From Kiritimatiellia bacterium (GTDB lineage Bacteria; Verrucomicrobiota; Kiritimatiellia; RFP12; UBA1067): a stretch of 64,000 nt of DNA. A program made the translations under genes and the position numbers. The stretch spans positions 93,968 to 157,967 of the forward strand of contig JAFXEU010000052.1 in the NCBI GenBank assembly GCA_017520845.1, given 5' to 3'. The notes beneath the pieces were generated by a model that was not told the DNA's origin, ran no database searches, and saw only the letters and a list, made by a program, of their open reading frames with translations. This document shows positions 1 to 64,000 of the stretch, piece by piece; the first letter of the stretch is position 1, and the number at the start of each line of letters is the position of its first letter.

Positions 1-3000
1 GACAAAGGTGGAAGGATCAGGAATCTCATTGCCCTCATCGTCGAGCATCGTACCCATCTGATAATCGACGCCGGCGGTAAGCTGCGGATAAAACGTAACC
101 GTTCCGTCGTCATTCTTGACGCCTGGGACGGCACCCATCTGGAGATAAGCCATAAAGTCGCCGTCAACGTTGGCCGTCTTGTCGGAAGGCGTGAGCGGAT
201 TGAGGTTCATCATAACCTCCCAGCCGTCGCACATTCCGTCGCCGTCGGTATCCCAATGGCAGGGGTTCGTGCCGATTGCAAGTTCTTCCAGATCGGAAAG
301 TCCGTCCTTATCAAAGTCGGGATTGTCGCTGTACTGCTCGGCCGTGAGCGGTTCGCAGGGATTGAAGCGCGCTTCAACCTCATCGGCCGAAATCGGAGTA
401 CCCTTGAGGATGTTGTTGAAATCAAAGCGCTCGAATCTTACGTTCGTATTCGGAACGCGAGCCGTTACATGGGCGCGGTACCAGAGATAATATTCCCAAC
501 CGTCGGGGAAGCCGTCGCCGTCGGTATCCTCGACCGTCGGATCCATACGCTTGATCTCTCTGCCGCGGGGCTCGGGGCTCCAGACAAGGAGATCGGCCGC
601 CGTGGGCAGACTCGCTTCGTCGAACGTCGTGCCCTCGGCTTCGCTGCGCGCCTTCATGAACGCTCTCCACGCGAGAAGTTCGTTGGCGTTGACGAGATTG
701 CCCTGATTGTTCTTCTTGGGATTGCCCTCGTCGTCGAAATCGCAGAAGCTGGGATCGGACTTTACGACGTCAATCGCGTTGAGACCGGGATGGAAGCCGC
801 GGATTTCAAGACGCGCGTTGAACTCGGGTCCGATGGGAGCGTAGTTGAAGTTGTTCTGTCCGCCCTCGTAAACTTTGGGCAGACGATCGCCGTCAAGGTT
901 GAACCCGTTGAGAGCGATAAGATTGTTCTCGAGAATCGTTCCGCCCGAAAGAAGCTCGACCATATTGCCCGCGCCCCAGGTGTAGTGGGCGAAGATGTCG
1001 GGAATACCGTCGTAGTTGATATCGCCGAGATTGTCCTCACGGAAGTATTCGCGGGCGAAGACGGCCTCGACCTCGGTCTTGAGATAGTTGCCGTCGGGTG
1101 TCGTCTCGTTGGGAAGCGCTACGCGCCCGGGCGTCACGACGCCGCCGACTTCGGGGCTGAACGTCTCGCCGAGAATGCTGCTTTCGGTCTTGCTGTCCTG
1201 GGTTGTGGAATGGAGAATCCAGCAGTAGAAGAACGAATCCTTGACGTCGTTGTAAAGAACGTCGCCGGCCGCAAGAGGATAGTTGTAGAACGGACCGTTC
1301 ACATTAGGCTGGTGGAAGCCCTCCTGGGTAATCGGAATATCCTGACCGTTGTCGAGACTGCCGTCGTCGAGCGGGGCGGCAACCTTATAACCGAACGCGA
1401 AAATGTCCACGTCCGTGGTCGTGCCGCAGTTCCAGGTAAGTCTGAAATTCTTGGCGCTCGAGAACGTCATGCCCTCGGCATACGTATGACCGGCGCCGAT
1501 ACCGTCGAGCGAAGCGTACTTGCGCGAGAGGGGCGAGGTCGCGAGGCCTCCGCCCGGACCGTGCGCGGAAGTAATGAGGAACTTCGAAGGTGTTACCGTA
1601 TACTGATAAACATAGGTGGCGCTTCCGCCGTCCTTGTCCTCGACGAAGAACGTCACGTCGATATCGCCCTGGAGATTGCCGAAATCGGGCTCGAATTTAC
1701 CGCTCTGACCCATTTCCGTGACATAGAAGGTCTGACCGTTCTCAGGACCGGTAATCGTGATCTTGATACCCTCCTTCACGCCGTCGGACCATTTTTCGGT
1801 GAAATCGGCGTTGATGTCGCTCGCGGGGCCGAACGACCAGGAAATCGGACGGTCCTTGCAAACGCCTCCCGAAACGACCCAGCGGTTCGTATTCTCCGAG
1901 GTTATGGTACATGCGGGCGCGACGTTTGCCACGAGAACAAGTTTGTCGCCCGGCTTGTAATAATCACTCGCCACCGCGCCACTGGTCGGCAGCCTTTCGT
2001 CCGGAATCAGGGAGCCATTGGCATCCACCGCGCCGACGACTTCCGCCTTGATGGTAAAGCCGTAAACGGACGAATCAATTGTACCGTCAAGTTCTGTAAT
2101 CGCGATACCGATAGGCGCCATACCGTCAAAATCGACGTAATAGACATTCTCGCCGTCGGCGGGATCTTTAGACTTGAAAGAATCATCAAGCTTAAAGCAA
2201 CCGTAATTCGGCTTGTCCTTAACCTTATCCTCGACAGTGAGTTTAACTCTCAGTTTGCCGTCGAACCTGTCATCCCAATAGGTGAGTCCGACAATAACCT
2301 TTTTATTCTTCTCGTTTTCAAGATATACATCATCCGCCGAAACCTCGACAAAAGGATTGTCGAGCACATCGACATGAACCTCGTAGTCGGCGGCGGCGAA
2401 GCGCGTCATATCCTTATCCTTAACCTGCGCCCTGATCGTCCACCTACCCGCTCTGGGGAAGTTGAATTTGAACGGATTTTCATCCGGATTACCCTTGATC
2501 TCGACAGGATCAACGTAATTGGCTCCATCAAGCTTAACCGTCCACTTTACAATAAAGAGGTCATTGGAATTGGTGGTGGTCATGTCGAATGCCCCGGCAT
2601 CCGTAACGACAGCCTTAAACGTGCGCTCCATTCCCTTGGGGATCTTGTTGGGATAAACGTAGCCGTCCGTCTCGGACTCGTTTCCGTTCATCTCAATCCA
2701 GTCGATGACGGGCTCCTCGTTGTAAACGGTAATATTGAGATAGTTTGAATCGAACCCGCGGATGATATTGTTCTCGTTATACGTGCTGGACGTGCAGAGC
2801 ACAACCTCAAACTGAACCGAAAGTCCACCGGAAGCTTCACTGTAACCGTCAAGGAACTGAATCTTCGAAGCGCTCGTCTCGGTGTTGTTCTTATTGATCG
2901 GAAGACCCTTGGTTCTCGACTTTTCGGTATCCTTGCAGACGACGAAGGTCGAGGATTTACCGAACATTCCGGAACTTATTTCATCATCGGTAACCTTCAA

Positions 3001-5028
3001 GAACGCGTAAATCGTATTGCCGGTATCGTTCGGCTCCGAAATGGTAATCTTAAACGATCCCTGCTCGCCTTCGCGGAATTCAGCCTTGTCCGTCGTTTCG
3101 ACTACGGTCGACGTGCGCGCCTCCTTAACCTTGGCGGTAAAGGTTCTTACTTCACTCTCCTTGCCGCTTATGGGAGACTTGACCTTGATCTGGCTCTGGA
3201 TGGCCTCGCCGGAGGTCGGGTAGTTCAAAACGGGAAGGACGGTCGTTCTTCTGTCGGCGCCCGTCGCCTTTTCATCGATGAGATAGAGCGCGCCGCCCTC
3301 GCCTACGGAGTAGCGCCCGTCGAGCGCAGTCCACAGATCCGTCGGACGGTACTTGACGAGAATCTCGTAGCCCGCGTCGAGATCGCTCGAGTCCGCGTAC
3401 GTGTCTTCGACGACGAGATTGATCGGAGTATCGTCGCCGGAGATGGCGAAGATTTCGGCGTTCTCCTCGGGCGTTACGATAACGGGCTTTTCGGCGACGA
3501 CCTGCATGCCCGCATCCTTGTAATTCTCAAGGAACGCCTGCGCATCGGCGTCGTCGACCGAAGGCTTGAACACGATGCGCGATGTGCCTGTCGTGAAAGA
3601 ATCGCCTCTCAGACAGAAGATGTAAACCTGCTTCTTGGCGGTCGAATTCGCGGGGATGGTGACGGTGGGGATTTCATAGTCGGGAAGAGCCGTAACCTCG
3701 GTCTCCGTTTCGGAGAAACGGATATATTTGCCGATGTCCTCCGCCGCGACGCCGTCGATGGTCGGGGTGATTTTCACGACCATATCCTTACCGTAGGCTT
3801 CAGAGAGATAAACGCTCATCACCGCGCCGTAAACCATATAGTTTCCGTTGGCGTACGCGATGGTACGGTCCGTCTCTACGGTAACCGTAGGCGGCAGAGG
3901 CTCGAGACACTTGACGGGCACCTCGATATAGTCTGTAATGCGGGTGCTCGTCGTTTTGGAGTAGTTGTAGTTCTTCCAGGGGCTCATGACGAGCTTGCAG
4001 GTCTGGCCGGAGCCGCCCGCGACGCCTTCAATCTGAAAATCTGCGGGGGTGATCTGTCCGCCGGAGAAAACGACCTTGCCGATATTAACCGTCTTCTTGT
4101 TGGTTCCGGTCGCGTCCATGTCGAGCTCGACCGTCTCGTTGGACTTGACGCGCACTACGCTCTCGTCCGTCGACCAGACGTAAAGCTCGATCTTCTTTTC
4201 CGGCGGAGCCTTGGCTGTGAGTTTCGGCGCAAGTCCGCCGCCTGTAATCGTCGATCCGGCATGAACGGAGCGCCAGATGCCGCTCGCTCCTTCAACTTCC
4301 CAGGTTTCATCAAACCCGATCGTCTGCACATAGAAATTGCACTTTGCGAGCGAATAATCCTGGACGGGATCGCCGCCGTCGGGAGACTCCACTCCGCCCC
4401 AGGTGGCTCTGTCGCTTTCGCTCATCGCCGATCTGGACCAGAACCAGAAATTGCAGCGGTTGCCGTAATCGCCGTTGGTGATCTCCCAATTGGTGAGATT
4501 TCTGATAAGGTACGACGGTTCGTCCGAACTGGAGTAATCAACAGAGCCGTCGGTGGCGGGACCGTTCTCGGTCGCGAGCACGATAGGAAACGCGACATCT
4601 CCAGGACGGGTCGTATACTTAAAGATAAGATCGGTAAACAATCCCGTATTGTCGTCTTCGCCGACGCCCTCTTCCCATGAATCGAGTACGGCGTAACGCT
4701 CCTGACCGGAGACATAGATGCCGATACCGAGCTTATATTCATCGGAGAGGATATCAACGCCGCTGGAAGTTATGCCCGCGATATTCGGCTTGACTCGCCA
4801 GATCGAATCGTCCGCACCCCGGACGCGCCTGATAAGCCTAACCTTGAAGTAGATGTCTTCGCCCGACGTCATCGGATTAGTGATGTCGACGTTGTACGAC
4901 ACCGAATTTCCTCTTTGATCGCACGGGCGGATCTCAAAGATATCGCCGTTGGCAATACCGAATGAGGCCCCGGCGGTCATAAGCCCCGTGGCTAACGTTA
5001 TCACTTTAAGGAGTTTACTCTTAATCAT
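1..5028 (-). CDS. Giant secreted protein (>1676 aa, runs off window start) with DxDxDG calcium-binding repeats
   Basis: Absent from the ORF track because there is no stop in the window. ATG at 5028 after AAGGG. N-terminus MIKSKLLKVITLATGLMTAGASFG is signal-peptide-like. The same frame reads MDPTVEDTDGDGFPDGWEYYLW and DFDKDGLSDLEELAIGTNPCHWDTDGDGMCDGWEV near the window start. No minus-strand ORF in this frame is listed as ending inside 1-5028. Confidence 0.85.
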   Translation of the reverse strand, partial: MIKSKLLKVITLATGLMTAGASFGIANGDIFEIRPCDQRGNSVSYNVDITNPMTSGEDIYFKVRLIRRVRGADDSIWRVKPNIAGITSSGVDILSDEYKLGIGIYVSGQERYAVLDSWEEGVGEDDNTGLFTDLIFKYTTRPGDVAFPIVLATENGPATDGSVDYSSSDEPSYLIRNLTNWEITNGDYGNRCNFWFWSRSAMSESDRATWGGVESPDGGDPVQDYSLAKCNFYVQTIGFDETWEVEGASGIWRSVHAGSTITGGGLAPKLTAKAPPEKKIELYVWSTDESVVRVKSNETVELDMDATGTNKKTVNIGKVVFSGGQITPADFQIEGVAGGSGQTCKLVMSPWKNYNYSKTTSTRITDYIEVPVKCLEPLPPTVTVETDRTIAYANGNYMVYGAVMSVYLSEAYGKDMVVKITPTIDGVAAEDIGKYIRFSETETEVTALPDYEIPTVTIPANSTAKKQVYIFCLRGDSFTTGTSRIVFKPSVDDADAQAFLENYKDAGMQVVAEKPVIVTPEENAEIFAISGDDTPINLVVEDTYADSSDLDAGYEILVKYRPTDLWTALDGRYSVGEGGALYLIDEKATGADRRTTVLPVLNYPTSGEAIQSQIKVKSPISGKESEVRTFTAKVKEARTSTVVETTDKAEFREGEQGSFKITISEPNDTGNTIYAFLKVTDDEISSGMFGKSSTFVVCKDTEKSRTKGLPINKNNTETSASKIQFLDGYSEASGGLSVQFEVVLCTSSTYNENNIIRGFDSNYLNITVYNEEPVIDWIEMNGNESETDGYVYPNKIPKGMERTFKAVVTDAGAFDMTTTNSNDLFIVKWTVKLDGANYVDPVEIKGNPDENPFKFNFPRAGRWTIRAQVKDKDMTRFAAADYEVHVDVLDNPFVEVSADDVYLENEKNKKVIVGLTYWDDRFDGKLRVKLTVEDKVKDKPNYGCFKLDDSFKSKDPADGENVYYVDFDGMAPIGIAITELDGTIDSSVYGFTIKAEVVGAVDANGSLIPDERLPTSGAVASDYYKPGDKLVLVANVAPACTITSENTNRWVVSGGVCKDRPISWSFGPASDINADFTEKWSDGVKEGIKITITGPENGQTFYVTEMGQSGKFEPDFGNLQGDIDVTFFVEDKDGGSATYVYQYTVTPSKFLITSAHGPGGGLATSPLSRKYASLDGIGAGHTYAEGMTFSSAKNFRLTWNCGTTTDVDIFAFGYKVAAPLDDGSLDNGQDIPITQEGFHQPNVNGPFYNYPLAAGDVLYNDVKDSFFYCWILHSTTQDSKTESSILGETFSPEVGGVVTPGRVALPNETTPDGNYLKTEVEAVFAREYFREDNLGDINYDGIPDIFAHYTWGAGNMVELLSGGTILENNLIALNGFNLDGDRLPKVYEGGQNNFNYAPIGPEFNARLEIRGFHPGLNAIDVVKSDPSFCDFDDEGNPKKNNQGNLVNANELLAWRAFMKARSEAEGTTFDEASLPTAADLLVWSPEPRGREIKRMDPTVEDTDGDGFPDGWEYYLWYRAHVTARVPNTNVRFERFDFNNILKGTPISADEVEARFNPCEPLTAEQYSDNPDFDKDGLSDLEELAIGTNPCHWDTDGDGMCDGWEVMMNLNPLTPSDKTANVDGDFMAYLQMGAVPGVKNDDGTVTFYPQLTAGVDYQMGTMLDDEGNEIPDPSTFV

Positions 5029-5052
5029 GTTTTTTTCCCTTCTTAAAATCTT

Positions 5053-5580
5053 TTACCTGACGGCTTTCGCTTTTTCCTCTTCTACGAGTTTCTTATACGC
5101 TTCTAAATTGGCATTGGCCTCGGCCTTTAGTTTTCGCGCGCGGATGATCCGTCTCATTTCAGCCTGACGCCGCGCCTCGAGCCTTTCGAAATTCGCCTTC
5201 GATTCCTCGCACTTCCTCTCGAGTTCGGCGATGGTCTCGTCTGGGGCTTTGGCGTCCTTCGCCCTCTGAAGCTCCGCCTTTCTCACTTCGTATTCGCCGA
5301 GCGCGCGATTCACCTTCCTGATTTCCTCTTTGCTTTTCGCGGCGAGCTCCGCTTTGTAGGCCTCTTCGGTGGAATCTTTTTCGCGGACCGCGGTCACGTT
5401 GACGTCGAGCTTGAGTTCGCCCTTGCCCAGTTTATCGTTGACCCTGGCCGCCGCCTGCGCGTCGGTCAACGTCTCTTTTGGAACGTCAATCTTCCCGGGA
5501 TTCTCCTCCTTGGAGCATCCCGAGAACATTGCGAACGCGGCCAGGGCCGTATACAGATAGAACTTACGGCTCATTCTCAT
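5053..5580 (-). CDS. Coiled-coil lipoprotein
   Basis: Lipobox-like AMFSGC after a hydrophobic stretch, then a charged helical body. Overlaps the stop of the upstream giant gene; the start may be the ATG at 5574. Confidence 0.8.
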   Translation of the reverse strand: MRMSRKFYLYTALAAFAMFSGCSKEENPGKIDVPKETLTDAQAAARVNDKLGKGELKLDVNVTAVREKDSTEEAYKAELAAKSKEEIRKVNRALGEYEVRKAELQRAKDAKAPDETIAELERKCEESKANFERLEARRQAEMRRIIRARKLKAEANANLEAYKKLVEEEKAKAVR

Positions 5581-8500
5581 AGAAATTCTCCTTCTTCAAA
5601 GGCTCGACCGGGAACTGTTCCAGACGCGTATCCAGCGACCAGCTGAAGAAAAGCGCGTCGTTGGGATGCGCCAGGTGCCAATCGTACCAGCCGTTCGAAT
5701 AGCCAGGCGTATCCTTGGAGAACGGATCCTTGATTTCAACGCTCGTGACGAAATCTTCGTCGAACGAATCCTCCGTAAATACGAACCAGCGCTGCGGGAT
5801 CCAGTTATCCTTGTTGCCGAGTTTATTGAATCCGTTGTTCAAAAAGCCTGTGATCTTGAACGTGACGTTAGTCCATCTAGCCGAGGAATAAGAGTAATTC
5901 ATGCTGTTCTCGCCCTTGCCGCGGCCTCTTAAAACGTAGGGTGCCCAAGCCGTGTTGTAATACATGCTCTCGGCGTTCTCCGTCTTGTTCGTGATATAAA
6001 GCTTAACGTCCATCTTGAAATTGGGCGCATCCGCGAGGTAGTCGACGCCGTCGATGCTGACAGACCTCGTAATGGGCTGGGGCGGGCCTACCATTCCGCC
6101 GCGGAAGACGAAGTCGCCGGCGGTCGGATCGATGTCGAGCCAGTACATCTGGGTCAACGTGAGATTAGTCACGATATTGCCCGAAAGAGACTGATATTCG
6201 GCGAGCTTGATGTCGTCGGAATCGGGATTAGCCCATTCTCCGAACTTAAGGCTCTCGCCCTTCTCAAGCCAGTCTACGACGGCATCGCGGTACTTGTTGT
6301 CGGGCCCAAGGCCGTATTCGTTGACGAGCCGGTCATCCAACTTCGCGGAGGCGACGACCGTAACGTTGTTCGAGGCTCCCACGCCGACTGTCGTCGTAAA
6401 TATCCTCGGACCCGCGGGGGTCCAGGAGGCGGCGACGCCGTTTGTCGTCACTTTCGCGAGATCATACCAGCGGTCGACCGTGTATGTGATGTTCGTTCCC
6501 CTCTCGCTGCCCTTCGGGATAACGAGAATAACGTTGCCGTTCGTGTTTACCGCGTCGCCGACCGTCTGGCGGATATGTCCGAAAACGGTATCGAGGTTCG
6601 CGTAAAGGAGGATGGACGTTCCGTTCGGCGTCGGATGATCCGGATCGATCTGCTGACCGATGTTTATACGGCCGGGAGTGCACTGAACCAGATTGGTCCA
6701 ATTGCCAATATCCTCGCCGCGCGACGTCATGACGCTGAGAGAGACTCCCTCTCCCTGATCATCGTTGCCGATGTAGATAAAGCGGCTTCCGGGCATCAAC
6801 CTGTTGAGTATCTGGACATTGTTGGAAGGATTCTTCTCCTCATAGAGCGGAGTACCCGGGGTGAACAGGCTCTTTCCTACAAACAGAATCTCATGCTCGA
6901 CGATGCCGCTTGCGCGAACGAGCTGCACCCCGATCGGGTATGTATGGTAGAGGTTTCCGCTCTTGGCCATAGCCCAGCCCGCGTTCTGGATTTTCCAGAC
7001 GCCGTCCAAAGTCCCGTCGTCATACTTGAGCCTGCCTGAAGAAGCCGACTTCTGATTGGCGATGACGCGGTAAACCATATTTGAGGCCATGCCGATAAGA
7101 TTAGGCTTCGTAGAAGGAATCACGTCTCCGAATACCGCGACAGTGTTCGTCACAACATGGCTGTCATCGGTCGCCTCTACCATCTTCACGCTCCAGCCGC
7201 CGATATCGGCCTCCGCGGGCACGGCGATTTCGACATACTGGTAGTCGCTGTCGGTATTCTCCACCGAGCCGCTCTCCGTTCCGTAGATGTTGACCTCGTT
7301 GATCCACGCCCAACCGGGCGCGACGGAGTCGAGAATCGAATATGCCGAGAAGCTGTCCTTGCCCGCATTCTTGTCGACACCCTTATACCACTCGGGCGTT
7401 ACCCACGATCTGGCCTCGGAAAGGAAGTTTGTCTGTGGCGTCTGCGAACCCTTCGTGTAGTAGATGACTTCAAGTTCGTACTGAACCGTCGTGGACTTTT
7501 TGCTGATCGTCTCGATGACGGCGTCCTGCGCTAGCCTGTAGCTCGAACGGTAAAATCCGTTCGTATCGGTAGCCTCGGCGAGATAAGCCGACTTCGCGAG
7601 GTTGTTGGAGCGCCAGTTGTTGTAGCCCCACGGAATTTCTCCCTCGAACCAGTGGAGTTTAACGATGGGCTTGCGCGTCAGATCTATCTCGTCGGCGAGC
7701 TGCGACGGATAAACCTCGCACTGTACGCCCCAGCTCTCGCCCGCCATGGGCTGCTGTTCCATGCTCGGAACGTTCGGTATGTACGTCATCGTGTCGAGCC
7801 CGGTGCGGAAAGCTCCGACGCGGCGGAACTCGAACCTCGCGCGGATCGCCTCCGAAACGAGAACTTCGTCGATGAGAACCCTGACCGGCTCGTCGTAACC
7901 CTCCGGCGCGTAGTTGGGCGGATTCGCGGAAATGACGCCCTTTACTCCCGTAACCGCGAGACGGAACGCCTTGTACTCCTTACCGGGCTCGGTCTTCTTC
8001 GTATATGTCGTGTATGTTGAATTGGAAACGATGAACTTCCCGATCTCAACCCAGTCGGAATTGAGCGCGCCCGTGTACGAGCCGTAGACCGTGACCTGTG
8101 CGGGCTGGGGATTGTCGACGTCGTACTTGCGCGCCTTGAACGAGATCTCGCCGACCACGTTCGTCGCGAACGTCGGCGTCTGGAGGAACGGCTGATACTG
8201 TTTGTATTCCTCGCCCTGCAGAACGTAAACGTCGTCCGTCACGGAGTTGTTGAGCGCGAGCGACATGCCGTTCGGCAGGCCCGTCGTCCTGTCGTAAAGA
8301 TACATTCTCTTCTCGAGATCGTCCGGCTCTCCGAGCGTTCTTAAGTTCCAGCCCCACCACGCGCGGTAATCGAGCATGGGCTCGTCGCGCGAGTAGACTT
8401 CCGTAATGTAGATTTCCGGGAAGTCATCGGGATTCGTCAGGCTCTGGCTCGTATTAACGAGAGCCGGATCCATCACAAGACGCATGACGCCCTTGACGCC

Positions 8501-11500
8501 GTGAAGACCGAGATAGCAGTTCCTGACGCCGCCCTTGAGCTCCGCGTCGCTGAGAGCCGAGAAGCTGAAGTTGGTAACCGTCGTCCAGCGGTCTTCGTTG
8601 GTGTCGATACCGGACATCGTCGACTCCGAAACGTTGTTCGTGGCGATCTGCAGGAGGAGATTTACGTCCGGATGCGCGTTCTTGTATTTGAACGAGAACA
8701 TGCCGAGACCCTCGCCGCGCAGGGCGTAGCTGCTCGTGTAGCGGCCGTCGTACAGAGGTCCGCGGATGGACGAGGGGCTGTCGTCGGGCTTGGTTCTTCT
8801 GGCCGAAAGCATGATCGCGCCGTCCCGGATCCACGCCGTCGTGAACACGAAATTCGTATAGCCGTTCTGGTACGTGTCGGGCTTCCAGTTGCCCAGCCCG
8901 ACAGATTCCTGGGCATCGTCCCACTCGCCGCCGCGGAACTGCGAAATCTCGATATCGTCGATTACGATATCCGTCCTTAAGGCGCTGTCGCTCACCCCGC
9001 CCGCGGCGATCTTGACCGAGCAGTCGTCAAGCGAATAAATGTCGATCTCGAAGGGAGTCTGCCTGCCCGACTTGCCGAACGTATCGATCGTCCTCTCGGT
9101 TAAGAGCGTCCAGGGCGAAGACTTGCCCGCGGGAGCCGTGTAGATTTCAATCTTCTGCGTAGGTACGACCGCCTTAAAAAGCTCCTTCTCGACATCATAC
9201 CCTAAGCGCTCCGACCACGTGACCCAATCGTCGTTGGCCATGGTCTCTACGCAATCCGTCTCCGTGCCGCTGAAGGTGACCGCCAGATCCGAATACTGGT
9301 TGACCGAGTTCGCGACGATAGACGGCCTATCCTTCTTGTAATCCTGATATATCTGCCCCATGATCGAGGCGGGCTCCGACAGCACCTTAGGCCTGGCGAA
9401 AACGCCTTCGCTGTTCGCCGTTAAAAATCCGTACGTGCCCTGCGTCAGCTTGTCCGAACTCGTATCCAGAAGGACGATGTTGCTGAACTTCTGATTGCTC
9501 AGATTTTCCTTGACGGTCCACTGGCGCTTCATGCCGGCCGCGTCGCGCCTGAATCCGGCCGCGAGACAGACGCCCTCGGTGCAGTTGGAAACCGAGAAAT
9601 AAAGACCCTGATAGCCGAGTTCCCCGTCGCACTCCGGCCAGCTTATGTTGAAATTTTTGGAGGTGTTCTCCTTGTATCCGATGCGGGTAGCCACGAACCT
9701 GCCGCCCTTTAAGCGCCAGCGGTAGAACGAAAGTCTCTGACCCTTGCGCTCGGCGGTATAATTACCCGAACCGTCGGTTCCCGCCGCGCGGATCTGCTCT
9801 ACACGCAGTTCATACGCGCCGACTCTCGGACGGTAATACGCGAAAATCGAAAGCGACGCGTTACCCCTGAAGGCGGTATTCTTCTTGGTGTCGAACGCTC
9901 CGCCGACTACAACCGTATAGTTCGACATCGAAGATATCGAGCCCGCGTTGTAGTACGAAACATCATCGAAAATCATCTTCTGGGCCAGACGCGCGTTGAA
10001 GCTGATGGTCTCGATACCGCGCGGCGAATCGCTCGAGTCGACGATCTCGAGATTGCCGAGCCCGTTGCCCATCATCTGCAGCGCGCGGTCTATCGCCTTG
10101 TTCTTCTTGGTCTTATCGGTATTATCCTTATAGTTGCCGTAAATGAACATGCCGTTGTTGATGTTCCAGCCGTTCGGAGACAGGGCGTTTATGAACTCAA
10201 CGTAGTCCGAGGCCGCCATGGCCGTAGTCGTATCGAAACTCTCTTTCCAGAGCTTGCTCGTCTTGGCCATATCGACCCAGTTCGTCGCGCTTACCCTCGT
10301 CTCGATCGACTTGGGCGAAGCGCCGGTCTTACCCTCGTCCTCGGTAGAGTTGCCTACGAAAATCTCCGCGCCGTTCCTGTTGTTCGCGTCGTTCCACGTA
10401 TTGAAATTCTGGTAATCGGCGCGGACTATCGTCATCGCCTTCGTCTCTTCGTCGATCTGGAAAAGGAGATAACCCGTAACGCCGTCGACCGGGAGAGTCG
10501 AGTACTCGGGCGCCGCGGTCTCGGTAAGCTTGTCGCTGACGGGAAGCTTCGTCCAGTTTTCAGCGATCTTGAAGTAATTCGTCGTCAGATTGCGCTCCGT
10601 AGCTCCGCTCACCTGCTCGTTCATGAACTCAAGGCGGTATTCAATACCGTTATCGTTCTTGTCGAGCGTCTGATAAAGACCGCGCCACATCCCCTCGCCT
10701 ACGAGTTCCATCGGAATTGAATTCGTCTTGTAAACGGTATCCGTGTAATCGTCTTCAATCTTTTCCGTGATAACGAGGTTAACGCGCTCAAAGTTGCTCT
10801 TGCCTTCGCGAAGACGGATAAACCAGTCCGTACCGCAGCTTTCGAGCTTTGTCGCCGAGTCGAAGCGGTTTGTTACCTGGGCCGTATTCTCGCTGTAATA
10901 GCCGCCGAGTTTCAGGTCTGCGCCCGAATAGTCGACATAATCGTAGAAGGGCGCGTTAAGCCACGAAACGAAATAATACTCGACGTCGCCGGGCTTGTCT
11001 TTCTCGAGCCTCATGGCTTCAACGGCCTTAAACCCGTTCTTATGGTCGAGAGTTACGCCCTTCCATTCGCTGACCTGCTGCTCGAGATAGCGCCAGCGGT
11101 AGAACATCTTTGACGCCACGACGAATTTGCCCGTATCAGCGTCGGGATCGGCGGCCGAAACGGTATATACCGGCTTCGCGCGGCCGATAATCTCGTCCTT
11201 CACCGACGGGAACGGTATGTCGAACGCGCCTTCAAATCCGAGAGTGCTCTTGCCGAACTTTCCGGGATCGAACGTGCCGTACGACTCAAGATCCATTCTC
11301 ATCGAAGGATACGAGGCGATGACGTTGTCGATAAGGATGAACGCGCCGTCTTCGCCCGCACCATCCGCTAGCGAAGCTCTTCTGATTCTGAAGCGGATAG
11401 GCCCGTTGTGGTTGAGCTTGGCATATACGCGGAAGAAATTCCTGGCCGTTCCGCCGTTAGCGATATCGAGAGCCAGCTCCTCCGTCTCCACCGGCGCGTC

Positions 11501-14275
11501 GAAGCCGAGGGTGCCGTCGCGCCTGAGCGCGCATATCTTGACCGGCTTCCAATCGGCGAACTCGTAGCGGTTTGTGTACCCTGGTATCTCGTCGTACAAT
11601 TGAACTCCGTTTTCGCCTAAAACGGGATTTCCTTCCTCGTCGAAGCGCGGCTCGAGGCGCGTCGGTTCGCGCCGGGATATATTCTCGTCGCTCGGAACAT
11701 TGATGCCGTTAGTCGTATTAGTACAAATTTCAACAACAATCTTATACTCGGTACCATCTACCCCCGCAAGAGCGTTAACCGCGTCGAAATAAATCGTACC
11801 GATACCGTTCGTATAGCAAGGCGAATAAATCGCGGCGCCCTCAATATTGCGAACAACGAGATGCGAAGATTCGCTCTGCTCTCCGTTAGGCAACGCCTCC
11901 GTCGACCAAGGGAGATAATTTCGCGCCGAGTTGAATGCACAATCTTGAGCATACCAGTTTCCTATACGGACATTATCTAAATGCCATATTACCTGACCAT
12001 TGCAAAGCTCTGTTACACCCACTCCAGACCAAAGCTCACTACTATCCGAAATTTTTAAGTAAGGAGCGCGACCGTTCTCATCCAACACCTCATTATGCAC
12101 CCAGTAAGTACTATTAGCCGTATTCGTATTAGAATAATCCTGACCTCTGATAGCTCCATCACCATTACCCCAGTCATTCGCTAAAAGTACGCGCCCGCCG
12201 AGCGTCGGATTGCCGGTAGAGCCGCCAAGATTGCTGTCGGGAGATTCCTCGGTAATAACGACATCGACCTCCGCGCCTCTCAGGGGTTCATATCCGAACG
12301 CTCCGTTTTCAACAGGCGTTAAGCCGTCAACCTGAGCGACAAAGACATACCCCCCAAATTCCGTAGGAACAGCATTCGTAATCGACAATGTGACCGAAGA
12401 GAATGTATAGTAGGATTCACCGTAAACGGCCTCTCCCGCGTCCGCTTCGGCAGGCTCTTCGCCTTTAAGCCACGACACCTTAGTTACCGACGACTCTCTA
12501 AGCCAGCGGTTCTTAAAGTACGCTCCTGGCATAACCTTAGTTTCTTCGAATGAATAAAGCGTGTTTTTAACCTGTAAATAATCAGCGGTCATCCATGCTA
12601 CAGGAAGCGTTCCCTGTCTTACACGCATTTCGTCGATGCGACCAAATAGAGGATTGGAGGACGCCAATCCACCGACTCTAAGCGGCGAATCAGTCGGCGC
12701 GGCGAATGTTGATGCCGTTTTACATGTATCCACCCTGACGCCATCTATCCAAATCGTGGAAGAACCGATATCGCCGTCATTATGATCATACCAATCGTCA
12801 AAAATGATATCCATACGATGCCATGTAGTCTTCGAAATCGTCTTAGACAGACTGTCATCAACATGCAAGTCATCCTTATAAAAATACCTGACATCCTGAT
12901 AATTACTCGCAGTTCTAAAACTTAAGCCCCACCTGTCTTGATCTGCTGTGGAAGTCTTTCGTGAAATAATCATCGCGTTTGCAGACGAATTTCCTGCAAG
13001 ATAAACCCAGAACGAAGCCGTAAATGTTTTAGAGTGAGAACCTCTCTCTGCCCCGCTTTCAGGATCGATATTGCCGTTGAGAGTATTCATTGCATCAATA
13101 CTCTCTCTGTTGGTAGCCGACAATATCGCGCCTCCATCATTACTCTTATTGCCGCGTGCCTTACCGATTGGACCATTATATGCCGAAGTGTTTGAACCAA
13201 ATGTACCGACACCGCCATTCTTGGCATCTTCAGCATCATCCATGTGCCAGACGCCGAGATACGCGGACCAAACTTCCTTAGGATCAATCGCCGCGGGAGC
13301 CGTCTTATCAACAAGCTCGCCCCAGCACATCGTAATTGATGCGCCCTTGAAGTATTGCGGAACTTTTACCCAGATAATGCTCTCGCCCGCAGTATCCCAC
13401 GTATCAAACTCATGGGCGAGGAGATTGCCCTCAGAATCGATAAACCTGATATCCGATCCGTCCGCCTTGGCGTACTTATACTCAAAGCCCTTCGGCATAC
13501 CCTCCCTGATCTTAATAAGCATCGGGAAGTTTACGAGCGGCGTCTCGTTAGTCGCGTTGATCGTGATTTTAGCGTGATACCCGAGCGAATCTAAATACTT
13601 ATCGCTGTCGTCCCACGCCCAAAGCGTAACGGGAACTTTGGGAATGCTGCCTTCAGCAGGGCTACTATAGTTCGGCGAGGAGGGAATCTCAACCGTAACA
13701 TAGTACGTTCCCGCCTCCGTAGGAACTGTAGCCGACCAGGGACCCGACGCGCTCGTTGAATATACTACCGTATAATCGCCGTCCTTAAGCTGGAATGGGG
13801 TCGTAACCACTACCGGCTTATTGGGAGTCTGCCCGACCTGCCAAGCCTTAAGTGTAATCGACTCGACGACCAATTCCGGCGGCAAAACGGTAACAGTTAC
13901 ATTAACAGGCGAATTATCCGTCAAGTCCGCCCACTTATACCCATCCTTAAGCGCAACTTGATACTTATGCGTTCCAACGTCTTTTACTGCAATTTCGCTT
14001 ACTTCTACGCTGTCTTTAGTAATTGTTACGCCATTACCGCCACCATAAATCTTCTGCTCCTGACCATTATAAACTACACTATAAGTCTCGGTCGGTCTCT
14101 CAGGCAACAAATCGGTAATACGGATAATAACAATACCGCTACCACCGTTACCACCGCGCTCATTTAAACGTCCGCCGCCACCGCCCGAACCGGTATTCTT
14201 AGCGCCATCGGTCGCCGATACTGGAGCAGTAGAAGAGCCGCTACCGCCATTACCTCCGATTCCACTACCGCCCAA
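5564..14275 (-). CDS. Giant extracellular protein, C-terminal 2903 aa part (DUF2341-like and LamG/ConA-like domains); continuation of 14321-15928
   Basis: DUF2341-like segment (NFPMLIKI...ADGSDIRF..SEGNLLAHEFDTWD...IIWVKVP) followed by LamG-like segment (FTASFWV...WHRMDI...IWIDG...GRIDEMRV). Same reading frame as the upstream ORF, separated by one TAA. Confidence 0.85.
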   Translation of the reverse strand: MGGSGIGGNGGSGSSTAPVSATDGAKNTGSGGGGGRLNERGGNGGSGIVIIRITDLLPERPTETYSVVYNGQEQKIYGGGNGVTITKDSVEVSEIAVKDVGTHKYQVALKDGYKWADLTDNSPVNVTVTVLPPELVVESITLKAWQVGQTPNKPVVVTTPFQLKDGDYTVVYSTSASGPWSATVPTEAGTYYVTVEIPSSPNYSSPAEGSIPKVPVTLWAWDDSDKYLDSLGYHAKITINATNETPLVNFPMLIKIREGMPKGFEYKYAKADGSDIRFIDSEGNLLAHEFDTWDTAGESIIWVKVPQYFKGASITMCWGELVDKTAPAAIDPKEVWSAYLGVWHMDDAEDAKNGGVGTFGSNTSAYNGPIGKARGNKSNDGGAILSATNRESIDAMNTLNGNIDPESGAERGSHSKTFTASFWVYLAGNSSANAMIISRKTSTADQDRWGLSFRTASNYQDVRYFYKDDLHVDDSLSKTISKTTWHRMDIIFDDWYDHNDGDIGSSTIWIDGVRVDTCKTASTFAAPTDSPLRVGGLASSNPLFGRIDEMRVRQGTLPVAWMTADYLQVKNTLYSFEETKVMPGAYFKNRWLRESSVTKVSWLKGEEPAEADAGEAVYGESYYTFSSVTLSITNAVPTEFGGYVFVAQVDGLTPVENGAFGYEPLRGAEVDVVITEESPDSNLGGSTGNPTLGGRVLLANDWGNGDGAIRGQDYSNTNTANSTYWVHNEVLDENGRAPYLKISDSSELWSGVGVTELCNGQVIWHLDNVRIGNWYAQDCAFNSARNYLPWSTEALPNGEQSESSHLVVRNIEGAAIYSPCYTNGIGTIYFDAVNALAGVDGTEYKIVVEICTNTTNGINVPSDENISRREPTRLEPRFDEEGNPVLGENGVQLYDEIPGYTNRYEFADWKPVKICALRRDGTLGFDAPVETEELALDIANGGTARNFFRVYAKLNHNGPIRFRIRRASLADGAGEDGAFILIDNVIASYPSMRMDLESYGTFDPGKFGKSTLGFEGAFDIPFPSVKDEIIGRAKPVYTVSAADPDADTGKFVVASKMFYRWRYLEQQVSEWKGVTLDHKNGFKAVEAMRLEKDKPGDVEYYFVSWLNAPFYDYVDYSGADLKLGGYYSENTAQVTNRFDSATKLESCGTDWFIRLREGKSNFERVNLVITEKIEDDYTDTVYKTNSIPMELVGEGMWRGLYQTLDKNDNGIEYRLEFMNEQVSGATERNLTTNYFKIAENWTKLPVSDKLTETAAPEYSTLPVDGVTGYLLFQIDEETKAMTIVRADYQNFNTWNDANNRNGAEIFVGNSTEDEGKTGASPKSIETRVSATNWVDMAKTSKLWKESFDTTTAMAASDYVEFINALSPNGWNINNGMFIYGNYKDNTDKTKKNKAIDRALQMMGNGLGNLEIVDSSDSPRGIETISFNARLAQKMIFDDVSYYNAGSISSMSNYTVVVGGAFDTKKNTAFRGNASLSIFAYYRPRVGAYELRVEQIRAAGTDGSGNYTAERKGQRLSFYRWRLKGGRFVATRIGYKENTSKNFNISWPECDGELGYQGLYFSVSNCTEGVCLAAGFRRDAAGMKRQWTVKENLSNQKFSNIVLLDTSSDKLTQGTYGFLTANSEGVFARPKVLSEPASIMGQIYQDYKKDRPSIVANSVNQYSDLAVTFSGTETDCVETMANDDWVTWSERLGYDVEKELFKAVVPTQKIEIYTAPAGKSSPWTLLTERTIDTFGKSGRQTPFEIDIYSLDDCSVKIAAGGVSDSALRTDIVIDDIEISQFRGGEWDDAQESVGLGNWKPDTYQNGYTNFVFTTAWIRDGAIMLSARRTKPDDSPSSIRGPLYDGRYTSSYALRGEGLGMFSFKYKNAHPDVNLLLQIATNNVSESTMSGIDTNEDRWTTVTNFSFSALSDAELKGGVRNCYLGLHGVKGVMRLVMDPALVNTSQSLTNPDDFPEIYITEVYSRDEPMLDYRAWWGWNLRTLGEPDDLEKRMYLYDRTTGLPNGMSLALNNSVTDDVYVLQGEEYKQYQPFLQTPTFATNVVGEISFKARKYDVDNPQPAQVTVYGSYTGALNSDWVEIGKFIVSNSTYTTYTKKTEPGKEYKAFRLAVTGVKGVISANPPNYAPEGYDEPVRVLIDEVLVSEAIRARFEFRRVGAFRTGLDTMTYIPNVPSMEQQPMAGESWGVQCEVYPSQLADEIDLTRKPIVKLHWFEGEIPWGYNNWRSNNLAKSAYLAEATDTNGFYRSSYRLAQDAVIETISKKSTTVQYELEVIYYTKGSQTPQTNFLSEARSWVTPEWYKGVDKNAGKDSFSAYSILDSVAPGWAWINEVNIYGTESGSVENTDSDYQYVEIAVPAEADIGGWSVKMVEATDDSHVVTNTVAVFGDVIPSTKPNLIGMASNMVYRVIANQKSASSGRLKYDDGTLDGVWKIQNAGWAMAKSGNLYHTYPIGVQLVRASGIVEHEILFVGKSLFTPGTPLYEEKNPSNNVQILNRLMPGSRFIYIGNDDQGEGVSLSVMTSRGEDIGNWTNLVQCTPGRINIGQQIDPDHPTPNGTSILLYANLDTVFGHIRQTVGDAVNTNGNVILVIPKGSERGTNITYTVDRWYDLAKVTTNGVAASWTPAGPRIFTTTVGVGASNNVTVVASAKLDDRLVNEYGLGPDNKYRDAVVDWLEKGESLKFGEWANPDSDDIKLAEYQSLSGNIVTNLTLTQMYWLDIDPTAGDFVFRGGMVGPPQPITRSVSIDGVDYLADAPNFKMDVKLYITNKTENAESMYYNTAWAPYVLRGRGKGENSMNYSYSSARWTNVTFKITGFLNNGFNKLGNKDNWIPQRWFVFTEDSFDEDFVTSVEIKDPFSKDTPGYSNGWYDWHLAHPNDALFFSWSLDTRLEQFPVEPLKKENFYENEP

Positions 14276-14320
14276 CGCCGAGCTGTTGCCCGTACGAGAT
14301 CCACCGCCGCCGCCTGCAGC

Positions 14321-15928
14321 TTATATTACCTCAACACCGGTAATAGACGAAACTCTACCTGGACCGCCAGCGCCGCCTAAATTATTAGCAACCGAGGATC
14401 CCGCTACAGCCGCCTCGCCAGGTCCCCCGGCACCGCCGCCGCCACCGCCGACACGACGCTGAGACCCTAAACCACCATTGTTGCCATACCCACCAAAAAT
14501 AGACCCTGGCTGTTGGGCATCACCTCCAAATTGCGGAAGAACTGTAGAATTGCTATAATCCGAAGAACCGCCGCCGCCAGATCCGCCATTATTACCGGCA
14601 GATCTAATACCGCCACCGCCGCCGCCCAAAGCTTCATACTTTGCAATATCCGAAAGTGAAATCTTAGAGGACTCACCATTTCCACCATTACCCTGAGTCT
14701 CGGGTGAAATACCGCCCCTGCCGACTATAATATCGTAAGATCCGGCCTCTAAATAAACCCCCGTTGCTTCTATCATACCGCCGGCACCGCCGCCGCCAGC
14801 ACCACCTTGATTAAGATTAGCTCCGCCAGGATTCGCGCCCGCGCCGCCGCCACCGACTACTAGAATGTCGGCTTTAACGGCCTTCGGCAATATAAATTGC
14901 GTTGATACTGCAGTTTCTGTAATCGAAAACACCTTATTTTCGACATTTTCTTCAACATTAATGACAGGAACATCAATCGTATAGCGAACAATAACAACGC
15001 CCGATCCGCCCGCGCCGCCGTACGAATTACCGCCGCCGCCAGAGCCACCACCGCCGCCAGAGCCCGTGCCCGCTTGACCGGATGAACCTGTAGAACCCGT
15101 TGCCGCGACACCACTACCGCCTACGCCGTTACTGCCGCCTACGCCGACAGCACCGCCATTGGCATTACCGCCGCCGCCACCGGCCGCATAAATCTTATCT
15201 TCGCCTGAAATATCGTAAGATAAACCGTCTCCTCCGTTGCCGCCTGCAGAAGAGGTGGCGTTCTTGCCCGCGCCACCCGCGCCGCCGCCGCCGCCTTTAT
15301 TATTACCATTACCCTTACCGCCGGCATTGCCAAAACCGCCCGATACGGAAGTCGCCTGCTGAGCGGCACCGACAGTGCCGCCGCCGCAAGCTCCGCCGCC
15401 CGAACCGCCGGCAGTACCTGCCGTGCCGTTATAATATCCGGCAGTACCGCCGCCGATCGCGGTATACGAAACGCCATTCAAAGTAAAAACCGTATTTGCG
15501 CCGTTAGAGCCGCGCGAATTAGCCGTCGCACAAACACCGCCCGCACCGACAGTAACCGTACCCGAAGCGACAGTAAGGCCTTCTTGATAAATTAAGCCGC
15601 CCGCGCCGCCGCCGCCGCCGCAGTTTCCGGAGCCCGAGCCGCCGCCGCCGACAACGAGAATTCTGCCTGAGCCTGCGCGGATGACATTCTCCGTCGGAAC
15701 CGTAAAATTCGCGGTCGTAGCAGTGTTCGTAAAGATGTGGATAAAGTCAACGGTTCCGTCGCCGTTATCGATTTTACGCACCTCGTCACCACCCGTCGCG
15801 GCGGAATATTTTTCGATGTCCGCTTGGCTTGCGACATCAAACGAGGCCCCGCGAGCAAAAAGCGACCCTATAACCGCGGTGAACGCGGTTAGCGTTTTTA
15901 AGAGGCCTCTAGCGCTTATCAACCTCAT
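14321..15928 (-). CDS. Signal-peptide-bearing glycine-rich N-terminal part of the same giant protein (ends at premature TAA)
   Basis: Signal peptide MRLISARGLLKTLTAFTAVIGSLFARG, then two tandem glycine-rich domains (ILVVGGGG...GGGGAGG...YAAGGGG). The second is cut at GVEVI*AAGGGG. Confidence 0.85.
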   Translation of the reverse strand: MRLISARGLLKTLTAFTAVIGSLFARGASFDVASQADIEKYSAATGGDEVRKIDNGDGTVDFIHIFTNTATTANFTVPTENVIRAGSGRILVVGGGGSGSGNCGGGGGAGGLIYQEGLTVASGTVTVGAGGVCATANSRGSNGANTVFTLNGVSYTAIGGGTAGYYNGTAGTAGGSGGGACGGGTVGAAQQATSVSGGFGNAGGKGNGNNKGGGGGAGGAGKNATSSAGGNGGDGLSYDISGEDKIYAAGGGGGNANGGAVGVGGSNGVGGSGVAATGSTGSSGQAGTGSGGGGGSGGGGNSYGGAGGSGVVIVRYTIDVPVINVEENVENKVFSITETAVSTQFILPKAVKADILVVGGGGAGANPGGANLNQGGAGGGGAGGMIEATGVYLEAGSYDIIVGRGGISPETQGNGGNGESSKISLSDIAKYEALGGGGGGIRSAGNNGGSGGGGSSDYSNSTVLPQFGGDAQQPGSIFGGYGNNGGLGSQRRVGGGGGGAGGPGEAAVAGSSVANNLGGAGGPGRVSSITGVEVI

Positions 15929-16037
15929 ATTTAGCCTTTATTTACGGGCATTTTACAACTTATCTACATTTTACCGTACGACAAATTCCACCCTGATTTT
16001 ATCAAGGCAGAATCCTTTGTATACTAGTATCTAAGCC

Positions 16038-16067
16038 ATATTATCATATCCAACCGAAACGCGTCAA
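16038..16067 (-). promoter_or_regulatory. Putative sigma70 promoter of the giant-protein operon
   Basis: Minus strand TTGACG-N18-TAATAT with TG before the -10, about 110 bp upstream of ATG 15928. Confidence 0.45.
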
Positions 16068-16148
16068 TCAGAATTTCAATAACCCAAAGTTACCGAAACA
16101 ACTCTTTCAAGGAACGAAGATTAATCATCCTCACACCTCTAAAGTTTC

Positions 16149-16403
16149 ATAAACTCCGATGGTTGTTCAAAAGGGGGCTCACTAACGTTCCGCCCTATAC
16201 GCTTCGCACATCCTAACCGCTGTATTTCTCTCATCCGGTTACTTTCTTTTATCTCTGGGGTTCCACCCCAGACCCCCTTCCCCAAATGCCGAAGGCATAT
16301 ACAAAAAACAATGTACAATAAAGCATACACCAATGCGGTTATAAAGCGCGTAGCCCATAACACGAAGCGTTAGCGAAGTGCATCGGTAACCTATCGGAGT
16401 TAA
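16149..16403. repeat. ~253-bp fold-back repeat, copy 1 (MITE/REPIN-like or structured RNA)
   Basis: Starts ATAAACTCCGATGGTT and ends AACCTATCGGAGTT. Near-identical to copies 2 and 3, with internal nested complementary blocks. Confidence 0.9.
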
Positions 16404-16427
16404 TTAATTTTAAGGGATTCAATTCTT

Positions 16428-16679
16428 ATAAACTCCGATGGTTGTTCAAATGCCTCCACTAACGCTCCGGCTAAACGCTTCGCACGTCCTAACCGCTGTA
16501 TTTCTGCTATTCATTTACTTTCTTTTATATCTGGGGTTCCACCCCAGACCCCTTCCACAAAATGCCGAAGGCATATACAAAAACAATGCACAGTAAAGCA
16601 TACACCAATGCGGTTATAAAGCGCGTAGCCCATAACACGAAGCGTTAGCGAAGTGCATCGGTAACCTATCGGAGTTTAT
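16428..16679. repeat. ~253-bp fold-back repeat, copy 2
   Basis: ATAAACTCCGAT...ATCGGAGTTTAT terminal inverted repeat. Direct copy of 16149-16403, ending 8 bp from the GxxExxY stop. Confidence 0.9.
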
Positions 16680-16687
16680 CTAAAATC

Positions 16688-17080
16688 TCAAGAAGACGGC
16701 AAATTCGTTAATTCAAAAGTATCATATTGAAGTTCCTCTTTCCCGAAATTGATTAGCATCGCATAAGGTATTTTTGTTGCGCGAACATAATGTATAACCT
16801 GCGCCCATTCAATCTTAGTGATTGATTTTATAGCTTTCAATTCAACAAGATACGTCCGATCATAACAGGTAAAATCTGCGCGATATCGAGTTTTTAGACG
16901 TACGCCCTCATAATAAATATAAACCTCATCTTCCCGTATATATGGTATACCATGTTTTTGAAACTCAACCTCCAAGGCATCACCATAAGTAGATTCTAAA
17001 AATCCATTTTTAAGAATATTATGCACCCGCATTGCACAACCTAAAATTGCAAATGCCTTAGGATCATCTTTAAGTTTCAT
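16688..17080 (-). CDS. GxxExxY family protein (PD-(D/E)XK nuclease fold)
   Basis: AILGCAMRVHNILKNGFLESTY carries GxxExxY; RADF...LVELKA...AQVIHY...LINFG are family motifs. AAGGGG RBS before ATG 17080; extended -10 TGGTATAAT at 17102-17110. Confidence 0.9.
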   Translation of the reverse strand: MKLKDDPKAFAILGCAMRVHNILKNGFLESTYGDALEVEFQKHGIPYIREDEVYIYYEGVRLKTRYRADFTCYDRTYLVELKAIKSITKIEWAQVIHYVRATKIPYAMLINFGKEELQYDTFELTNLPSS

Positions 17081-17157
17081 AAACACCCCTTTCGCAAATT
17101 GATTATACCATAAAACAATTCCAATAAGACAATAAAACTTCTCATCCTCTTAATTTC

Positions 17158-17410
17158 ATAAACTCCGATGGTTGTTCAAATGTCTCCGCTAACGCTCCGG
17201 CTATACGCTTCGCACATCCTAACCACTGTATTCTTGCTATTTATTTACTTTCTTTTATATCTGGGGTTTCACCCCAGACCCCCTCCACAAAATGCCGAAG
17301 GCATATACAAAAAACAATGTACAATAAAGCATACACCAATACGGTTATAAAGCGCGTAGCCCATAACACGAAGCGTTAGCGAAGTGCATCGGTAACCTAT
17401 CGGAGTTTAT
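17158..17410. repeat. ~253-bp fold-back repeat, copy 3
   Basis: Same termini and internal hairpins; lies upstream of the GxxExxY gene. Confidence 0.9.
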
Positions 17411-17483
17411 AAAATCTAAGCAACGCGCAGAATCTACAAATTCCACTCTCGAACTTGAACTCAAAACTCCAACTAACTAAACC

Positions 17484-17511
17484 AAAAGCCCGCGACCTCT
17501 CAGCCACGGGC
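17484..17511 (-). terminator. Rho-independent terminator
   Basis: Minus strand GCCCGTGGC-TGAGAG-GTCGCGGGC-TTTT downstream of the 17548 stop; homologous to the hairpin at 19820-19860. Confidence 0.7.
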
Positions 17512-17547
17512 CCCACTAACGACTAACGACTAATCACTACCGACTAA

Positions 17548-19368
17548 TCACCTAACAATAACCTTAAATCCCTTAATCGGATCCTGCGAATAATAAAGCG
17601 TCTTCTTATCCTCATCCCACTCGAGTTTTGCACGGCGACTGCGTTTCACATCCACACCATCAGCCGTAACAACGAGCTTGCTGGCGGTCATCGTCATCGT
17701 CTTCATAGCATTTTTGGTATTATCATCAAGCGTTCCCTTAAACTGAATAAGAGGAACCAATTCAGCGTTCTTATTATAATTACTTACGTCTATATTCATC
17801 GTACAAGTGTCGCTACTATGCAAGAGACTAGCAAGCACATAAGAAGTTGAGTAAGGCGTTGCAGGAATCTTAATGTAATAGGTACCGCCTAATTTCATTT
17901 TTTTATAGCCAGAACCTTCTGCGGCTATAAGTCGAGCTTGACGATCCGGACCATCAAAAAACCGCATTTTTTGAGTTGCAAGCACTTTGTCTGAATCATG
18001 CTTAACATGCCAAATCGCGTTTGATATTATGACCTCTTCAGCCCCATAAAAATCTGTCGAACCATACGATGTATACAGTTCTCCATTCTGAACGGTAAGA
18101 CTATTTCCAGTGCTGTAAGCGGGGTTATACTTGAAATACCCTTTCGTTGTCGAGGTAGACTTTTCTACAGATGTCTGCGGATTATTTAATACCACCTTAT
18201 ATCCGGCAGGTATATTTAATTCAAATGTACCATACTCATTCCTAGGTTCATCTATATATGAAATTCCTATTTTATCCAATGTCAATGTGGGGCCTGGATT
18301 GGAACCTAAAGCCTCGCTATTATTCCAGAAGTGGTTATACGTAATCAACAAGCGAGCATTATACAATGTTACTGAAATATTCTTATCTAATTCAAACGCA
18401 CCGTCATCAACAAATCCGTAGGTTTCACCATGCATATCAATACGATCAACGGAATTTGTAAATCTTACACGAGTCCAATACCAGCCCCCGTTCCATGCTC
18501 CCGGATAACCAACACATTCATTTTGATGGTTCGCATCCCAGTTTCGAACATCCTTCCAACTGACGCCATCACCTTTGCCGGTCCACGTATAAACCGTCTT
18601 TTGAAGTTCTGTAGTTCTACGCGACTTTGTTGTTATTGCATATCCTGTCAATCCATCATAATATTTTTTTTGAGTACCATCGCTGTAACAAACAACAACT
18701 TGATAGGTAACAGAGTTATTAATATTATCAAGCGCAATCAAAGCGTCAAAGGTTCCATCATTTGAATTAAGTGTTGCCTCTACACTTTTATTAAGCACAG
18801 AACCATCAACAGCATAATTTACTCGAATCGAAGAAATACCTGCCGTGACATCATAATTACCTAAAATCGAAAATCCAGCACTCGGTTTATAATTATGCTG
18901 CGCTTTTATATTTAAAACACCAGACAAAGGAACTACAATAAATACATCCGTATTACTAAAATCTTCACCAGCCTTAAAAGCCTTATAAGTAATTCTAATT
19001 GCATGCTCACCAGCATAAAAATCTTCCAACGAAGTGTAACCCGTGTTTTCTAATGATGCAGAAGCTATGTCTAAGTCACCTTCATTTTTTAATTTAAGCA
19101 TTTGTTCTTTCGATATAATAACCTTTTCCTTTACGACCTCAGAGTTGCCATTCAACAATTCTATATGTAAATAAGCGTATCGCGTTGAAGATGTATTAGA
19201 ATATCCTAGCACATAACTAAATGTCGCAGTTCCCTGTGCGTCAAAATTTAAATCACTAACATTCAATTTAATATCCGCCCACACGCTGCCGACGCAAAGC
19301 GCGGCGAACAATGTAAGCGCGACCCGCTTCATTTTACGGAAGCACTTACTTAATATTGTTAATTTCAT
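17548..19368 (-). CDS. Secreted hypothetical protein, low GC, short C-terminal KGFKVIVR tail
   Basis: Signal peptide (..ALTLFAALCVGSVWA-D), YTWTGKGDGVSWKDVRNW motif typical of beta-rich passenger proteins, AAGGA RBS. Confidence 0.8.
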   Translation of the reverse strand: MKLTILSKCFRKMKRVALTLFAALCVGSVWADIKLNVSDLNFDAQGTATFSYVLGYSNTSSTRYAYLHIELLNGNSEVVKEKVIISKEQMLKLKNEGDLDIASASLENTGYTSLEDFYAGEHAIRITYKAFKAGEDFSNTDVFIVVPLSGVLNIKAQHNYKPSAGFSILGNYDVTAGISSIRVNYAVDGSVLNKSVEATLNSNDGTFDALIALDNINNSVTYQVVVCYSDGTQKKYYDGLTGYAITTKSRRTTELQKTVYTWTGKGDGVSWKDVRNWDANHQNECVGYPGAWNGGWYWTRVRFTNSVDRIDMHGETYGFVDDGAFELDKNISVTLYNARLLITYNHFWNNSEALGSNPGPTLTLDKIGISYIDEPRNEYGTFELNIPAGYKVVLNNPQTSVEKSTSTTKGYFKYNPAYSTGNSLTVQNGELYTSYGSTDFYGAEEVIISNAIWHVKHDSDKVLATQKMRFFDGPDRQARLIAAEGSGYKKMKLGGTYYIKIPATPYSTSYVLASLLHSSDTCTMNIDVSNYNKNAELVPLIQFKGTLDDNTKNAMKTMTMTASKLVVTADGVDVKRSRRAKLEWDEDKKTLYYSQDPIKGFKVIVR

Positions 19369-19494
19369 TTTAGCGTCCTTTTTTTATTTGTGAATAAACG
19401 AAAGCGCACTATAGAGAAAATCTCCATAGTGACCTATCGTTCGAGATTTTAGTGGAATTATCGCGCCAAAACTGACGCGTAGTAAGTTTCTTAG

Positions 19495-19523
19495 ATGATT
19501 GGGGGGGGGGGGGGGGGGTACAA
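19495..19523 (-). promoter_or_regulatory. Promoter candidate whose -35/-10 spacer is a poly-C tract (G18 on + strand, 19501-19518)
   Basis: Minus strand TTGTAC-C17-AATCAT, about 130 bp upstream of ATG 19368. Confidence 0.55.
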
Positions 19524-19819
19524 GAACCGCATCCGCAGTCGTTAAACGCGGTTAAAACGCTATTCCCATTTATATTTATATATCCCATCCTCATTATTTG
19601 ATTTGCAGTATACGATTTTCCCTAAAACATTGCAAGCAAGAATTTTATAGCGATTTTCCCCCGCAGGCCCCTCGCCCTTCTAGCACCTCTAGCCAATATA
19701 GCACATCTAACGACTATTGACTATTCCCTAACCACACTCTTCGACAGAACGTACTCACTCTTCTCCAGTGTTGCTTTTTCTTCTCCCTTTTTGTACCGCT
19801 GCGGAACGGCCAACTCCCC

Positions 19820-19860
19820 AAAGCAAAAGCCCGCGACCTTTCGGCCACGGGCTTCGCTTT
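19820..19860 (-). terminator. Rho-independent terminator
   Basis: Minus strand GCCCGTGGCC-GAAA-GGTCGCGGGC-TTTT, 20 bp after the 19881 stop. Confidence 0.8.
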
Positions 19861-19880
19861 GCTGAATCAAAGTTTAGAAC

Positions 19881-21713
19881 TTATTCCTGCACTGCAGAAC
19901 CGGCGTCTGAACCAGTCGAACCGGCAGGCTTGATAACCAACTTAAAGGTTACAGCCTCGTTCTCCCCAGCTACGCCAGGAGTAAGATCGACAGTCTCCTT
20001 ATTAACTGTATAGTTACTCGTAACCGTCGCGGTAGCTTCTCCGACCTTCGCCTCATAATCGGTCGCTTCTGCAGTTTCAGTCTCCATGAGAGGATTCGTC
20101 GCCTTGAAGCTGATATCCATGACACCATCCTCATCGAAGAACTTAGCATCACCAGCAAGGATAAACATCTCAACAGCTTCATTAAGCATTGCAACCGCAG
20201 GAGCACCCGTAAGCGTTTCCCCGTTAACCTTCACGGTCAGACCACCTGTAGGATAGCTATTCTCCGGGAACGCCGCATCAATTGCCGCCTTAGCATTATC
20301 ACTATACTCCGGAGTCTCAACACCACCAACGCTCGGATATGTAACCTCTTCTTCAATAGCCTTCGTTGTTACAGTAATCGTAACAGCCTCAGCAGGCATT
20401 GTGAAGGAGTATCCATTGCCACTAGGCGTAAGATCAGGACGAGTACTTGCGCCGGCAACTACAACACTCTCGATCGTATATCCAGTAGCAGCCACAACTG
20501 TAAATGTAACAACATTACCTTCGGCATATTCGGCTGAAAGGCCACCAACAGTTGCTTGAGCATTCGGAGTTACCGAGACAGCGTATGTTGTTATAGGATC
20601 TTCAGTACCACCATCGGCAACTACCTCAAAAGTAATTGTATCCGTGCCATCTTTCTTAAATGTCGCGGCATCATACGAGATATACCACGCATAATTTCCG
20701 TTATCTTCCTCGTCCGCTTTCTTTGTACCACCAACAAGTTTAGCTCCATCAGAAATCCACAATTTAGCGGTAAAATCTGTCGTTGTTTCTGGCAGAGTAA
20801 GCGTACCACTCAAAGCAAGTTCATTATATTCTCCAGAATCAAGCTTATATTGCGCACTAATGACAGCGCCCTCAACATCAGCTTCTTGTGACAAAGAGAT
20901 TGTAACCTCATACGAAGCGCCTGCAAACGGATCCGTCGTCGTAAAGACGATATCATCAACCGCACCCTTACCATCAAAGGCAACACCCTGAAGCTTCGTG
21001 CCATTTTTGGTGTTTTGTGCATCGATTAAAGAATCAAATGCGTCAACCTCTTCAACCACAACAGGAGTACCATCAACCCAAACATTAAACTTATCAAAGT
21101 CATTCTCCACAAACGACTTAATCGTCAAACGATGCCACGAGTCAGGCTCAATTACCTTATCAGTAAGGTAATGCTTTGTTTTTAGAGACCCGTCAACCCA
21201 CTCGCCTGCCGTAATAACGAGATTCGTCTTTGCTTCTGTTTCCTCGAAAACACCATCAGCAAGTGAATCGGGAGACACATAAAGCCAAACGGCAAGTTTA
21301 TCCGTCGTATTATTCTCCATGCTCGGTGCAACATCCGTAGCCGTAAACTGAACTACAGAATCGAAGAAAATCGGAGCATCGGAAAGAGACTGCGGATCCT
21401 TAGAAGAGTCGGCATAGCGAAGGAGCGGCGCACTCGTATCAATAGCGAGAGCTTTAACAGAATCGCTACTTTCGGGATAAGTGCCAGATCCTACATAATT
21501 TGCAATATTTGTTACCGTAAACAGATTCTCTAACGTCGGCTCTGTATACCATCCATCCAAAACTCTATATTTCTCGACACCGTCTTCTTCGTCAGTGTAC
21601 GTTCCAAATAATGAACCTTCACTGTATGACTCAAACGTTTCTGCTGTTAAGTCAGCCTTCGCACAAAGACCAACCGACACTGCCGCCATTGTTGTTATAA
21701 GTAATTTTTTCAT
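19881..21713 (-). CDS. Acidic secreted/surface protein with ConA-like and InlB B-repeat-like segments
   Basis: Signal peptide MKKLLITTMAAVSVGLCAKA; WHRLTI...FNVWVDG; EYAEGNVVTFTVVAATGYTIESV...YSFTMPAEAVTITVT; strong AAGGAG RBS. Confidence 0.8.
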   Translation of the reverse strand: MKKLLITTMAAVSVGLCAKADLTAETFESYSEGSLFGTYTDEEDGVEKYRVLDGWYTEPTLENLFTVTNIANYVGSGTYPESSDSVKALAIDTSAPLLRYADSSKDPQSLSDAPIFFDSVVQFTATDVAPSMENNTTDKLAVWLYVSPDSLADGVFEETEAKTNLVITAGEWVDGSLKTKHYLTDKVIEPDSWHRLTIKSFVENDFDKFNVWVDGTPVVVEEVDAFDSLIDAQNTKNGTKLQGVAFDGKGAVDDIVFTTTDPFAGASYEVTISLSQEADVEGAVISAQYKLDSGEYNELALSGTLTLPETTTDFTAKLWISDGAKLVGGTKKADEEDNGNYAWYISYDAATFKKDGTDTITFEVVADGGTEDPITTYAVSVTPNAQATVGGLSAEYAEGNVVTFTVVAATGYTIESVVVAGASTRPDLTPSGNGYSFTMPAEAVTITVTTKAIEEEVTYPSVGGVETPEYSDNAKAAIDAAFPENSYPTGGLTVKVNGETLTGAPAVAMLNEAVEMFILAGDAKFFDEDGVMDISFKATNPLMETETAEATDYEAKVGEATATVTSNYTVNKETVDLTPGVAGENEAVTFKLVIKPAGSTGSDAGSAVQE

Positions 21714-21857
21714 AGTTATTTACTCCTTGCTTTGTTTCAGCATTACAAATTTTATCAAAAATCCGCATCCCCCGCAAGGGGGAAATTTTTCCCTGTTAGA
21801 GGATGAGCAAAATGAGACACTTTCTTTTCTTAGAAAATGAGTTGAAACAGCAATTAT

Positions 21858-21880
21858 TCCCCAGGGGGGACAGTCCCCCT
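21858..21880. repeat. REP-like palindrome, left arm of the RAYT-flanking inverted repeat
   Basis: TCCCCAGGGGGGACAGTCCCCCT; 22/23 match to the reverse complement of 23318-23340. Confidence 0.8.
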
Positions 21881-22141
21881 GTGCAGCGCCCAACATCGGC
21901 CACACTCCGCCATCTTCCGCCTCTTGCTACCTCTACCGCCCCCATCACGGCAACGCTCCGCCCTCCGCCCGCGCTCCTCGCGCGGCAGTTCCCTTCGCTT
22001 TTCGCTCTTCTTTTATGTCTCTTTCGCTATCCGCCCTCATCAGGCCGTCGATGCGCTCAATTCAGCTTGCTCTATATCGTCAAGCTGCGCCGGGCCGTCC
22101 GCTCCTTTCCATCCGCGGATCCGGCTTCACTGTCCGTTCGG

Positions 22142-23290
22142 CTACGCCACTATCGGCTCTCGCCAATCGAGCGCCTTGCAACGTTTCGCCGAGCGCGTTT
22201 TATGCATCGGATAATCCGTCGGCAAGCTCATTATCGTCTTCAATGCAAATTCAACAGAACCGATAAATGCGCCTTTGAAAATCTTCAACGTTACCCGTAT
22301 CGCCTGCGATGCACGTATCTGCCTTTTCCAAGGCTTCGTCTTTTCGTCATTCGATTGATGCGGATGCTCGCGATAATACTCAGCTTTTGCAGATTCATCA
22401 TCGTAATAGTCGCATATTGTTTGTAGTTTCTCGGCCGACAGATCATCAGGTAATTTATCTGCGAATATCGCTTCTATTTTGGCTTTCGCTTCTGGCCATT
22501 TTAGACCAAGCATTTTCTCATACATCTTGCGGCATTGCCTGGCGGCGTCCCCCTCGCCCATAGCGGTTGCGAAACTGTTCCATCGCCATGCCGACGGAGT
22601 TGATGTTAATTTTGCCTTAACCGGATTATAGTCAATATATGCCGCGACAATCGACAAAACTTGAGAAGTATTTTCGACCAGCCCGCTATAGAACCTACCT
22701 TGCCAAAGAGCGCCTTTATGACCGTAATCCTCGTTGAACATTTTAGTTACACGTTCTTTGAACGTTTTCATAAACTGTGAAATATTGTACATCCGACGGA
22801 AGTAGCGTTCTTTTTCTTCTTCTGCCATGTAGCCCGCTCCTGCGGCGCTTGCGGCATTCCAACGGTTCAGCGTCTTCTCTGCGGTTTTGGCATCGTAAAA
22901 AATATGAATACGACGCAAGAGTTCTTCATCGGAAAGCTTAAACCCAAGCGGTGGTCGAGGTAAGGCCTTAATAGGAACGTCATCGTCTTTTGACCAAATG
23001 GGTATACGGCATTCTGCTGGGCGCATACCGAAAGCGTAAGACGGAGGATCAATATCGGGATTGACGCGGTACTGTTTAGGTACGTTCGGGACGTGTACGA
23101 GCATATGGATATGATTATCCATTACGCACCAGGCGTAGAGCTCGACTCCGCTGAACGCGGCGGTTTTATACATTGCGCTAACGACACGCTCTTTAACAGC
23201 GTCGCTCTTTAAGAGCATTGCGCCATGGGCGATGCGCGTTGTAACATGATAGATCCCGTTAGGGACACTGATTCTGTTTTTTCTGGCCAT
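22142..23290 (-). mobile_element. REP-associated tyrosine transposase (RAYT, Y1 HUH family)
   Basis: YHVTTR, AWCVMDNHIHMLV (HUH), GALWQGRF, AYIDYNPVKA (catalytic Tyr), WRWNS motifs; flanked by palindromes. Confidence 0.9.
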
Positions 23291-23317
23291 GCGAGGTATC
23301 CTTTCTTTTTACACCTT

Positions 23318-23449
23318 AGGGGGACTGTCCCCCTTGGGGAGATGGAAAGATTATCGCATTTTTCAGAAAAAGAAGTGTTACATTTGTGTTACATTTTCGT
23401 TACATTTTTGTAACGTTAATGTAACACTTCTGCAAAGGGGACTGTCCCC
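23318..23449. repeat. REPIN-like unit: two GGGGACTGTCCCC palindromes enclosing GTTACATTT repeats
   Basis: Palindromes at 23318-23334 and 23437-23449. Inner inverted repeat AGAAGTGTTACATT / AATGTAACACTTCT and three GTTACATTT at 11-nt period. Confidence 0.8.
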
Positions 23450-23456
23450 CGAAAAA

Positions 23457-24332
23457 TCAAAAACTGTATGAGAAGCCTATTTTTATTATTGGCCAATCAC
23501 ACTTCGCATAATATTCATCTGCCTTTTTAACGGAGTCTCTGGCTTGAGAATTTATGAGATCAAATTGAGAAAAAGACCCAAACACCGTAAAATCAGGGCT
23601 TATCTCATATTTCACCGAAAATCCGAAAGTAATCGATCCGAATGCTCCACCCATTACAAAATCATCTTCCGGCTCTTCATCATATCTGGCTATAAAACGC
23701 CGTTTGTCCAGCCACACGGTTTCGCAAAAAGGAGAAATCGTTAATTTCTCAGTGATTTTAAAGGGCTTGCGCACGCCCAATCTTACTCGAGCCCTGCGAC
23801 TTGGAGAAACGATCCACAACCCGTCCCAATAAGGAATCAAATATTTATTTTTGAGATATTGCGCGACATACGGTCCCCATCCGTCAAGACTGGCGTCCTT
23901 ATAGCCTATCGCAGGATTCCAAAGCAGACCGGCTTTCGTTTCAAGCATAATATCATCAGACATTTTATAATCATACCCGAATCGCACAGCTCCCTCAAAC
24001 TCATGAAAAAGCATACGATGGCTATCGCCCTGCTTATTGTGCAACGAACTTATGAACCACGCATACCCGTCAACAAAATAAGCGTCATCCACCTCGGCTC
24101 GAAAAGAAAAGCAATTCGACAGATTCGGCCTCGTGTCGTAAATTGCACCGCTTGAACCTAAATATCCCGAAAGAAAAGTGGTTTCAAATTCACCGCTGAA
24201 TTTCACTTCGGGTTTTGGGGTCAACCCGACTATATCATCAATGACTGCAAACGAGGAATACGAAACAAAAGAAATCGCCGCTACAGCCGATTTAGCCGCT
24301 GATCCGCACAAAAGGTTTTTTAATCTCTTCAT
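23457..24332 (-). CDS. Outer-membrane beta-barrel protein
   Basis: Signal peptide, alternating aromatic strands, C-terminal IGFSYSF barrel signature. Confidence 0.7.
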   Translation of the reverse strand: MKRLKNLLCGSAAKSAVAAISFVSYSSFAVIDDIVGLTPKPEVKFSGEFETTFLSGYLGSSGAIYDTRPNLSNCFSFRAEVDDAYFVDGYAWFISSLHNKQGDSHRMLFHEFEGAVRFGYDYKMSDDIMLETKAGLLWNPAIGYKDASLDGWGPYVAQYLKNKYLIPYWDGLWIVSPSRRARVRLGVRKPFKITEKLTISPFCETVWLDKRRFIARYDEEPEDDFVMGGAFGSITFGFSVKYEISPDFTVFGSFSQFDLINSQARDSVKKADEYYAKCDWPIIKIGFSYSF

Positions 24333-24362
24333 TTTCGTGACACGTCGAATCTGCCACAGCGG

Positions 24363-25682
24363 CTACTTGCCGACGCAGAAGCGGGAGAAGAGGGAATTTA
24401 AAAGATCGTCGCCGTAATCGGCGCCGACCGCCTCGCCCAGAATCTGGGAAGCGCGTCTTACTTCGTTGCCTAAGAGTACCGCGTCGCACGACTTGAAATC
24501 CGCTGCCGACAAAATGCCGCGCGCGCGGACGAGACTCGAGAGATAACGTTCGCCGTCGCCGCGTTCGACTTCGTCTGCGCTCGCCGCCAGACACTCAAGA
24601 CGCGAAGCGATCTCAAGTTTAAGTTCTTCCACTCCCTCATGAGTGAGCGCCGATACATTGAGACAGTCCCCGCGCTTCAGATCGCACTTGGGCGTGATCT
24701 TTATAACCTTCGACGGATCCAACTCGATACCGCATCCGTCCGCAAAATCGCCGAAGGCGATTACAATGTCCGCTTTCTTCGCGAGCTCTTCGCTGCGGCG
24801 GACGCCCTCGGCCTCAATCTCCCCGAAATTCTCTCCGCCTTTGCGGATACCCGCCGTATCGACAAGCTTAACGGGCCAGCCGCAGATATCCGCCCACGCC
24901 TCGATCGAATCGCGCGTCGTTCCCGCGACATCGGAGACAATAGCCCTCGCCTCCGAAAGAATCGCATTCAACAGAGAACTCTTACCGGCGTTCGGCGGGC
25001 CTAATAAAACGACGAGCGCACCATCACGCAGTATCCTACGCTCCTTAAGCCGCGACGCTTCCGCGTCGATGGCTTTTACGAGTGACAAAGTTTTCGCCTC
25101 AAGCTCCTCAAAAAACGAATCAGCGAGATCACCTTCGTCGACGTCGAGGGAATACTCAAGCTCGCTCGAAACCGCAACCGCCTCGTCATAAAACCGGCGG
25201 ACCGTATGCCTGATGCCGGAAACGGATGATTCGTCCGCGACGAGCTCGCCGAGCGCCGCGTCCGCCGCACGCTCCGTTTTAGCGTCGATGAAATCAAGAA
25301 GCGCCTCCGCCTGTTCGAACGACATCTTGCCGTTCAAAAACGCACGCTCCGTAAATTCGCCGCGACGTGCGAGCCGTGCACCCGCGTGAACCGCCGCGTC
25401 TAAAATGCGCTGCGGCGCGACCGTACCGCCGTGACATTGAAACTCTACAACATCTTCGCCGGTAAACGAATGAGGTGCTTTAAACGAAAGCAGAAGTCCC
25501 TCGTCGAGAATTTTACCGCCCTCGGAAAATCTCGCGAAGACGATACGTCCGACGCGCGGATCCTTTGAAGAAATGGTCGAGGCGATTTCAAATGCGCACG
25601 GCCCCGATACCCTAACAACGGCAACGCCGCCGCGACCCAAAGGGGTAGCGACGGCGGCTATCGTATCTTCGCGCAAAGTCAT
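24363..25682 (-). CDS. mnmE: tRNA modification GTPase MnmE
   Basis: DTIAAVATPLGRGGVAVVRVSG, SFTGEDVVEFQCHGG, GPPNAGKSSL, GTTRD, DTAG, C-terminal FSRFCVGK. Confidence 0.97.
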   Translation of the reverse strand: MTLREDTIAAVATPLGRGGVAVVRVSGPCAFEIASTISSKDPRVGRIVFARFSEGGKILDEGLLLSFKAPHSFTGEDVVEFQCHGGTVAPQRILDAAVHAGARLARRGEFTERAFLNGKMSFEQAEALLDFIDAKTERAADAALGELVADESSVSGIRHTVRRFYDEAVAVSSELEYSLDVDEGDLADSFFEELEAKTLSLVKAIDAEASRLKERRILRDGALVVLLGPPNAGKSSLLNAILSEARAIVSDVAGTTRDSIEAWADICGWPVKLVDTAGIRKGGENFGEIEAEGVRRSEELAKKADIVIAFGDFADGCGIELDPSKVIKITPKCDLKRGDCLNVSALTHEGVEELKLEIASRLECLAASADEVERGDGERYLSSLVRARGILSAADFKSCDAVLLGNEVRRASQILGEAVGADYGDDLLNSLFSRFCVGK

Positions 25683-27988
25683 TACTTTTTACGGCGGAAG
25701 AACCTGCGCATTTCGTCGGCCGTCTGACAGGCGGCGAGACGCTCGGAACCGTTGTCGGCGCGAAGGGCGCGCGAGATGTAGCTCATAAGCTGCAGGTAAG
25801 GCGTCTGGGACTGATCGTTGGCGAGCGTAAGAACTATAATCTTAACCTGGCTCTTGTCTATCGTTTCGTAATCGGAAAGCATTCCGCCGTCTGAACCGGA
25901 ATAATCGACGAGCGCCACGGCGCCGGCAATGCTTACGACATTTTTATCACGGCCGTGCGGAACGGCGATGCCGCGGTCAAGACCGGTAGGCATCGACGCC
26001 TCCCTGCGAAGAACGGCCTCAACCGCCGTTTCGACGTTCTTGACGTGATTGGGGCAGGCCTTCGCGACCTCTTCAACCATCTTGCGGATCGCCTCTTCCT
26101 TTGTCGCGGCCTTGAACTTGGGGAGCATTACGAATCCCTGGAGATAACGGCCTACCGCTTCGGGACCGCGGGCGACTTTTTCGGGAGCCGAAATCATCTT
26201 CTCCATATCCTCGCGGCGGATCGGCTTGGCGATCGAACGGGCGAGATCGTTGATCTGGCTGACGACTTCCATCCAAACGGTCATTACGATCGCCTCTTCG
26301 GCAGGAGTGCATTCAAAGCGGATTTTGTTCTCGTCGCGGCGGACCGAAATCTCGATCGCGTCTATCGCGACGTCCCAGATGTGATCGGCCTGGGAAAGAC
26401 ATGTTACGAAAAATCCCTCGTTGCGGAATTCATAAAGAAGTTTACCCATCATGATTTCGGCGACGCCGACGTCGGCAAGTTCAAACTCGACCGCGCGCGA
26501 GCCGTCGGTCGAGGGCTTCGGATTTCTTACGCCTTTCTTCTTGGGCTTGAAAAGAGCGACAAGTCCGGGCGGCGCGACCATCGTCGTAACGAGAGTCATC
26601 ATGATGCCGATACCGAAAATCTCCTGGGTTAGATAACCGGAGGAGAGACCCAAGCCCGCAATGATGAGCGCTACTTCTCCGCGCGGCACCATTCCCGCGC
26701 CGATTCGCAGAGACCCGAGCACATTAAAGCCGCAGCAGAGAGACGGAATCATGCAGCCGACAACTTTCGCCAAAACGGCAAGGGCCGTATAAATCGCCCC
26801 AAAGATAAGAACGCTCTTCGAACAGAGAGCCGAAACGTCGACCATCATACCCATCACACAGAAGAAGATCGGCACGAGGAACGTGTAAACGGGAGTGAGC
26901 GTCTCCTGTACCATGTGCTTGATGTCGGTACGCGAAAGGGCGAGACCCATGACATACGCGCCGATGATCATCGCTAAACCCATGCATTCGAAGAAGCCCG
27001 CGAGAATAAGCGACAGGCCGAACGCCATCGTCGCGATAACCGTCGGCGAGCGGAATGTCGTCTTTAAGAATTTCGCGATATGACGCGCCGCGAGAATACC
27101 GATGATCGTGGCGCCGAGCCAGACGCCGAAAGATTTAAGCGCGACGAATCCGATATGACCCCAATCGATTGATGAGCTTCCGCTCGCGCCGGACGCGAGA
27201 TTCGCGGCGATAATTCCGTTGCCGATGGCAAGAACGACGAGACCTAAAACGTCGTCGACGACCGCGCCGGCCATGATGGTCGTACCTTCTTCGGAATCAA
27301 GTTTCTTTCGTTCCGAAAGAATACGCGCCGTAATGCCGACCGATGTCGCCGTAGACATAATACCCATATAAAGAGCCGCGGCGCTTGTCATCGTTATATT
27401 CTCATAGCCGGCGAAGAATTTGGGAAGGAAATACACGGCGCAGAGATCGCCCAGCAGGAACGAACCTACGACGCCGCCGATGCCGACGAGAGTTCCGACG
27501 AACGAATACCTGAGGAACATCTTGAGATTCGTCTCAAGGCCGGAAAGGAAAAGAAGAATGATCGAGGCGAGCGTTGCGATACCGTACAGGGCGGGACTCG
27601 TCGCGTCAAACGGCCCGTGGCCGGCGACCGTCCCAAACATTTCCCTTACTCCGGCGCCAACCGTATTCATCTCTCTGAGCGCCGCGCCGTGAAATAGACC
27701 GTATTTGAAAATCCCTTCGCCGAAACCGATTCCGCCCAAAGCCCACGGGCCGATCACGATGCCTGCGGCAAGTTCACCGAGAATCGACGGCATTTTTAAC
27801 ATTGATGCAATCGACCCGCCGAGGCGCGCCGCAAAAATAATAATGCCGATCTGCAAAACGAGGAACATCATTTCCTCAACTCGCGGAAGTCCAAAATTAG
27901 GATAAGACGGACCGCCCTCTCCCGAAGCGTAAAGAGCACTCGCGGTAAGAGCGCACAATAACACAGCCAATATTCTTTTAATTTTCAT
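25682..27988 (-). CDS. Cation:proton antiporter (CPA2) fused to a PTS EIIA-2 domain
   Basis: Multiple TM helices, ATSVGIT, AVVDDVLG, GMVPRGEVALI; C-terminal REASMPTGLDRGIAVPHG. Confidence 0.9.
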   Translation of the reverse strand: MKIKRILAVLLCALTASALYASGEGGPSYPNFGLPRVEEMMFLVLQIGIIIFAARLGGSIASMLKMPSILGELAAGIVIGPWALGGIGFGEGIFKYGLFHGAALREMNTVGAGVREMFGTVAGHGPFDATSPALYGIATLASIILLFLSGLETNLKMFLRYSFVGTLVGIGGVVGSFLLGDLCAVYFLPKFFAGYENITMTSAAALYMGIMSTATSVGITARILSERKKLDSEEGTTIMAGAVVDDVLGLVVLAIGNGIIAANLASGASGSSSIDWGHIGFVALKSFGVWLGATIIGILAARHIAKFLKTTFRSPTVIATMAFGLSLILAGFFECMGLAMIIGAYVMGLALSRTDIKHMVQETLTPVYTFLVPIFFCVMGMMVDVSALCSKSVLIFGAIYTALAVLAKVVGCMIPSLCCGFNVLGSLRIGAGMVPRGEVALIIAGLGLSSGYLTQEIFGIGIMMTLVTTMVAPPGLVALFKPKKKGVRNPKPSTDGSRAVEFELADVGVAEIMMGKLLYEFRNEGFFVTCLSQADHIWDVAIDAIEISVRRDENKIRFECTPAEEAIVMTVWMEVVSQINDLARSIAKPIRREDMEKMISAPEKVARGPEAVGRYLQGFVMLPKFKAATKEEAIRKMVEEVAKACPNHVKNVETAVEAVLRREASMPTGLDRGIAVPHGRDKNVVSIAGAVALVDYSGSDGGMLSDYETIDKSQVKIIVLTLANDQSQTPYLQLMSYISRALRADNGSERLAACQTADEMRRFFRRKK

Positions 27989-28014
27989 TTTTTATTTCTC
28001 CGTAAATCCTATTG

Positions 28015-29079
28015 TTATTTTTTATGCGGTGCGCAGGAAAAAAGTTCACTTACGATTTTTTCGTAAGATTCGGCATTCTCCTCAAGAGACTCGACCATCT
28101 TGAACTGGTTGCGCGCCCTGATTAAATTGTGATCGGGATAAGCGGTATGGAAATACACATCCCCGTTTATGTAGTCGGTCAGGAATCTTACGCCGACTTC
28201 AAACGTCGAAAGGCGCCCCGCGAAAACGAGATTGTCGATTTCTTCGCGTGTCAAAAACGCCGCACGCTCAATGTATCCGCGCGCAAGCGCCTCGAAATAA
28301 TCTTTCTTCGAAAAAACCTTTGTTAAATCCGCTTCGTCCTCGGCTGCTGCGGCGGTCGATGTTCTTACCATGTCGCCGAAGTCGCTCAGCGCACTACCCG
28401 GCATAACGGTATCGAGATCGATTATCACAGCCGAACCGTCGGGCATTACCAGAACGTTGTTTATTTTGCTGTCGTTGTGGATGACGCGCTCGGGTATAAC
28501 GCCCTCGGCCATAAGTGAAACTATGCGCCCCGCCTCAAGTCGGCGCTTCTCGACAAACTCAAGCTCGCGCGCGACGGAAGATGCGCGGCCGGCGACATCT
28601 TTCCGCACGGCCTCGTCGAGGGCCTTGATGCGATCGGGCGTATCATGGAATTTCGGCAGGACCTCTTCTAAACGCGGCGCAGGAAAATCAGAAAGATCAT
28701 CATGAAATTTAGCGAAAGCCCTGCCGATATCGTAAGCCTGACGAGGAGAGGAGACGACTTCGTTTACAGTACATCCGCCGTAAAATCTGTAAAGACGCCA
28801 CGGCGCATTGTATCCGATGAAATCGATCGTCGTCACACCCTTTGATTTCAGGAACGACGTCACCCTTATGAGAACGCGCTTTAAAAGTTCCTGTGACGGC
28901 GGATCGAAAATCGTCGTGTTGACACGCTGCAGAATATAGCTTTCGCCCGAGCGCGTGTCGACTTTAAACGTGTCGTTAATATGACCCGAACCGTACCGCG
29001 TTATCGCGGTACGGTCGGTTATTTCCATCGACTCTAAAATGGAGTCGATTTCTTCTGCGGTAAAAACTCCTCTTTCCAT
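28015..29079 (-). CDS. APH-family phosphotransferase (N-acetylhexosamine 1-kinase-like)
   Basis: GSGHINDTF, YILQRVN, HNDSKINN, IDLDTVMPG, RFLTDYINGDVYF, HNLIRARNQ. Confidence 0.85.
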   Translation of the reverse strand: MERGVFTAEEIDSILESMEITDRTAITRYGSGHINDTFKVDTRSGESYILQRVNTTIFDPPSQELLKRVLIRVTSFLKSKGVTTIDFIGYNAPWRLYRFYGGCTVNEVVSSPRQAYDIGRAFAKFHDDLSDFPAPRLEEVLPKFHDTPDRIKALDEAVRKDVAGRASSVARELEFVEKRRLEAGRIVSLMAEGVIPERVIHNDSKINNVLVMPDGSAVIIDLDTVMPGSALSDFGDMVRTSTAAAAEDEADLTKVFSKKDYFEALARGYIERAAFLTREEIDNLVFAGRLSTFEVGVRFLTDYINGDVYFHTAYPDHNLIRARNQFKMVESLEENAESYEKIVSELFSCAPHKK

Positions 29080-29104
29080 TTAAAAGGAAAGTCCTCCGCG
29101 GAAA

Positions 29105-30553
29105 TTATTTCTTCTTGCCCTTGGCCTTGCAGCAGGCGGACTTGGCCGCGCACTTGCCCTTGGCGATAACGGGAATCTGAGCCGCGGCGACGGACTGGCC
29201 GAGACGACGGGCCTTCTCGTCGGGCATGAAGATGTCGATCTTCTCGGCCCACTCGGGGTAGACGTCCTTGAGCATGGTCTTGGCCGTCTCGAGAATAACT
29301 TCGCCGCCGAGACCGGAGGTTACGCGGCCGAGAATCATCATGTTCTCGTAATCGTAGAACTCGTTGTACCACGGAATCGCGTGAGCGAGGAAGCGGCCGA
29401 TCTGGATGTAGACCTTGAGAGCCTTATCGTCGCCCTTCTCCATCGCGGCCTGAACGACCTTGAGTCGCTCGGGAAGAGCCATCGTCTTCGGGAACTTGAA
29501 GCCGTACTTCTCGGCGAGCCAGTTGACGGCCTGCTGCGAGAACGCCATCGCGCCTACGCCCGCATCGCCCGACCACTCGCACTTGGGAGCCTTGGGGTTG
29601 AAATCGACGGGAGCGAACGCGAGCTCGGAAATGCGACCCGTCATGCGACCCTTGGGATCGACATAGCCGACAGCCTCGGACGAACCCATCGCGACACCGA
29701 GAATACCCTTCTTGTTCATGGTAATCATGCCGGCGAGAGCGGTAACGTCACCGTCATTGTAGATCGCGAACGGAACGCCCCAATCCTTCTCGATGCGGAA
29801 GAACATATTCTGGGCGGTTTCGAACTTCGAAGGATTCTTCTCCTTGACCGCGCGGAAGAGAGAGGCGATACCCATCTTCTGACCGACGAGCGTACCGGCC
29901 GTCGAGCCGCCGATGGCGTCGACGCGCGGAAGAGCGGCGGCGGCGGCCTTAAGACCTTCTGTAAGCTTCTGATAGTGATATTCGGGATCCGCATTGTTGC
30001 GGGGATCCCACGGGAACTCCTCGGAAAATACGACCTTACCCTTGTTAAGGGCGGAAATCTTGAAATCGGACGCGCCGAGGTCGAAACCGATACGGCAGCC
30101 GTCGGCAACGGTCTTGACGAGAGCGGGAGTCTCGTTCATCTCGGGCATCTTGTTGAGAGGGAGAATAACCGCCTCGACGGGACGACCGTAGATTGAAGTG
30201 AAGAAATCGTAATCGAACGCGCGCGCGCCCTTCTTCGTGTAGGCCTTTGCGACAGGTTTTACGACAGCGTCGGGACCGGCGAGATAAAGCTTCCAGCCGC
30301 CGGCGGACCAGACGATGAACTTGGCAATACGCTCGACGACATAGGAGACCTCCTTGGCGGCGGCGGCGCTAAGATTCGACGGGATCGGAAGATCGTAGCG
30401 GTAGACCTTGCCGTCCTCGCGCTCCCACGCGACGGCAACGATGTCGGCCTTCTCGCCGATACCGCCATAAAGCTCCCACAACACGCTCATAGGCGCTACG
30501 AACTCGGTGTCGCACGTGCATGCGCCCTTACCCTTGCAGCATTTCTTGGCCAT
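29105..30553 (-). CDS. ROK family protein (sugar kinase-like)
   Basis: IGFDLGASD, NDGDVTALAG, LGVAMGSSEAVGY, ELAF; strongly biased codon usage. Confidence 0.85.
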   Translation of the reverse strand: MAKKCCKGKGACTCDTEFVAPMSVLWELYGGIGEKADIVAVAWEREDGKVYRYDLPIPSNLSAAAAKEVSYVVERIAKFIVWSAGGWKLYLAGPDAVVKPVAKAYTKKGARAFDYDFFTSIYGRPVEAVILPLNKMPEMNETPALVKTVADGCRIGFDLGASDFKISALNKGKVVFSEEFPWDPRNNADPEYHYQKLTEGLKAAAAALPRVDAIGGSTAGTLVGQKMGIASLFRAVKEKNPSKFETAQNMFFRIEKDWGVPFAIYNDGDVTALAGMITMNKKGILGVAMGSSEAVGYVDPKGRMTGRISELAFAPVDFNPKAPKCEWSGDAGVGAMAFSQQAVNWLAEKYGFKFPKTMALPERLKVVQAAMEKGDDKALKVYIQIGRFLAHAIPWYNEFYDYENMMILGRVTSGLGGEVILETAKTMLKDVYPEWAEKIDIFMPDEKARRLGQSVAAAQIPVIAKGKCAAKSACCKAKGKKK

Positions 30554-30617
30554 CTCAGTTTCTCCTAGTTTTCTTTTTGGAATTTGGATTGTAAAATTTT
30601 ATCCGATTATGATTTTA

Positions 30618-31475
30618 TCAAATAAAGTCAAAAGCCGCAAGAACCGCGCCCGTCACATCCACGAGCGACTCTACCCTCTGACGGATAAAATCCTCACGCG
30701 GTCCGAACACGATAAGCGGAACGGGATTGCGGGTATGCGTACGCTCCGTCATGTTTTCGATGTTGCCGTGATCGCTCGTCATAACGAGGGTTATCCCCGC
30801 CGCTTCCGTATATCTTACGAGAGACGAAAGGAATCTGTCGTACGTTTTCAGAACGTTGCAGGCGCGCGCGTAGTCGAGCGAATGACCGGAAACGTCTGTT
30901 TGAAAATATTCGTAAAGTGTAAAATCATTTTCGCGCGCAATTGAAAAAAGATGTTCCGCCGCTCGTTGCGGAGGTATCACTCTTATGTCGGGATAACGGT
31001 CCTGAATCGTCTCGCGCGTCAGATCCTGCATGAGCGCGGCGTCTTCCATGAGATCGTCGACGGTCGTTATCACCTCGGGCGTGGTGAGCGCCATCACGGT
31101 CGTGACCGACTTGTAGCGGCGGGACTCAAGCTCCTCGGCAGAATCGACCAGGTAGGCGTCGGCGAACCTTACCTTTTTGCCGCGACGCTTAAGCTGAAGA
31201 AAAAGATTGTTGTCCTCGATTATTTTTCTGAGCGACGGACCGGGAAAGCCTTCGCAGTGCTTGCCCATTGCCTTTGAACAGTTTACCCCCGTGAACATTG
31301 TCGCCTGTCCCGTCGCGGACTGCGGGAGACCCTCGACGCCGAGACAGGCGTCGATACTCTTAGAATGCCTGGATATAAGACGGCACAAGGTCGGGCAGAC
31401 CTCCGAATTGACCGGATTGTCCGCCGCGGCATCTCTTATGCCTACTCCGTCAATAAATAGAAACAGTACCTTCAC
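30618..31475 (-). CDS. Alkaline-phosphatase-superfamily metalloenzyme (phosphomutase-like)
   Basis: FLFIDGVG, GLPQSATGQ, TDVSGH, TSDHGNIE, HTRNPVP. Confidence 0.85.
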   Translation of the reverse strand: MKVLFLFIDGVGIRDAAADNPVNSEVCPTLCRLISRHSKSIDACLGVEGLPQSATGQATMFTGVNCSKAMGKHCEGFPGPSLRKIIEDNNLFLQLKRRGKKVRFADAYLVDSAEELESRRYKSVTTVMALTTPEVITTVDDLMEDAALMQDLTRETIQDRYPDIRVIPPQRAAEHLFSIARENDFTLYEYFQTDVSGHSLDYARACNVLKTYDRFLSSLVRYTEAAGITLVMTSDHGNIENMTERTHTRNPVPLIVFGPREDFIRQRVESLVDVTGAVLAAFDFI

Positions 31476-31478
31476 CGG

Positions 31479-32591
31479 TTACTTGCCCAACAATTTCCTC
31501 TCTAACTCTTTTACGCAAAAATCTATCGCCTTCTGTGGAACAGGTATCTTAACGGCCGCCTTCGCGCCCTCTGCCTTAATATCAACCGTATTCAAAACTT
31601 CAAGCAACAGATTAATGTCTGATCTTGCATCTGAGCTGGTTGCAGTATCTCTGAATTGCGTAAATTGGGCTATTGCAGTCATGCGAATCATCTTCAACAT
31701 TGCCGCAAGACCTTCCGCATCTTTAGTATCCCGCGTTTCAAGATTTGAAAAAACCGTCACAGCCCCGCTCTTATCAGCTTTCAGGCCGAAATCCAACGTC
31801 TTAAACTCTTTGTAATTAATCTGATTAAACAACGCAGCTTCCTTCGTCATATCTTTAGAGTCGCTTTTTTCAGCTTTGTCAAATATTGCGCCGACATCAG
31901 CGACAGCCCCACCCAAAATAAGGTTTTTATCGTTTAATAAATCATCAAACTTCGTGCTCGCGTCAGCGTTATCACGGTAAAGCGCAATCTGGGTCTTAAG
32001 GATCTCTTCAGAACCGGCAAAAACCATCAATTGATCGTTGATCGATGTAAAATATGTAGCACTTATTCTATCGTTTAAAGGAGTCGGACATTTTAGTGAC
32101 TTAACTCCAGAGACTTCAATCTCTTCAAATTTGATGTTATCTAAATTATTAGTCTTATTACTTACCGCTGCAAAAAGCTTACCGCCATCATGCTTTACAT
32201 TGAAGACGACGGATATGTTCGATACATTGTGCAATCTTTGGATATTAGATAAATCCAACTTGCCGATAGAAGCGACACACCAATTCATCTTTGAATTATC
32301 AAGCCCAGCCTCTTTGAGAAGTGCTTTGAACTCTTTCGCCTCGGATTCGCCCTTCGCAATATCATTGGCCAATGCCTTCTTATAAACTTCAAAAACCGGT
32401 GCAAAGGCTGGATTATCAATGTTATTTATAAAAACCACGAGCTGTGTATCCGCCGCGACCTTGGCGCTGTATTCGACTCTGTCCTTATCTGCACACGCCT
32501 TGTTCTTACAGCAATCATCGCCGCATCCGATAAGAGAAACGGCAATAACCGCCACCGAGGTATACTTCAAAAAAATGTTCATAATTGACAA
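31479..32591 (-). CDS. Hypothetical lipoprotein
   Basis: Lipobox LIGC after a hydrophobic stretch; 370 aa ORF abutting the next gene. Confidence 0.75.
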   Translation of the reverse strand: MSIMNIFLKYTSVAVIAVSLIGCGDDCCKNKACADKDRVEYSAKVAADTQLVVFINNIDNPAFAPVFEVYKKALANDIAKGESEAKEFKALLKEAGLDNSKMNWCVASIGKLDLSNIQRLHNVSNISVVFNVKHDGGKLFAAVSNKTNNLDNIKFEEIEVSGVKSLKCPTPLNDRISATYFTSINDQLMVFAGSEEILKTQIALYRDNADASTKFDDLLNDKNLILGGAVADVGAIFDKAEKSDSKDMTKEAALFNQINYKEFKTLDFGLKADKSGAVTVFSNLETRDTKDAEGLAAMLKMIRMTAIAQFTQFRDTATSSDARSDINLLLEVLNTVDIKAEGAKAAVKIPVPQKAIDFCVKELERKLLGK

Positions 32592-32894
32592 CCCTTTCAG
32601 TTAAGTATTTACATACAGACTTTTATAAATATACTTTTTAGCATTAAGATTATACTAAACTGTGACGCAAATTACAATGTTATTCACTTATAATTCTTAT
32701 GTAGATAACTGTTAAATAAATGTTCATATAAGAAGATAACATTTATCTTGACATAATTTATTTTTTATCATTATTCTCAAATGTATCAATTTTTTGCAAC
32801 TTTTCATAACTTATGACTGTCGCATAATATTTATTAAATAAATGTTCACAACATACCCTATATTTGCTATAATTTAACAAAATCAAATCTCTTT

Positions 32895-34844
32895 ATGGAA
32901 AATCCCACTACATACGACGTTATCATAATAGGCGGAGGTCACGCCGGATGCGAAGCGGCACTTGCCGCGTCGAGAATGGGCGCTGACACCCTGCTTATCA
33001 CCTCTAAAAAAGAAGCCATTGCGAAAATGCCGTGCAATCCTTCAATCGGAGGTCTCGCTAAAAGTCACCTTGTCTATGAATTGGATGCTCTCGGCGGAGA
33101 GATGGGCAAAAATGCCGACGCTACTACCCTGCAGTCTAAAACGCTCAATTCAAGCAGAGGCCCGGCAGTCCAGGCTACACGTACTCAGTGTGCCAAAACC
33201 GAATATGCACTTCGAATGCAAAGTGTAATATTCTCCCAAAAAAACCTAACTGTTTTAGAAGACTCTGCAATAGAAATTCTCACTAACGATCAAACAGCTA
33301 ACTCATCTACTATAACACCAAACTCCAAAATCATCAGACAGTGCATTGGAGTTAAAACCGAGTTACACGGCTGCATTAACTCTAAAACCGTAGTCATTAC
33401 TTCAGGTACTTCTTTAAGAGGAAAAATTTGGATCGGTAAGGAAGGTACTGAGAGTGCCGGTGATAATCGCCCCGCAGTAAATAGGCTTTCGGAGTCTTTA
33501 GAAACACTAGGATTTAAACTAATCCGCTTAAAAACTGGCACTCCACCTAGATTAAAGGCTTCAAGTTGTGATTTTTCACTGTGTAAACGCCAGAATGGTG
33601 AGAATCCACGCCCATTGTTCCACGTGGAACACCAAAAAGAACCACTTTCAAGCTCATCATATTGTTCCACGTGGAACAAATATAAATCTAATATACTCAC
33701 AGACGAATGTTCCACATGGAACAATCTAGTTGAAAATTCACCTTCTACTGCGTGTTCCACGTGGAACAAAAGCCAGAATTTACCCGAATATCCATGTTGG
33801 ATGACACATACAAACAGTAAAACACATGAAATTATTCGGTCGAACCTAGATAAGTCTGCACTATATGGTGGTGCAATTGTCGGTACTGGTGTTAGATATT
33901 GCCCATCAATAGAAGATAAAATTGTAAGATTTGTAACTGCCGATGCACATCATGTAATGCTTGAGCCTGAAGATTCAAAAGGAGAAATAATATATCCGAA
34001 TGGATTGAGCTGCAGTCTGCCAAAAGAAATTCAGGAAAAAATGGTTCATTCGATTGTGGGGCTGGAGAATGCTGAATTTCTCGCGTACGCTTACGCAATA
34101 GAATATGATGGTATTGACTCACGTGAACTTAAACATTCTTTAGAATCTAAACGTATAGCCGGATTGTTTTTTGCAGGTCAGGTAAACGGCACAACCGGTT
34201 ATGAAGAGGCAGCCGCTCAAGGAATAATCGCCGGAATAAATGCTACGTTTTTATCTAGAGGAGAAGAACCCTTAATTTTAAGTAGACAAGACGCTTATAT
34301 CGGTGTGATGATAGACGATCTGGTAACAAAGGGTACAGATGAACCTTATCGTATGTTCACCAGTCGAGCGGAACGACGCTTGATACTTAGGCAAGACAAC
34401 GCAAGGTTCCGTTTGGTTAATGCCGCCGAAAGAATAGGTATTATTTCTGATGAACAGATTACCGCTACAAAACTTGTTTATAACTTTATAACAAATCCCC
34501 AGGATAAAACCGTAAAAGATTTCATAAACTCTACCTCTTCAAGTAAATGTACTGTTGAACGTTGGTTCAGTAAAGAAGAAATTGAAAAAGAGATTTTGAT
34601 TATGCGTCAATATACTCCTTATATAGAGCAGGAGGAAAAGGCGGCTCTTAGAGCCAAGGAAGATGAAAACATCAAGATCCCAAAATGGCTGAATTATGAC
34701 AAATGTTTGGCAGTTCGTTACGAGAGCCGCGAAAAACTTAAAAAATACAGTCCTGAGACATTGGCTCAAGCAAGTAGAATTCCAGGCGTTAATCCGGCAG
34801 ACATTGCAGTTTTGGCTATTATAATCAAGCGAGGTAAAATTTAA
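32895..34844 (+). CDS. mnmG: tRNA uridine-5-carboxymethylaminomethyl synthesis enzyme MnmG (GidA)
   Basis: [66 protein letters not shown]. Confidence 0.98.
33616..33768. promoter_or_regulatory. Cluster of four parS (ParB-binding) palindromes inside mnmG
   Basis: TGTTCCACGTGGAACA at 33616, 33663 and 33753; TGTTCCACATGGAACA at 33708. Matches the canonical parS consensus and lies ~1.2 kb from dnaA. Confidence 0.9.
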
Positions 34845-34862
34845 CTTGTTTACTTAAAAAAG

Positions 34863-34920
34863 TTATCAACATAGATTGTTAATAAGTTGATTATACAAGT
34901 AGACTACTTATTGTTGATAA
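34863..34920. promoter_or_regulatory. DnaA-box cluster upstream of dnaA
   Basis: TTATCAACA 34863-34871, TGTTAATAA 34877-34885, TGTTGATAA 34912-34920. Confidence 0.75.
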
Positions 34921-34947
34921 CTTCTGCTAGAGTATGGTATATTAACC

Positions 34948-36411
34948 ATGCTGAAACTAGAGAAAGAAAAACAAATGAACAACAATGAAATCGATACAGT
35001 TTCCGTGGATTTATGGGAACGCGCCAAAACGATTTATCTGTCGACGTTGCGCAATGACGAAGAGCGCTCCCAGGCAGAAAATTATTTCTCTATGATTTCG
35101 TCAATATCATTGATTGATGATATCCTCACAATATTTGTAAAGACAAGGTTCGGCGCGGAATATCTTCAGGAAAAATATGCCGATAAGTTAAAACTCTCTC
35201 TCGATCTTGCCGGTGCAAAAAAGGAAACAATACTTGAGTTCAAATTCGATCCCCGGTCGAACACTCAAATCATTCAACCTGTAACTCCGAAAGCGACGGT
35301 CGAAACGTTACAGGTTCAACAACCCGCCGCGTCGGTAAAACCTCAAGTTCCTTTTATTTCTACTCTTCCTCTTGAAGAAAATTACACTTTTGAAGAATTC
35401 GTTCAGGGTTCTTCAAACAGCTGGGCGTTCGCTGCAGCCAAGGGCGTCGCTAACAATCCCGGTCAAAAAAGTTACAATCCTCTTTTCATTCACGGAGGGA
35501 CGGGTCTAGGAAAAACCCATCTGATGCAGGCTATCGGCAATGAATTGAAGAAAAAGAATCCTTCAATGTCGATCTGCTACCTGACCGCCGAAACTTTTCT
35601 TAACGAATACGTCAACGCGCTGCAGCAGAAGGGTATGGAATCCTTCAGAGACAAATACCGCTCGATCGACGTTCTGCTGGTTGACGATATTCAATTCCTT
35701 CAAAAAGGTAAACAGTGCCAGGAGGAATTTTTCAACACGTTCAACGATCTGACCTGGAAGCATAAACAGATCGTGATGACTTCGGACGTTTCTCCTAAAA
35801 ATCTACCGGCGCTCGAAGAAAGACTGATTTCACGCTTTATCGGAGGAATGGTACAGGAAATCGAGGCCCCGGGATATGAAACGCGCCTTGCCATTCTTAA
35901 AAAGAAGGCTGAAAATCTTATTCCTTCAATTCCTCAGTCTACGCTCGAATTTCTGGCAGACAACATTAAAAGCCACGTCAGAGCGATGGAAGGTGCGCTC
36001 GCCAAAGTTCATGTAACAATATCTATAAATCCCACTCAGGAATTGACCCAGGAGTTTCTTTCGATTATTCTTAAAGACTTCATAGAAAAAGAACAGACTC
36101 TCAAGAAACTCACAATAAGGGAAATACAGGAGTGTATCTGCAAAAAGTACGGAGTTTCCATCGGACAGATACTCTCATCGGACAGAACTGCGTCTCTTGT
36201 GACTCCGAGACAACTCGCAATGTATATTTCAAGAAAATATACCACGAAAAGTCTTCAGGAAATCGCAGCCGAATTCGATAAAAAGCATGCGACGATTCTT
36301 CACGGAGTCAAAACGATAGAAAAGCGTCTCGATGTCGAAGGCGAACTTAAAGGGATACTTGCTGAGGTTTTAGGAGAATTCGGATACAATATCGCCGATA
36401 AGATGGAATAA
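34948..36411 (+). CDS. dnaA: Chromosomal replication initiator DnaA
   Basis: YTFEEFVQGSSN, YNPLFIHGGTGLGKTHL, LLVDDIQFL, QEEFFNTFN, RAMEGAL, PRQLAMY. The true start may be the ATG at 34975. Confidence 0.98.
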   Translation: MLKLEKEKQMNNNEIDTVSVDLWERAKTIYLSTLRNDEERSQAENYFSMISSISLIDDILTIFVKTRFGAEYLQEKYADKLKLSLDLAGAKKETILEFKFDPRSNTQIIQPVTPKATVETLQVQQPAASVKPQVPFISTLPLEENYTFEEFVQGSSNSWAFAAAKGVANNPGQKSYNPLFIHGGTGLGKTHLMQAIGNELKKKNPSMSICYLTAETFLNEYVNALQQKGMESFRDKYRSIDVLLVDDIQFLQKGKQCQEEFFNTFNDLTWKHKQIVMTSDVSPKNLPALEERLISRFIGGMVQEIEAPGYETRLAILKKKAENLIPSIPQSTLEFLADNIKSHVRAMEGALAKVHVTISINPTQELTQEFLSIILKDFIEKEQTLKKLTIREIQECICKKYGVSIGQILSSDRTASLVTPRQLAMYISRKYTTKSLQEIAAEFDKKHATILHGVKTIEKRLDVEGELKGILAEVLGEFGYNIADKME

Positions 36412-36684
36412 ACAATTTAATCTACAACAATGTAAATAAAGTGCGTTATTATCAACAGCTGTCTACAAAGAAATAAGTTATCAAAGCTATCATAAAAAAA
36501 AATGACAACAAATCAACATTGTCAAATCAAGAACGCTCCAGTAAAATAAAGGCTAAAATAAGTTATCAACATTGTCTACAACCATAATACTAATATATCC
36601 TCTTTAATTAATCACTATTATTTGATACAATTGATGACAACTGAAGAATTGTGAATTAAAATTTAGATTCAGAAAGATAAAAAA
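36412..36684. other. oriC (dnaA-dnaN intergenic) with DnaA boxes, DnaA-trio-like repeats and AT-rich DUE
   Basis: TTATCAACA at 36449 and 36563, tandem TTGTCTACA at 36572, then TAA-TAC-TAA-TAT (36585-36596) and an AT-rich tract. Layout as in the Bacillus subtilis unwinding region; gene orientation switches nearby. Confidence 0.8.
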
Positions 36685-37779
36685 ATGAAATTTAAAATTC
36701 TACGTTCAACGTTTATAGAAGGTTTGAAATCCGTTCAGAACATCGTAGCTTCCAAGGGCTCTCTTCCGATTCTTCAGAATGTTCTTCTTGAGGCTACCGG
36801 TAAAGAACTTAAGATGACGACGACGGATCTTGATATTTCCATAAAGGGTTCCGTCGAGTGTGAAGTGGTTGAGCACGGTGTTTCCACTCTTCCGGTAAAG
36901 CTTCTTTTCAATTCTGTTTCAAAGGTCGCCGAAGGAATAGTTGAAGTTGAAATTGACGCCCGCGAAAGCGCTTCAATAACGGCCGGTTCCGCGAGATTCA
37001 AGATCGCCGGTCTTCCTGAATCCGATTTTCCGCGTCTTCCCCAGAGCGACGATTCCTATGCGTACGAGCTGGAAAGCCAGACGCTTAAGGAAATGCTCCG
37101 CAAGACTTCTTATGCCGCGTCGCAGGACGATACGCGCCGTACGCTTAAGGGCGTTTTGATGAGTTTCAAGGACATGAAGCTTACTATGGTCGCTACCGAC
37201 GGCCGCCGTCTCGCTCTTGTGGAAAAAGAAATGGAATTTCCATCCACCGCCGAACGCGACATCGTTCTTCCTTCGAAAGCGGTCCAGGAACTTCAGCGCG
37301 CTCTCGGAGGCGAAGGAAACGTAAGAGTTATGGTTCAGAAGAGCCAGATATGTTTCGAAATAGGCAATATGAAAATCTATTCGAAGCTTATGGACGACGC
37401 TTATCCGAATTACGTTCAGGTTATTCCGAAGAGCTGCTCCGAAAGTATAACTGTCGACCGTCAGCTTCTTCTCAATGCTCTTGAGCGTGCCAGCGTAATG
37501 ACTATGGACGAGGCTCACTCGACTAAACTCATTTTTGAGAACAACCGTCTTACGGTAACATCGGCCGCTAATGAAATCGGATCTGCCAGCGATGAGGTAC
37601 CGATTAAATTCGGCGGCGAAAAACTTGAAATCATGTTCAACCCCGGTTACGTTATGGACCCGCTGAAGGCTATCGATGATGACGAAATCAAGATAGAGCT
37701 CAACAACGGGCATTCGCCTGCCGTAATCAAATGCTCTATTCCGTTCCTTTACGTTTTGATGCCTCTTCGCACTTCGTAA
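36685..37779 (+). CDS. dnaN: DNA polymerase III beta clamp
   Basis: LPILQNVLL, TTDLDI, VATDGRRLA, YPNY, FNPGY, VLMPLR; directly after dnaA. Confidence 0.98.
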   Translation: MKFKILRSTFIEGLKSVQNIVASKGSLPILQNVLLEATGKELKMTTTDLDISIKGSVECEVVEHGVSTLPVKLLFNSVSKVAEGIVEVEIDARESASITAGSARFKIAGLPESDFPRLPQSDDSYAYELESQTLKEMLRKTSYAASQDDTRRTLKGVLMSFKDMKLTMVATDGRRLALVEKEMEFPSTAERDIVLPSKAVQELQRALGGEGNVRVMVQKSQICFEIGNMKIYSKLMDDAYPNYVQVIPKSCSESITVDRQLLLNALERASVMTMDEAHSTKLIFENNRLTVTSAANEIGSASDEVPIKFGGEKLEIMFNPGYVMDPLKAIDDDEIKIELNNGHSPAVIKCSIPFLYVLMPLRTS

Positions 37780-37818
37780 TAAAAACAAATTTAAACTTAA
37801 AGGTCAAAGGGTGGGCCT

Positions 37819-39051
37819 ATGAGACTTTTTACAGACAAGAATTATCCCATTATCGTTTCGTGCGCGAAAGAACTCTCCCGTTGGGTTGAGATCGAACTTC
37901 TTGATATGGGATATAAAATAGTCGAGGTTACCGAGAATACCGTAGTTGTTCGCGGCGACATGCGCGATGTAATGAGGCTTAACCTTCATTTGCGCTGCGC
38001 TCACCGCGTGCTCGTTCCTCTTCTTCGTGCGGACTGCCGCAATATTCGCGATCTTTATGAACTGGCTTACAGCATAGATTGGGAAAATCTCCTTGAGGCT
38101 GACGGTTATTTTTCAGTTTCTTCGATTGTTCATAATTATACGATTCGCGATACGCGTCTGCCGTCGCTTTATACGAAGGACGCCATCGCCGACAGGATGC
38201 GCGATAAATGTCAGCGGCGCCCCGATTCGGGAGGCGCGAACATCGGAGCCGCCGTATTTGTGTATTGGGAGAAAAATCAGGTTATAATTTATCTCGACAC
38301 ATCCGGCGAACCTTTGTCGAAACGCGGTTACCGTAAAATTCCGGGTTCTGCGCCTATGCAGGAAACTTTGGCGGCTGCGTGTCTAATGGGAATGGGCTGG
38401 AAAGGGGATAAGCCTTTTCTCTCTCCCATGTGCGGCAGCGGTACTCCTGCGATCGAGGCGGCGATGATTGCGCTTAACAGAGCTCCTGGTTCGTTAAAGG
38501 GTCATTTCGCTTTTCAATCGATTAAAGGTTATAATAGAATAATCTCCGGTGAATCGGCGCCTAACGTCGCTCCGCGTCAACGTGCGGGCGCGTCGCCTGA
38601 ACAGATCTGGAAGGAAATGATTCTCGAAGCGAAGGCCAAAGAGAAAAAAGAAGGTCTTCCTAAAATTATAGCTACCGATATTTCTCCGGAGGCCGTTGAA
38701 AACGCCCATTCCAACGCAATCGCCGCGGGGGTTGCCCAGTATATAGAATTTAAGGCATGCGATTTCGCCGATACTCCGATACCGGAGGAAAAGGGAGCTA
38801 TTTTCTTTAATCCTGAATACGGTATACGTCTCGGTACGTTTGAAGAGCTTGCTCCCATATATGAGCGTATAGGAAAATTTCTTTCAGAAAAGTTAAACGG
38901 TTGGACTGGCGCGCTGATTACGGGAAATCCCGATCTCGCCCGTCTGGTAGATCTTTATTATAAAACTCGCATTCCATTCTTTAACGGGCCGATAGACTGC
39001 AGACTGTTTATATATCCCGGTTGCGAGGTGAAAGGGTATAATAAACAATGA
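37819..39051 (+). CDS. THUMP-domain class I SAM RNA methyltransferase (RlmL/YpsC-like)
   Basis: LDTSGEPLSKRGYR, APMQETLAAA, PMCGSGTPAIEAA, NPEYGIRL, FNGPIDC. Confidence 0.9.
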   Translation: MRLFTDKNYPIIVSCAKELSRWVEIELLDMGYKIVEVTENTVVVRGDMRDVMRLNLHLRCAHRVLVPLLRADCRNIRDLYELAYSIDWENLLEADGYFSVSSIVHNYTIRDTRLPSLYTKDAIADRMRDKCQRRPDSGGANIGAAVFVYWEKNQVIIYLDTSGEPLSKRGYRKIPGSAPMQETLAAACLMGMGWKGDKPFLSPMCGSGTPAIEAAMIALNRAPGSLKGHFAFQSIKGYNRIISGESAPNVAPRQRAGASPEQIWKEMILEAKAKEKKEGLPKIIATDISPEAVENAHSNAIAAGVAQYIEFKACDFADTPIPEEKGAIFFNPEYGIRLGTFEELAPIYERIGKFLSEKLNGWTGALITGNPDLARLVDLYYKTRIPFFNGPIDCRLFIYPGCEVKGYNKQ

Positions 39052-39785
39052 GTCAGGGCGCTTTTGACTTCAACGAATTCATCGAGCCTAAGGGCAATCA
39101 GGCTGATGAAACGACGAAAATTTCCGAAAAAGAGGAAACTGTTGAAAACGAACAGGCGGAAGAAATTTCCGAGGAGTTCGACGGCAGCGAGAATATAGAT
39201 GTTCAAAAGGCGGTTGTGGAATCTTTGGCGGCGGATAAAGCCGCCTTGGATTGCGAGCTGGAAAATCTGAAAACCGCTTTAGCAGAAAAAGATACTCAGC
39301 TTGCCTCCCGAAACAGTGAAATAGATTTCTTGAAAGCGGAACTTTCTAAAAAGGATTTTGAAATTTCCGTTTTGAAAGTTGAACTTGCAAAGAAGAATTC
39401 TGAGCTCGCTAAAAATTTTGAAAAGCGGCTGGATGTCCAAGCGAGAAATCCGAATGCGCTTGCGCTTCTTGATCGCGAAGTTGAACTTCCCGACCGTTTT
39501 CCCGGCGAAACTCGCGATCATGTTTTAGAAGTTATTAGGGAAGCGCGCGATAAGTCCGAATTTGAAGGTCGCCGTCGTCGTGCCCAGATTCTCGAGTCTG
39601 TCCTTGTCGCGAACGAGCCTAACGGCACGTTGGCTGAAAGACGTTCAAGCCTTGAGAAGGTTTTTTCCGAAAACAACAATATAATTTCGGGAACCGTAAT
39701 CGAAAAGTTGAATGATTTGTCCATCGCGCACAAGGAGGGAGATGAATACCTCCTTGCGAGCGAAATTATTCTTCGTAATTTCTGA
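39048..39785 (+). CDS. Hypothetical coiled-coil protein
   Basis: ATGA/TAA overlap with the previous gene; acidic N-terminus and heptad region. Confidence 0.75.
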   Translation: MSQGAFDFNEFIEPKGNQADETTKISEKEETVENEQAEEISEEFDGSENIDVQKAVVESLAADKAALDCELENLKTALAEKDTQLASRNSEIDFLKAELSKKDFEISVLKVELAKKNSELAKNFEKRLDVQARNPNALALLDREVELPDRFPGETRDHVLEVIREARDKSEFEGRRRRAQILESVLVANEPNGTLAERRSSLEKVFSENNNIISGTVIEKLNDLSIAHKEGDEYLLASEIILRNF

Positions 39786-39812
39786 TATTACAATTTATTC
39801 ATGTAAGTTTTA

Positions 39813-39840
39813 TATGTACCGTCGGAATTGACGGTACATA
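39813..39840 (+). terminator. Hairpin, probable terminator
   Basis: TATGTACCGTC-GGAATT-GACGGTACATA perfect 11-bp stem after the 39785 stop. Confidence 0.6.
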
Positions 39841-39928
39841 CTCTTACTTGGCCCCAATTGAAAATTGCGGTTGCGCCGAGACGCATACCGTTATTGTCGA
39901 TAATCAACCCCATTCCCTTATTATGTAC

Positions 39929-39990
39929 TTATCAACAATATTATCAACAGTTGTTGATAAGTTGATAAGGTTGTTGATAACTGTTGATAA
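39929..39990. promoter_or_regulatory. Dense third cluster of TTATCAACA DnaA boxes
   Basis: TTATCAACA at 39929 and 39941; TGTTGATAA at 39952, 39972 and 39982; AGTTGATAA at 39960. Confidence 0.8.
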
Positions 39991-40034
39991 CTTCTCCCTT
40001 GTTAAATCCTGAATAATAGTCCATAATATATGTC

Positions 40035-40511
40035 GTGACAAATCTACATCCAGATATTTGCAGAAAAATTAATGATGCGCGCAGAGAACGCGGCATCTCT
40101 CAAAGCCTGCTTGCCAAAGAAGTGGGTTGTAAACAATCTGCACTGTCGATGTTTGAACAGGGTGACGGTACTAAGCTTAATGACGAAGTTATCAAAAAGC
40201 TTTGCGATAAGTTCGGTATTAAGTTATCTACAGAAAAAGCTGCCGTAGAAATTCCGGTTGCGCCCGCCGTTCAAAGGGTTTTTGAAGTTGAGAAGGGTTA
40301 TTGCCCTAATCCCAATTGTCCTTCCCATATAGCCTACGAGGTTGACGGGCGAAAATTCTTAAAGCCGGATCGTCGACTCCAGGATCCCGTGGGCGGAAAA
40401 TTCTGCGCGATATGCGGAGAAGTGCTTGAGAAGCGCTGCCCTAACTGCGGCTCGCTTGTTCACGACGGAGCCGTCTGTTCCATTTGCGGCGAAAGCTATA
40501 TTGCGATATAA
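40035..40511 (+). CDS. XRE-type HTH protein with double zinc ribbon
   Basis: RRERGISQSLLAKEVGCKQSALSMFEQG HTH; CPNPNC, CAIC, CPNC, CSIC. Confidence 0.85.
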   Translation: MTNLHPDICRKINDARRERGISQSLLAKEVGCKQSALSMFEQGDGTKLNDEVIKKLCDKFGIKLSTEKAAVEIPVAPAVQRVFEVEKGYCPNPNCPSHIAYEVDGRKFLKPDRRLQDPVGGKFCAICGEVLEKRCPNCGSLVHDGAVCSICGESYIAI

Positions 40512-40590
40512 TATTTCAGTTCAAATAAAAGTAGCGTGAGAATCGTAACGATTATACGGGTACGCGACTTGATAATAGAAGGAGTATAGA

Positions 40591-41370
40591 ATGAAGAAAT
40601 TCATTGTCTGTTGTTTCAGTATTATTGTTGCCGCGATATCCGCATTCGCGGCGGCGGACCAGGGCGCTAAGATAGATCCTTTCGACGCGGAGCTACTGGA
40701 GCCCAGATATTTTGCGGATGATGATCATCCTAACGGCGTAGAGTTTCTTCCTCCTCCCCCCGGATGGACGTCGGATCTTTTTACGGGCGACTATGTCGGC
40801 TACCTCTGGGGCAAGACCGTTCGCGGAACGGAGCGCGGCAAAAAGGCGGTCATTCAATCCACGTTTCTTGTGGATGATTTCGTAGCGTTGTTTAATGATG
40901 CGTTCGGTTATGAAATTTCACGCGAGAAGACGCCTGCGATTTACAAGGTTCTGCGTAAAAGTCTAATTACCGCCCGCCTCGCTTCTCTTAAACCGAAAAG
41001 AAGTTTTAAACGCACGCGTCCTTTTGTTAGATACAATGAACCTACTCCCGTTCCCGAGACCGAAGAGAGGCTGCGCAATAACGGTTCGTATCCGTCAGGC
41101 CATTCTCTTCGCGGGTGGTGCATGGCGCTGCTGTTGGTTGAGATAAATCCGGATTGCCAGAATAAGGTTTTAAAGCTTGGTCACGAGTGGGGAGAGAGCC
41201 GTGTAATTATCGGGTATCATTGGAAGAGCGATGTTGAGGCGGGTCGCGCGTTGGCGAGCGCCGTTTACGCGAGACTCCACACTTCCGAGGAATTTCTTTT
41301 GGATATGGCCGCCGCGCGCGAAGAGTTCAAGCGAATCAAAAGCAAGTCTGAAAAAGCTGACAAAAAATAA
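40591..41370 (+). CDS. Class A acid phosphatase (PAP2 family)
   Basis: KRSFKRTRP, SYPSGH, SRVIIGYHWKSD motifs; signal peptide. Confidence 0.9.
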   Translation: MKKFIVCCFSIIVAAISAFAAADQGAKIDPFDAELLEPRYFADDDHPNGVEFLPPPPGWTSDLFTGDYVGYLWGKTVRGTERGKKAVIQSTFLVDDFVALFNDAFGYEISREKTPAIYKVLRKSLITARLASLKPKRSFKRTRPFVRYNEPTPVPETEERLRNNGSYPSGHSLRGWCMALLLVEINPDCQNKVLKLGHEWGESRVIIGYHWKSDVEAGRALASAVYARLHTSEEFLLDMAAAREEFKRIKSKSEKADKK

Positions 41371-41384
41371 ACGGATAAAAAATC

Positions 41385-44006
41385 ATGAAGAGAGTTTTAC
41401 TTGCTTTTGCTTTTGCGGTTGTTTCGCTTTTTGCCGCACATGGTGCGGATAAGAATGTCAATACCTTTGAAGTCGGCGACGGAGAGTTTCTTCTTGACGG
41501 GAAGCCGTTCGTGATCCGTTGCGGTGAGATGCACTTCGCGCGTGTACCCAAGGCGTATTGGCAGCATCGTTTGAAAATGATCCGAGCCTGCGGCTTTAAT
41601 GCCGTCTGCGCGTATATGTTCTGGAACTATCACGAGATGACGGAAGGTAAAATCGACTTTACCGGCGATCGCGATGTCGCCGAATTCTGCCGCCTCGCTC
41701 AAGCCGAAGGGTTGTGGGTTATTTTGCGTCCGGGTCCATACACGTGCGCGGAGTGGGATCTCGGGGGGCACCCCTGGTGGCTTTTGGTCAAGGACGGAAT
41801 TCGTCTTCGCTCGACCGATCCTAAATATATGGTCCCCGCTAAGCGCTATCTCGCGGCGGTCGGGCGCGAGCTCGCGCCGCTTCAGATCACGAAGGGCGGA
41901 CCGATCATCATGGTTCAGGCCGAGAATGAATACGGTAGCTACGGCGACGATCCCGGTTACATGCGCGAAATCTGGAAGGCCCTTAAAGACGGAGGATTTG
42001 AAGTTCCGCTTTTTGCGTGCAATGGGCGTGGCGCGATAAAGAAAGGCTACATTCCCGAGTTGCTTCCAATTGTAAATTTTGGATCCAATCCCGAGGCCGC
42101 TTTCGCGGAACTTAAAGAGCTCTCTCCCAAGAGTCCTTTGATGTGCGGCGAGTTTTATCCCGCATGGTTCGATTCGTGGGGGAAGATTCATCACGTCAAG
42201 AGCGCCGATGACTGCTTAAGGGATCTTAAGTACATGCTTGAACACAAGGCGAGCTTCTCGGTTTACATGGCTCACGGCGGAACTACGTTCGCCTGGTGGG
42301 CCGGGTGCAATTGGCCTTTCGTTCCCGAGGTTTCAAGCTACGATTACGACGCGCCCATTTCTGAAGCCGGTTGGACTAACGAAAAGTTTTTCGCGATGCG
42401 TAATCTCTTTGCGCAATTCTTAAACCCGGGCGAGACAATTCCTGAGCCGCCCGCTCCAATGCCGCTTCAAAAAGGCTCCGCTAAGTTGATAGCGAAGAGC
42501 GCGAATATTTATGATCTCGCTTCAGTGTCGAAGAGGCTCGAAAGCGACTCTCCCATAATATTCGAAAAGGCGGGGCTCGGCTACGGTCTCGCCGTTTACG
42601 AAACTTCGATTCCCGCGAATATGGGCGGTGAGCTTAAAGCGGACGTGCGCGACCTTGGCGTTGTCAGAGTCGACGGAGTTGAGATGGGATTTCTCGATCG
42701 CCGCGATCCTAAGGTCACCGTTAAAATTCCGGCTTCTTCAAAACAGCGCAAACTCGAAATTCTTGTCGAGCCGATGGGGCGCTATAATTTTTCCGAGAAA
42801 ATGCACGAGGGCATAAAGGGTATCGTCGGCGACGTCAGACTTGACGGTAAAGTTCTTAAGGATTGGAAGACAGCTTACTTTACATACGATGAAGCGGTCG
42901 ATTCCCCCAAGTTCGGCGAAGAGCGCGATTTAGCGTCGCTTAAGTCGACAAGCGCCGGAAGCGTCCATAAAATCAAAGTCAATCTTGAAGGCGGCAAGGA
43001 TACGTTCCTCGATATGAGCGGTTTCCGCCGCGGGCTCGTAAGACTCAACGACCGCTGGCTCGGCCGCTATTGGGCAATCGGGCCGACTCAGACTATGTAT
43101 GTTCCCGGCTGCTGGATAAAGGACGGAGAGAATGAACTTACGATAATCGATACGGTCGGCTCGTTCATGAAGCCCAAATCGAAACTCATTTGGCGCTCGG
43201 AGCCGATACTCGACGTCAATTGCGTCGAGAATGATTACTTCAAACATGAACTGCGTAAAACGAGAGTCGGGCTTGACGCGTGGAAGGGAATGAAAGTCGC
43301 TTTCCTCGGAGACTCCATCACCGATCCCGCCCACATCGCCTGCACGAGCAACTACTGGAATTTCATGATCGACGATCTCAATCTTGATGCGAAGGTTTAT
43401 GGTGTGAGCGGCTGCACGTGGAAGGGACTTCCCGATCAGATCAATCGTATTCACGAATCAATGGATACGGATTTTGACGCGATTTTCGTTTTCCTCGGAA
43501 CGAACGATTACAACGCTAATGTTCCGCTCGGCGAATTTTACGATTATCGCGACGAGGAGACGAACCGCAACGGAAAGAAAGTGGTATTGAAGCGCCGTTA
43601 TTTAAACCGCGACGTTTCCGTTTTTGCGGGTAGGATCAATTTCGCGATGAATCGTCTTAAGTCGGAATTCCCGCAGTCGCAGATTATTTTGCTGACTCCT
43701 CTCCACCGCGCGTTCTTCAAATATAATGAAACGAATGTCCAGCCGCCCGAGTCGTTCCCGAACGAGCTAGGCCTTTACATCGACGAATATGTCGACATGC
43801 TTAAGCGCGCCGCTCAGATCTGGTCTGTTCCCGTAATTGATCTTTTCGGCGAGTCAGGTCTCATTCCCGAGAATGACAGCTATGGAGTTCTTTATTTCGG
43901 CAACTCAAAGACCGATCGTCTTCACCCGAACACGAACGGCCATAGACGCATCGCCGATCTCATCGAGGCTAAGCTCAACGTGCTCCCCGCGTCGTTCCGC
44001 AGATAG
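41385..44006 (+). CDS. GH35 beta-galactosidase fused to a C-terminal SGNH/GDSL esterase
   Basis: GEMHFARVP, RPGPYTCAEW, QAENEYG, CGEFY, YDYDAPI; C-terminal FLGDSIT, GTND, DRLHPN. Confidence 0.92.
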   Translation: MKRVLLAFAFAVVSLFAAHGADKNVNTFEVGDGEFLLDGKPFVIRCGEMHFARVPKAYWQHRLKMIRACGFNAVCAYMFWNYHEMTEGKIDFTGDRDVAEFCRLAQAEGLWVILRPGPYTCAEWDLGGHPWWLLVKDGIRLRSTDPKYMVPAKRYLAAVGRELAPLQITKGGPIIMVQAENEYGSYGDDPGYMREIWKALKDGGFEVPLFACNGRGAIKKGYIPELLPIVNFGSNPEAAFAELKELSPKSPLMCGEFYPAWFDSWGKIHHVKSADDCLRDLKYMLEHKASFSVYMAHGGTTFAWWAGCNWPFVPEVSSYDYDAPISEAGWTNEKFFAMRNLFAQFLNPGETIPEPPAPMPLQKGSAKLIAKSANIYDLASVSKRLESDSPIIFEKAGLGYGLAVYETSIPANMGGELKADVRDLGVVRVDGVEMGFLDRRDPKVTVKIPASSKQRKLEILVEPMGRYNFSEKMHEGIKGIVGDVRLDGKVLKDWKTAYFTYDEAVDSPKFGEERDLASLKSTSAGSVHKIKVNLEGGKDTFLDMSGFRRGLVRLNDRWLGRYWAIGPTQTMYVPGCWIKDGENELTIIDTVGSFMKPKSKLIWRSEPILDVNCVENDYFKHELRKTRVGLDAWKGMKVAFLGDSITDPAHIACTSNYWNFMIDDLNLDAKVYGVSGCTWKGLPDQINRIHESMDTDFDAIFVFLGTNDYNANVPLGEFYDYRDEETNRNGKKVVLKRRYLNRDVSVFAGRINFAMNRLKSEFPQSQIILLTPLHRAFFKYNETNVQPPESFPNELGLYIDEYVDMLKRAAQIWSVPVIDLFGESGLIPENDSYGVLYFGNSKTDRLHPNTNGHRRIADLIEAKLNVLPASFRR

Positions 44007-44614
44007 AAAACATCAAGTGTCAATGACAATAGCGGACCGAAATACCGAAGACAGAGAGTATCGGGCACTTTCCGCTGCGTGAGACCATTATCCGCGTTAT
44101 CTTTTCGCTCTCCGTTGCAATTCAACCCGACGACCGGGCGGTGGATATTCCATTACGTCCCTTGCGCACATGTCTATCGTGTAATGGGCGAGGCGGTCGC
44201 CAAGGCGTTTTCGTACGGCAGGGAGATCGGCCATTAAGCCGCGCATGGGAGAAATTTGAAAATGGGGAGAGTATGAAACCCGAGACAATACCGATGACGA
44301 TGGCGATTCGCGCGCTTAAGGCCGCGCTTCCCGAAACGGAGCGCGTCTCCGTCGCGATATGACATCCGGCGAGCGGAGCAACGGAAGGTTGAAGTTCGCC
44401 GGGTCTTCAATGTTAATGTTGCATTTGCGAAGGTAAAGACCGGTATCTAACAGAATGAGTTTATTGGATTTATGATTGATTCCGTCTTAACCGATGACGA
44501 GGATGTGTTTTCCTTCTGTGTTGATTCGTGAGCCGTTGGGTTTGACGTCTTTCAGGATGAAATATCACTCATTCACTCAAAAATGGTATAATATCGGCAT
44601 AGAATCAGTATAAT

Positions 44615-44886
44615 ATGAGTGCGAGCGAAAATCAGATTATCGTCTATCAGCCGAACGAGACCATCCGGCTGGATGTGCGTTTGCAGAAATGTTATCAGTG
44701 TGGGACTGTTGCCAGTAGCCAATTCCAATTTCCAATGAAGGAGACGGCATGATGGCGACTACAATGGCAATTGGCAACATTGGAATTGGCAACACTTCCA
44801 GATTGGCAACATTCAATAAATGCTTCGGCTTCATCAAGATGGACGCGGGCGAGATTGAGCGCATCAAGAAGGCGGCGTTTGTGTAG
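44615..44886 (+). pseudogene. RhuM/ORF6N-family gene remnant with its centre replaced by TTGGCAACA-rich repeats
   Basis: MSASENQIIVYQPNETIRLDVRL start; the 3' end (44817-44886) duplicates the end of the neighbouring ORF6N gene (CFGF.KMDAGEI.RIKKAAF). Confidence 0.65.
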
Positions 44887-44916
44887 TAAAGTTGCAATAT
44901 GAAAGGCAAGACGATA

Positions 44917-45899
44917 TGATGTCTGACGATAAAGCCACGACAAGGGCGAATCTTTCGTCCGATAAAATCCAGCGGAGCATTCTCACGATGCGTGGGGTTC
45001 AGGTCATGCTTGACAGGGACTTGGCTGAACTTTACGGCGTCCCCGTAAAACGTCTCAACGAGCAAGTACGACGGAACATGGATCGTTTCCCTGACGGTTT
45101 CATGTTTCAGTTGTCGGCATCAGAGTTTGCAGACTTGAAGTCGCAGATTGCGACTTCAAGTCCAGAAGGGGAGTTGGAACACTTGAAGTCGCAGATTGCG
45201 ACTTCAAGTTGGGGTGGTGTCCGCAAGCCGCCGAAGGTCTTTACCGAGCAAGGCGTTGCAATGCTTTCTGCCGTTCTGAATTCGCAGACGGCGGTATCGG
45301 TTTCCATCGCCATAATGGATGCATTCGTCAAGATGCGGCATTTTTTGGTCGCCAATGCCGAAGTTGTCTGCCGCATGAACATATTGGAAAAACGCCAGAT
45401 TGCGACGGACGCGAAGGTTGATGAAATTCTTCGGCGCATCGATGTCGCTGAGCCGCCGTTGCAGGGCGTGTTCTATGACGGGCAGTTGTGGGACGCGAGG
45501 GCGTTGGTGCTGAAGCTGATCGGAAGCGCGAAGAAGTCGCTTATTCTGATCGACAACTGGGCGACGGCGGAAACTCTTGACCTGTTCGCCAAGAAGCGCA
45601 AGGGTGTTAAAGTGACTATTATCACCTCGGAGCATTACGACAAAAAGCATGTGCCGCACCGCAAGATTTCGGACGCCGACATCGCGACCTTCAACGCGCA
45701 GTATCCGCATCTCGTAGTTCGCTACAATGAAACCTTTCACGATCGCTTTCTGATTGTCGATGACAAGGAACTTTATCTGATAGGTGCGTCACTGAAAGAT
45801 TTGGGCAAAAAGTGCTTTGGCTTCACCAAGATGGACGCGGGTGAGATTGACCGCATCAAGAAGGCGGCATTTGAGGGAATATTTAATCACAAATCATGA
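44917..45899 (+). CDS. ORF6N-domain DNA-binding protein with C-terminal PLD-like domain
   Basis: RGVQVMLDRDLAELYGV..KRLNEQVRRN..RFP..FMFQL, FTEQGVAMLSAVLNS, FYDGQLWDA, FHDRFLIVD...IGASLKDLG. Confidence 0.9.
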
Positions 45900-45953
45900 A
45901 ATACGCAGAATATACGAAAATATGGTATAATATCGCCATAAAATCAGTGTGAT

Positions 45954-46079
45954 ATGCGTGTGAGGGAAAACCAAATCGTCGTCTATCAGCCGAACAAATC
46001 CGTCCGGCTGATTGTGAGGCTCACGAATAAGGCAGTATTTATGTCGATAGTGCAACAACTTAGGGCAGAGGTACACTGA
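45954..46079 (+). pseudogene. Second RhuM N-terminal remnant (41 codons) ending 2 nt before the NurA start
   Basis: MRVRENQIVVYQPNKSVRL is paralogous to 44615; both follow the same TGGTATAATATCG upstream element. Confidence 0.6.
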
Positions 46080-46081
46080 AT

Positions 46082-47227
46082 ATGGGAGGCGTAACACAAG
46101 CGCTTGAGAAAATAACTGGGCGACATTGTTTTGAAACCTATCGCCGGTGTCTTGACAAGGAGAGGCAGTCTCTCCTTGAATATGACTATTGCGATCAGGA
46201 GTTCATGGCGCAACAGGGAGAATCGATCCGTTATGAAGGGGCGCGTGACATTTCGTCAATAGCGGCTGATTGGTTAGGGCACGATCCGGCATTTAAGTTG
46301 TTCTTGGATGGCTCGCGAAGGACATATAAAATTGTAGATATGCCGATTGGGTCACAGGTCTTTCCAATCGTGGCTGGGCAGGTTGGTGTGGGCGTATGCA
46401 AAAGAGAGGTTCGGCGTGTTACTCCCTGCGAACTTATGTTTGATATTGTTCTGGCGGTTCCAGATAAAATCAATCCTGATGGCGGTGGGTCGCGACAGAA
46501 CGCGGCGTATTGCGCAGATCTCCTCGATAAACTTAATCGAGAGCAGAATCGCGTACGAATCAATGATATTATTTTCTATTCTTCGCAGTTGAGAGACAGG
46601 GAGAATTTCGAGGACAAGGCTGTCTCGCGTATTCAGGAATATATGATCACTCATGAGAAGGCTATGGTTGATAGGCTTGTCCAAAAGCGGATTCTGACTG
46701 ATCGCTCATGGTTGATTAAGGATGGATCTCTTGAGTACTCTAAAGTTGCCGACAAGGAAGACAAGTTCTCTTTCAATCGAATTCGTAATAACTTTCGCCG
46801 TGTAGTGGGTGTGTCAAAATCATTCAATCCTGAATTGGCGAAACTCAAGAGCAACAAGAGTGCAGCTGGGCTTATTGCGCGCTTGCAGGCATGCGAGCGA
46901 ACTCCCGCTGCTATGTACAAGAGTGAGCGTCTAGGTTTTTCGGCGTTTGCTGTTTGGTATCTACGTCTTCGTAAGCCACGATATGGTAGAGGCCCATTTG
47001 ATGGGATTGTGAAGGTAGAGAAGGTCCTAATTACTGACCATGAGAAAGAATTTGGTTTGGAAAGTTCTGAAGTAGATAATATTAGTGCCTGGCTGTTGAA
47101 CGAGCGCAATCCAGTATGTTATGGCAAGGATAGCCGTTGGGCGAATCATCTTTATCCCGTGTATTTGACAGAAGCATATGTGAAAAGCAAATATCGCGGC
47201 GAGCAACATTTCGTCAATCTTTTTTAG
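46082..47227 (+). CDS. NurA-like nuclease
   Basis: FLDGSRR, IKDGSL, VVGVSKS, RWANHLYPVYLTE..KS (RNase H-fold D..D..H/E pattern); immediately upstream of HerA. Confidence 0.75.
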   Translation: MGGVTQALEKITGRHCFETYRRCLDKERQSLLEYDYCDQEFMAQQGESIRYEGARDISSIAADWLGHDPAFKLFLDGSRRTYKIVDMPIGSQVFPIVAGQVGVGVCKREVRRVTPCELMFDIVLAVPDKINPDGGGSRQNAAYCADLLDKLNREQNRVRINDIIFYSSQLRDRENFEDKAVSRIQEYMITHEKAMVDRLVQKRILTDRSWLIKDGSLEYSKVADKEDKFSFNRIRNNFRRVVGVSKSFNPELAKLKSNKSAAGLIARLQACERTPAAMYKSERLGFSAFAVWYLRLRKPRYGRGPFDGIVKVEKVLITDHEKEFGLESSEVDNISAWLLNERNPVCYGKDSRWANHLYPVYLTEAYVKSKYRGEQHFVNLF

Positions 47228-47237
47228 GAGGTTTGTC

Positions 47238-48923
47238 ATGGAGAGAAAGGTTATAGGCAAAGTCGCGGCACTCGAGAACAACCCGAGTACGATTGACCAT
47301 TTTTACTTCTGGACAGACAAAGATACGCTTTTAAATCCATTCGATGTCGTAGTTGTAGAGCATGTCAGAGGTAGCAAGACATATGGCGTAGTTGAGGAGA
47401 TTTCACATATAACGGATTCTGAGAGTTTTCTAGGCGAATACTTCTCGAATGATTTTGGTTCTTTGGACGTTGTCCCTAATACTGAGCGCGTCGGAATGAA
47501 CTTTGTGCTTGCGCGTGTGGTCAAGAACACTCAGAATATCTATATTCCGGTGCAGAATGGACAGCGGGTGTCGTTGGGAGGTCGTGAAGACATAGAGGAG
47601 GCTTTGGGTCTTGACGAGGTGAAAAACAAGACGGTTTGCGGGTATCTGCAGATGTATGAAGGAGTTGACGGTGCCGAGGTGGATTTGCCTGTGTATGTGA
47701 ACTCGGATTTCCTGATAGGCCCCGAGGGCGCGCACTTGAACATTTCCGGAATCTCTGGTTTGGCCACAAAAACTTCTTATGCAATGTTTCTTCTGAACGC
47801 TTTGCAGCAGAAGTACATGGCGACCAAGGAGAAGAAGTCTGTTGCTTATATCTTCTTAAATGTTAAGGGACGCGACCTTCTGACAATTGACCAGCCAGGA
47901 CAGTCATTAAGTGATTTTGACAAAGCCATGTATAAAGACATGGGATTGGAGGAGAAACCGTTTCAAAACGTTCGGTATTTTTATCCTTACGGTGGGCGTG
48001 ATACGATTAAGAGTTATGTTAGGCCCGAAGTGTTCGAAGTGCAACGCAAGGCAAAGCGAGCGAAGAAGTTTAAGTTTTCTTTCAAGGAAGATAAGGAAAA
48101 CCTTGATCTGTTGTTCTCGAATGTGGATGACCCAACGCAAACGATGGAGTCGATCATCAACTTTATTGTTTCGGAGCAAAAGCCATTTAATACGGTTGAT
48201 TCGTGGGACAGCATGCTTGAAGCAATCCAAGAAATGGGAGAGAAGGGAGGTTCGGCGGCCAGCAAGGAAATTTCGGTCATGAGTTGGCGTAAATTTAAAC
48301 GGATCGTTAAGAAGTCTATATCAATTGACAAGATGTTTACGGATGAAGTACGTCCGGAGAAAGATGAGGTTCGTCTTGAGTCCGCAATTCGTGGCATAAA
48401 ACCAAATGAAGTGTTTGTGATAGATGTCGCTAAGCAAGACGAGAATATGCAGGCGTTTGTATTTGGCGCGGTTATGCAGGCTGTGACGCGGTTGAAACTT
48501 GGTGACTTTGATGAGGACATGACGGCGGAGGAACGCAAGCAGGTGCCGGACCGGATTGTGTTGTTTGTTGATGAGCTTAATAAGTATGCTGCGGCCGATG
48601 CGCCGAAGTCGTCGCCTATTCTGCGTCTGCTCCTTGACATTGCGGAGCGCGGCCGATCATTGGGTATTGTTCTGTTCTCGGCAGAACAGTTCAAGAGTTC
48701 GATCCACAAGCGCGTTTCTGGCAATTGCTCGACCCACGCATACGGGCGGACGAACAGCGTTGAGGTCTCGGATAAGACCTATTCGTTCGTGCCGAACACA
48801 TACAAGAATATGATGACACGCCTTAAACAGGGGCATTATATAATTCAGAATCCAGTTTTTCATTCATTGCTCAAAGTGCGCTTCCCTATGCCACTTTACA
48901 AACAGGACAAGGGGGATAATTGA
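47238..48923 (+). CDS. HerA-family ATPase/translocase
   Basis: N-terminal HAS-barrel-like region, AHLNISGISGLATKTSY variant Walker A, FNVKG-like FLNVKGRDL, LFVDELNKYA Walker B, IAERGRSLG Arg finger. Confidence 0.9.
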   Translation: MERKVIGKVAALENNPSTIDHFYFWTDKDTLLNPFDVVVVEHVRGSKTYGVVEEISHITDSESFLGEYFSNDFGSLDVVPNTERVGMNFVLARVVKNTQNIYIPVQNGQRVSLGGREDIEEALGLDEVKNKTVCGYLQMYEGVDGAEVDLPVYVNSDFLIGPEGAHLNISGISGLATKTSYAMFLLNALQQKYMATKEKKSVAYIFLNVKGRDLLTIDQPGQSLSDFDKAMYKDMGLEEKPFQNVRYFYPYGGRDTIKSYVRPEVFEVQRKAKRAKKFKFSFKEDKENLDLLFSNVDDPTQTMESIINFIVSEQKPFNTVDSWDSMLEAIQEMGEKGGSAASKEISVMSWRKFKRIVKKSISIDKMFTDEVRPEKDEVRLESAIRGIKPNEVFVIDVAKQDENMQAFVFGAVMQAVTRLKLGDFDEDMTAEERKQVPDRIVLFVDELNKYAAADAPKSSPILRLLLDIAERGRSLGIVLFSAEQFKSSIHKRVSGNCSTHAYGRTNSVEVSDKTYSFVPNTYKNMMTRLKQGHYIIQNPVFHSLLKVRFPMPLYKQDKGDN

Positions 48924-48924
48924 A

Positions 48925-49587
48925 ATGTCGGATAGATGTGACAACGGTTGTTGTAACATTAAAGAGCTTGCGCAATGGTTTTGGCCAGTGTTCAAGGATT
49001 TGTGCAAAAGACATAAGTTGCTTGTGTTTGTATGTGGGGTGTGGTATGGGTACGTTGGGTGGCGTGATAAGAAGTCTAATAACCCATTTCTTTGGGCAGT
49101 GAAATCATTTTTGAAAGGATTTGATTGTAAGTTCTTATCGTGTATGATCCTTTGCTTGCTTGTGTCAGAAATTCCATTTGTTGTAACATTGGTCAACGGC
49201 AAGTGGGATTTTAGTAGTGTAGCATTGATTGTGCCGTTATTTTCTGCGTTGCCAGCATTGATGGGGATGGTCTTGTTAGATTATCTTTTAGAGCCTGATC
49301 TTAGTCGCACGATTTTATTCCCGGCGATATTGGCAATGATTTTCATGGCATTATTTGGATATTATTACGGTGCAGTAAAGCCAAGTCTTGCCGGAATATA
49401 TGTTGTTACGATGTGTGTCTTTTTTATGTCATGGTGCATTAAGGTGGGAGATCAACGAATGATAGAAAAGAACGATGATGCACAAAGCGTACTACCTAAT
49501 GTGGCGAACGCGACACCGGATATTTCACATCAAGACGTGGTTCAGAGAGGCTCGAAAACGATAACCATAAACCGTCCTAAAGGGTGA
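48925..49587 (+). CDS. Hypothetical multi-pass membrane protein
   Basis: About four hydrophobic segments; starts 1 nt after the HerA stop; AT-rich. Confidence 0.7.
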   Translation: MSDRCDNGCCNIKELAQWFWPVFKDLCKRHKLLVFVCGVWYGYVGWRDKKSNNPFLWAVKSFLKGFDCKFLSCMILCLLVSEIPFVVTLVNGKWDFSSVALIVPLFSALPALMGMVLLDYLLEPDLSRTILFPAILAMIFMALFGYYYGAVKPSLAGIYVVTMCVFFMSWCIKVGDQRMIEKNDDAQSVLPNVANATPDISHQDVVQRGSKTITINRPKG

Positions 49588-49591
49588 TTCT

Positions 49592-50899
49592 ATGATTCGA
49601 TATGCAACAAAGGTAAGTCAACCGATTGGCGATTTCTATCTCGTTTCTTTGCCCGCGCGTGTGCTACGTGAGATGTGCTTTAGCCAGCCCTATGAAAGAT
49701 ATCGGCAGGATTCGTCAGGTAGTGTAGAAAATAGTTCTTGGTTTCAACGTGTCTTTAATAAAAGACGAACAAATCCTATTGCGGAATTTTTAAAGACTCA
49801 AGACGCCACATTGCCAGGAACCATTGTCTTGGCGGCAAATTATTCGGAGAATGGGGCGTTTATAACCGATGATGATACTGTTTTTCAGTCTGAAAAGTGT
49901 TGGAAAGCGAGAAGATGTTCTATCGGGTTTGACGGGCATCAAGATAGTTTGTATGAATTGAACATTCCAAATAATCCTAAGTCGGCGATGGTGGTTGATG
50001 GGCAACATCGAATTGGAGGATTCAAAGATCAGAGTGATGAAGTCCTTTCGATGGAAGTTCCATGTGCGATCTTCTTAGACTTGCCGATTCCTTTACAAGC
50101 CTATGTTTTTGCAACGATCAATTTTAACCAAAAGCCTGTTAATAAAAGTTTGAACTATGAGTTGTTTGCTTTTGATATTGATAATGAAAAACCAACGACT
50201 TGGTCTCCGGACAAGTTGGCGGTGTTTCTTTCCAGAAAATTGAATGTTGACAAAAATTCTCCTTTCTTCGGTCATATTAAAATTGGTGCCGTTGATCGCA
50301 CTGAAGATGCTAAAGATCGTATTGTCGAGTGGAAGATATCAACTGCGACGATAGTTGCAGGCATATTATTGTTGATTACAAAGAATTCGCAAGACGATCG
50401 TAATAAATTGAACCAAATCCCAATAGGTAAAAGGGATCGTTCGGTGTTGATTGGATTTAATTGTGATGAAGAGAAGTTGCCATTGCGTACATTGTATATT
50501 TCTAATGATGATAATTTGATATATGTAATAATACTTAACTTCTTTACTGCAGTTAAAGGGTTACTCAATAGTGAAGATAATAACTTTGAGGTGTTCCAAA
50601 AAACGGCAGGTGTTACTGCGTTATTTAAGGTATTACAGATATTGCTGGTTGATGTATTCAAGAATGATGCTATTGACTTGAGTAGTATTATGTGGGTTGA
50701 ACGCTTTTCCTCACAGCAGAGGATCGTTGATTTCAATGATTCCTTATTGTTGGGCTCCTCTGGTTCCCATGCTGGAAGGATTCGTGATATGTTATTGTTA
50801 ATGGCAGGACATGAGAAACTGGCTGATTTCAAGGATAAAGATTGTTACCATGAATACGAACGTCTTTGGACAAACGCAAAGGTGATTCCCAATGCTTAA
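49592..50899 (+). CDS. DGQHR-domain (DndB/ParB-like) protein
   Basis: FQR, PGTIVLA, VVDGQHR, FATINFNQKPVNKSL, WSPDKLAV. Confidence 0.88.
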   Translation: MIRYATKVSQPIGDFYLVSLPARVLREMCFSQPYERYRQDSSGSVENSSWFQRVFNKRRTNPIAEFLKTQDATLPGTIVLAANYSENGAFITDDDTVFQSEKCWKARRCSIGFDGHQDSLYELNIPNNPKSAMVVDGQHRIGGFKDQSDEVLSMEVPCAIFLDLPIPLQAYVFATINFNQKPVNKSLNYELFAFDIDNEKPTTWSPDKLAVFLSRKLNVDKNSPFFGHIKIGAVDRTEDAKDRIVEWKISTATIVAGILLLITKNSQDDRNKLNQIPIGKRDRSVLIGFNCDEEKLPLRTLYISNDDNLIYVIILNFFTAVKGLLNSEDNNFEVFQKTAGVTALFKVLQILLVDVFKNDAIDLSSIMWVERFSSQQRIVDFNDSLLLGSSGSHAGRIRDMLLLMAGHEKLADFKDKDCYHEYERLWTNAKVIPNA

Positions 50900-52460
50900 A
50901 GATCACGAACCGATATTTGGTAAGAACGTCATTGAGACGTTGTCTGAGGGGATGTATGACAATCCCTTGTTTCTTTATCGTGAGTACGTTCAGAACTCGG
51001 CAGATGCAATCGATGCGGCTGTTGAGGCCGGAGTGCTTGAAAAAGATGATGGACAGATTCAGATAACGATAGACTCCAACAAACGGCAAGTTGTATTCTT
51101 TGATAATGGAATCGGAATTGCGAAATGTAACGTCCCAGCGATGTTGGCGAATATTGGTAACTCGAATAAGGACCGCTTGAAGAACAAGGGGTTTCGTGGC
51201 ATTGGTCGTCTTGGCGGTCTTGGCTATTGCCGTATTGTTCGATTTGAAACTTCTGTCAAAGGCGAGTCGGAAAAAAGTGTCTTGGAGTGGGATGCCGATT
51301 CGCTCCATGCAATCCTTGTTGATCAGCGCGAACAGATCGATGCGGGAGAACTCATCAAGCGCATAACAACCGTGCATACGGAGAAAGCTAATATCGATGA
51401 ACACTTTTTCCGGGTGTCGTTGATAGACATTCTAGAGACAAGTGATGATCTGCTGGATGTAGAGGATGTCCGTAAGTATCTGTCGATGGTTGCCCCAGTC
51501 CCCTTTGACTACCAGCGTTTTAGGTTCGTTTCAGAGATAGAGGCCTTCATCAAAGAAAACAGACTGCCAAAACCTCATGAATATCAAGTGTATCTCAATG
51601 GTGATGAGATACGCAAGGGGTATGCGACACCATTGGTAATTGACGGTGGTACGAAGACTGTTGATGTGCTGGATGTGGTGTGTCGTCTTCTTAAGCATAA
51701 TGGCAAAATGGTCGGGTGGTATTGGTTCTGTGTGAGTCGTTTTGAAGGTGTCCTCCCGAAAGCGTGTTGGCAGCGTTGTATTCGTTTGCGGAAGTCGAAT
51801 ATCCAGATCGGCGAAGCAGATTGTCTGTCCAATCACCCAAAGCGTGGACAGGCTCTTTGGAAGGAAGATCGCGGCAACAACTATTTCATGGGGGAAATCC
51901 ATGCCCTGGACGAACGGTTGATTCCAAATTCACGGCGCGATTATTTTAATCAAGATGTTGCATGCCGCGAGTTTGAGGCGGCACTCGCCGATGAGTTTCT
52001 GCAACTTCACAGTTTGTATCATAAGGCCAGTGAGATTCGGTCGTCAGCGCAAATCATTCAGCGCGCCAACGACGAACTTAAGGCGTTTCAAAAGAAGGAT
52101 AGAGCAAGAGAATTTTTTGATTCTAAAGAACGAGAAAGAGAGCTTCGTCGGGTGGAAGAGCAGGTAAAAAAAGCTGAAAGGGCCTCTGCAGGTCTCGATC
52201 GGATGAGAAAGAGTTTGGCCGATCATGACGAGACGCCGTCGGCAGTAGTATTCGACGCTTATGACCGCGAGACGCCAAAGCTTAGCGCGTCCGCCCCAGC
52301 AAAAGAAACCTTGCCTAAGTCTGATTTTGTTAAAGACACGTTGCCAAATTCCACGCGGAGGGTACTTGATCAGGTTTTTGCAGTGGTGGATGCGGTTTTG
52401 CCACCTGAAGATGCGAAACTGCTGAGAGCCGCAATTATGAAGAGATTTGGCCGAAAATGA
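50892..52460 (+). CDS. GHKL (HATPase_c, MORC/Hsp90-like) ATPase
   Basis: YREYVQNSADA (N box), DNGIGI (G1), GFRGIGRLGG (G2), IPNSRRDYF, C-terminal coiled coil. Confidence 0.88.
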   Translation: MLKDHEPIFGKNVIETLSEGMYDNPLFLYREYVQNSADAIDAAVEAGVLEKDDGQIQITIDSNKRQVVFFDNGIGIAKCNVPAMLANIGNSNKDRLKNKGFRGIGRLGGLGYCRIVRFETSVKGESEKSVLEWDADSLHAILVDQREQIDAGELIKRITTVHTEKANIDEHFFRVSLIDILETSDDLLDVEDVRKYLSMVAPVPFDYQRFRFVSEIEAFIKENRLPKPHEYQVYLNGDEIRKGYATPLVIDGGTKTVDVLDVVCRLLKHNGKMVGWYWFCVSRFEGVLPKACWQRCIRLRKSNIQIGEADCLSNHPKRGQALWKEDRGNNYFMGEIHALDERLIPNSRRDYFNQDVACREFEAALADEFLQLHSLYHKASEIRSSAQIIQRANDELKAFQKKDRAREFFDSKERERELRRVEEQVKKAERASAGLDRMRKSLADHDETPSAVVFDAYDRETPKLSASAPAKETLPKSDFVKDTLPNSTRRVLDQVFAVVDAVLPPEDAKLLRAAIMKRFGRK

Positions 52461-54472
52461 GCAATCGTAAAGTTCTGCTTATAGAGCCCAATTATAAGAA
52501 TAAGTATCCTCCAATGGGGCTAATGAAGCTGGCGATGTATTATCGCCTGCAAGGTGATGATGTTACGTTCTGGAAGGGGGACTTCACTTCTTTTGTTGTC
52601 GAAGAACTTTTAAAAGATTTGTTTCGAAGGCTCGAAGAGGCGGTAAAGTTCTTTGATCAAGATGAAGATGCGGTATTTGACCTTACTCGTATTCGTGCTG
52701 AGACTCCAGCGATTCGGGATTACATTCGCACAGGTAAGATTGTTTCAGATTCTACTTTAGAGTTGCTTGTTGAGACGACGCCGACATTAAGAAGATGGCT
52801 AGAAGATTATCGAGGTCGTTTTAAAACGAAGTGGTATTTCAAAGAACCTCGCTGGGATTTGGTCGGGGTTACAACACTTTTTACCTTTTATTGGGATATC
52901 ACAATAGAAACGATAGAATTTGCTAAACGAATCTGTAAGGATTGGAAGCACAATGTACATGTTGGTGGTGTCCTTGCGTCGGTGGTTCCTGAACGAGTCC
53001 AAAAGGCAACGGGTATAAAACCGCATTGTGGAATATTGAATATCACGCACTTTCGAGGTGACGCTGTTTTGCCCGCTCCGTTTGCAAAGACAGCGATTGA
53101 TGCTTTGCCGTTAGATTATTCTATTCTTGACGAAATAGATTATCAATACCCTGAGACGGATGCATTTTATGGGTATGCAACGCGCGGATGTGTTAATCAT
53201 TGCCCGTTTTGTGTTGTCCCGATCTTGGAGCCTGAATATCGTGATTTTATTCCGTTGAAAGAGCGCATTGAGTACGCAACGAAGGCGTTTGGCGAGCAAC
53301 GTAATCTTTTGCTTCTGGACAATAACGTCTTTGCTTCGGCACAATTTAATAAGATCATAGACGATATTAAGGCCTGTGGCTTTGGGCGGAATGATAAGTA
53401 TGTGCGCCCCAATCAGCTCAAGATAGCCGTCCGTCAGTTGAAAAAGGGGTGGAATGATCGCGCGTATTTACGGCGTATAGTCCGACTGTTGGGCGAGTAC
53501 AAGGATTGGTCGGAACAGCACGAAAGCGAGGAGAGGTTCAATCGCTTGTTTTCACTTTTGTCCAACAATGGGCTTCTACATGATTACACGGCGACAAGGG
53601 CTGGTGTATTGGCTGTATATAAAGAAATCAAAAATGATTATGATGCGTGGCATAAGAAACGGTCGCGCCCGATCACTCGAATTGTAGATTTCAACCAAGG
53701 GCTTGACGCAAGGTTGGCAACACCAGCAAGGATGCGAAAGTTGTCTGAGATATCTATTCGCCCGTTGCGCATTGCCTTTGATAATTGGGCTTTTCGATTG
53801 CATTATGTCCGGGCTATTAAATTGGGCGCCGAGAATGGAATTGTGAATTCCTCAAATTACCTGTTGTATAATTTCAAGGATAAGCCTGATGATTTATATA
53901 ACAGACTGCGTATTAATATAGATTTGTGTGATGCTCTTGGAATAAATATTTATTCATTTCCAATGAAGTATCACCCAATTACAGATCCTGATTATTTCTC
54001 TAATAGGGATTATATTGGTGAGCACTGGAATCGCAAGTACATACGTGCGATTCAGTCTGTTTTGAATTCGACTCACGGGAAAATTGGGAGAGGACGAACT
54101 TTCTTTTTTAAAGCCTTTGGTAGGAATCTTAAAGAATTTCATGAATTGCTAGATATGCCAGAGGCATTTATTATTAGGCGTTGGGATGCGGAAATTAGTG
54201 GTCTTAAGGCAAGATGGCTTAGAGCTCGTAAGGCGATGTCAGTAAAGGAACGTGAGATTGCTAAGGATATTGTCAATGCGAATATCTTTAATGCGGACGA
54301 TATAAAGAAGTTGCCTGTTCGTGTGGCAGATTTCTTGTCATACTACATGATTCGTAGGGAGGATATTCCTGATGTGTCGGCGCAAGATAAGAAGACTTAC
54401 ATCGCCGAATTTGAAGCATCATGTACATCTGAGGTGTCTGATCTATGCCGTCAATTGCTGGCTCAATGTTAA
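52457..54472 (+). CDS. Radical SAM protein with cobalamin-binding-like N-terminal domain
   Basis: VLLIEP..KNKYPPMGLMKL, VGVTTLFTF, VGGVLAS, TRGCVNHCPFC (CxxxCxxC), LLDNN, DFNQGLDAR; ATGA overlap with the ATPase gene. Confidence 0.9.
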   Translation: MSNRKVLLIEPNYKNKYPPMGLMKLAMYYRLQGDDVTFWKGDFTSFVVEELLKDLFRRLEEAVKFFDQDEDAVFDLTRIRAETPAIRDYIRTGKIVSDSTLELLVETTPTLRRWLEDYRGRFKTKWYFKEPRWDLVGVTTLFTFYWDITIETIEFAKRICKDWKHNVHVGGVLASVVPERVQKATGIKPHCGILNITHFRGDAVLPAPFAKTAIDALPLDYSILDEIDYQYPETDAFYGYATRGCVNHCPFCVVPILEPEYRDFIPLKERIEYATKAFGEQRNLLLLDNNVFASAQFNKIIDDIKACGFGRNDKYVRPNQLKIAVRQLKKGWNDRAYLRRIVRLLGEYKDWSEQHESEERFNRLFSLLSNNGLLHDYTATRAGVLAVYKEIKNDYDAWHKKRSRPITRIVDFNQGLDARLATPARMRKLSEISIRPLRIAFDNWAFRLHYVRAIKLGAENGIVNSSNYLLYNFKDKPDDLYNRLRINIDLCDALGINIYSFPMKYHPITDPDYFSNRDYIGEHWNRKYIRAIQSVLNSTHGKIGRGRTFFFKAFGRNLKEFHELLDMPEAFIIRRWDAEISGLKARWLRARKAMSVKEREIAKDIVNANIFNADDIKKLPVRVADFLSYYMIRREDIPDVSAQDKKTYIAEFEASCTSEVSDLCRQLLAQC

Positions 54473-54907
54473 GGGGGCTCATGACGAGTATATCTTTAAC
54501 GTTGGTGCTCAATGTAGCCGGGCCGCGCGAATCGAAGGTTCAAGGACTTCAGGCAAGGACGAAGGTGGTTTTAAAAGAATTGCAGTTGGCGGCGTGACCA
54601 AGGTGGACATTCATGTTGAATGAGGATGAGGCATGGCATAATACTGGCAGAGGGGGTGAAGAACTTGAAAAGATTGTCGCAAGGCACAAGATGCAGTTCC
54701 TGGAGTTGAAGGAGTCGTTCAATGTCAAGCGCATCGGCGAGTTGTTTTTGACAACTGGGGGCTTGGAAGTGCGGGTATAAATGGCGGAAGTGAAGATGAG
54801 AATCTGCCCGTCGGCTGAAGTTGGCGGGGTGAAGTGGCCAGTGTGCGGTCGGGCTATCGCATAAAATATCGTAGAAATGGGAACTCTCATTCCCCGCTAT
54901 TCAACTA

Positions 54908-54936
54908 TTGAGCGGACAGGTCATATTTGATACAAT
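54908..54936 (+). promoter_or_regulatory. Putative sigma70 promoter
   Basis: TTGAGC-N17-TACAAT with TG extension, ~35 bp before the activator gene. Confidence 0.55.
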
Positions 54937-54967
54937 TGCTTTATAGTGAGTAGGGTAAAAAGGAGTT

Positions 54968-56461
54968 TTGTTTATGATCAAAACATTGATTTTAACAGGC
55001 TGGGGTTGGAAGGAGTATCCTGTAGCCGCGGCACTCGCGCTTAAGGCAGTAGGTGGTGAAGCTGATGTTGCGGGGATGAGCCGCAGAAGATTGCCTGAGT
55101 TTTTGGAGTTGTATTCTCAAAAGCATAAGCAGATTATTTTAATAGGCGTTTCGTTAAGCGGAGACGAGGCGCGGCTTGCGTCGGCGCTTAAGGCGCTTAA
55201 AAAGCGCAATGTCGAGGTTGTGTGGATCAGCGCGATAGATTTTACTCCGTCACAAAAAGAGTTGATTGCGCCATATCTAACAGCTAAGGTAAGTCTTGAT
55301 AATGGCTTGGTTGATACCGTAGGAGAGGCTTTTAATGTTGATGTAGATTCTTTTGAGCCGTATGCTGTAGAGACGAAGAAGGTTTCTTCATCAGTTAAGG
55401 CTTGGCAGGAGCTTGTCGATGCCGCGATGTATTTTTATCGCAACTATCAAGACGAAGAATCTTATGCGAAGGCAATTCGTTATCTTGCAACAGGAGTTGC
55501 AGAAAATGCTTGGGACAATGATGCCAAGCGGATTGTTGCGCATTATCGCCGGTATGGAGGCCGGGAGCTTGTAGGCAAGAGCGCAAAAATGCGCACGCTC
55601 GTCGGGCGCATTAATCGCATCGCGTCGTTCCCTGATGCGCGCGTTTTGATACTTGGCGAATCTGGCACGGGTAAAGAGACGGTCGCTTTGCAGATTCACA
55701 ATAAATCTGAACGCAAGGGCGAACCTTTTTACGCGTTCAATTGCGCGAGCGTCAATCCTGGGCTGTTGGAAAGCCGGTTCTTCGGGCATGAGAAGGGCGC
55801 GTTTACGGGGGCGGACAAGCGCGAGACGGGGCTATTCGAACTTGCGAACGGCGGAACGCTTTTCTTGGATGAGATCGGCGAGTTGCCGCTTGAGGCGCAG
55901 GGGTTATTGTTGCGCGTTCTCGAGGGCGGGCGGTTTATGCGCATGGCGGGTCACGAAGAGATATCGGTAGATGTGAGGCTTATTACCGCGACGAATCGCA
56001 ATCTGCCGAAGCGTGTCCGCGAAGGAAAGTTTCGTGAAGACCTTTATCAGCGGCTTAACGTGGTTCAGCTGAGAATCCCTTCGCTTCGTGAGCACAAAGA
56101 GGATATCCGTGATATTGCCGACGGTTGGTGGCTCCAGCATAACAAGGCGCATCTTGAGGAGGAGCAGATTGCCGCTTTGATGGAGTATGATTATCCGGGG
56201 AATGTCCGCGAGCTTTTGAATCTTTTAGAGCGGGCGACGGTTTTGGGAGAAGAGGATTTCACGGCGCTTGTAAATGAGCATAAGGAAATGAATGCGGGGC
56301 TTACCGATAACGCGGCGAGCGAACTTGCCTCGACACCAGATGAAATGGACGCAGTAATCCGCCTCCATGTCCGCCGCATTTTTGATAAATATGGCCAAAA
56401 CCTCTCAAAAACCGCCGAAGCGCTCAAAGTCGCGCGAAATACGGTGAGGAGATATTTGTAA
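54968..56461 (+). CDS. Sigma54-dependent enhancer-binding protein with unrecognised N-terminal domain
   Basis: GESGTGKE, FGHEKGAFTGA, LFLDEIGE, FREDLYQRLNV, YPGNVREL, Fis-type HTH. Confidence 0.92.
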   Translation: MFMIKTLILTGWGWKEYPVAAALALKAVGGEADVAGMSRRRLPEFLELYSQKHKQIILIGVSLSGDEARLASALKALKKRNVEVVWISAIDFTPSQKELIAPYLTAKVSLDNGLVDTVGEAFNVDVDSFEPYAVETKKVSSSVKAWQELVDAAMYFYRNYQDEESYAKAIRYLATGVAENAWDNDAKRIVAHYRRYGGRELVGKSAKMRTLVGRINRIASFPDARVLILGESGTGKETVALQIHNKSERKGEPFYAFNCASVNPGLLESRFFGHEKGAFTGADKRETGLFELANGGTLFLDEIGELPLEAQGLLLRVLEGGRFMRMAGHEEISVDVRLITATNRNLPKRVREGKFREDLYQRLNVVQLRIPSLREHKEDIRDIADGWWLQHNKAHLEEEQIAALMEYDYPGNVRELLNLLERATVLGEEDFTALVNEHKEMNAGLTDNAASELASTPDEMDAVIRLHVRRIFDKYGQNLSKTAEALKVARNTVRRYL

Positions 56462-56472
56462 GGAGGAAGATT

Positions 56473-57028
56473 ATGAAAAATAATGAGATAGTTTTGTTTG
56501 AAGCGAAGGATGGTGTAATAACCCTGCCTGTAAGAATAGATACAGATACCGTGTGGCTTACTCAGGAGCAGATGTGTCAACTGTTTGGGCGTTCTCAACC
56601 GGTTATTGCAAGGCACATAAGTAACGCTTTCAATGATGGTGAAGTGGATAGGGAAGTGGCTTATGCAAAATTTGCATATACCACTCGCCATGGCGCAATG
56701 GCAGGTAAAACCCAAACTAAAGAAGTAGGTCTTTATAACCTCGATGTCATAATTTCTGTCGGTTATCGCGTAAAGTCTCAGCGTGGCGTAGAGTTTAGGC
56801 GTTGGGCGACCTCGGTTTTGAAGGAACCACGGTTTCTCCGACGGCAACAAGCGCATCGCCGCCGGTTTGTTCCTGTATTTCTTAAAACGTAATAAGTTGC
56901 TACTCAGAAAGGACGGCTCGAAACGAATCGCAGATCATACCCTCGTAGCACTCACAGTTATGATTGCCTGCTCTAAGCCTGAAGAAAAAGAGCTTATGGT
57001 TAATCTCGTAATGACGTTCTTGAAGTGA
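56473..57028 (+). pseudogene. RhuM-Fic/Doc fusion gene broken by internal deletion and frameshift
   Basis: RhuM motifs (VWLTQEQM..LF, YNLDVIISVGYRVKSQRGVEFRRWA) to ~56825. Another frame continues NHGFSDGNKRIAA...LVALTVMIACSKPEEKE..., stop at 57026-57028. Confidence 0.85.
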
Positions 57029-57106
57029 GTTTATATCTCCCGCAGAGAGTACGGAGATAATAGGAATAAATGAAATTGATTTAATAATAAGTAAGGAGAG
57101 GGAAAT

Positions 57107-57748
57107 ATGAATATTACTGAATCAGAAGATAGATTGTTTAAAGAATGGGAGGCGAAAATAGCGAAAACGAAGGGAGATTTTGTAAGGGATGGAGTTGTTT
57201 GTGAAGAAGTATTTTTGAGAGAAAAGGTAAAGCTCGTTTTTATTTTGAAAGAGGCGAATGATTTGTATTCATCTTATAAATCTTTATCCGATTTTCTTAA
57301 GGATGGAGCTGGTAAGAATGGAGGTCATACATGGAATCCTGTCTGTAGATGGATTGATGAGAACTTTAAATGTGGTCAATCTCGATCAGAAGTGCTGAAA
57401 CGTATAGTTGCACTTAATTTAAAGAAAAAAGATGAGAAAAAGACAACTACAAATATGATGGAGTTGCGGATGGTTGCGAGGCGTGATAAAGATTTTATTC
57501 GCAGACAATTAGATATCTATTCGCAATTTTCCCCTGTTATATTTGTATGTTGTGGAACAGGAATGTTTGATATTGTGGCAGAGGAGATTTACGGAATAAA
57601 TACTGCCAATATTGATCATAATAAAAAGCCTACCGCATGTAGTGTTGGCGATAAAACTTGGTTGTTAGCATTTAATCACCCTAATTCAAGAGTAACGGAT
57701 TTATGTGCTTTATTTAGAAAATATTGTTCTGCTCTTTCAGCATTATGA
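57107..57748 (+). CDS. Hypothetical protein, uracil-DNA-glycosylase-like fold suspected
   Basis: VFILKEAN ... ALNLKK ... PVIFVCCG ... FNHPNSR order resembles UDG-superfamily motifs; AAGGAG RBS; AT-rich. Confidence 0.6.
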   Translation: MNITESEDRLFKEWEAKIAKTKGDFVRDGVVCEEVFLREKVKLVFILKEANDLYSSYKSLSDFLKDGAGKNGGHTWNPVCRWIDENFKCGQSRSEVLKRIVALNLKKKDEKKTTTNMMELRMVARRDKDFIRRQLDIYSQFSPVIFVCCGTGMFDIVAEEIYGINTANIDHNKKPTACSVGDKTWLLAFNHPNSRVTDLCALFRKYCSALSAL

Positions 57749-57899
57749 TTCTTAATTTTTCTGATGAAAAGGAAGAGGTGTGTTGTTTTTGTACAGAGGC
57801 ATTGCGAGGAAGGTCTGGAAATCATATAGTCGTTACAGCCAATGCTTCTGGTCGTGCCGCTATCGCCGTACAATGCTAATTAACTAAGGATAACAGAAT

Positions 57900-59087
57900 A
57901 TGACAAATGAAGAAAGCCTAATTCGAAAAAATCACGAAACGACATATCGGCCGCTCGTGGATGCGTTTTTCAACGAGTGTGAGAAACGTAGCTATACAGA
58001 TGAAGAATTTTCAGCCGTTCCGTCTTTGTTTCTTCCGGCCTGTGGTAGTCTCTACTCAACCTCCCTTGTGAAACTTGCTGTTATCGGACAGGAAACGCTC
58101 CGTTGGGGCGACGGTCTTGATGACGACATAACTGCGTGGCGCAAAGGTAAGTTCAATGTCCAGTATTCTTTTGATATTTTCCAGAATGAAGGGCCTTCTG
58201 AGTGGCAGAATCGGTTCTGGGCCTACCATTTCTCCGTTCTGGAGAAGGTCTATGAGAGGAAAGGTCTGCTTGATGACCACAACGCCGTTCTGGATGGAAT
58301 TGCATGGTCAAACCGTTTTGCCATAGAGTACAATGGCACTAAAATCGGAGATGGCGAATGTCGGATTAAGGAGGAACGCTTCTGGTTGCTTCGCGGAATT
58401 GCCGATGAGGTTGGTCTTTCATCACTTGACCTTTTTGCTCGAGTGTTCAGGCCTGACGTCATTCTGTATTCGTGCCGCAATGATGCCATGGGATCGGACG
58501 CTGTTTTAAAACCTTTTGCACAACTTGTTGAAAAAATCGAACATGATGGATTCAAGATTTGGACATGGAAACTTGGCCGAACATGGATCCTTCAGACATG
58601 GCACCCATCATATCTTGCGCAATACAAAGGCGTTTCGACAGATTCATTCGCCGACGCCATTCGCGAAGAAATGATTAAGCGTAAGGTGTTTGCTCCCATC
58701 GGCACCGCATTGCACTATGACTCCAACCCAAACGCTCAGATTTCTATCTTTGCCCGACAACTAGATGAGGAGTCTTCGCGTATTGTGGCTTCTGAACCAG
58801 AAATCGGCGACAAGGAACTCTCATATCGTCTACTTGGAGCACTCGCACTTGAACTCCGCAAGCAGAGGGCGACCATGACCGCACGGCTAGGGGTTCAACT
58901 TTTAAATGAAGTTAGGCGTTTCCAAGAACACAATTATTTATTCGCCCCTGGTGGACACGGTCCTTGCGCGGCAGCCGCAGCAGCTTACCGCTACTTTGAC
59001 GCTAGAGATTCGGAAGGGGATAGGCTCCTCGCTGATGCTGTCGCCGGTGCGTTCACGACCGTTCATGGAACATACGCCTACGAATAA
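57900..59087 (+). CDS. Hypothetical protein with UDG-like N-terminal domain
   Basis: LAVIGQET..W, AWSN, FRPDVIL, TWHPSYL. Confidence 0.6.
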   Translation: MTNEESLIRKNHETTYRPLVDAFFNECEKRSYTDEEFSAVPSLFLPACGSLYSTSLVKLAVIGQETLRWGDGLDDDITAWRKGKFNVQYSFDIFQNEGPSEWQNRFWAYHFSVLEKVYERKGLLDDHNAVLDGIAWSNRFAIEYNGTKIGDGECRIKEERFWLLRGIADEVGLSSLDLFARVFRPDVILYSCRNDAMGSDAVLKPFAQLVEKIEHDGFKIWTWKLGRTWILQTWHPSYLAQYKGVSTDSFADAIREEMIKRKVFAPIGTALHYDSNPNAQISIFARQLDEESSRIVASEPEIGDKELSYRLLGALALELRKQRATMTARLGVQLLNEVRRFQEHNYLFAPGGHGPCAAAAAAYRYFDARDSEGDRLLADAVAGAFTTVHGTYAYE

Positions 59088-59095
59088 TTATACCC

Positions 59096-59614
59096 TTGAC
59101 CACATTCCTCTCCAATCGTGACATCTACACTTCCGTTGTCTGTGGGATTGTGCCACAGGCGAAGGAACGGTTATGGATTGCTACCGCCGACATAAAGGAT
59201 ATGTATGTTGATACAGGCGGTCGCGACATGGTGCCGTTTTTAGAGGAGCTTGATACTCTAGTGAAGCGCGGCGTTGAGGTGCGACTCATTCATGCGAAGG
59301 ATCCTGGCCCGAACTGGCGGAACGACTTCGACCGCTATCCGACGCTCTGGACGGCGATGGAGAGGATGCTTTGTCCGCGAGTTCATTTTAAGTGTATCAT
59401 CGTTGATGGAGTGAAGGCGTATTTCGGTTCTGCGAATCTCACCGGCGCTGGAATGGGAGCGAAGTCCGAGAAAAAGCGCAATTTTGAGAACGGTGTTTTG
59501 ACTGACGACCCAACACTTGTCGAACCGCTTGTCGAGCAATTCGATTCAGTCTGGCGAGGTGACTTTTGCCGTGAATGTGGTCGACGTAAATTCTGCAGCG
59601 ATCCAGCGGTATAG
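59096..59614 (+). CDS. Single-HKD phospholipase D-family protein (Nuc-like nuclease)
   Basis: HFKCIIVDG..AYFGSANLT...NFENG; C-terminal CxxC..C. Confidence 0.85.
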   Translation: MTTFLSNRDIYTSVVCGIVPQAKERLWIATADIKDMYVDTGGRDMVPFLEELDTLVKRGVEVRLIHAKDPGPNWRNDFDRYPTLWTAMERMLCPRVHFKCIIVDGVKAYFGSANLTGAGMGAKSEKKRNFENGVLTDDPTLVEPLVEQFDSVWRGDFCRECGRRKFCSDPAV

Positions 59615-59650
59615 TTTTTCTCTGTGGGTATTGTTTAAGAAAGAACTGTA

Positions 59651-60133
59651 ATGAAAATCACAATTTTGCCGCGTTCGTATTTTGAAGAGAGGATGGAGGG
59701 TGGTGAAATACGCTCTCTTCTTATTAATCATAAGATTATTTCTATTCAGTCATCATCGGGGTGGGATTCAGTACCTCCATTTCACGAAGAGGTGCGCTCG
59801 CTGCCGAATTTGCTCTGTATTACACTTGATGATTATTTCGCGATTCCTGATGATGAGGATGAGAAAAAACTAGTGGCATTGTTTTCGTATGAAATTGCCG
59901 ATCAGATTATGCGCTTTGTCGATGACGGTAAAATGCCTATAATTATTCATTGCACGGCTGGAATATCTCGCTCTGGTGCGATTGGCAGTGTGTTGAACAG
60001 ATACTACAATAGTATACTTGCCAATAATAAAGAGGATTACGACGCGTTCTTTCTACTGAACAGTAAAATTATGCCTAATCCAAATATTGTTCGCGCGTTT
60101 TCTGAGTTTCTTGATATTGACTCTGTGATGTAA
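59651..60133 (+). CDS. Cys-based protein-tyrosine/dual-specificity phosphatase
   Basis: IIHCTAGISRSGA (HCx5R) and PNPN. Confidence 0.85.
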   Translation: MKITILPRSYFEERMEGGEIRSLLINHKIISIQSSSGWDSVPPFHEEVRSLPNLLCITLDDYFAIPDDEDEKKLVALFSYEIADQIMRFVDDGKMPIIIHCTAGISRSGAIGSVLNRYYNSILANNKEDYDAFFLLNSKIMPNPNIVRAFSEFLDIDSVM

Positions 60134-60222
60134 AAACAGAACAGTTGGTTAAAAATTGAACGATAAATAGGTTAAAAATCTCTGGTTGCCGTCTGATTTC
60201 ATATTGGTACGCTTTTTGCTGT

Positions 60223-60444
60223 GTGTTTGGTATGAAAATTAAACATATATTATATCGCAAGTGGGCGATTGCGATTGTCGCGCTCATTATTTCGGGTAGT
60301 CTCTCGCCAATTGGCATGAGATTACTTGATTATTTTGAAATTAAAGCTCCTCTATCTGATATTATACTGTCTACCATCCTTATTTTGATAGCATGTGTAG
60401 TGTATCGTTTAATATTGAAATATCGCATTAAGGGTGATAAATGA
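60223..60444 (+). CDS. Small membrane protein
   Basis: Two hydrophobic helices; ATGA overlap with the next gene. Confidence 0.5.
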   Translation: MFGMKIKHILYRKWAIAIVALIISGSLSPIGMRLLDYFEIKAPLSDIILSTILILIACVVYRLILKYRIKGDK

Positions 60445-61457
60445 AGCGAATTTTGACTATCAATGTTTTTCGGCAGTGTTTAAACTGTGGATACGAGCGG
60501 TTCGAGCTAGAAGAAGTAATAATAGGCGATAATAATCAGCGAACTTCTAGTGGTTTTATTATTTGTCCTAAATGTAACGGACGCCATTTTGCATTAGTCG
60601 GTTATCGTGATAGGCGAAAGGCTCATAAAGACATGAATTTACCAATTGTATTCGGCAAGACTTCAAACGGAAAAGAAGTTATCCGTGACCTTGTAAGATT
60701 GCCGCACCTATTGATAGGTGGTCTGACAGGTTTCGGAAAGTCTGTCTTTTTGAATTCTCTTATTTGCTCTCTCGTGCAAAACAACCCGCCGGAACATTTA
60801 CGATTCGTTTTAATGGATCCAAAAGGGGTTGAGTTCGGAGCGTATGCTAAGTTGCCGCACCTTTATTCGCCTGTTATTTTTAGACCGGAACAGTGTATGA
60901 CGATGTTGAGATATGTCGAAGCTGAGGAGGAAAGACGGCTCGCGATGTTCGGTGAAAAAGATGTTCGGGATATTTCGGACTTTAAAAATTATCTTGTCGT
61001 TGTTGTAGATGAGTTTTCTGATTATATACTTGAATTGGATGATGCGTTTGTATCGACGTTAAGCCGGATTGCGGCGATAGGAGGGTCTGTGGGCGTACAT
61101 CTTGTATTATCAACCTCCCGCATCGACGTTAAAAATGTAACGGACGAGTTGAAAGCGAATATCCCAAGTCGACTTGCGTTTAGGGTTTGCCGAAAGGAAG
61201 ATTCGCTGACGCTGCTGGATGAAGTCGGAGCGGAGGATCTTCTTGTGCGCGGTGATGCGTTATTTAAAGACAGGGATAGTGAGGTTGTTCAATTGCAAAT
61301 TCCTTACATTTACGATGAGGCGGTCACGCGAATTGTCGATTCGGCGATTGAGCAATATCCAGAGCGAGAGCTTGTTGTCGGGCATTCATTGACAACTGTA
61401 GAGAATGTTATATGCAGGTCTTTTGGGCATATTAATATCGGGGGAGTTCCCGATTGA
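60441..61457 (+). CDS. Zinc-ribbon plus FtsK/SpoIIIE ATPase-domain protein (degenerate)
   Basis: CLNC..CPKC, then LPHLLIGGLTGFGKS, MDPKGVEF, VVVDEFSD, GAEDLLVRGDAL. Confidence 0.8.
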   Translation: MKRILTINVFRQCLNCGYERFELEEVIIGDNNQRTSSGFIICPKCNGRHFALVGYRDRRKAHKDMNLPIVFGKTSNGKEVIRDLVRLPHLLIGGLTGFGKSVFLNSLICSLVQNNPPEHLRFVLMDPKGVEFGAYAKLPHLYSPVIFRPEQCMTMLRYVEAEEERRLAMFGEKDVRDISDFKNYLVVVVDEFSDYILELDDAFVSTLSRIAAIGGSVGVHLVLSTSRIDVKNVTDELKANIPSRLAFRVCRKEDSLTLLDEVGAEDLLVRGDALFKDRDSEVVQLQIPYIYDEAVTRIVDSAIEQYPERELVVGHSLTTVENVICRSFGHINIGGVPD

Positions 61458-61479
61458 TGCGATGATTATGATATAATAC

Positions 61480-62001
61480 ATGGATATGAGAATTGTATTT
61501 TTAAGTGATATTCACGGAGTGCCCTCCACGCTTGAGGCGGCGCTGGCGAAGGCGGATGCGCTCGGGTACGATAAGCTCGTCCTTCTCGGCGATCTTCTGT
61601 ATCACGGACCGCGCAACGGGGTGCCGAGTTTTTACGATCCTATCAAGGTCGTTGAACTGCTGAATGCCCGTGCCGATTCGATTGTCGCCGTGCGCGGCAA
61701 CTGCGACGCCGAGGTCGATCAGATGATGGTCGAGTTTCCCATCATGGAGGATTACAAAATTCTCGACGCGGGGAACAAAAAGTTTTTCTTAACCCACGGG
61801 CATCTTTGGAACGAGTATAAGATTCCGCCGATCGGGATTGCAGACGTGCTTGCGCATGGACACACCCATATTCCGGAACTGAAGACGCTGGAGTGCGGGC
61901 TTCAAATTTTCAATCCGGGTTCCGTCTCTCTTCCGAAGGGCGGCTCCGGGCGTTCGTTCGGTTATTACGACGGCGAAGAACTGAAACATTTTACAATCTG
62001 A
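61480..62001 (+). CDS. yfcE: YfcE-family metallophosphoesterase
   Basis: SDIHG, LGDLLYHGPRN, VRGNCDAEVDQM, THGH, GHTH, NPGSVSLPK. Confidence 0.9.
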   Translation: MDMRIVFLSDIHGVPSTLEAALAKADALGYDKLVLLGDLLYHGPRNGVPSFYDPIKVVELLNARADSIVAVRGNCDAEVDQMMVEFPIMEDYKILDAGNKKFFLTHGHLWNEYKIPPIGIADVLAHGHTHIPELKTLECGLQIFNPGSVSLPKGGSGRSFGYYDGEELKHFTI

Positions 62002-62028
62002 GAAATTTAAAAGGTCATTAATCCCAGA

Positions 62029-62041
62029 GGGGACTGTCCCC
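62029..62041. repeat. Isolated REP palindrome GGGGACTGTCCCC
   Basis: Same palindrome as those flanking the RAYT gene; intergenic, after the yfcE stop. Confidence 0.7.
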
Positions 62042-62158
62042 CCCCTATGCCTTCGCCTTGTGTCCTTTGCTTATTTTGTGAGTTTTCTTTGCTTGATTTT
62101 TTATAGTTGTATTATAGAGAAAATGGTAAACTTGTAACTCTATAAAATATAAATAGAT

Positions 62159-63490
62159 TTGCTTGTTATGAATATCAATAAAATCAATCCAGCGACTCTC
62201 AAAATAACAGACATGCGCTTCGCCGATATTGACGGGGCGCCTAAGCGTTGTACGCTTTTAAAGCTTTACACGAATCAGGGGATCGTCGGCTACGGCGAAG
62301 TGCGTGACGCATCGAGCCGTACGTACGCGGCGATGCTTAAAAGCCGTATTCTCGGCGAAAATCCCTGCAATGTAGAGAAGATTTTCCGCCGTATCAAGCA
62401 GTTCGGCGGCGATTCGCGCCAAGCTGGCGGCGTTTGCGCGGTTGAGTTGGCGTGTTGGGATATCTGCGGCAAGGCGTGGGGTGTTCCCGTCTGGCAGCTT
62501 CTCGGCGGGAAGTGGCGCGACGAGATCCGCTGCTATTGCGATACCGACTCCGAGGGCGGCGGGCGCGATATGGGTCTGGCGCTTAAAGAGCGCATGAAAA
62601 TGGGCTTTACGTTCCTCAAAATGGATCTTGGCATTGAACTTTTGATGAACGTCAAGGACGCGCTTATCGCGCCTCTCGGTTATCTTGAGTATATGCGCAA
62701 GATGAAGAATGTTGTCCAGACTCCGCACGGTTCGATCGATCCTCGCGTGATGCGAGGCGAAGCTTTTGAGCTTTTTACGACAGCGCACGGCCACACGGGT
62801 ATTCATATTACTGAAAAGGGGCTTGATTATCTTGAGAAGTATATGGCTGACGTGCGCGAAGTAATCGGCTGGGAAGTGCCTATCGCCATCGATCATCTAG
62901 GTCATATTCCTTATGAGGACGCCGTTCAGCTGCTGCGCCGCCTTGAGAAATACCATCTTTCCTGGGCGGAGGACGTTCTGCCGTGGCGTAATACCGAGCA
63001 GTGGAAGCAGCTTCATGCCGCCACGACGACACCTCTCGGAACGGGCGAAGATATCTATCTTAAGGAAGATTTCAAGCCGCTTTTGGAGTCTCGTGCTCTC
63101 GCGGTCGTTCATCCCGATCTTCTTACGGCTGGCGGCATCATGGAGACGAAGAAGATCGGCGATATGGCCGAGGATTACGGCGTTCAGATGAATATTCACA
63201 TGGCCGAATCCCCCATCGCCTGTATGGCTGCCGTCCATGTCGCCGCCGCGACGCGGAACTTCATGGCGCTTGAGCTCCACAGCGTGGACGTTCCGTGGTG
63301 GGGCGATCTTGTAAAGCCCGCTCTCCGCTATGACGGCGGCTTTATTGAGGTTCCGAACAAGCCCGGTCTCGGTATTGATGAGCTTAATGAAAAACTCATC
63401 AAGAAGCAGACGTGCGCCGACTTCCCGCCGCCGTGGACGCCGACGAAGGAATGGGATAAGGAATGGTCCAACGATCGCCGCTGGAGCTGA
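62159..63490 (+). CDS. Mandelate racemase/muconate lactonizing (enolase superfamily) enzyme
   Basis: TNQGIVGYGE, VELACWDICGKAWGVPVWQLLGG, KMD, AID, WAED, TGED, HPD, IH, ELH, PNKPGLG. Confidence 0.9.
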   Translation: MLVMNINKINPATLKITDMRFADIDGAPKRCTLLKLYTNQGIVGYGEVRDASSRTYAAMLKSRILGENPCNVEKIFRRIKQFGGDSRQAGGVCAVELACWDICGKAWGVPVWQLLGGKWRDEIRCYCDTDSEGGGRDMGLALKERMKMGFTFLKMDLGIELLMNVKDALIAPLGYLEYMRKMKNVVQTPHGSIDPRVMRGEAFELFTTAHGHTGIHITEKGLDYLEKYMADVREVIGWEVPIAIDHLGHIPYEDAVQLLRRLEKYHLSWAEDVLPWRNTEQWKQLHAATTTPLGTGEDIYLKEDFKPLLESRALAVVHPDLLTAGGIMETKKIGDMAEDYGVQMNIHMAESPIACMAAVHVAAATRNFMALELHSVDVPWWGDLVKPALRYDGGFIEVPNKPGLGIDELNEKLIKKQTCADFPPPWTPTKEWDKEWSNDRRWS

Positions 63491-63529
63491 TTCGAGAGAA
63501 ACAGTTAGTGATTAGCGGTTAGTCGTTCC

Positions 63530-64000
63530 TCATCTCTTCAGCAACGATCCCGCTTTGCGGAATTCGCTCATTGTCATGGAGTAGCGCTTTTTGAAAAGAT
63601 TCTTAAGATAATTGGGATTTTCAAAACCGCAATCCATGGCAATGTTGTCTATCATGTCGCGCGTTTCCACAAGGCGGTGGCGTACGGCGGAAAGGCGTTT
63701 ATCCACTATGGCTTCTAAGATGGATCGACCCTGAAGCTGGCGGAATCGGAGATCCGCCAATCTGCGTGAACATCCAAGATGGGCGACGACGTCCGATACG
63801 TTGATTCCTTTTGTCGCATGAGTGTCGATATACGCTATCGCCTTCTGAACAAGTCTGCCGGCGTGGGAAATTTCGGCCGTCGATTCGCGGCGGACAATGC
63901 ATTTTACGCCGGCATATAATTTTTGGACGGGCATAGGCGAAGAAGAGTTCATCATCGTGTCCAGGATTTCAGCGGCCATAAAACCTTCGGCTTCAAAATC
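63530..64000 (-). CDS. XylR-type AraC family regulator (5' part outside window)
   Basis: DFEAEGFMAA...IVRREST followed by an AraC HTH (IAMDCGFENPNYLKNLFKKRYSMT); frame open to the window edge. Confidence 0.85.
   Translation of the reverse strand, partial: DFEAEGFMAAEILDTMMNSSSPMPVQKLYAGVKCIVRRESTAEISHAGRLVQKAIAYIDTHATKGINVSDVVAHLGCSRRLADLRFRQLQGRSILEAIVDKRLSAVRHRLVETRDMIDNIAMDCGFENPNYLKNLFKKRYSMTMSEFRKAGSLLKR

What the first reader, a model, noticed from the sequence alone, without database searches (positions are those of the whole stretch)
16149..17410. GxxExxY nuclease gene bracketed by three ~253-bp rod-like fold-back repeats
Seen: three direct copies, two downstream and one upstream of the gene. 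Each has terminal inverted repeats ATAAACTCCGAT/ATCGGAGTTTAT and nested pairings CTAACGCT/AGCGTTAG, GGCTA/TAGCC, CGCTT/AAGCG, TAACCGC/GCGGTTA. Apical hairpins are CTGGGG-TTCCA-CCCCAG and ATGCC-GAA-GGCAT. The 3' arm is almost invariant while the AT-rich loops vary. Known: GxxExxY proteins are PD-(D/E)XK-fold, sporadically distributed and functionally uncharacterised. Inference: a selfish element whose nuclease recognises or mobilises the structured repeat, or a nuclease-ncRNA system.
Basis: partly seen in the sequence, partly recalled or inferred. Interest (0 to 1): 0.75.

Follow-up and report, generated by a model that had tools for sequence, protein, structure and literature searches.

The report
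Nuclease gene nested among fold-back repeats
Three copies of a 270-base hairpin-forming repeat really do surround a small nuclease gene, and this is one case of a widespread, apparently undescribed habit of such genes to sit inside palindromic DNA, although the repeats also occur on their own all over the genome.

Summary
Three 89-94% identical fold-back repeats (c1 16139-16414, c2 16418-16689, c3 17148-17420) bracket the genome's only GxxExxY gene (16688-17086, minus strand). The fold is conserved in 8 copies from 4 species. A link with GxxExxY genes survives at a wider scale. Their flanks share an inverted repeat in 13 of 25 loci of the genus and 13 of 28 across the phylum, against 0 of 29 ParE toxin loci and 2 of 275 small ORFs. 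In a sister species a 77%-identical gene sits at the apex of a related fold-back, next to a gene-less twin. Best reading: the repeats are gene-less members of a palindromic element family, and the gene is a self-contained cassette lodged between complementary arms. That the nuclease drives spread is inference. Counter-evidence: four-helix-bundle genes, which are not nucleases, carry the same brackets, and a multi-copy RAYT-like transposase lies 4.7 kb away. This sub-family pairs through G.U on the gene strand only, which hints at a single-stranded form. Earlier notes of this scan describe the same gene-plus-palindrome pattern in other genomes. I found no paper on it.

The parts
17148..17420 (-). 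Fold-back repeat c3, upstream of the gene. It forms a rod of about 110 pairs with two apical hairpins.
   Evidence: Minus strand -119.2 kcal/mol (z -11.1) against plus strand -81.9. 16 G.U pairs on the minus strand against 2 on the plus strand.
16418..16689 (-). Fold-back repeat c2, directly after the gene's stop codon.
   Evidence: 94.5% identical to c3; -116.9 against -81.2 kcal/mol; G.U 15 against 3.
16139..16414 (-). Fold-back repeat c1, in tandem with c2. One arm is of the C91/C43 type, so the copy looks recombinant and pairs less well. The related species G056 has only one copy downstream of the gene.
   Evidence: -94.5 kcal/mol.
16688..17086 (-). GxxExxY / PD-(D/E)XK gene. The likely start is the ATG at 17080, judged by eye against the relatives' starts. 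G28, E31, Y34, D71, E82 and K84 are intact.
   Evidence: these residues are invariant in 27 sequences; pLDDT 91.3; restriction-endonuclease-like fold, best Z 8.1.
17105..17116 (-). Extended -10-like TGGTATAAT about 25 nt before the ATG. I saw TGnTATAAT-like boxes by eye before five other GxxExxY genes.
   Evidence: Read by eye. The consensus scan did not list it, because no -35 match accompanies it.
16638..16679 (.). Right arm of c2. It is complementary to the left arm of c3 (17158-17199), so the gene lies between 42-nt inverted arms.
   Evidence: I3 (42 nt, 71% complementary, 478 nt between the arms).
17417..17479 (+). Shared 60-nt module that abuts the right end of the element here and at other copies.
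   Evidence: C12; G000:C90, G001, G056; C63 remnant.
17485..17514 (-). Intrinsic-terminator-like hairpin of the upstream 606-aa gene, just before c3.

Best explanation
What it is: the three repeats are gene-less copies of a 250-320-nt fold-back element. I read this element as a long-armed relative of the palindromes that enclose GxxExxY genes throughout this phylum. The GxxExxY gene is a self-contained cassette with a promoter-like box and an intact nuclease site, lodged in the unpaired gap between two complementary arms. In this genome the gap lies between neighbouring copies. In the sister species G001 it is the apex of a single copy.

What is shown: the repeats, their conserved fold, their scatter without the gene, the enrichment of inverted repeats around GxxExxY genes, and the filled and empty pair.

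What is inferred: this is a selfish partnership. The nuclease cuts at or near palindromes of its own family, and repair from a filled copy places the cassette in another palindrome, as in homing. The far more numerous hairpins spread or persist without the gene. The A-type copies are in addition selected to pair as a single strand of the gene's sense, either RNA or ssDNA.
For: Enrichment of inverted repeats (IR): with 400-nt flanks and E<1e-3, GxxExxY loci show an IR in 13 of 25 loci of the genus. With three loci that I added myself the count is 15 of 28. Across the phylum it is 13 of 28. The controls give 0 of 29 ParE loci and 2 of 275 small ORFs of this genome. Fisher p is 5e-6 to 3e-14.

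Filled and empty pair: in G001:C34 a 77%-identical gene with its promoter-like box fills about 495 nt at the centre of a fold-back. The neighbouring twin lacks that segment.

Shared origin: the copies of this genome align to the gene-bearing element and keep its first ~35 cassette-side bases, which the empty twin lacks.

Conserved arrangement: repeat-gene-repeat is kept at the same site in G056.

Numbers: one gene against 8 other repeat loci.

Enzyme: the catalytic D-E-K is invariant, and the fold is nuclease-like at Z 8.1 with rmsd 2.7 over 96 residues to BpuSI.

Single-strand pairing: 9-17 G.U pairs on the gene strand against 1-4 on the other, in 6 of 6 copies.
Against: No cleavage, binding or movement was shown.

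Four-helix-bundle genes, which are not nucleases, have the same brackets in 16 of 28 loci, so the bracket does not need a nuclease as cargo.

Only one gene stands against many hairpins, so any spread of the cassette is rare.

No empty site was found for this locus. No target duplication is visible.

The short brackets show no sense-strand wobble bias: 26 against 17, and 6 against 12. The G001 twin shows none either, at 7 against 8.

The loci tested are the best-scoring matches, not a random sample, and some are kin, for example L068/L069 and L061/L063.

A RAYT-like transposase is present in at least 3 copies.
Confidence: 0.5

Rival explanations
1. The fold-backs are REP/BIME/MITE-like repeats moved by another enzyme, most plausibly the multi-copy RAYT-like Y1 (HUH) transposase, which acts on single-stranded hairpins. 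The GxxExxY gene is a passenger that settles in palindromes because they are tolerated or recombination-prone sites.
For: A RAYT-like gene lies at 22142-23290 (PF01797 E 1.3e-12; NF047646 76.7 bits), with at least 3 near-identical copies.

An enzyme that works on ssDNA would explain both the strand-specific G.T pairing and the shared orientation with genes in 8 of 9 loci (p 0.04).

The repeats are mosaic like BIMEs. The same brackets around four-helix-bundle genes suggest that the cargo is interchangeable.
Against: This gene is flanked by a different palindrome, GGGGACWGTCCCC, which has 64 copies and is not next to most fold-backs.

The NF047646 score is under its cut-off of 80.

At 250-320 nt the rods are far longer than REPs.

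This reading does not explain why ParE genes of the same genomes lack such flanks.
Confidence: 0.22
2. The rods work as RNA. They are transcribed with neighbouring genes and fold into long duplexes that are cut by RNase III or that stabilise and delimit mRNAs, as the stems of 23S rRNA intervening sequences do. Repetition is secondary.
For: Minus-strand RNA folds at -119 against -82 kcal/mol. G.U pairs are 9-17 against 1-4 in 6 of 6 copies. One-sided changes in the alignment are mostly to G.U.

The G.U-rich strand equals the sense strand of adjacent genes in 8 of 9 loci.

A metatranscriptome contig spans 16944-17256, which covers the 5' part of the gene and half of c3.

The Coxiella IVS has a 28-bp terminal stem around an ORF and is cut by RNase III (PMC4990558, passages read).
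Against: A terminator precedes c3, and the gene's promoter-like box lies after it.

The evidence is contigs only, with no strand information, and DNA in the RNA library cannot be excluded.

There is no Rfam match.

There is no wobble bias in the short brackets or in the G001 element.

Strand-biased C>T mutation could add to the asymmetry.
Confidence: 0.15
3. This is a local tandem duplication of the gene's flank with no mobility, or an integron-like cassette array with long attC sites.
For: c1 and c2 are in tandem, and G056 has one copy fewer. Small accessory genes (hipBA, abiE) lie next to other copies.
Against: The copies lie on 9 contigs and in 7 of 41 related genomes.

There is no integron integrase: the best match is 76.6 bits against a cut-off of 265.

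The ends GTTTAT/GTTAAT do not fit GTTRRRY (the consensus is recalled, not from a call). The size is well above that of attC sites.
Confidence: 0.04

Closest known systems
ORF-bearing intervening sequences (IVS) of 23S rRNA, e.g. Coxiella burnetii helix 45 (PMC4990558; abstract and passages read)
   Same: A small ORF sits in the loop of a long stem made by terminal inverted repeats of about 28 bp. The element is regarded as selfish, its origin is unknown, and transposition is one proposed origin.
   Different: The element here lies between protein genes, not in rRNA. The cargo is a PD-(D/E)XK protein, not the S23p/four-helix-bundle protein. The arms here are whole 270-nt rods. RNase III processing is untested.
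REPIN/REP-RAYT systems (Bertels and Rainey 2011, PMC3116915; abstract read)
   Same: Many gene-less extragenic palindromes that can fold in ssDNA or mRNA go with one or a few enzyme genes flanked by the same repeats. Families are species-specific.
   Different: The enzyme fold is PD-(D/E)XK, not HUH/Y1. The units are 250-320 nt, not REP doublets. The RAYT-like gene of this genome has its own, different palindrome.
MITEs and their autonomous IS parents
   Same: Terminal inverted repeats, fold-back shape, many short copies, and a longer gene-bearing relative (G001 e1) that shares both arms.
   Different: No DDE transposase carries these ends: the 12-nt end occurs only at the fold-back loci. No target duplication was seen. 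The gene is a 130-aa nuclease with no known strand-transfer activity.
Tandem-word palindromes with GxxExxY cassettes noted earlier in this scan (e1-3057714, e1-5128797, e1-5096326; AI notes, not papers)
   Same: A GxxExxY gene lies between inverted arms, and gene-less hairpins outnumber it. I re-derived the pattern independently in this phylum.
   Different: The arms here are long rods with two conserved apical hairpins and only loosely periodic YTYCG words at 11-13-nt spacing. They also pair strand-specifically through G.U.

Membership tests
GxxExxY protein (TIGR04256 / Pfam PF13366 PDDEXK_3) | Profile match above the curated cut-off | tested here: met
   112.4 bits against 35. PF13366 103.6 bits against 22.
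GxxExxY protein (TIGR04256 / Pfam PF13366 PDDEXK_3) | GxxExxY motif and the PD-(D/E)XK catalytic residues D...ExK | tested here: met
   G28, E31, Y34, D71, E82 and K84 are invariant in 27 aligned sequences.
GxxExxY protein (TIGR04256 / Pfam PF13366 PDDEXK_3) | Restriction-endonuclease-like fold | tested here: met
   Model pLDDT 91.3. VIA Z 8.1, rmsd 2.7, 96 residues aligned to the BpuSI nuclease domain; Cas4 SSO0001 Z 7.6. All Foldseek matches have E above 1e-3.
GxxExxY protein (TIGR04256 / Pfam PF13366 PDDEXK_3) | Nuclease activity | not testable with these tools
PMC3424549 lists the function of the family as unknown (passage read).
REP/REPIN-RAYT system | Short REP palindromes in inverted doublets | tested here: not met
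   The units are 250-320-nt rods with about 52-110 pairs.
REP/REPIN-RAYT system | RAYT gene flanked by the same repeat | tested here: not met
   The RAYT-like gene at 22142-23290 is flanked by GGGGACWGTCCCC, not by fold-back arms.
MITE of a known IS | Terminal inverted repeats | tested here: met
   12-22-nt ends.
MITE of a known IS | Target-site duplication | tested here: inconclusive
   No common direct repeat is seen at the flanks of c1-c3, C91 and C43. The exact ends are blurred by spacer modules.
MITE of a known IS | Parent IS with a transposase and the same ends | tested here: inconclusive
   The end motif occurs only at fold-back loci of this 92%-complete genome. No IS library was available.
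Integron gene cassette / attC | Integron integrase in the genome | tested here: not met
   The best TIGR02249 match is 76.6 bits against a cut-off of 265. The genome is 92% complete.
Integron gene cassette / attC | Core sites RYYYAAC / GTTRRRY and a length of about 55-141 bp (recalled, not from a call) | tested here: not met
   The ends read ATAAAC / GTTTAT or GTTAAT, and the length is 253 bp or more.
23S rRNA IVS | Lies in a 23S rRNA helix | tested here: not met
   It lies between two protein genes. No rRNA match was found in 15800-17700.
23S rRNA IVS | ORF in the loop of a stem formed by inverted ends | tested here: met
   42-nt facing arms here (I3). The gene sits at the apex of the fold-back in G001.
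23S rRNA IVS | Excision by RNase III | not testable with these tools
   Only contig-level RNA data are available.
Any Rfam RNA family | Covariance-model match | tested here: not met
   The only match is a chance-level one: MIR8643, 20.3 bits against 135, E 0.57.

The most novel reading that the evidence does not exclude
GxxExxY nucleases and the palindromes around them form a self-recognising selfish system. It works like REPIN-RAYT or like MITEs with a parent element, but it is built on a 130-residue PD-(D/E)XK enzyme. The same bracket also carries four-helix-bundle genes, so rRNA intervening sequences, intergenic tandem-word hairpins and these 270-nt rods would all be forms of one undescribed class of palindrome-bracketed mobile cassette. 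The rods here are a version that also has to fold as a single strand.
Probability: 0.35. Interest if true: 0.85.

Novelty: new variant of a known kind. Interest (0 to 1): 0.6.

Why it matters
GxxExxY and four-helix-bundle proteins are among the commonest small proteins of unknown function in bacteria. Here they occur in 163 and 198 of 301 genomes of the phylum. If their fixed position inside palindromes reflects how they spread, two large orphan families, the unexplained origin of rRNA intervening sequences and many intergenic hairpin repeats would share one explanation. The G001 filled and empty pair and the single-gene, many-hairpin genome studied here give concrete substrates for a first biochemical test.

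Tried and rejected
Searches that found nothing:
- Rfam gave no family.
- The PDB sequence search gave nothing below E 0.7.
- PHROGs and PADLOC gave no match.
- No integron integrase was found.

Structure and complex:
- The homodimer prediction for the GxxExxY protein gave no answer.
- Foldseek gave only generic PD-(D/E)XK neighbours with E above 1e-3.

I used the genome search at phylum level instead.
- Two literature calls failed on term syntax.

No empty site:
- A search for an empty site of this locus found synteny only in G056 and G001.
- RNA and DNA contigs of other strains diverge at 16076 and at 17415-17474. None joins across the repeats.

No sense-strand wobble bias in the short brackets.

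Literature:
- 'GxxExxY' returned 3 papers, none on repeats.
- 'PDDEXK_3 / PF13366 / TIGR04256' returned 2 papers.
- IVS-protein terms combined with heptamer or STRR terms returned 0 papers.
- IVS-protein terms combined with inverted repeats returned 3 papers, none on this pattern.
- The ShiLan HNH element (PMC11855218, abstract read) is not related.

Full report
THE OBSERVATION

The window holds three direct copies of a fold-back repeat: c1 at 16139-16414, c2 at 16418-16689 and c3 at 17148-17420. The copies are 89.5-94.5% identical over 252-257 nt.

The copies bracket a 132-aa ORF on the minus strand (16688-17086). It matches PF13366 at E 1.1e-29 and TIGR04256 at 112.4 bits against a cut-off of 35.

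Each copy folds into a rod. For c3 the minus-strand RNA folds at -119.2 kcal/mol (z -11.1), the plus-strand RNA at -81.9 (z -8.6) and the DNA at -42 (z -6.3). No shuffle of 200 folded as well in any of the three. No Rfam family matches.

In an alignment of 8 copies from 4 species, 52 consensus pairs are 94.9% paired. Nine pairs changed on both sides, against 3.6 +/- 1.2 in shuffles (0 of 500 reach it) and 1-3 in the slid controls.

WHERE ELSE THE REPEAT OCCURS

The genome has 116 contigs and is 92.1% complete. It has one GxxExxY gene, this one. The repeat family lies at 8 other loci:
- full-length copies at C91:29615-29857 and C43:27371-27611;
- half-copies joined in mosaics with other arms at C77, C82, C31, C5, C21 and C12;
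- short remnants at C2, at C43 near 2.5 kb, and at C63.

The neighbours of these copies are unrelated genes: hipBA, abiEii, patatin, glycoside hydrolases, a Na/Pi transporter and large proteins without a family.

Sequence like c3 was found in 7 of 41 related genomes, the window's genome included. A composite query that adds the other arm types hit 40 of 101 genomes of the genus. The repeats are therefore mosaic and genus-wide, and the type in the window is a young sub-family.

STRAND ASYMMETRY

In 6 of 6 full copies the strand of the GxxExxY gene has 9-17 G.U pairs, and the other strand has 1-4. The gene strand folds 20-37 kcal/mol better.

The G.U-rich strand is the sense strand of at least one adjacent gene in 8 of 9 loci; C82 is the exception (binomial p 0.04). 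This points to selection on a single-stranded form, either RNA or ssDNA. It does not tell the two apart, and strand-biased C>T mutation may contribute.

A metatranscriptome contig (run X17, 313 nt, 2 differences) spans 16944-17256, from inside the gene into c3. These are contigs without strand information, and DNA carry-over cannot be excluded. A terminator-like hairpin (17485-17514) precedes c3. An extended -10-like TGGTATAAT lies between c3 and the ATG (the box was read by eye).

RELATIVES OF THE LOCUS

In G056 (L082) the same site reads repeat, then a 98%-identical gene, then one repeat, then the glycine-rich gene. The window's genome therefore has one tandem copy more.

In G001:C34 (L088) a 77%-identical gene and its promoter-like box fill about 495 nt at the centre of a related fold-back. 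About 200 nt further on lies a twin with about 90% identical arms and no such segment.

The copies of this genome align to the gene-bearing element. They keep its first ~35 cassette-side bases (hairpin H1 plus CCTCCACA), which the empty twin lacks.

In G001 the gene also has the opposite orientation relative to the fold-backs and to the neighbouring 606-aa gene. The G001 twin shows no G.U asymmetry, at 7 against 8.

A GENERAL LINK

TIGR04256 genes occur in 66 of 101 genomes of the genus and in 163 of 301 genomes of the phylum. I took 400 nt on each side of each ORF and asked BLAST (E<1e-3) for a shared inverted repeat (IR) or direct repeat (DR).

| Set of loci | n usable | IR | DR | Either |
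|---|---|---|---|---|
| GxxExxY, genus (30 best loci, 5 dropped for short flanks) | 25 | 13 | 7 | 16 |
| GxxExxY, genus, plus three loci I chose myself (L082, L087, L088) | 28 | 15 | 10 | 19 |
| GxxExxY, phylum (30 best loci, 2 dropped) | 28 | 13 | 4 | 14 |
| Control: small ORFs of 90-200 aa in this genome (one of the 7 hits is the GxxExxY gene itself) | 275 | 2 | 6 | 7 |
| Control: ParE toxin loci of the same genus, ORF alone | 29 | 0 | 1 | 1 |
| Control: ParE toxin loci, toxin-antitoxin pair as the unit | 27 | 0 | 4 | 4 |

Fisher p ranges from 5e-6 to 3e-14. Two cautions apply. The loci are the best-scoring matches, not a random sample. Some are kin.

The arms usually hug the ORF. They are three tandem 8-10-nt words, for example TTAACC-ACNGAGnn-CACNGAGnn upstream and the complement ending in GGTTAA downstream. 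The second arm type of this genome's mosaics has the same ends.

In the window's own repeats the arms hold loosely periodic YTYCG words at 11-13-nt spacing. I read them as a long-armed relative of these brackets, not a proven member.

WHAT COUNTS AGAINST A NUCLEASE-DRIVEN READING

Four-helix-bundle genes (TIGR02436; 198 of 301 genomes) have the same opposed-word brackets. An IR was found in 16 of 28 usable loci, after 2 of 30 were dropped. The single such gene of this genome is one of them (C62:2533-2847, with (GGGAACA)n upstream and (TGTTCCC)n downstream). The bracket is therefore not tied to a nuclease as cargo.

The short brackets show no sense-strand wobble bias: 26 against 17, and 6 against 12.

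The window also holds a RAYT-like Y1 transposase gene (22142-23290; PF01797 E 1.3e-12; NF047646 76.7 bits, cut-off 80). It has at least 3 near-identical copies in the genome. It is flanked by its own palindrome, GGGGACWGTCCCC, which has 64 copies.

THE PROTEIN

G28, E31, Y34, D71, E82 and K84 are invariant in 27 sequences. The model has pLDDT 91.3.

The structural neighbours are restriction-endonuclease and Cas4/RecB-type nuclease cores: BpuSI at Z 8.1, a Spirosoma RE-like protein at 7.8, SSO0001 at 7.6 and Hjc at 6.2. All Foldseek matches have E above 1e-3. This shows a generic nuclease core and gives no clue to the substrate.

WHAT IS KNOWN

PMC3424549 lists the function of PF13366 as unknown, with multiple transfers (passage read). 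My searches found no paper that links these genes to palindromes.

The closest published parallels are two:
- The ORF-bearing IVS of 23S rRNA. The Coxiella element has a 28-bp terminal stem around the S23p ORF and is cut by RNase III (PMC4990558, passages read).
- REPIN-RAYT systems (PMC3116915, abstract read).

Earlier AI notes of this scan describe 'tandem-word palindromes tied to GxxExxY genes' in many other genomes. I reached the pattern independently, before reading those notes, and they are not independent evidence. The organism label, gut Kiritimatiellia, comes from such notes and was not tested here.

VERDICT

The repeats are a dispersed palindromic family that mostly lives without the gene. 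The gene's place between complementary arms is nevertheless typical of its family, and it is backed by a filled and empty pair.

Nuclease-driven spread is the most economical mechanism, but it is inferred. I put it at about 0.5 overall. The main rivals are mobilisation by another enzyme at 0.22 and an RNA-level role at 0.15.

Noticed in passing
window 22142-23290 (-), flanks 21866-21878, 23320-23332, 23437-23449: A RAYT/IS200-like Y1 transposase gene of 382 aa, flanked by GGGGACWGTCCCC palindromes. The genome has 64 such palindromes and at least 3 near-identical gene copies (C45, the end of C55, the end of C68), so this looks like an active element.
   Followed up: partly
G000:C62:2533-2847 (-), outside the window; loci L161-L190: Four-helix-bundle genes (TIGR02436, the family of '23S rRNA IVS proteins') are bracketed by opposed tandem heptamers. 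In this genome the arms are (GGGAACA)n and (TGTTCCC)n. Across the phylum an inverted repeat was found in 16 of 28 loci.
   Followed up: partly
window 17417-17479; also G000:C12:52291-52350, C63:25380-25423, C90:7342-7397: A 60-nt module (AAGCAACGCGCAGAATCTAC...) abuts the right end of the fold-back at several loci and in G001 and G056. It is either part of the element or a preferred target.
   Followed up: partly
window 17516-17558 and 19707-19735: Short tandem 7-nt words (CTAACGA / CTAATCA) lie between the stop codon and the terminator of two successive genes. The two terminators are themselves 86% alike (17469-17511 and 19810-19852).
   Followed up: no
window 23377-23430: A palindrome made of GTTACA words (GTGTTACATTTGTGTTACATTTTCGTTACA...TGTAACGTTAATGTAACAC) lies upstream of the RAYT-like gene. 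It is repeated upstream of the copy on C68.
   Followed up: no
G000:C82:17-105 (L014): A GC-rich structured module of about 90 nt is multi-copy in many genomes of the genus. The composite query that holds it hit 40 of 101 genomes, with up to 5 listed copies in one genome.
   Followed up: no
loci L055, L059, L063, L064, L065, L071, L075: Some GxxExxY ORFs read on into the downstream arm, which gives tails such as NPVNPVNPV.
   Followed up: no
L003:1345-1630 (G008:C89): One relative of the fold-back carries a tandem-word array (CACAGAGG CACGGAGG CACAAAGG...) inserted at its apex, so one palindrome type is nested in another.
   Followed up: no
window 16076 and 17415-17474: Contigs of other strains, in both RNA and DNA runs, follow the window up to these points and then continue with unrelated sequence. 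These are synteny breaks at the edges of the repeat block.
   Followed up: no
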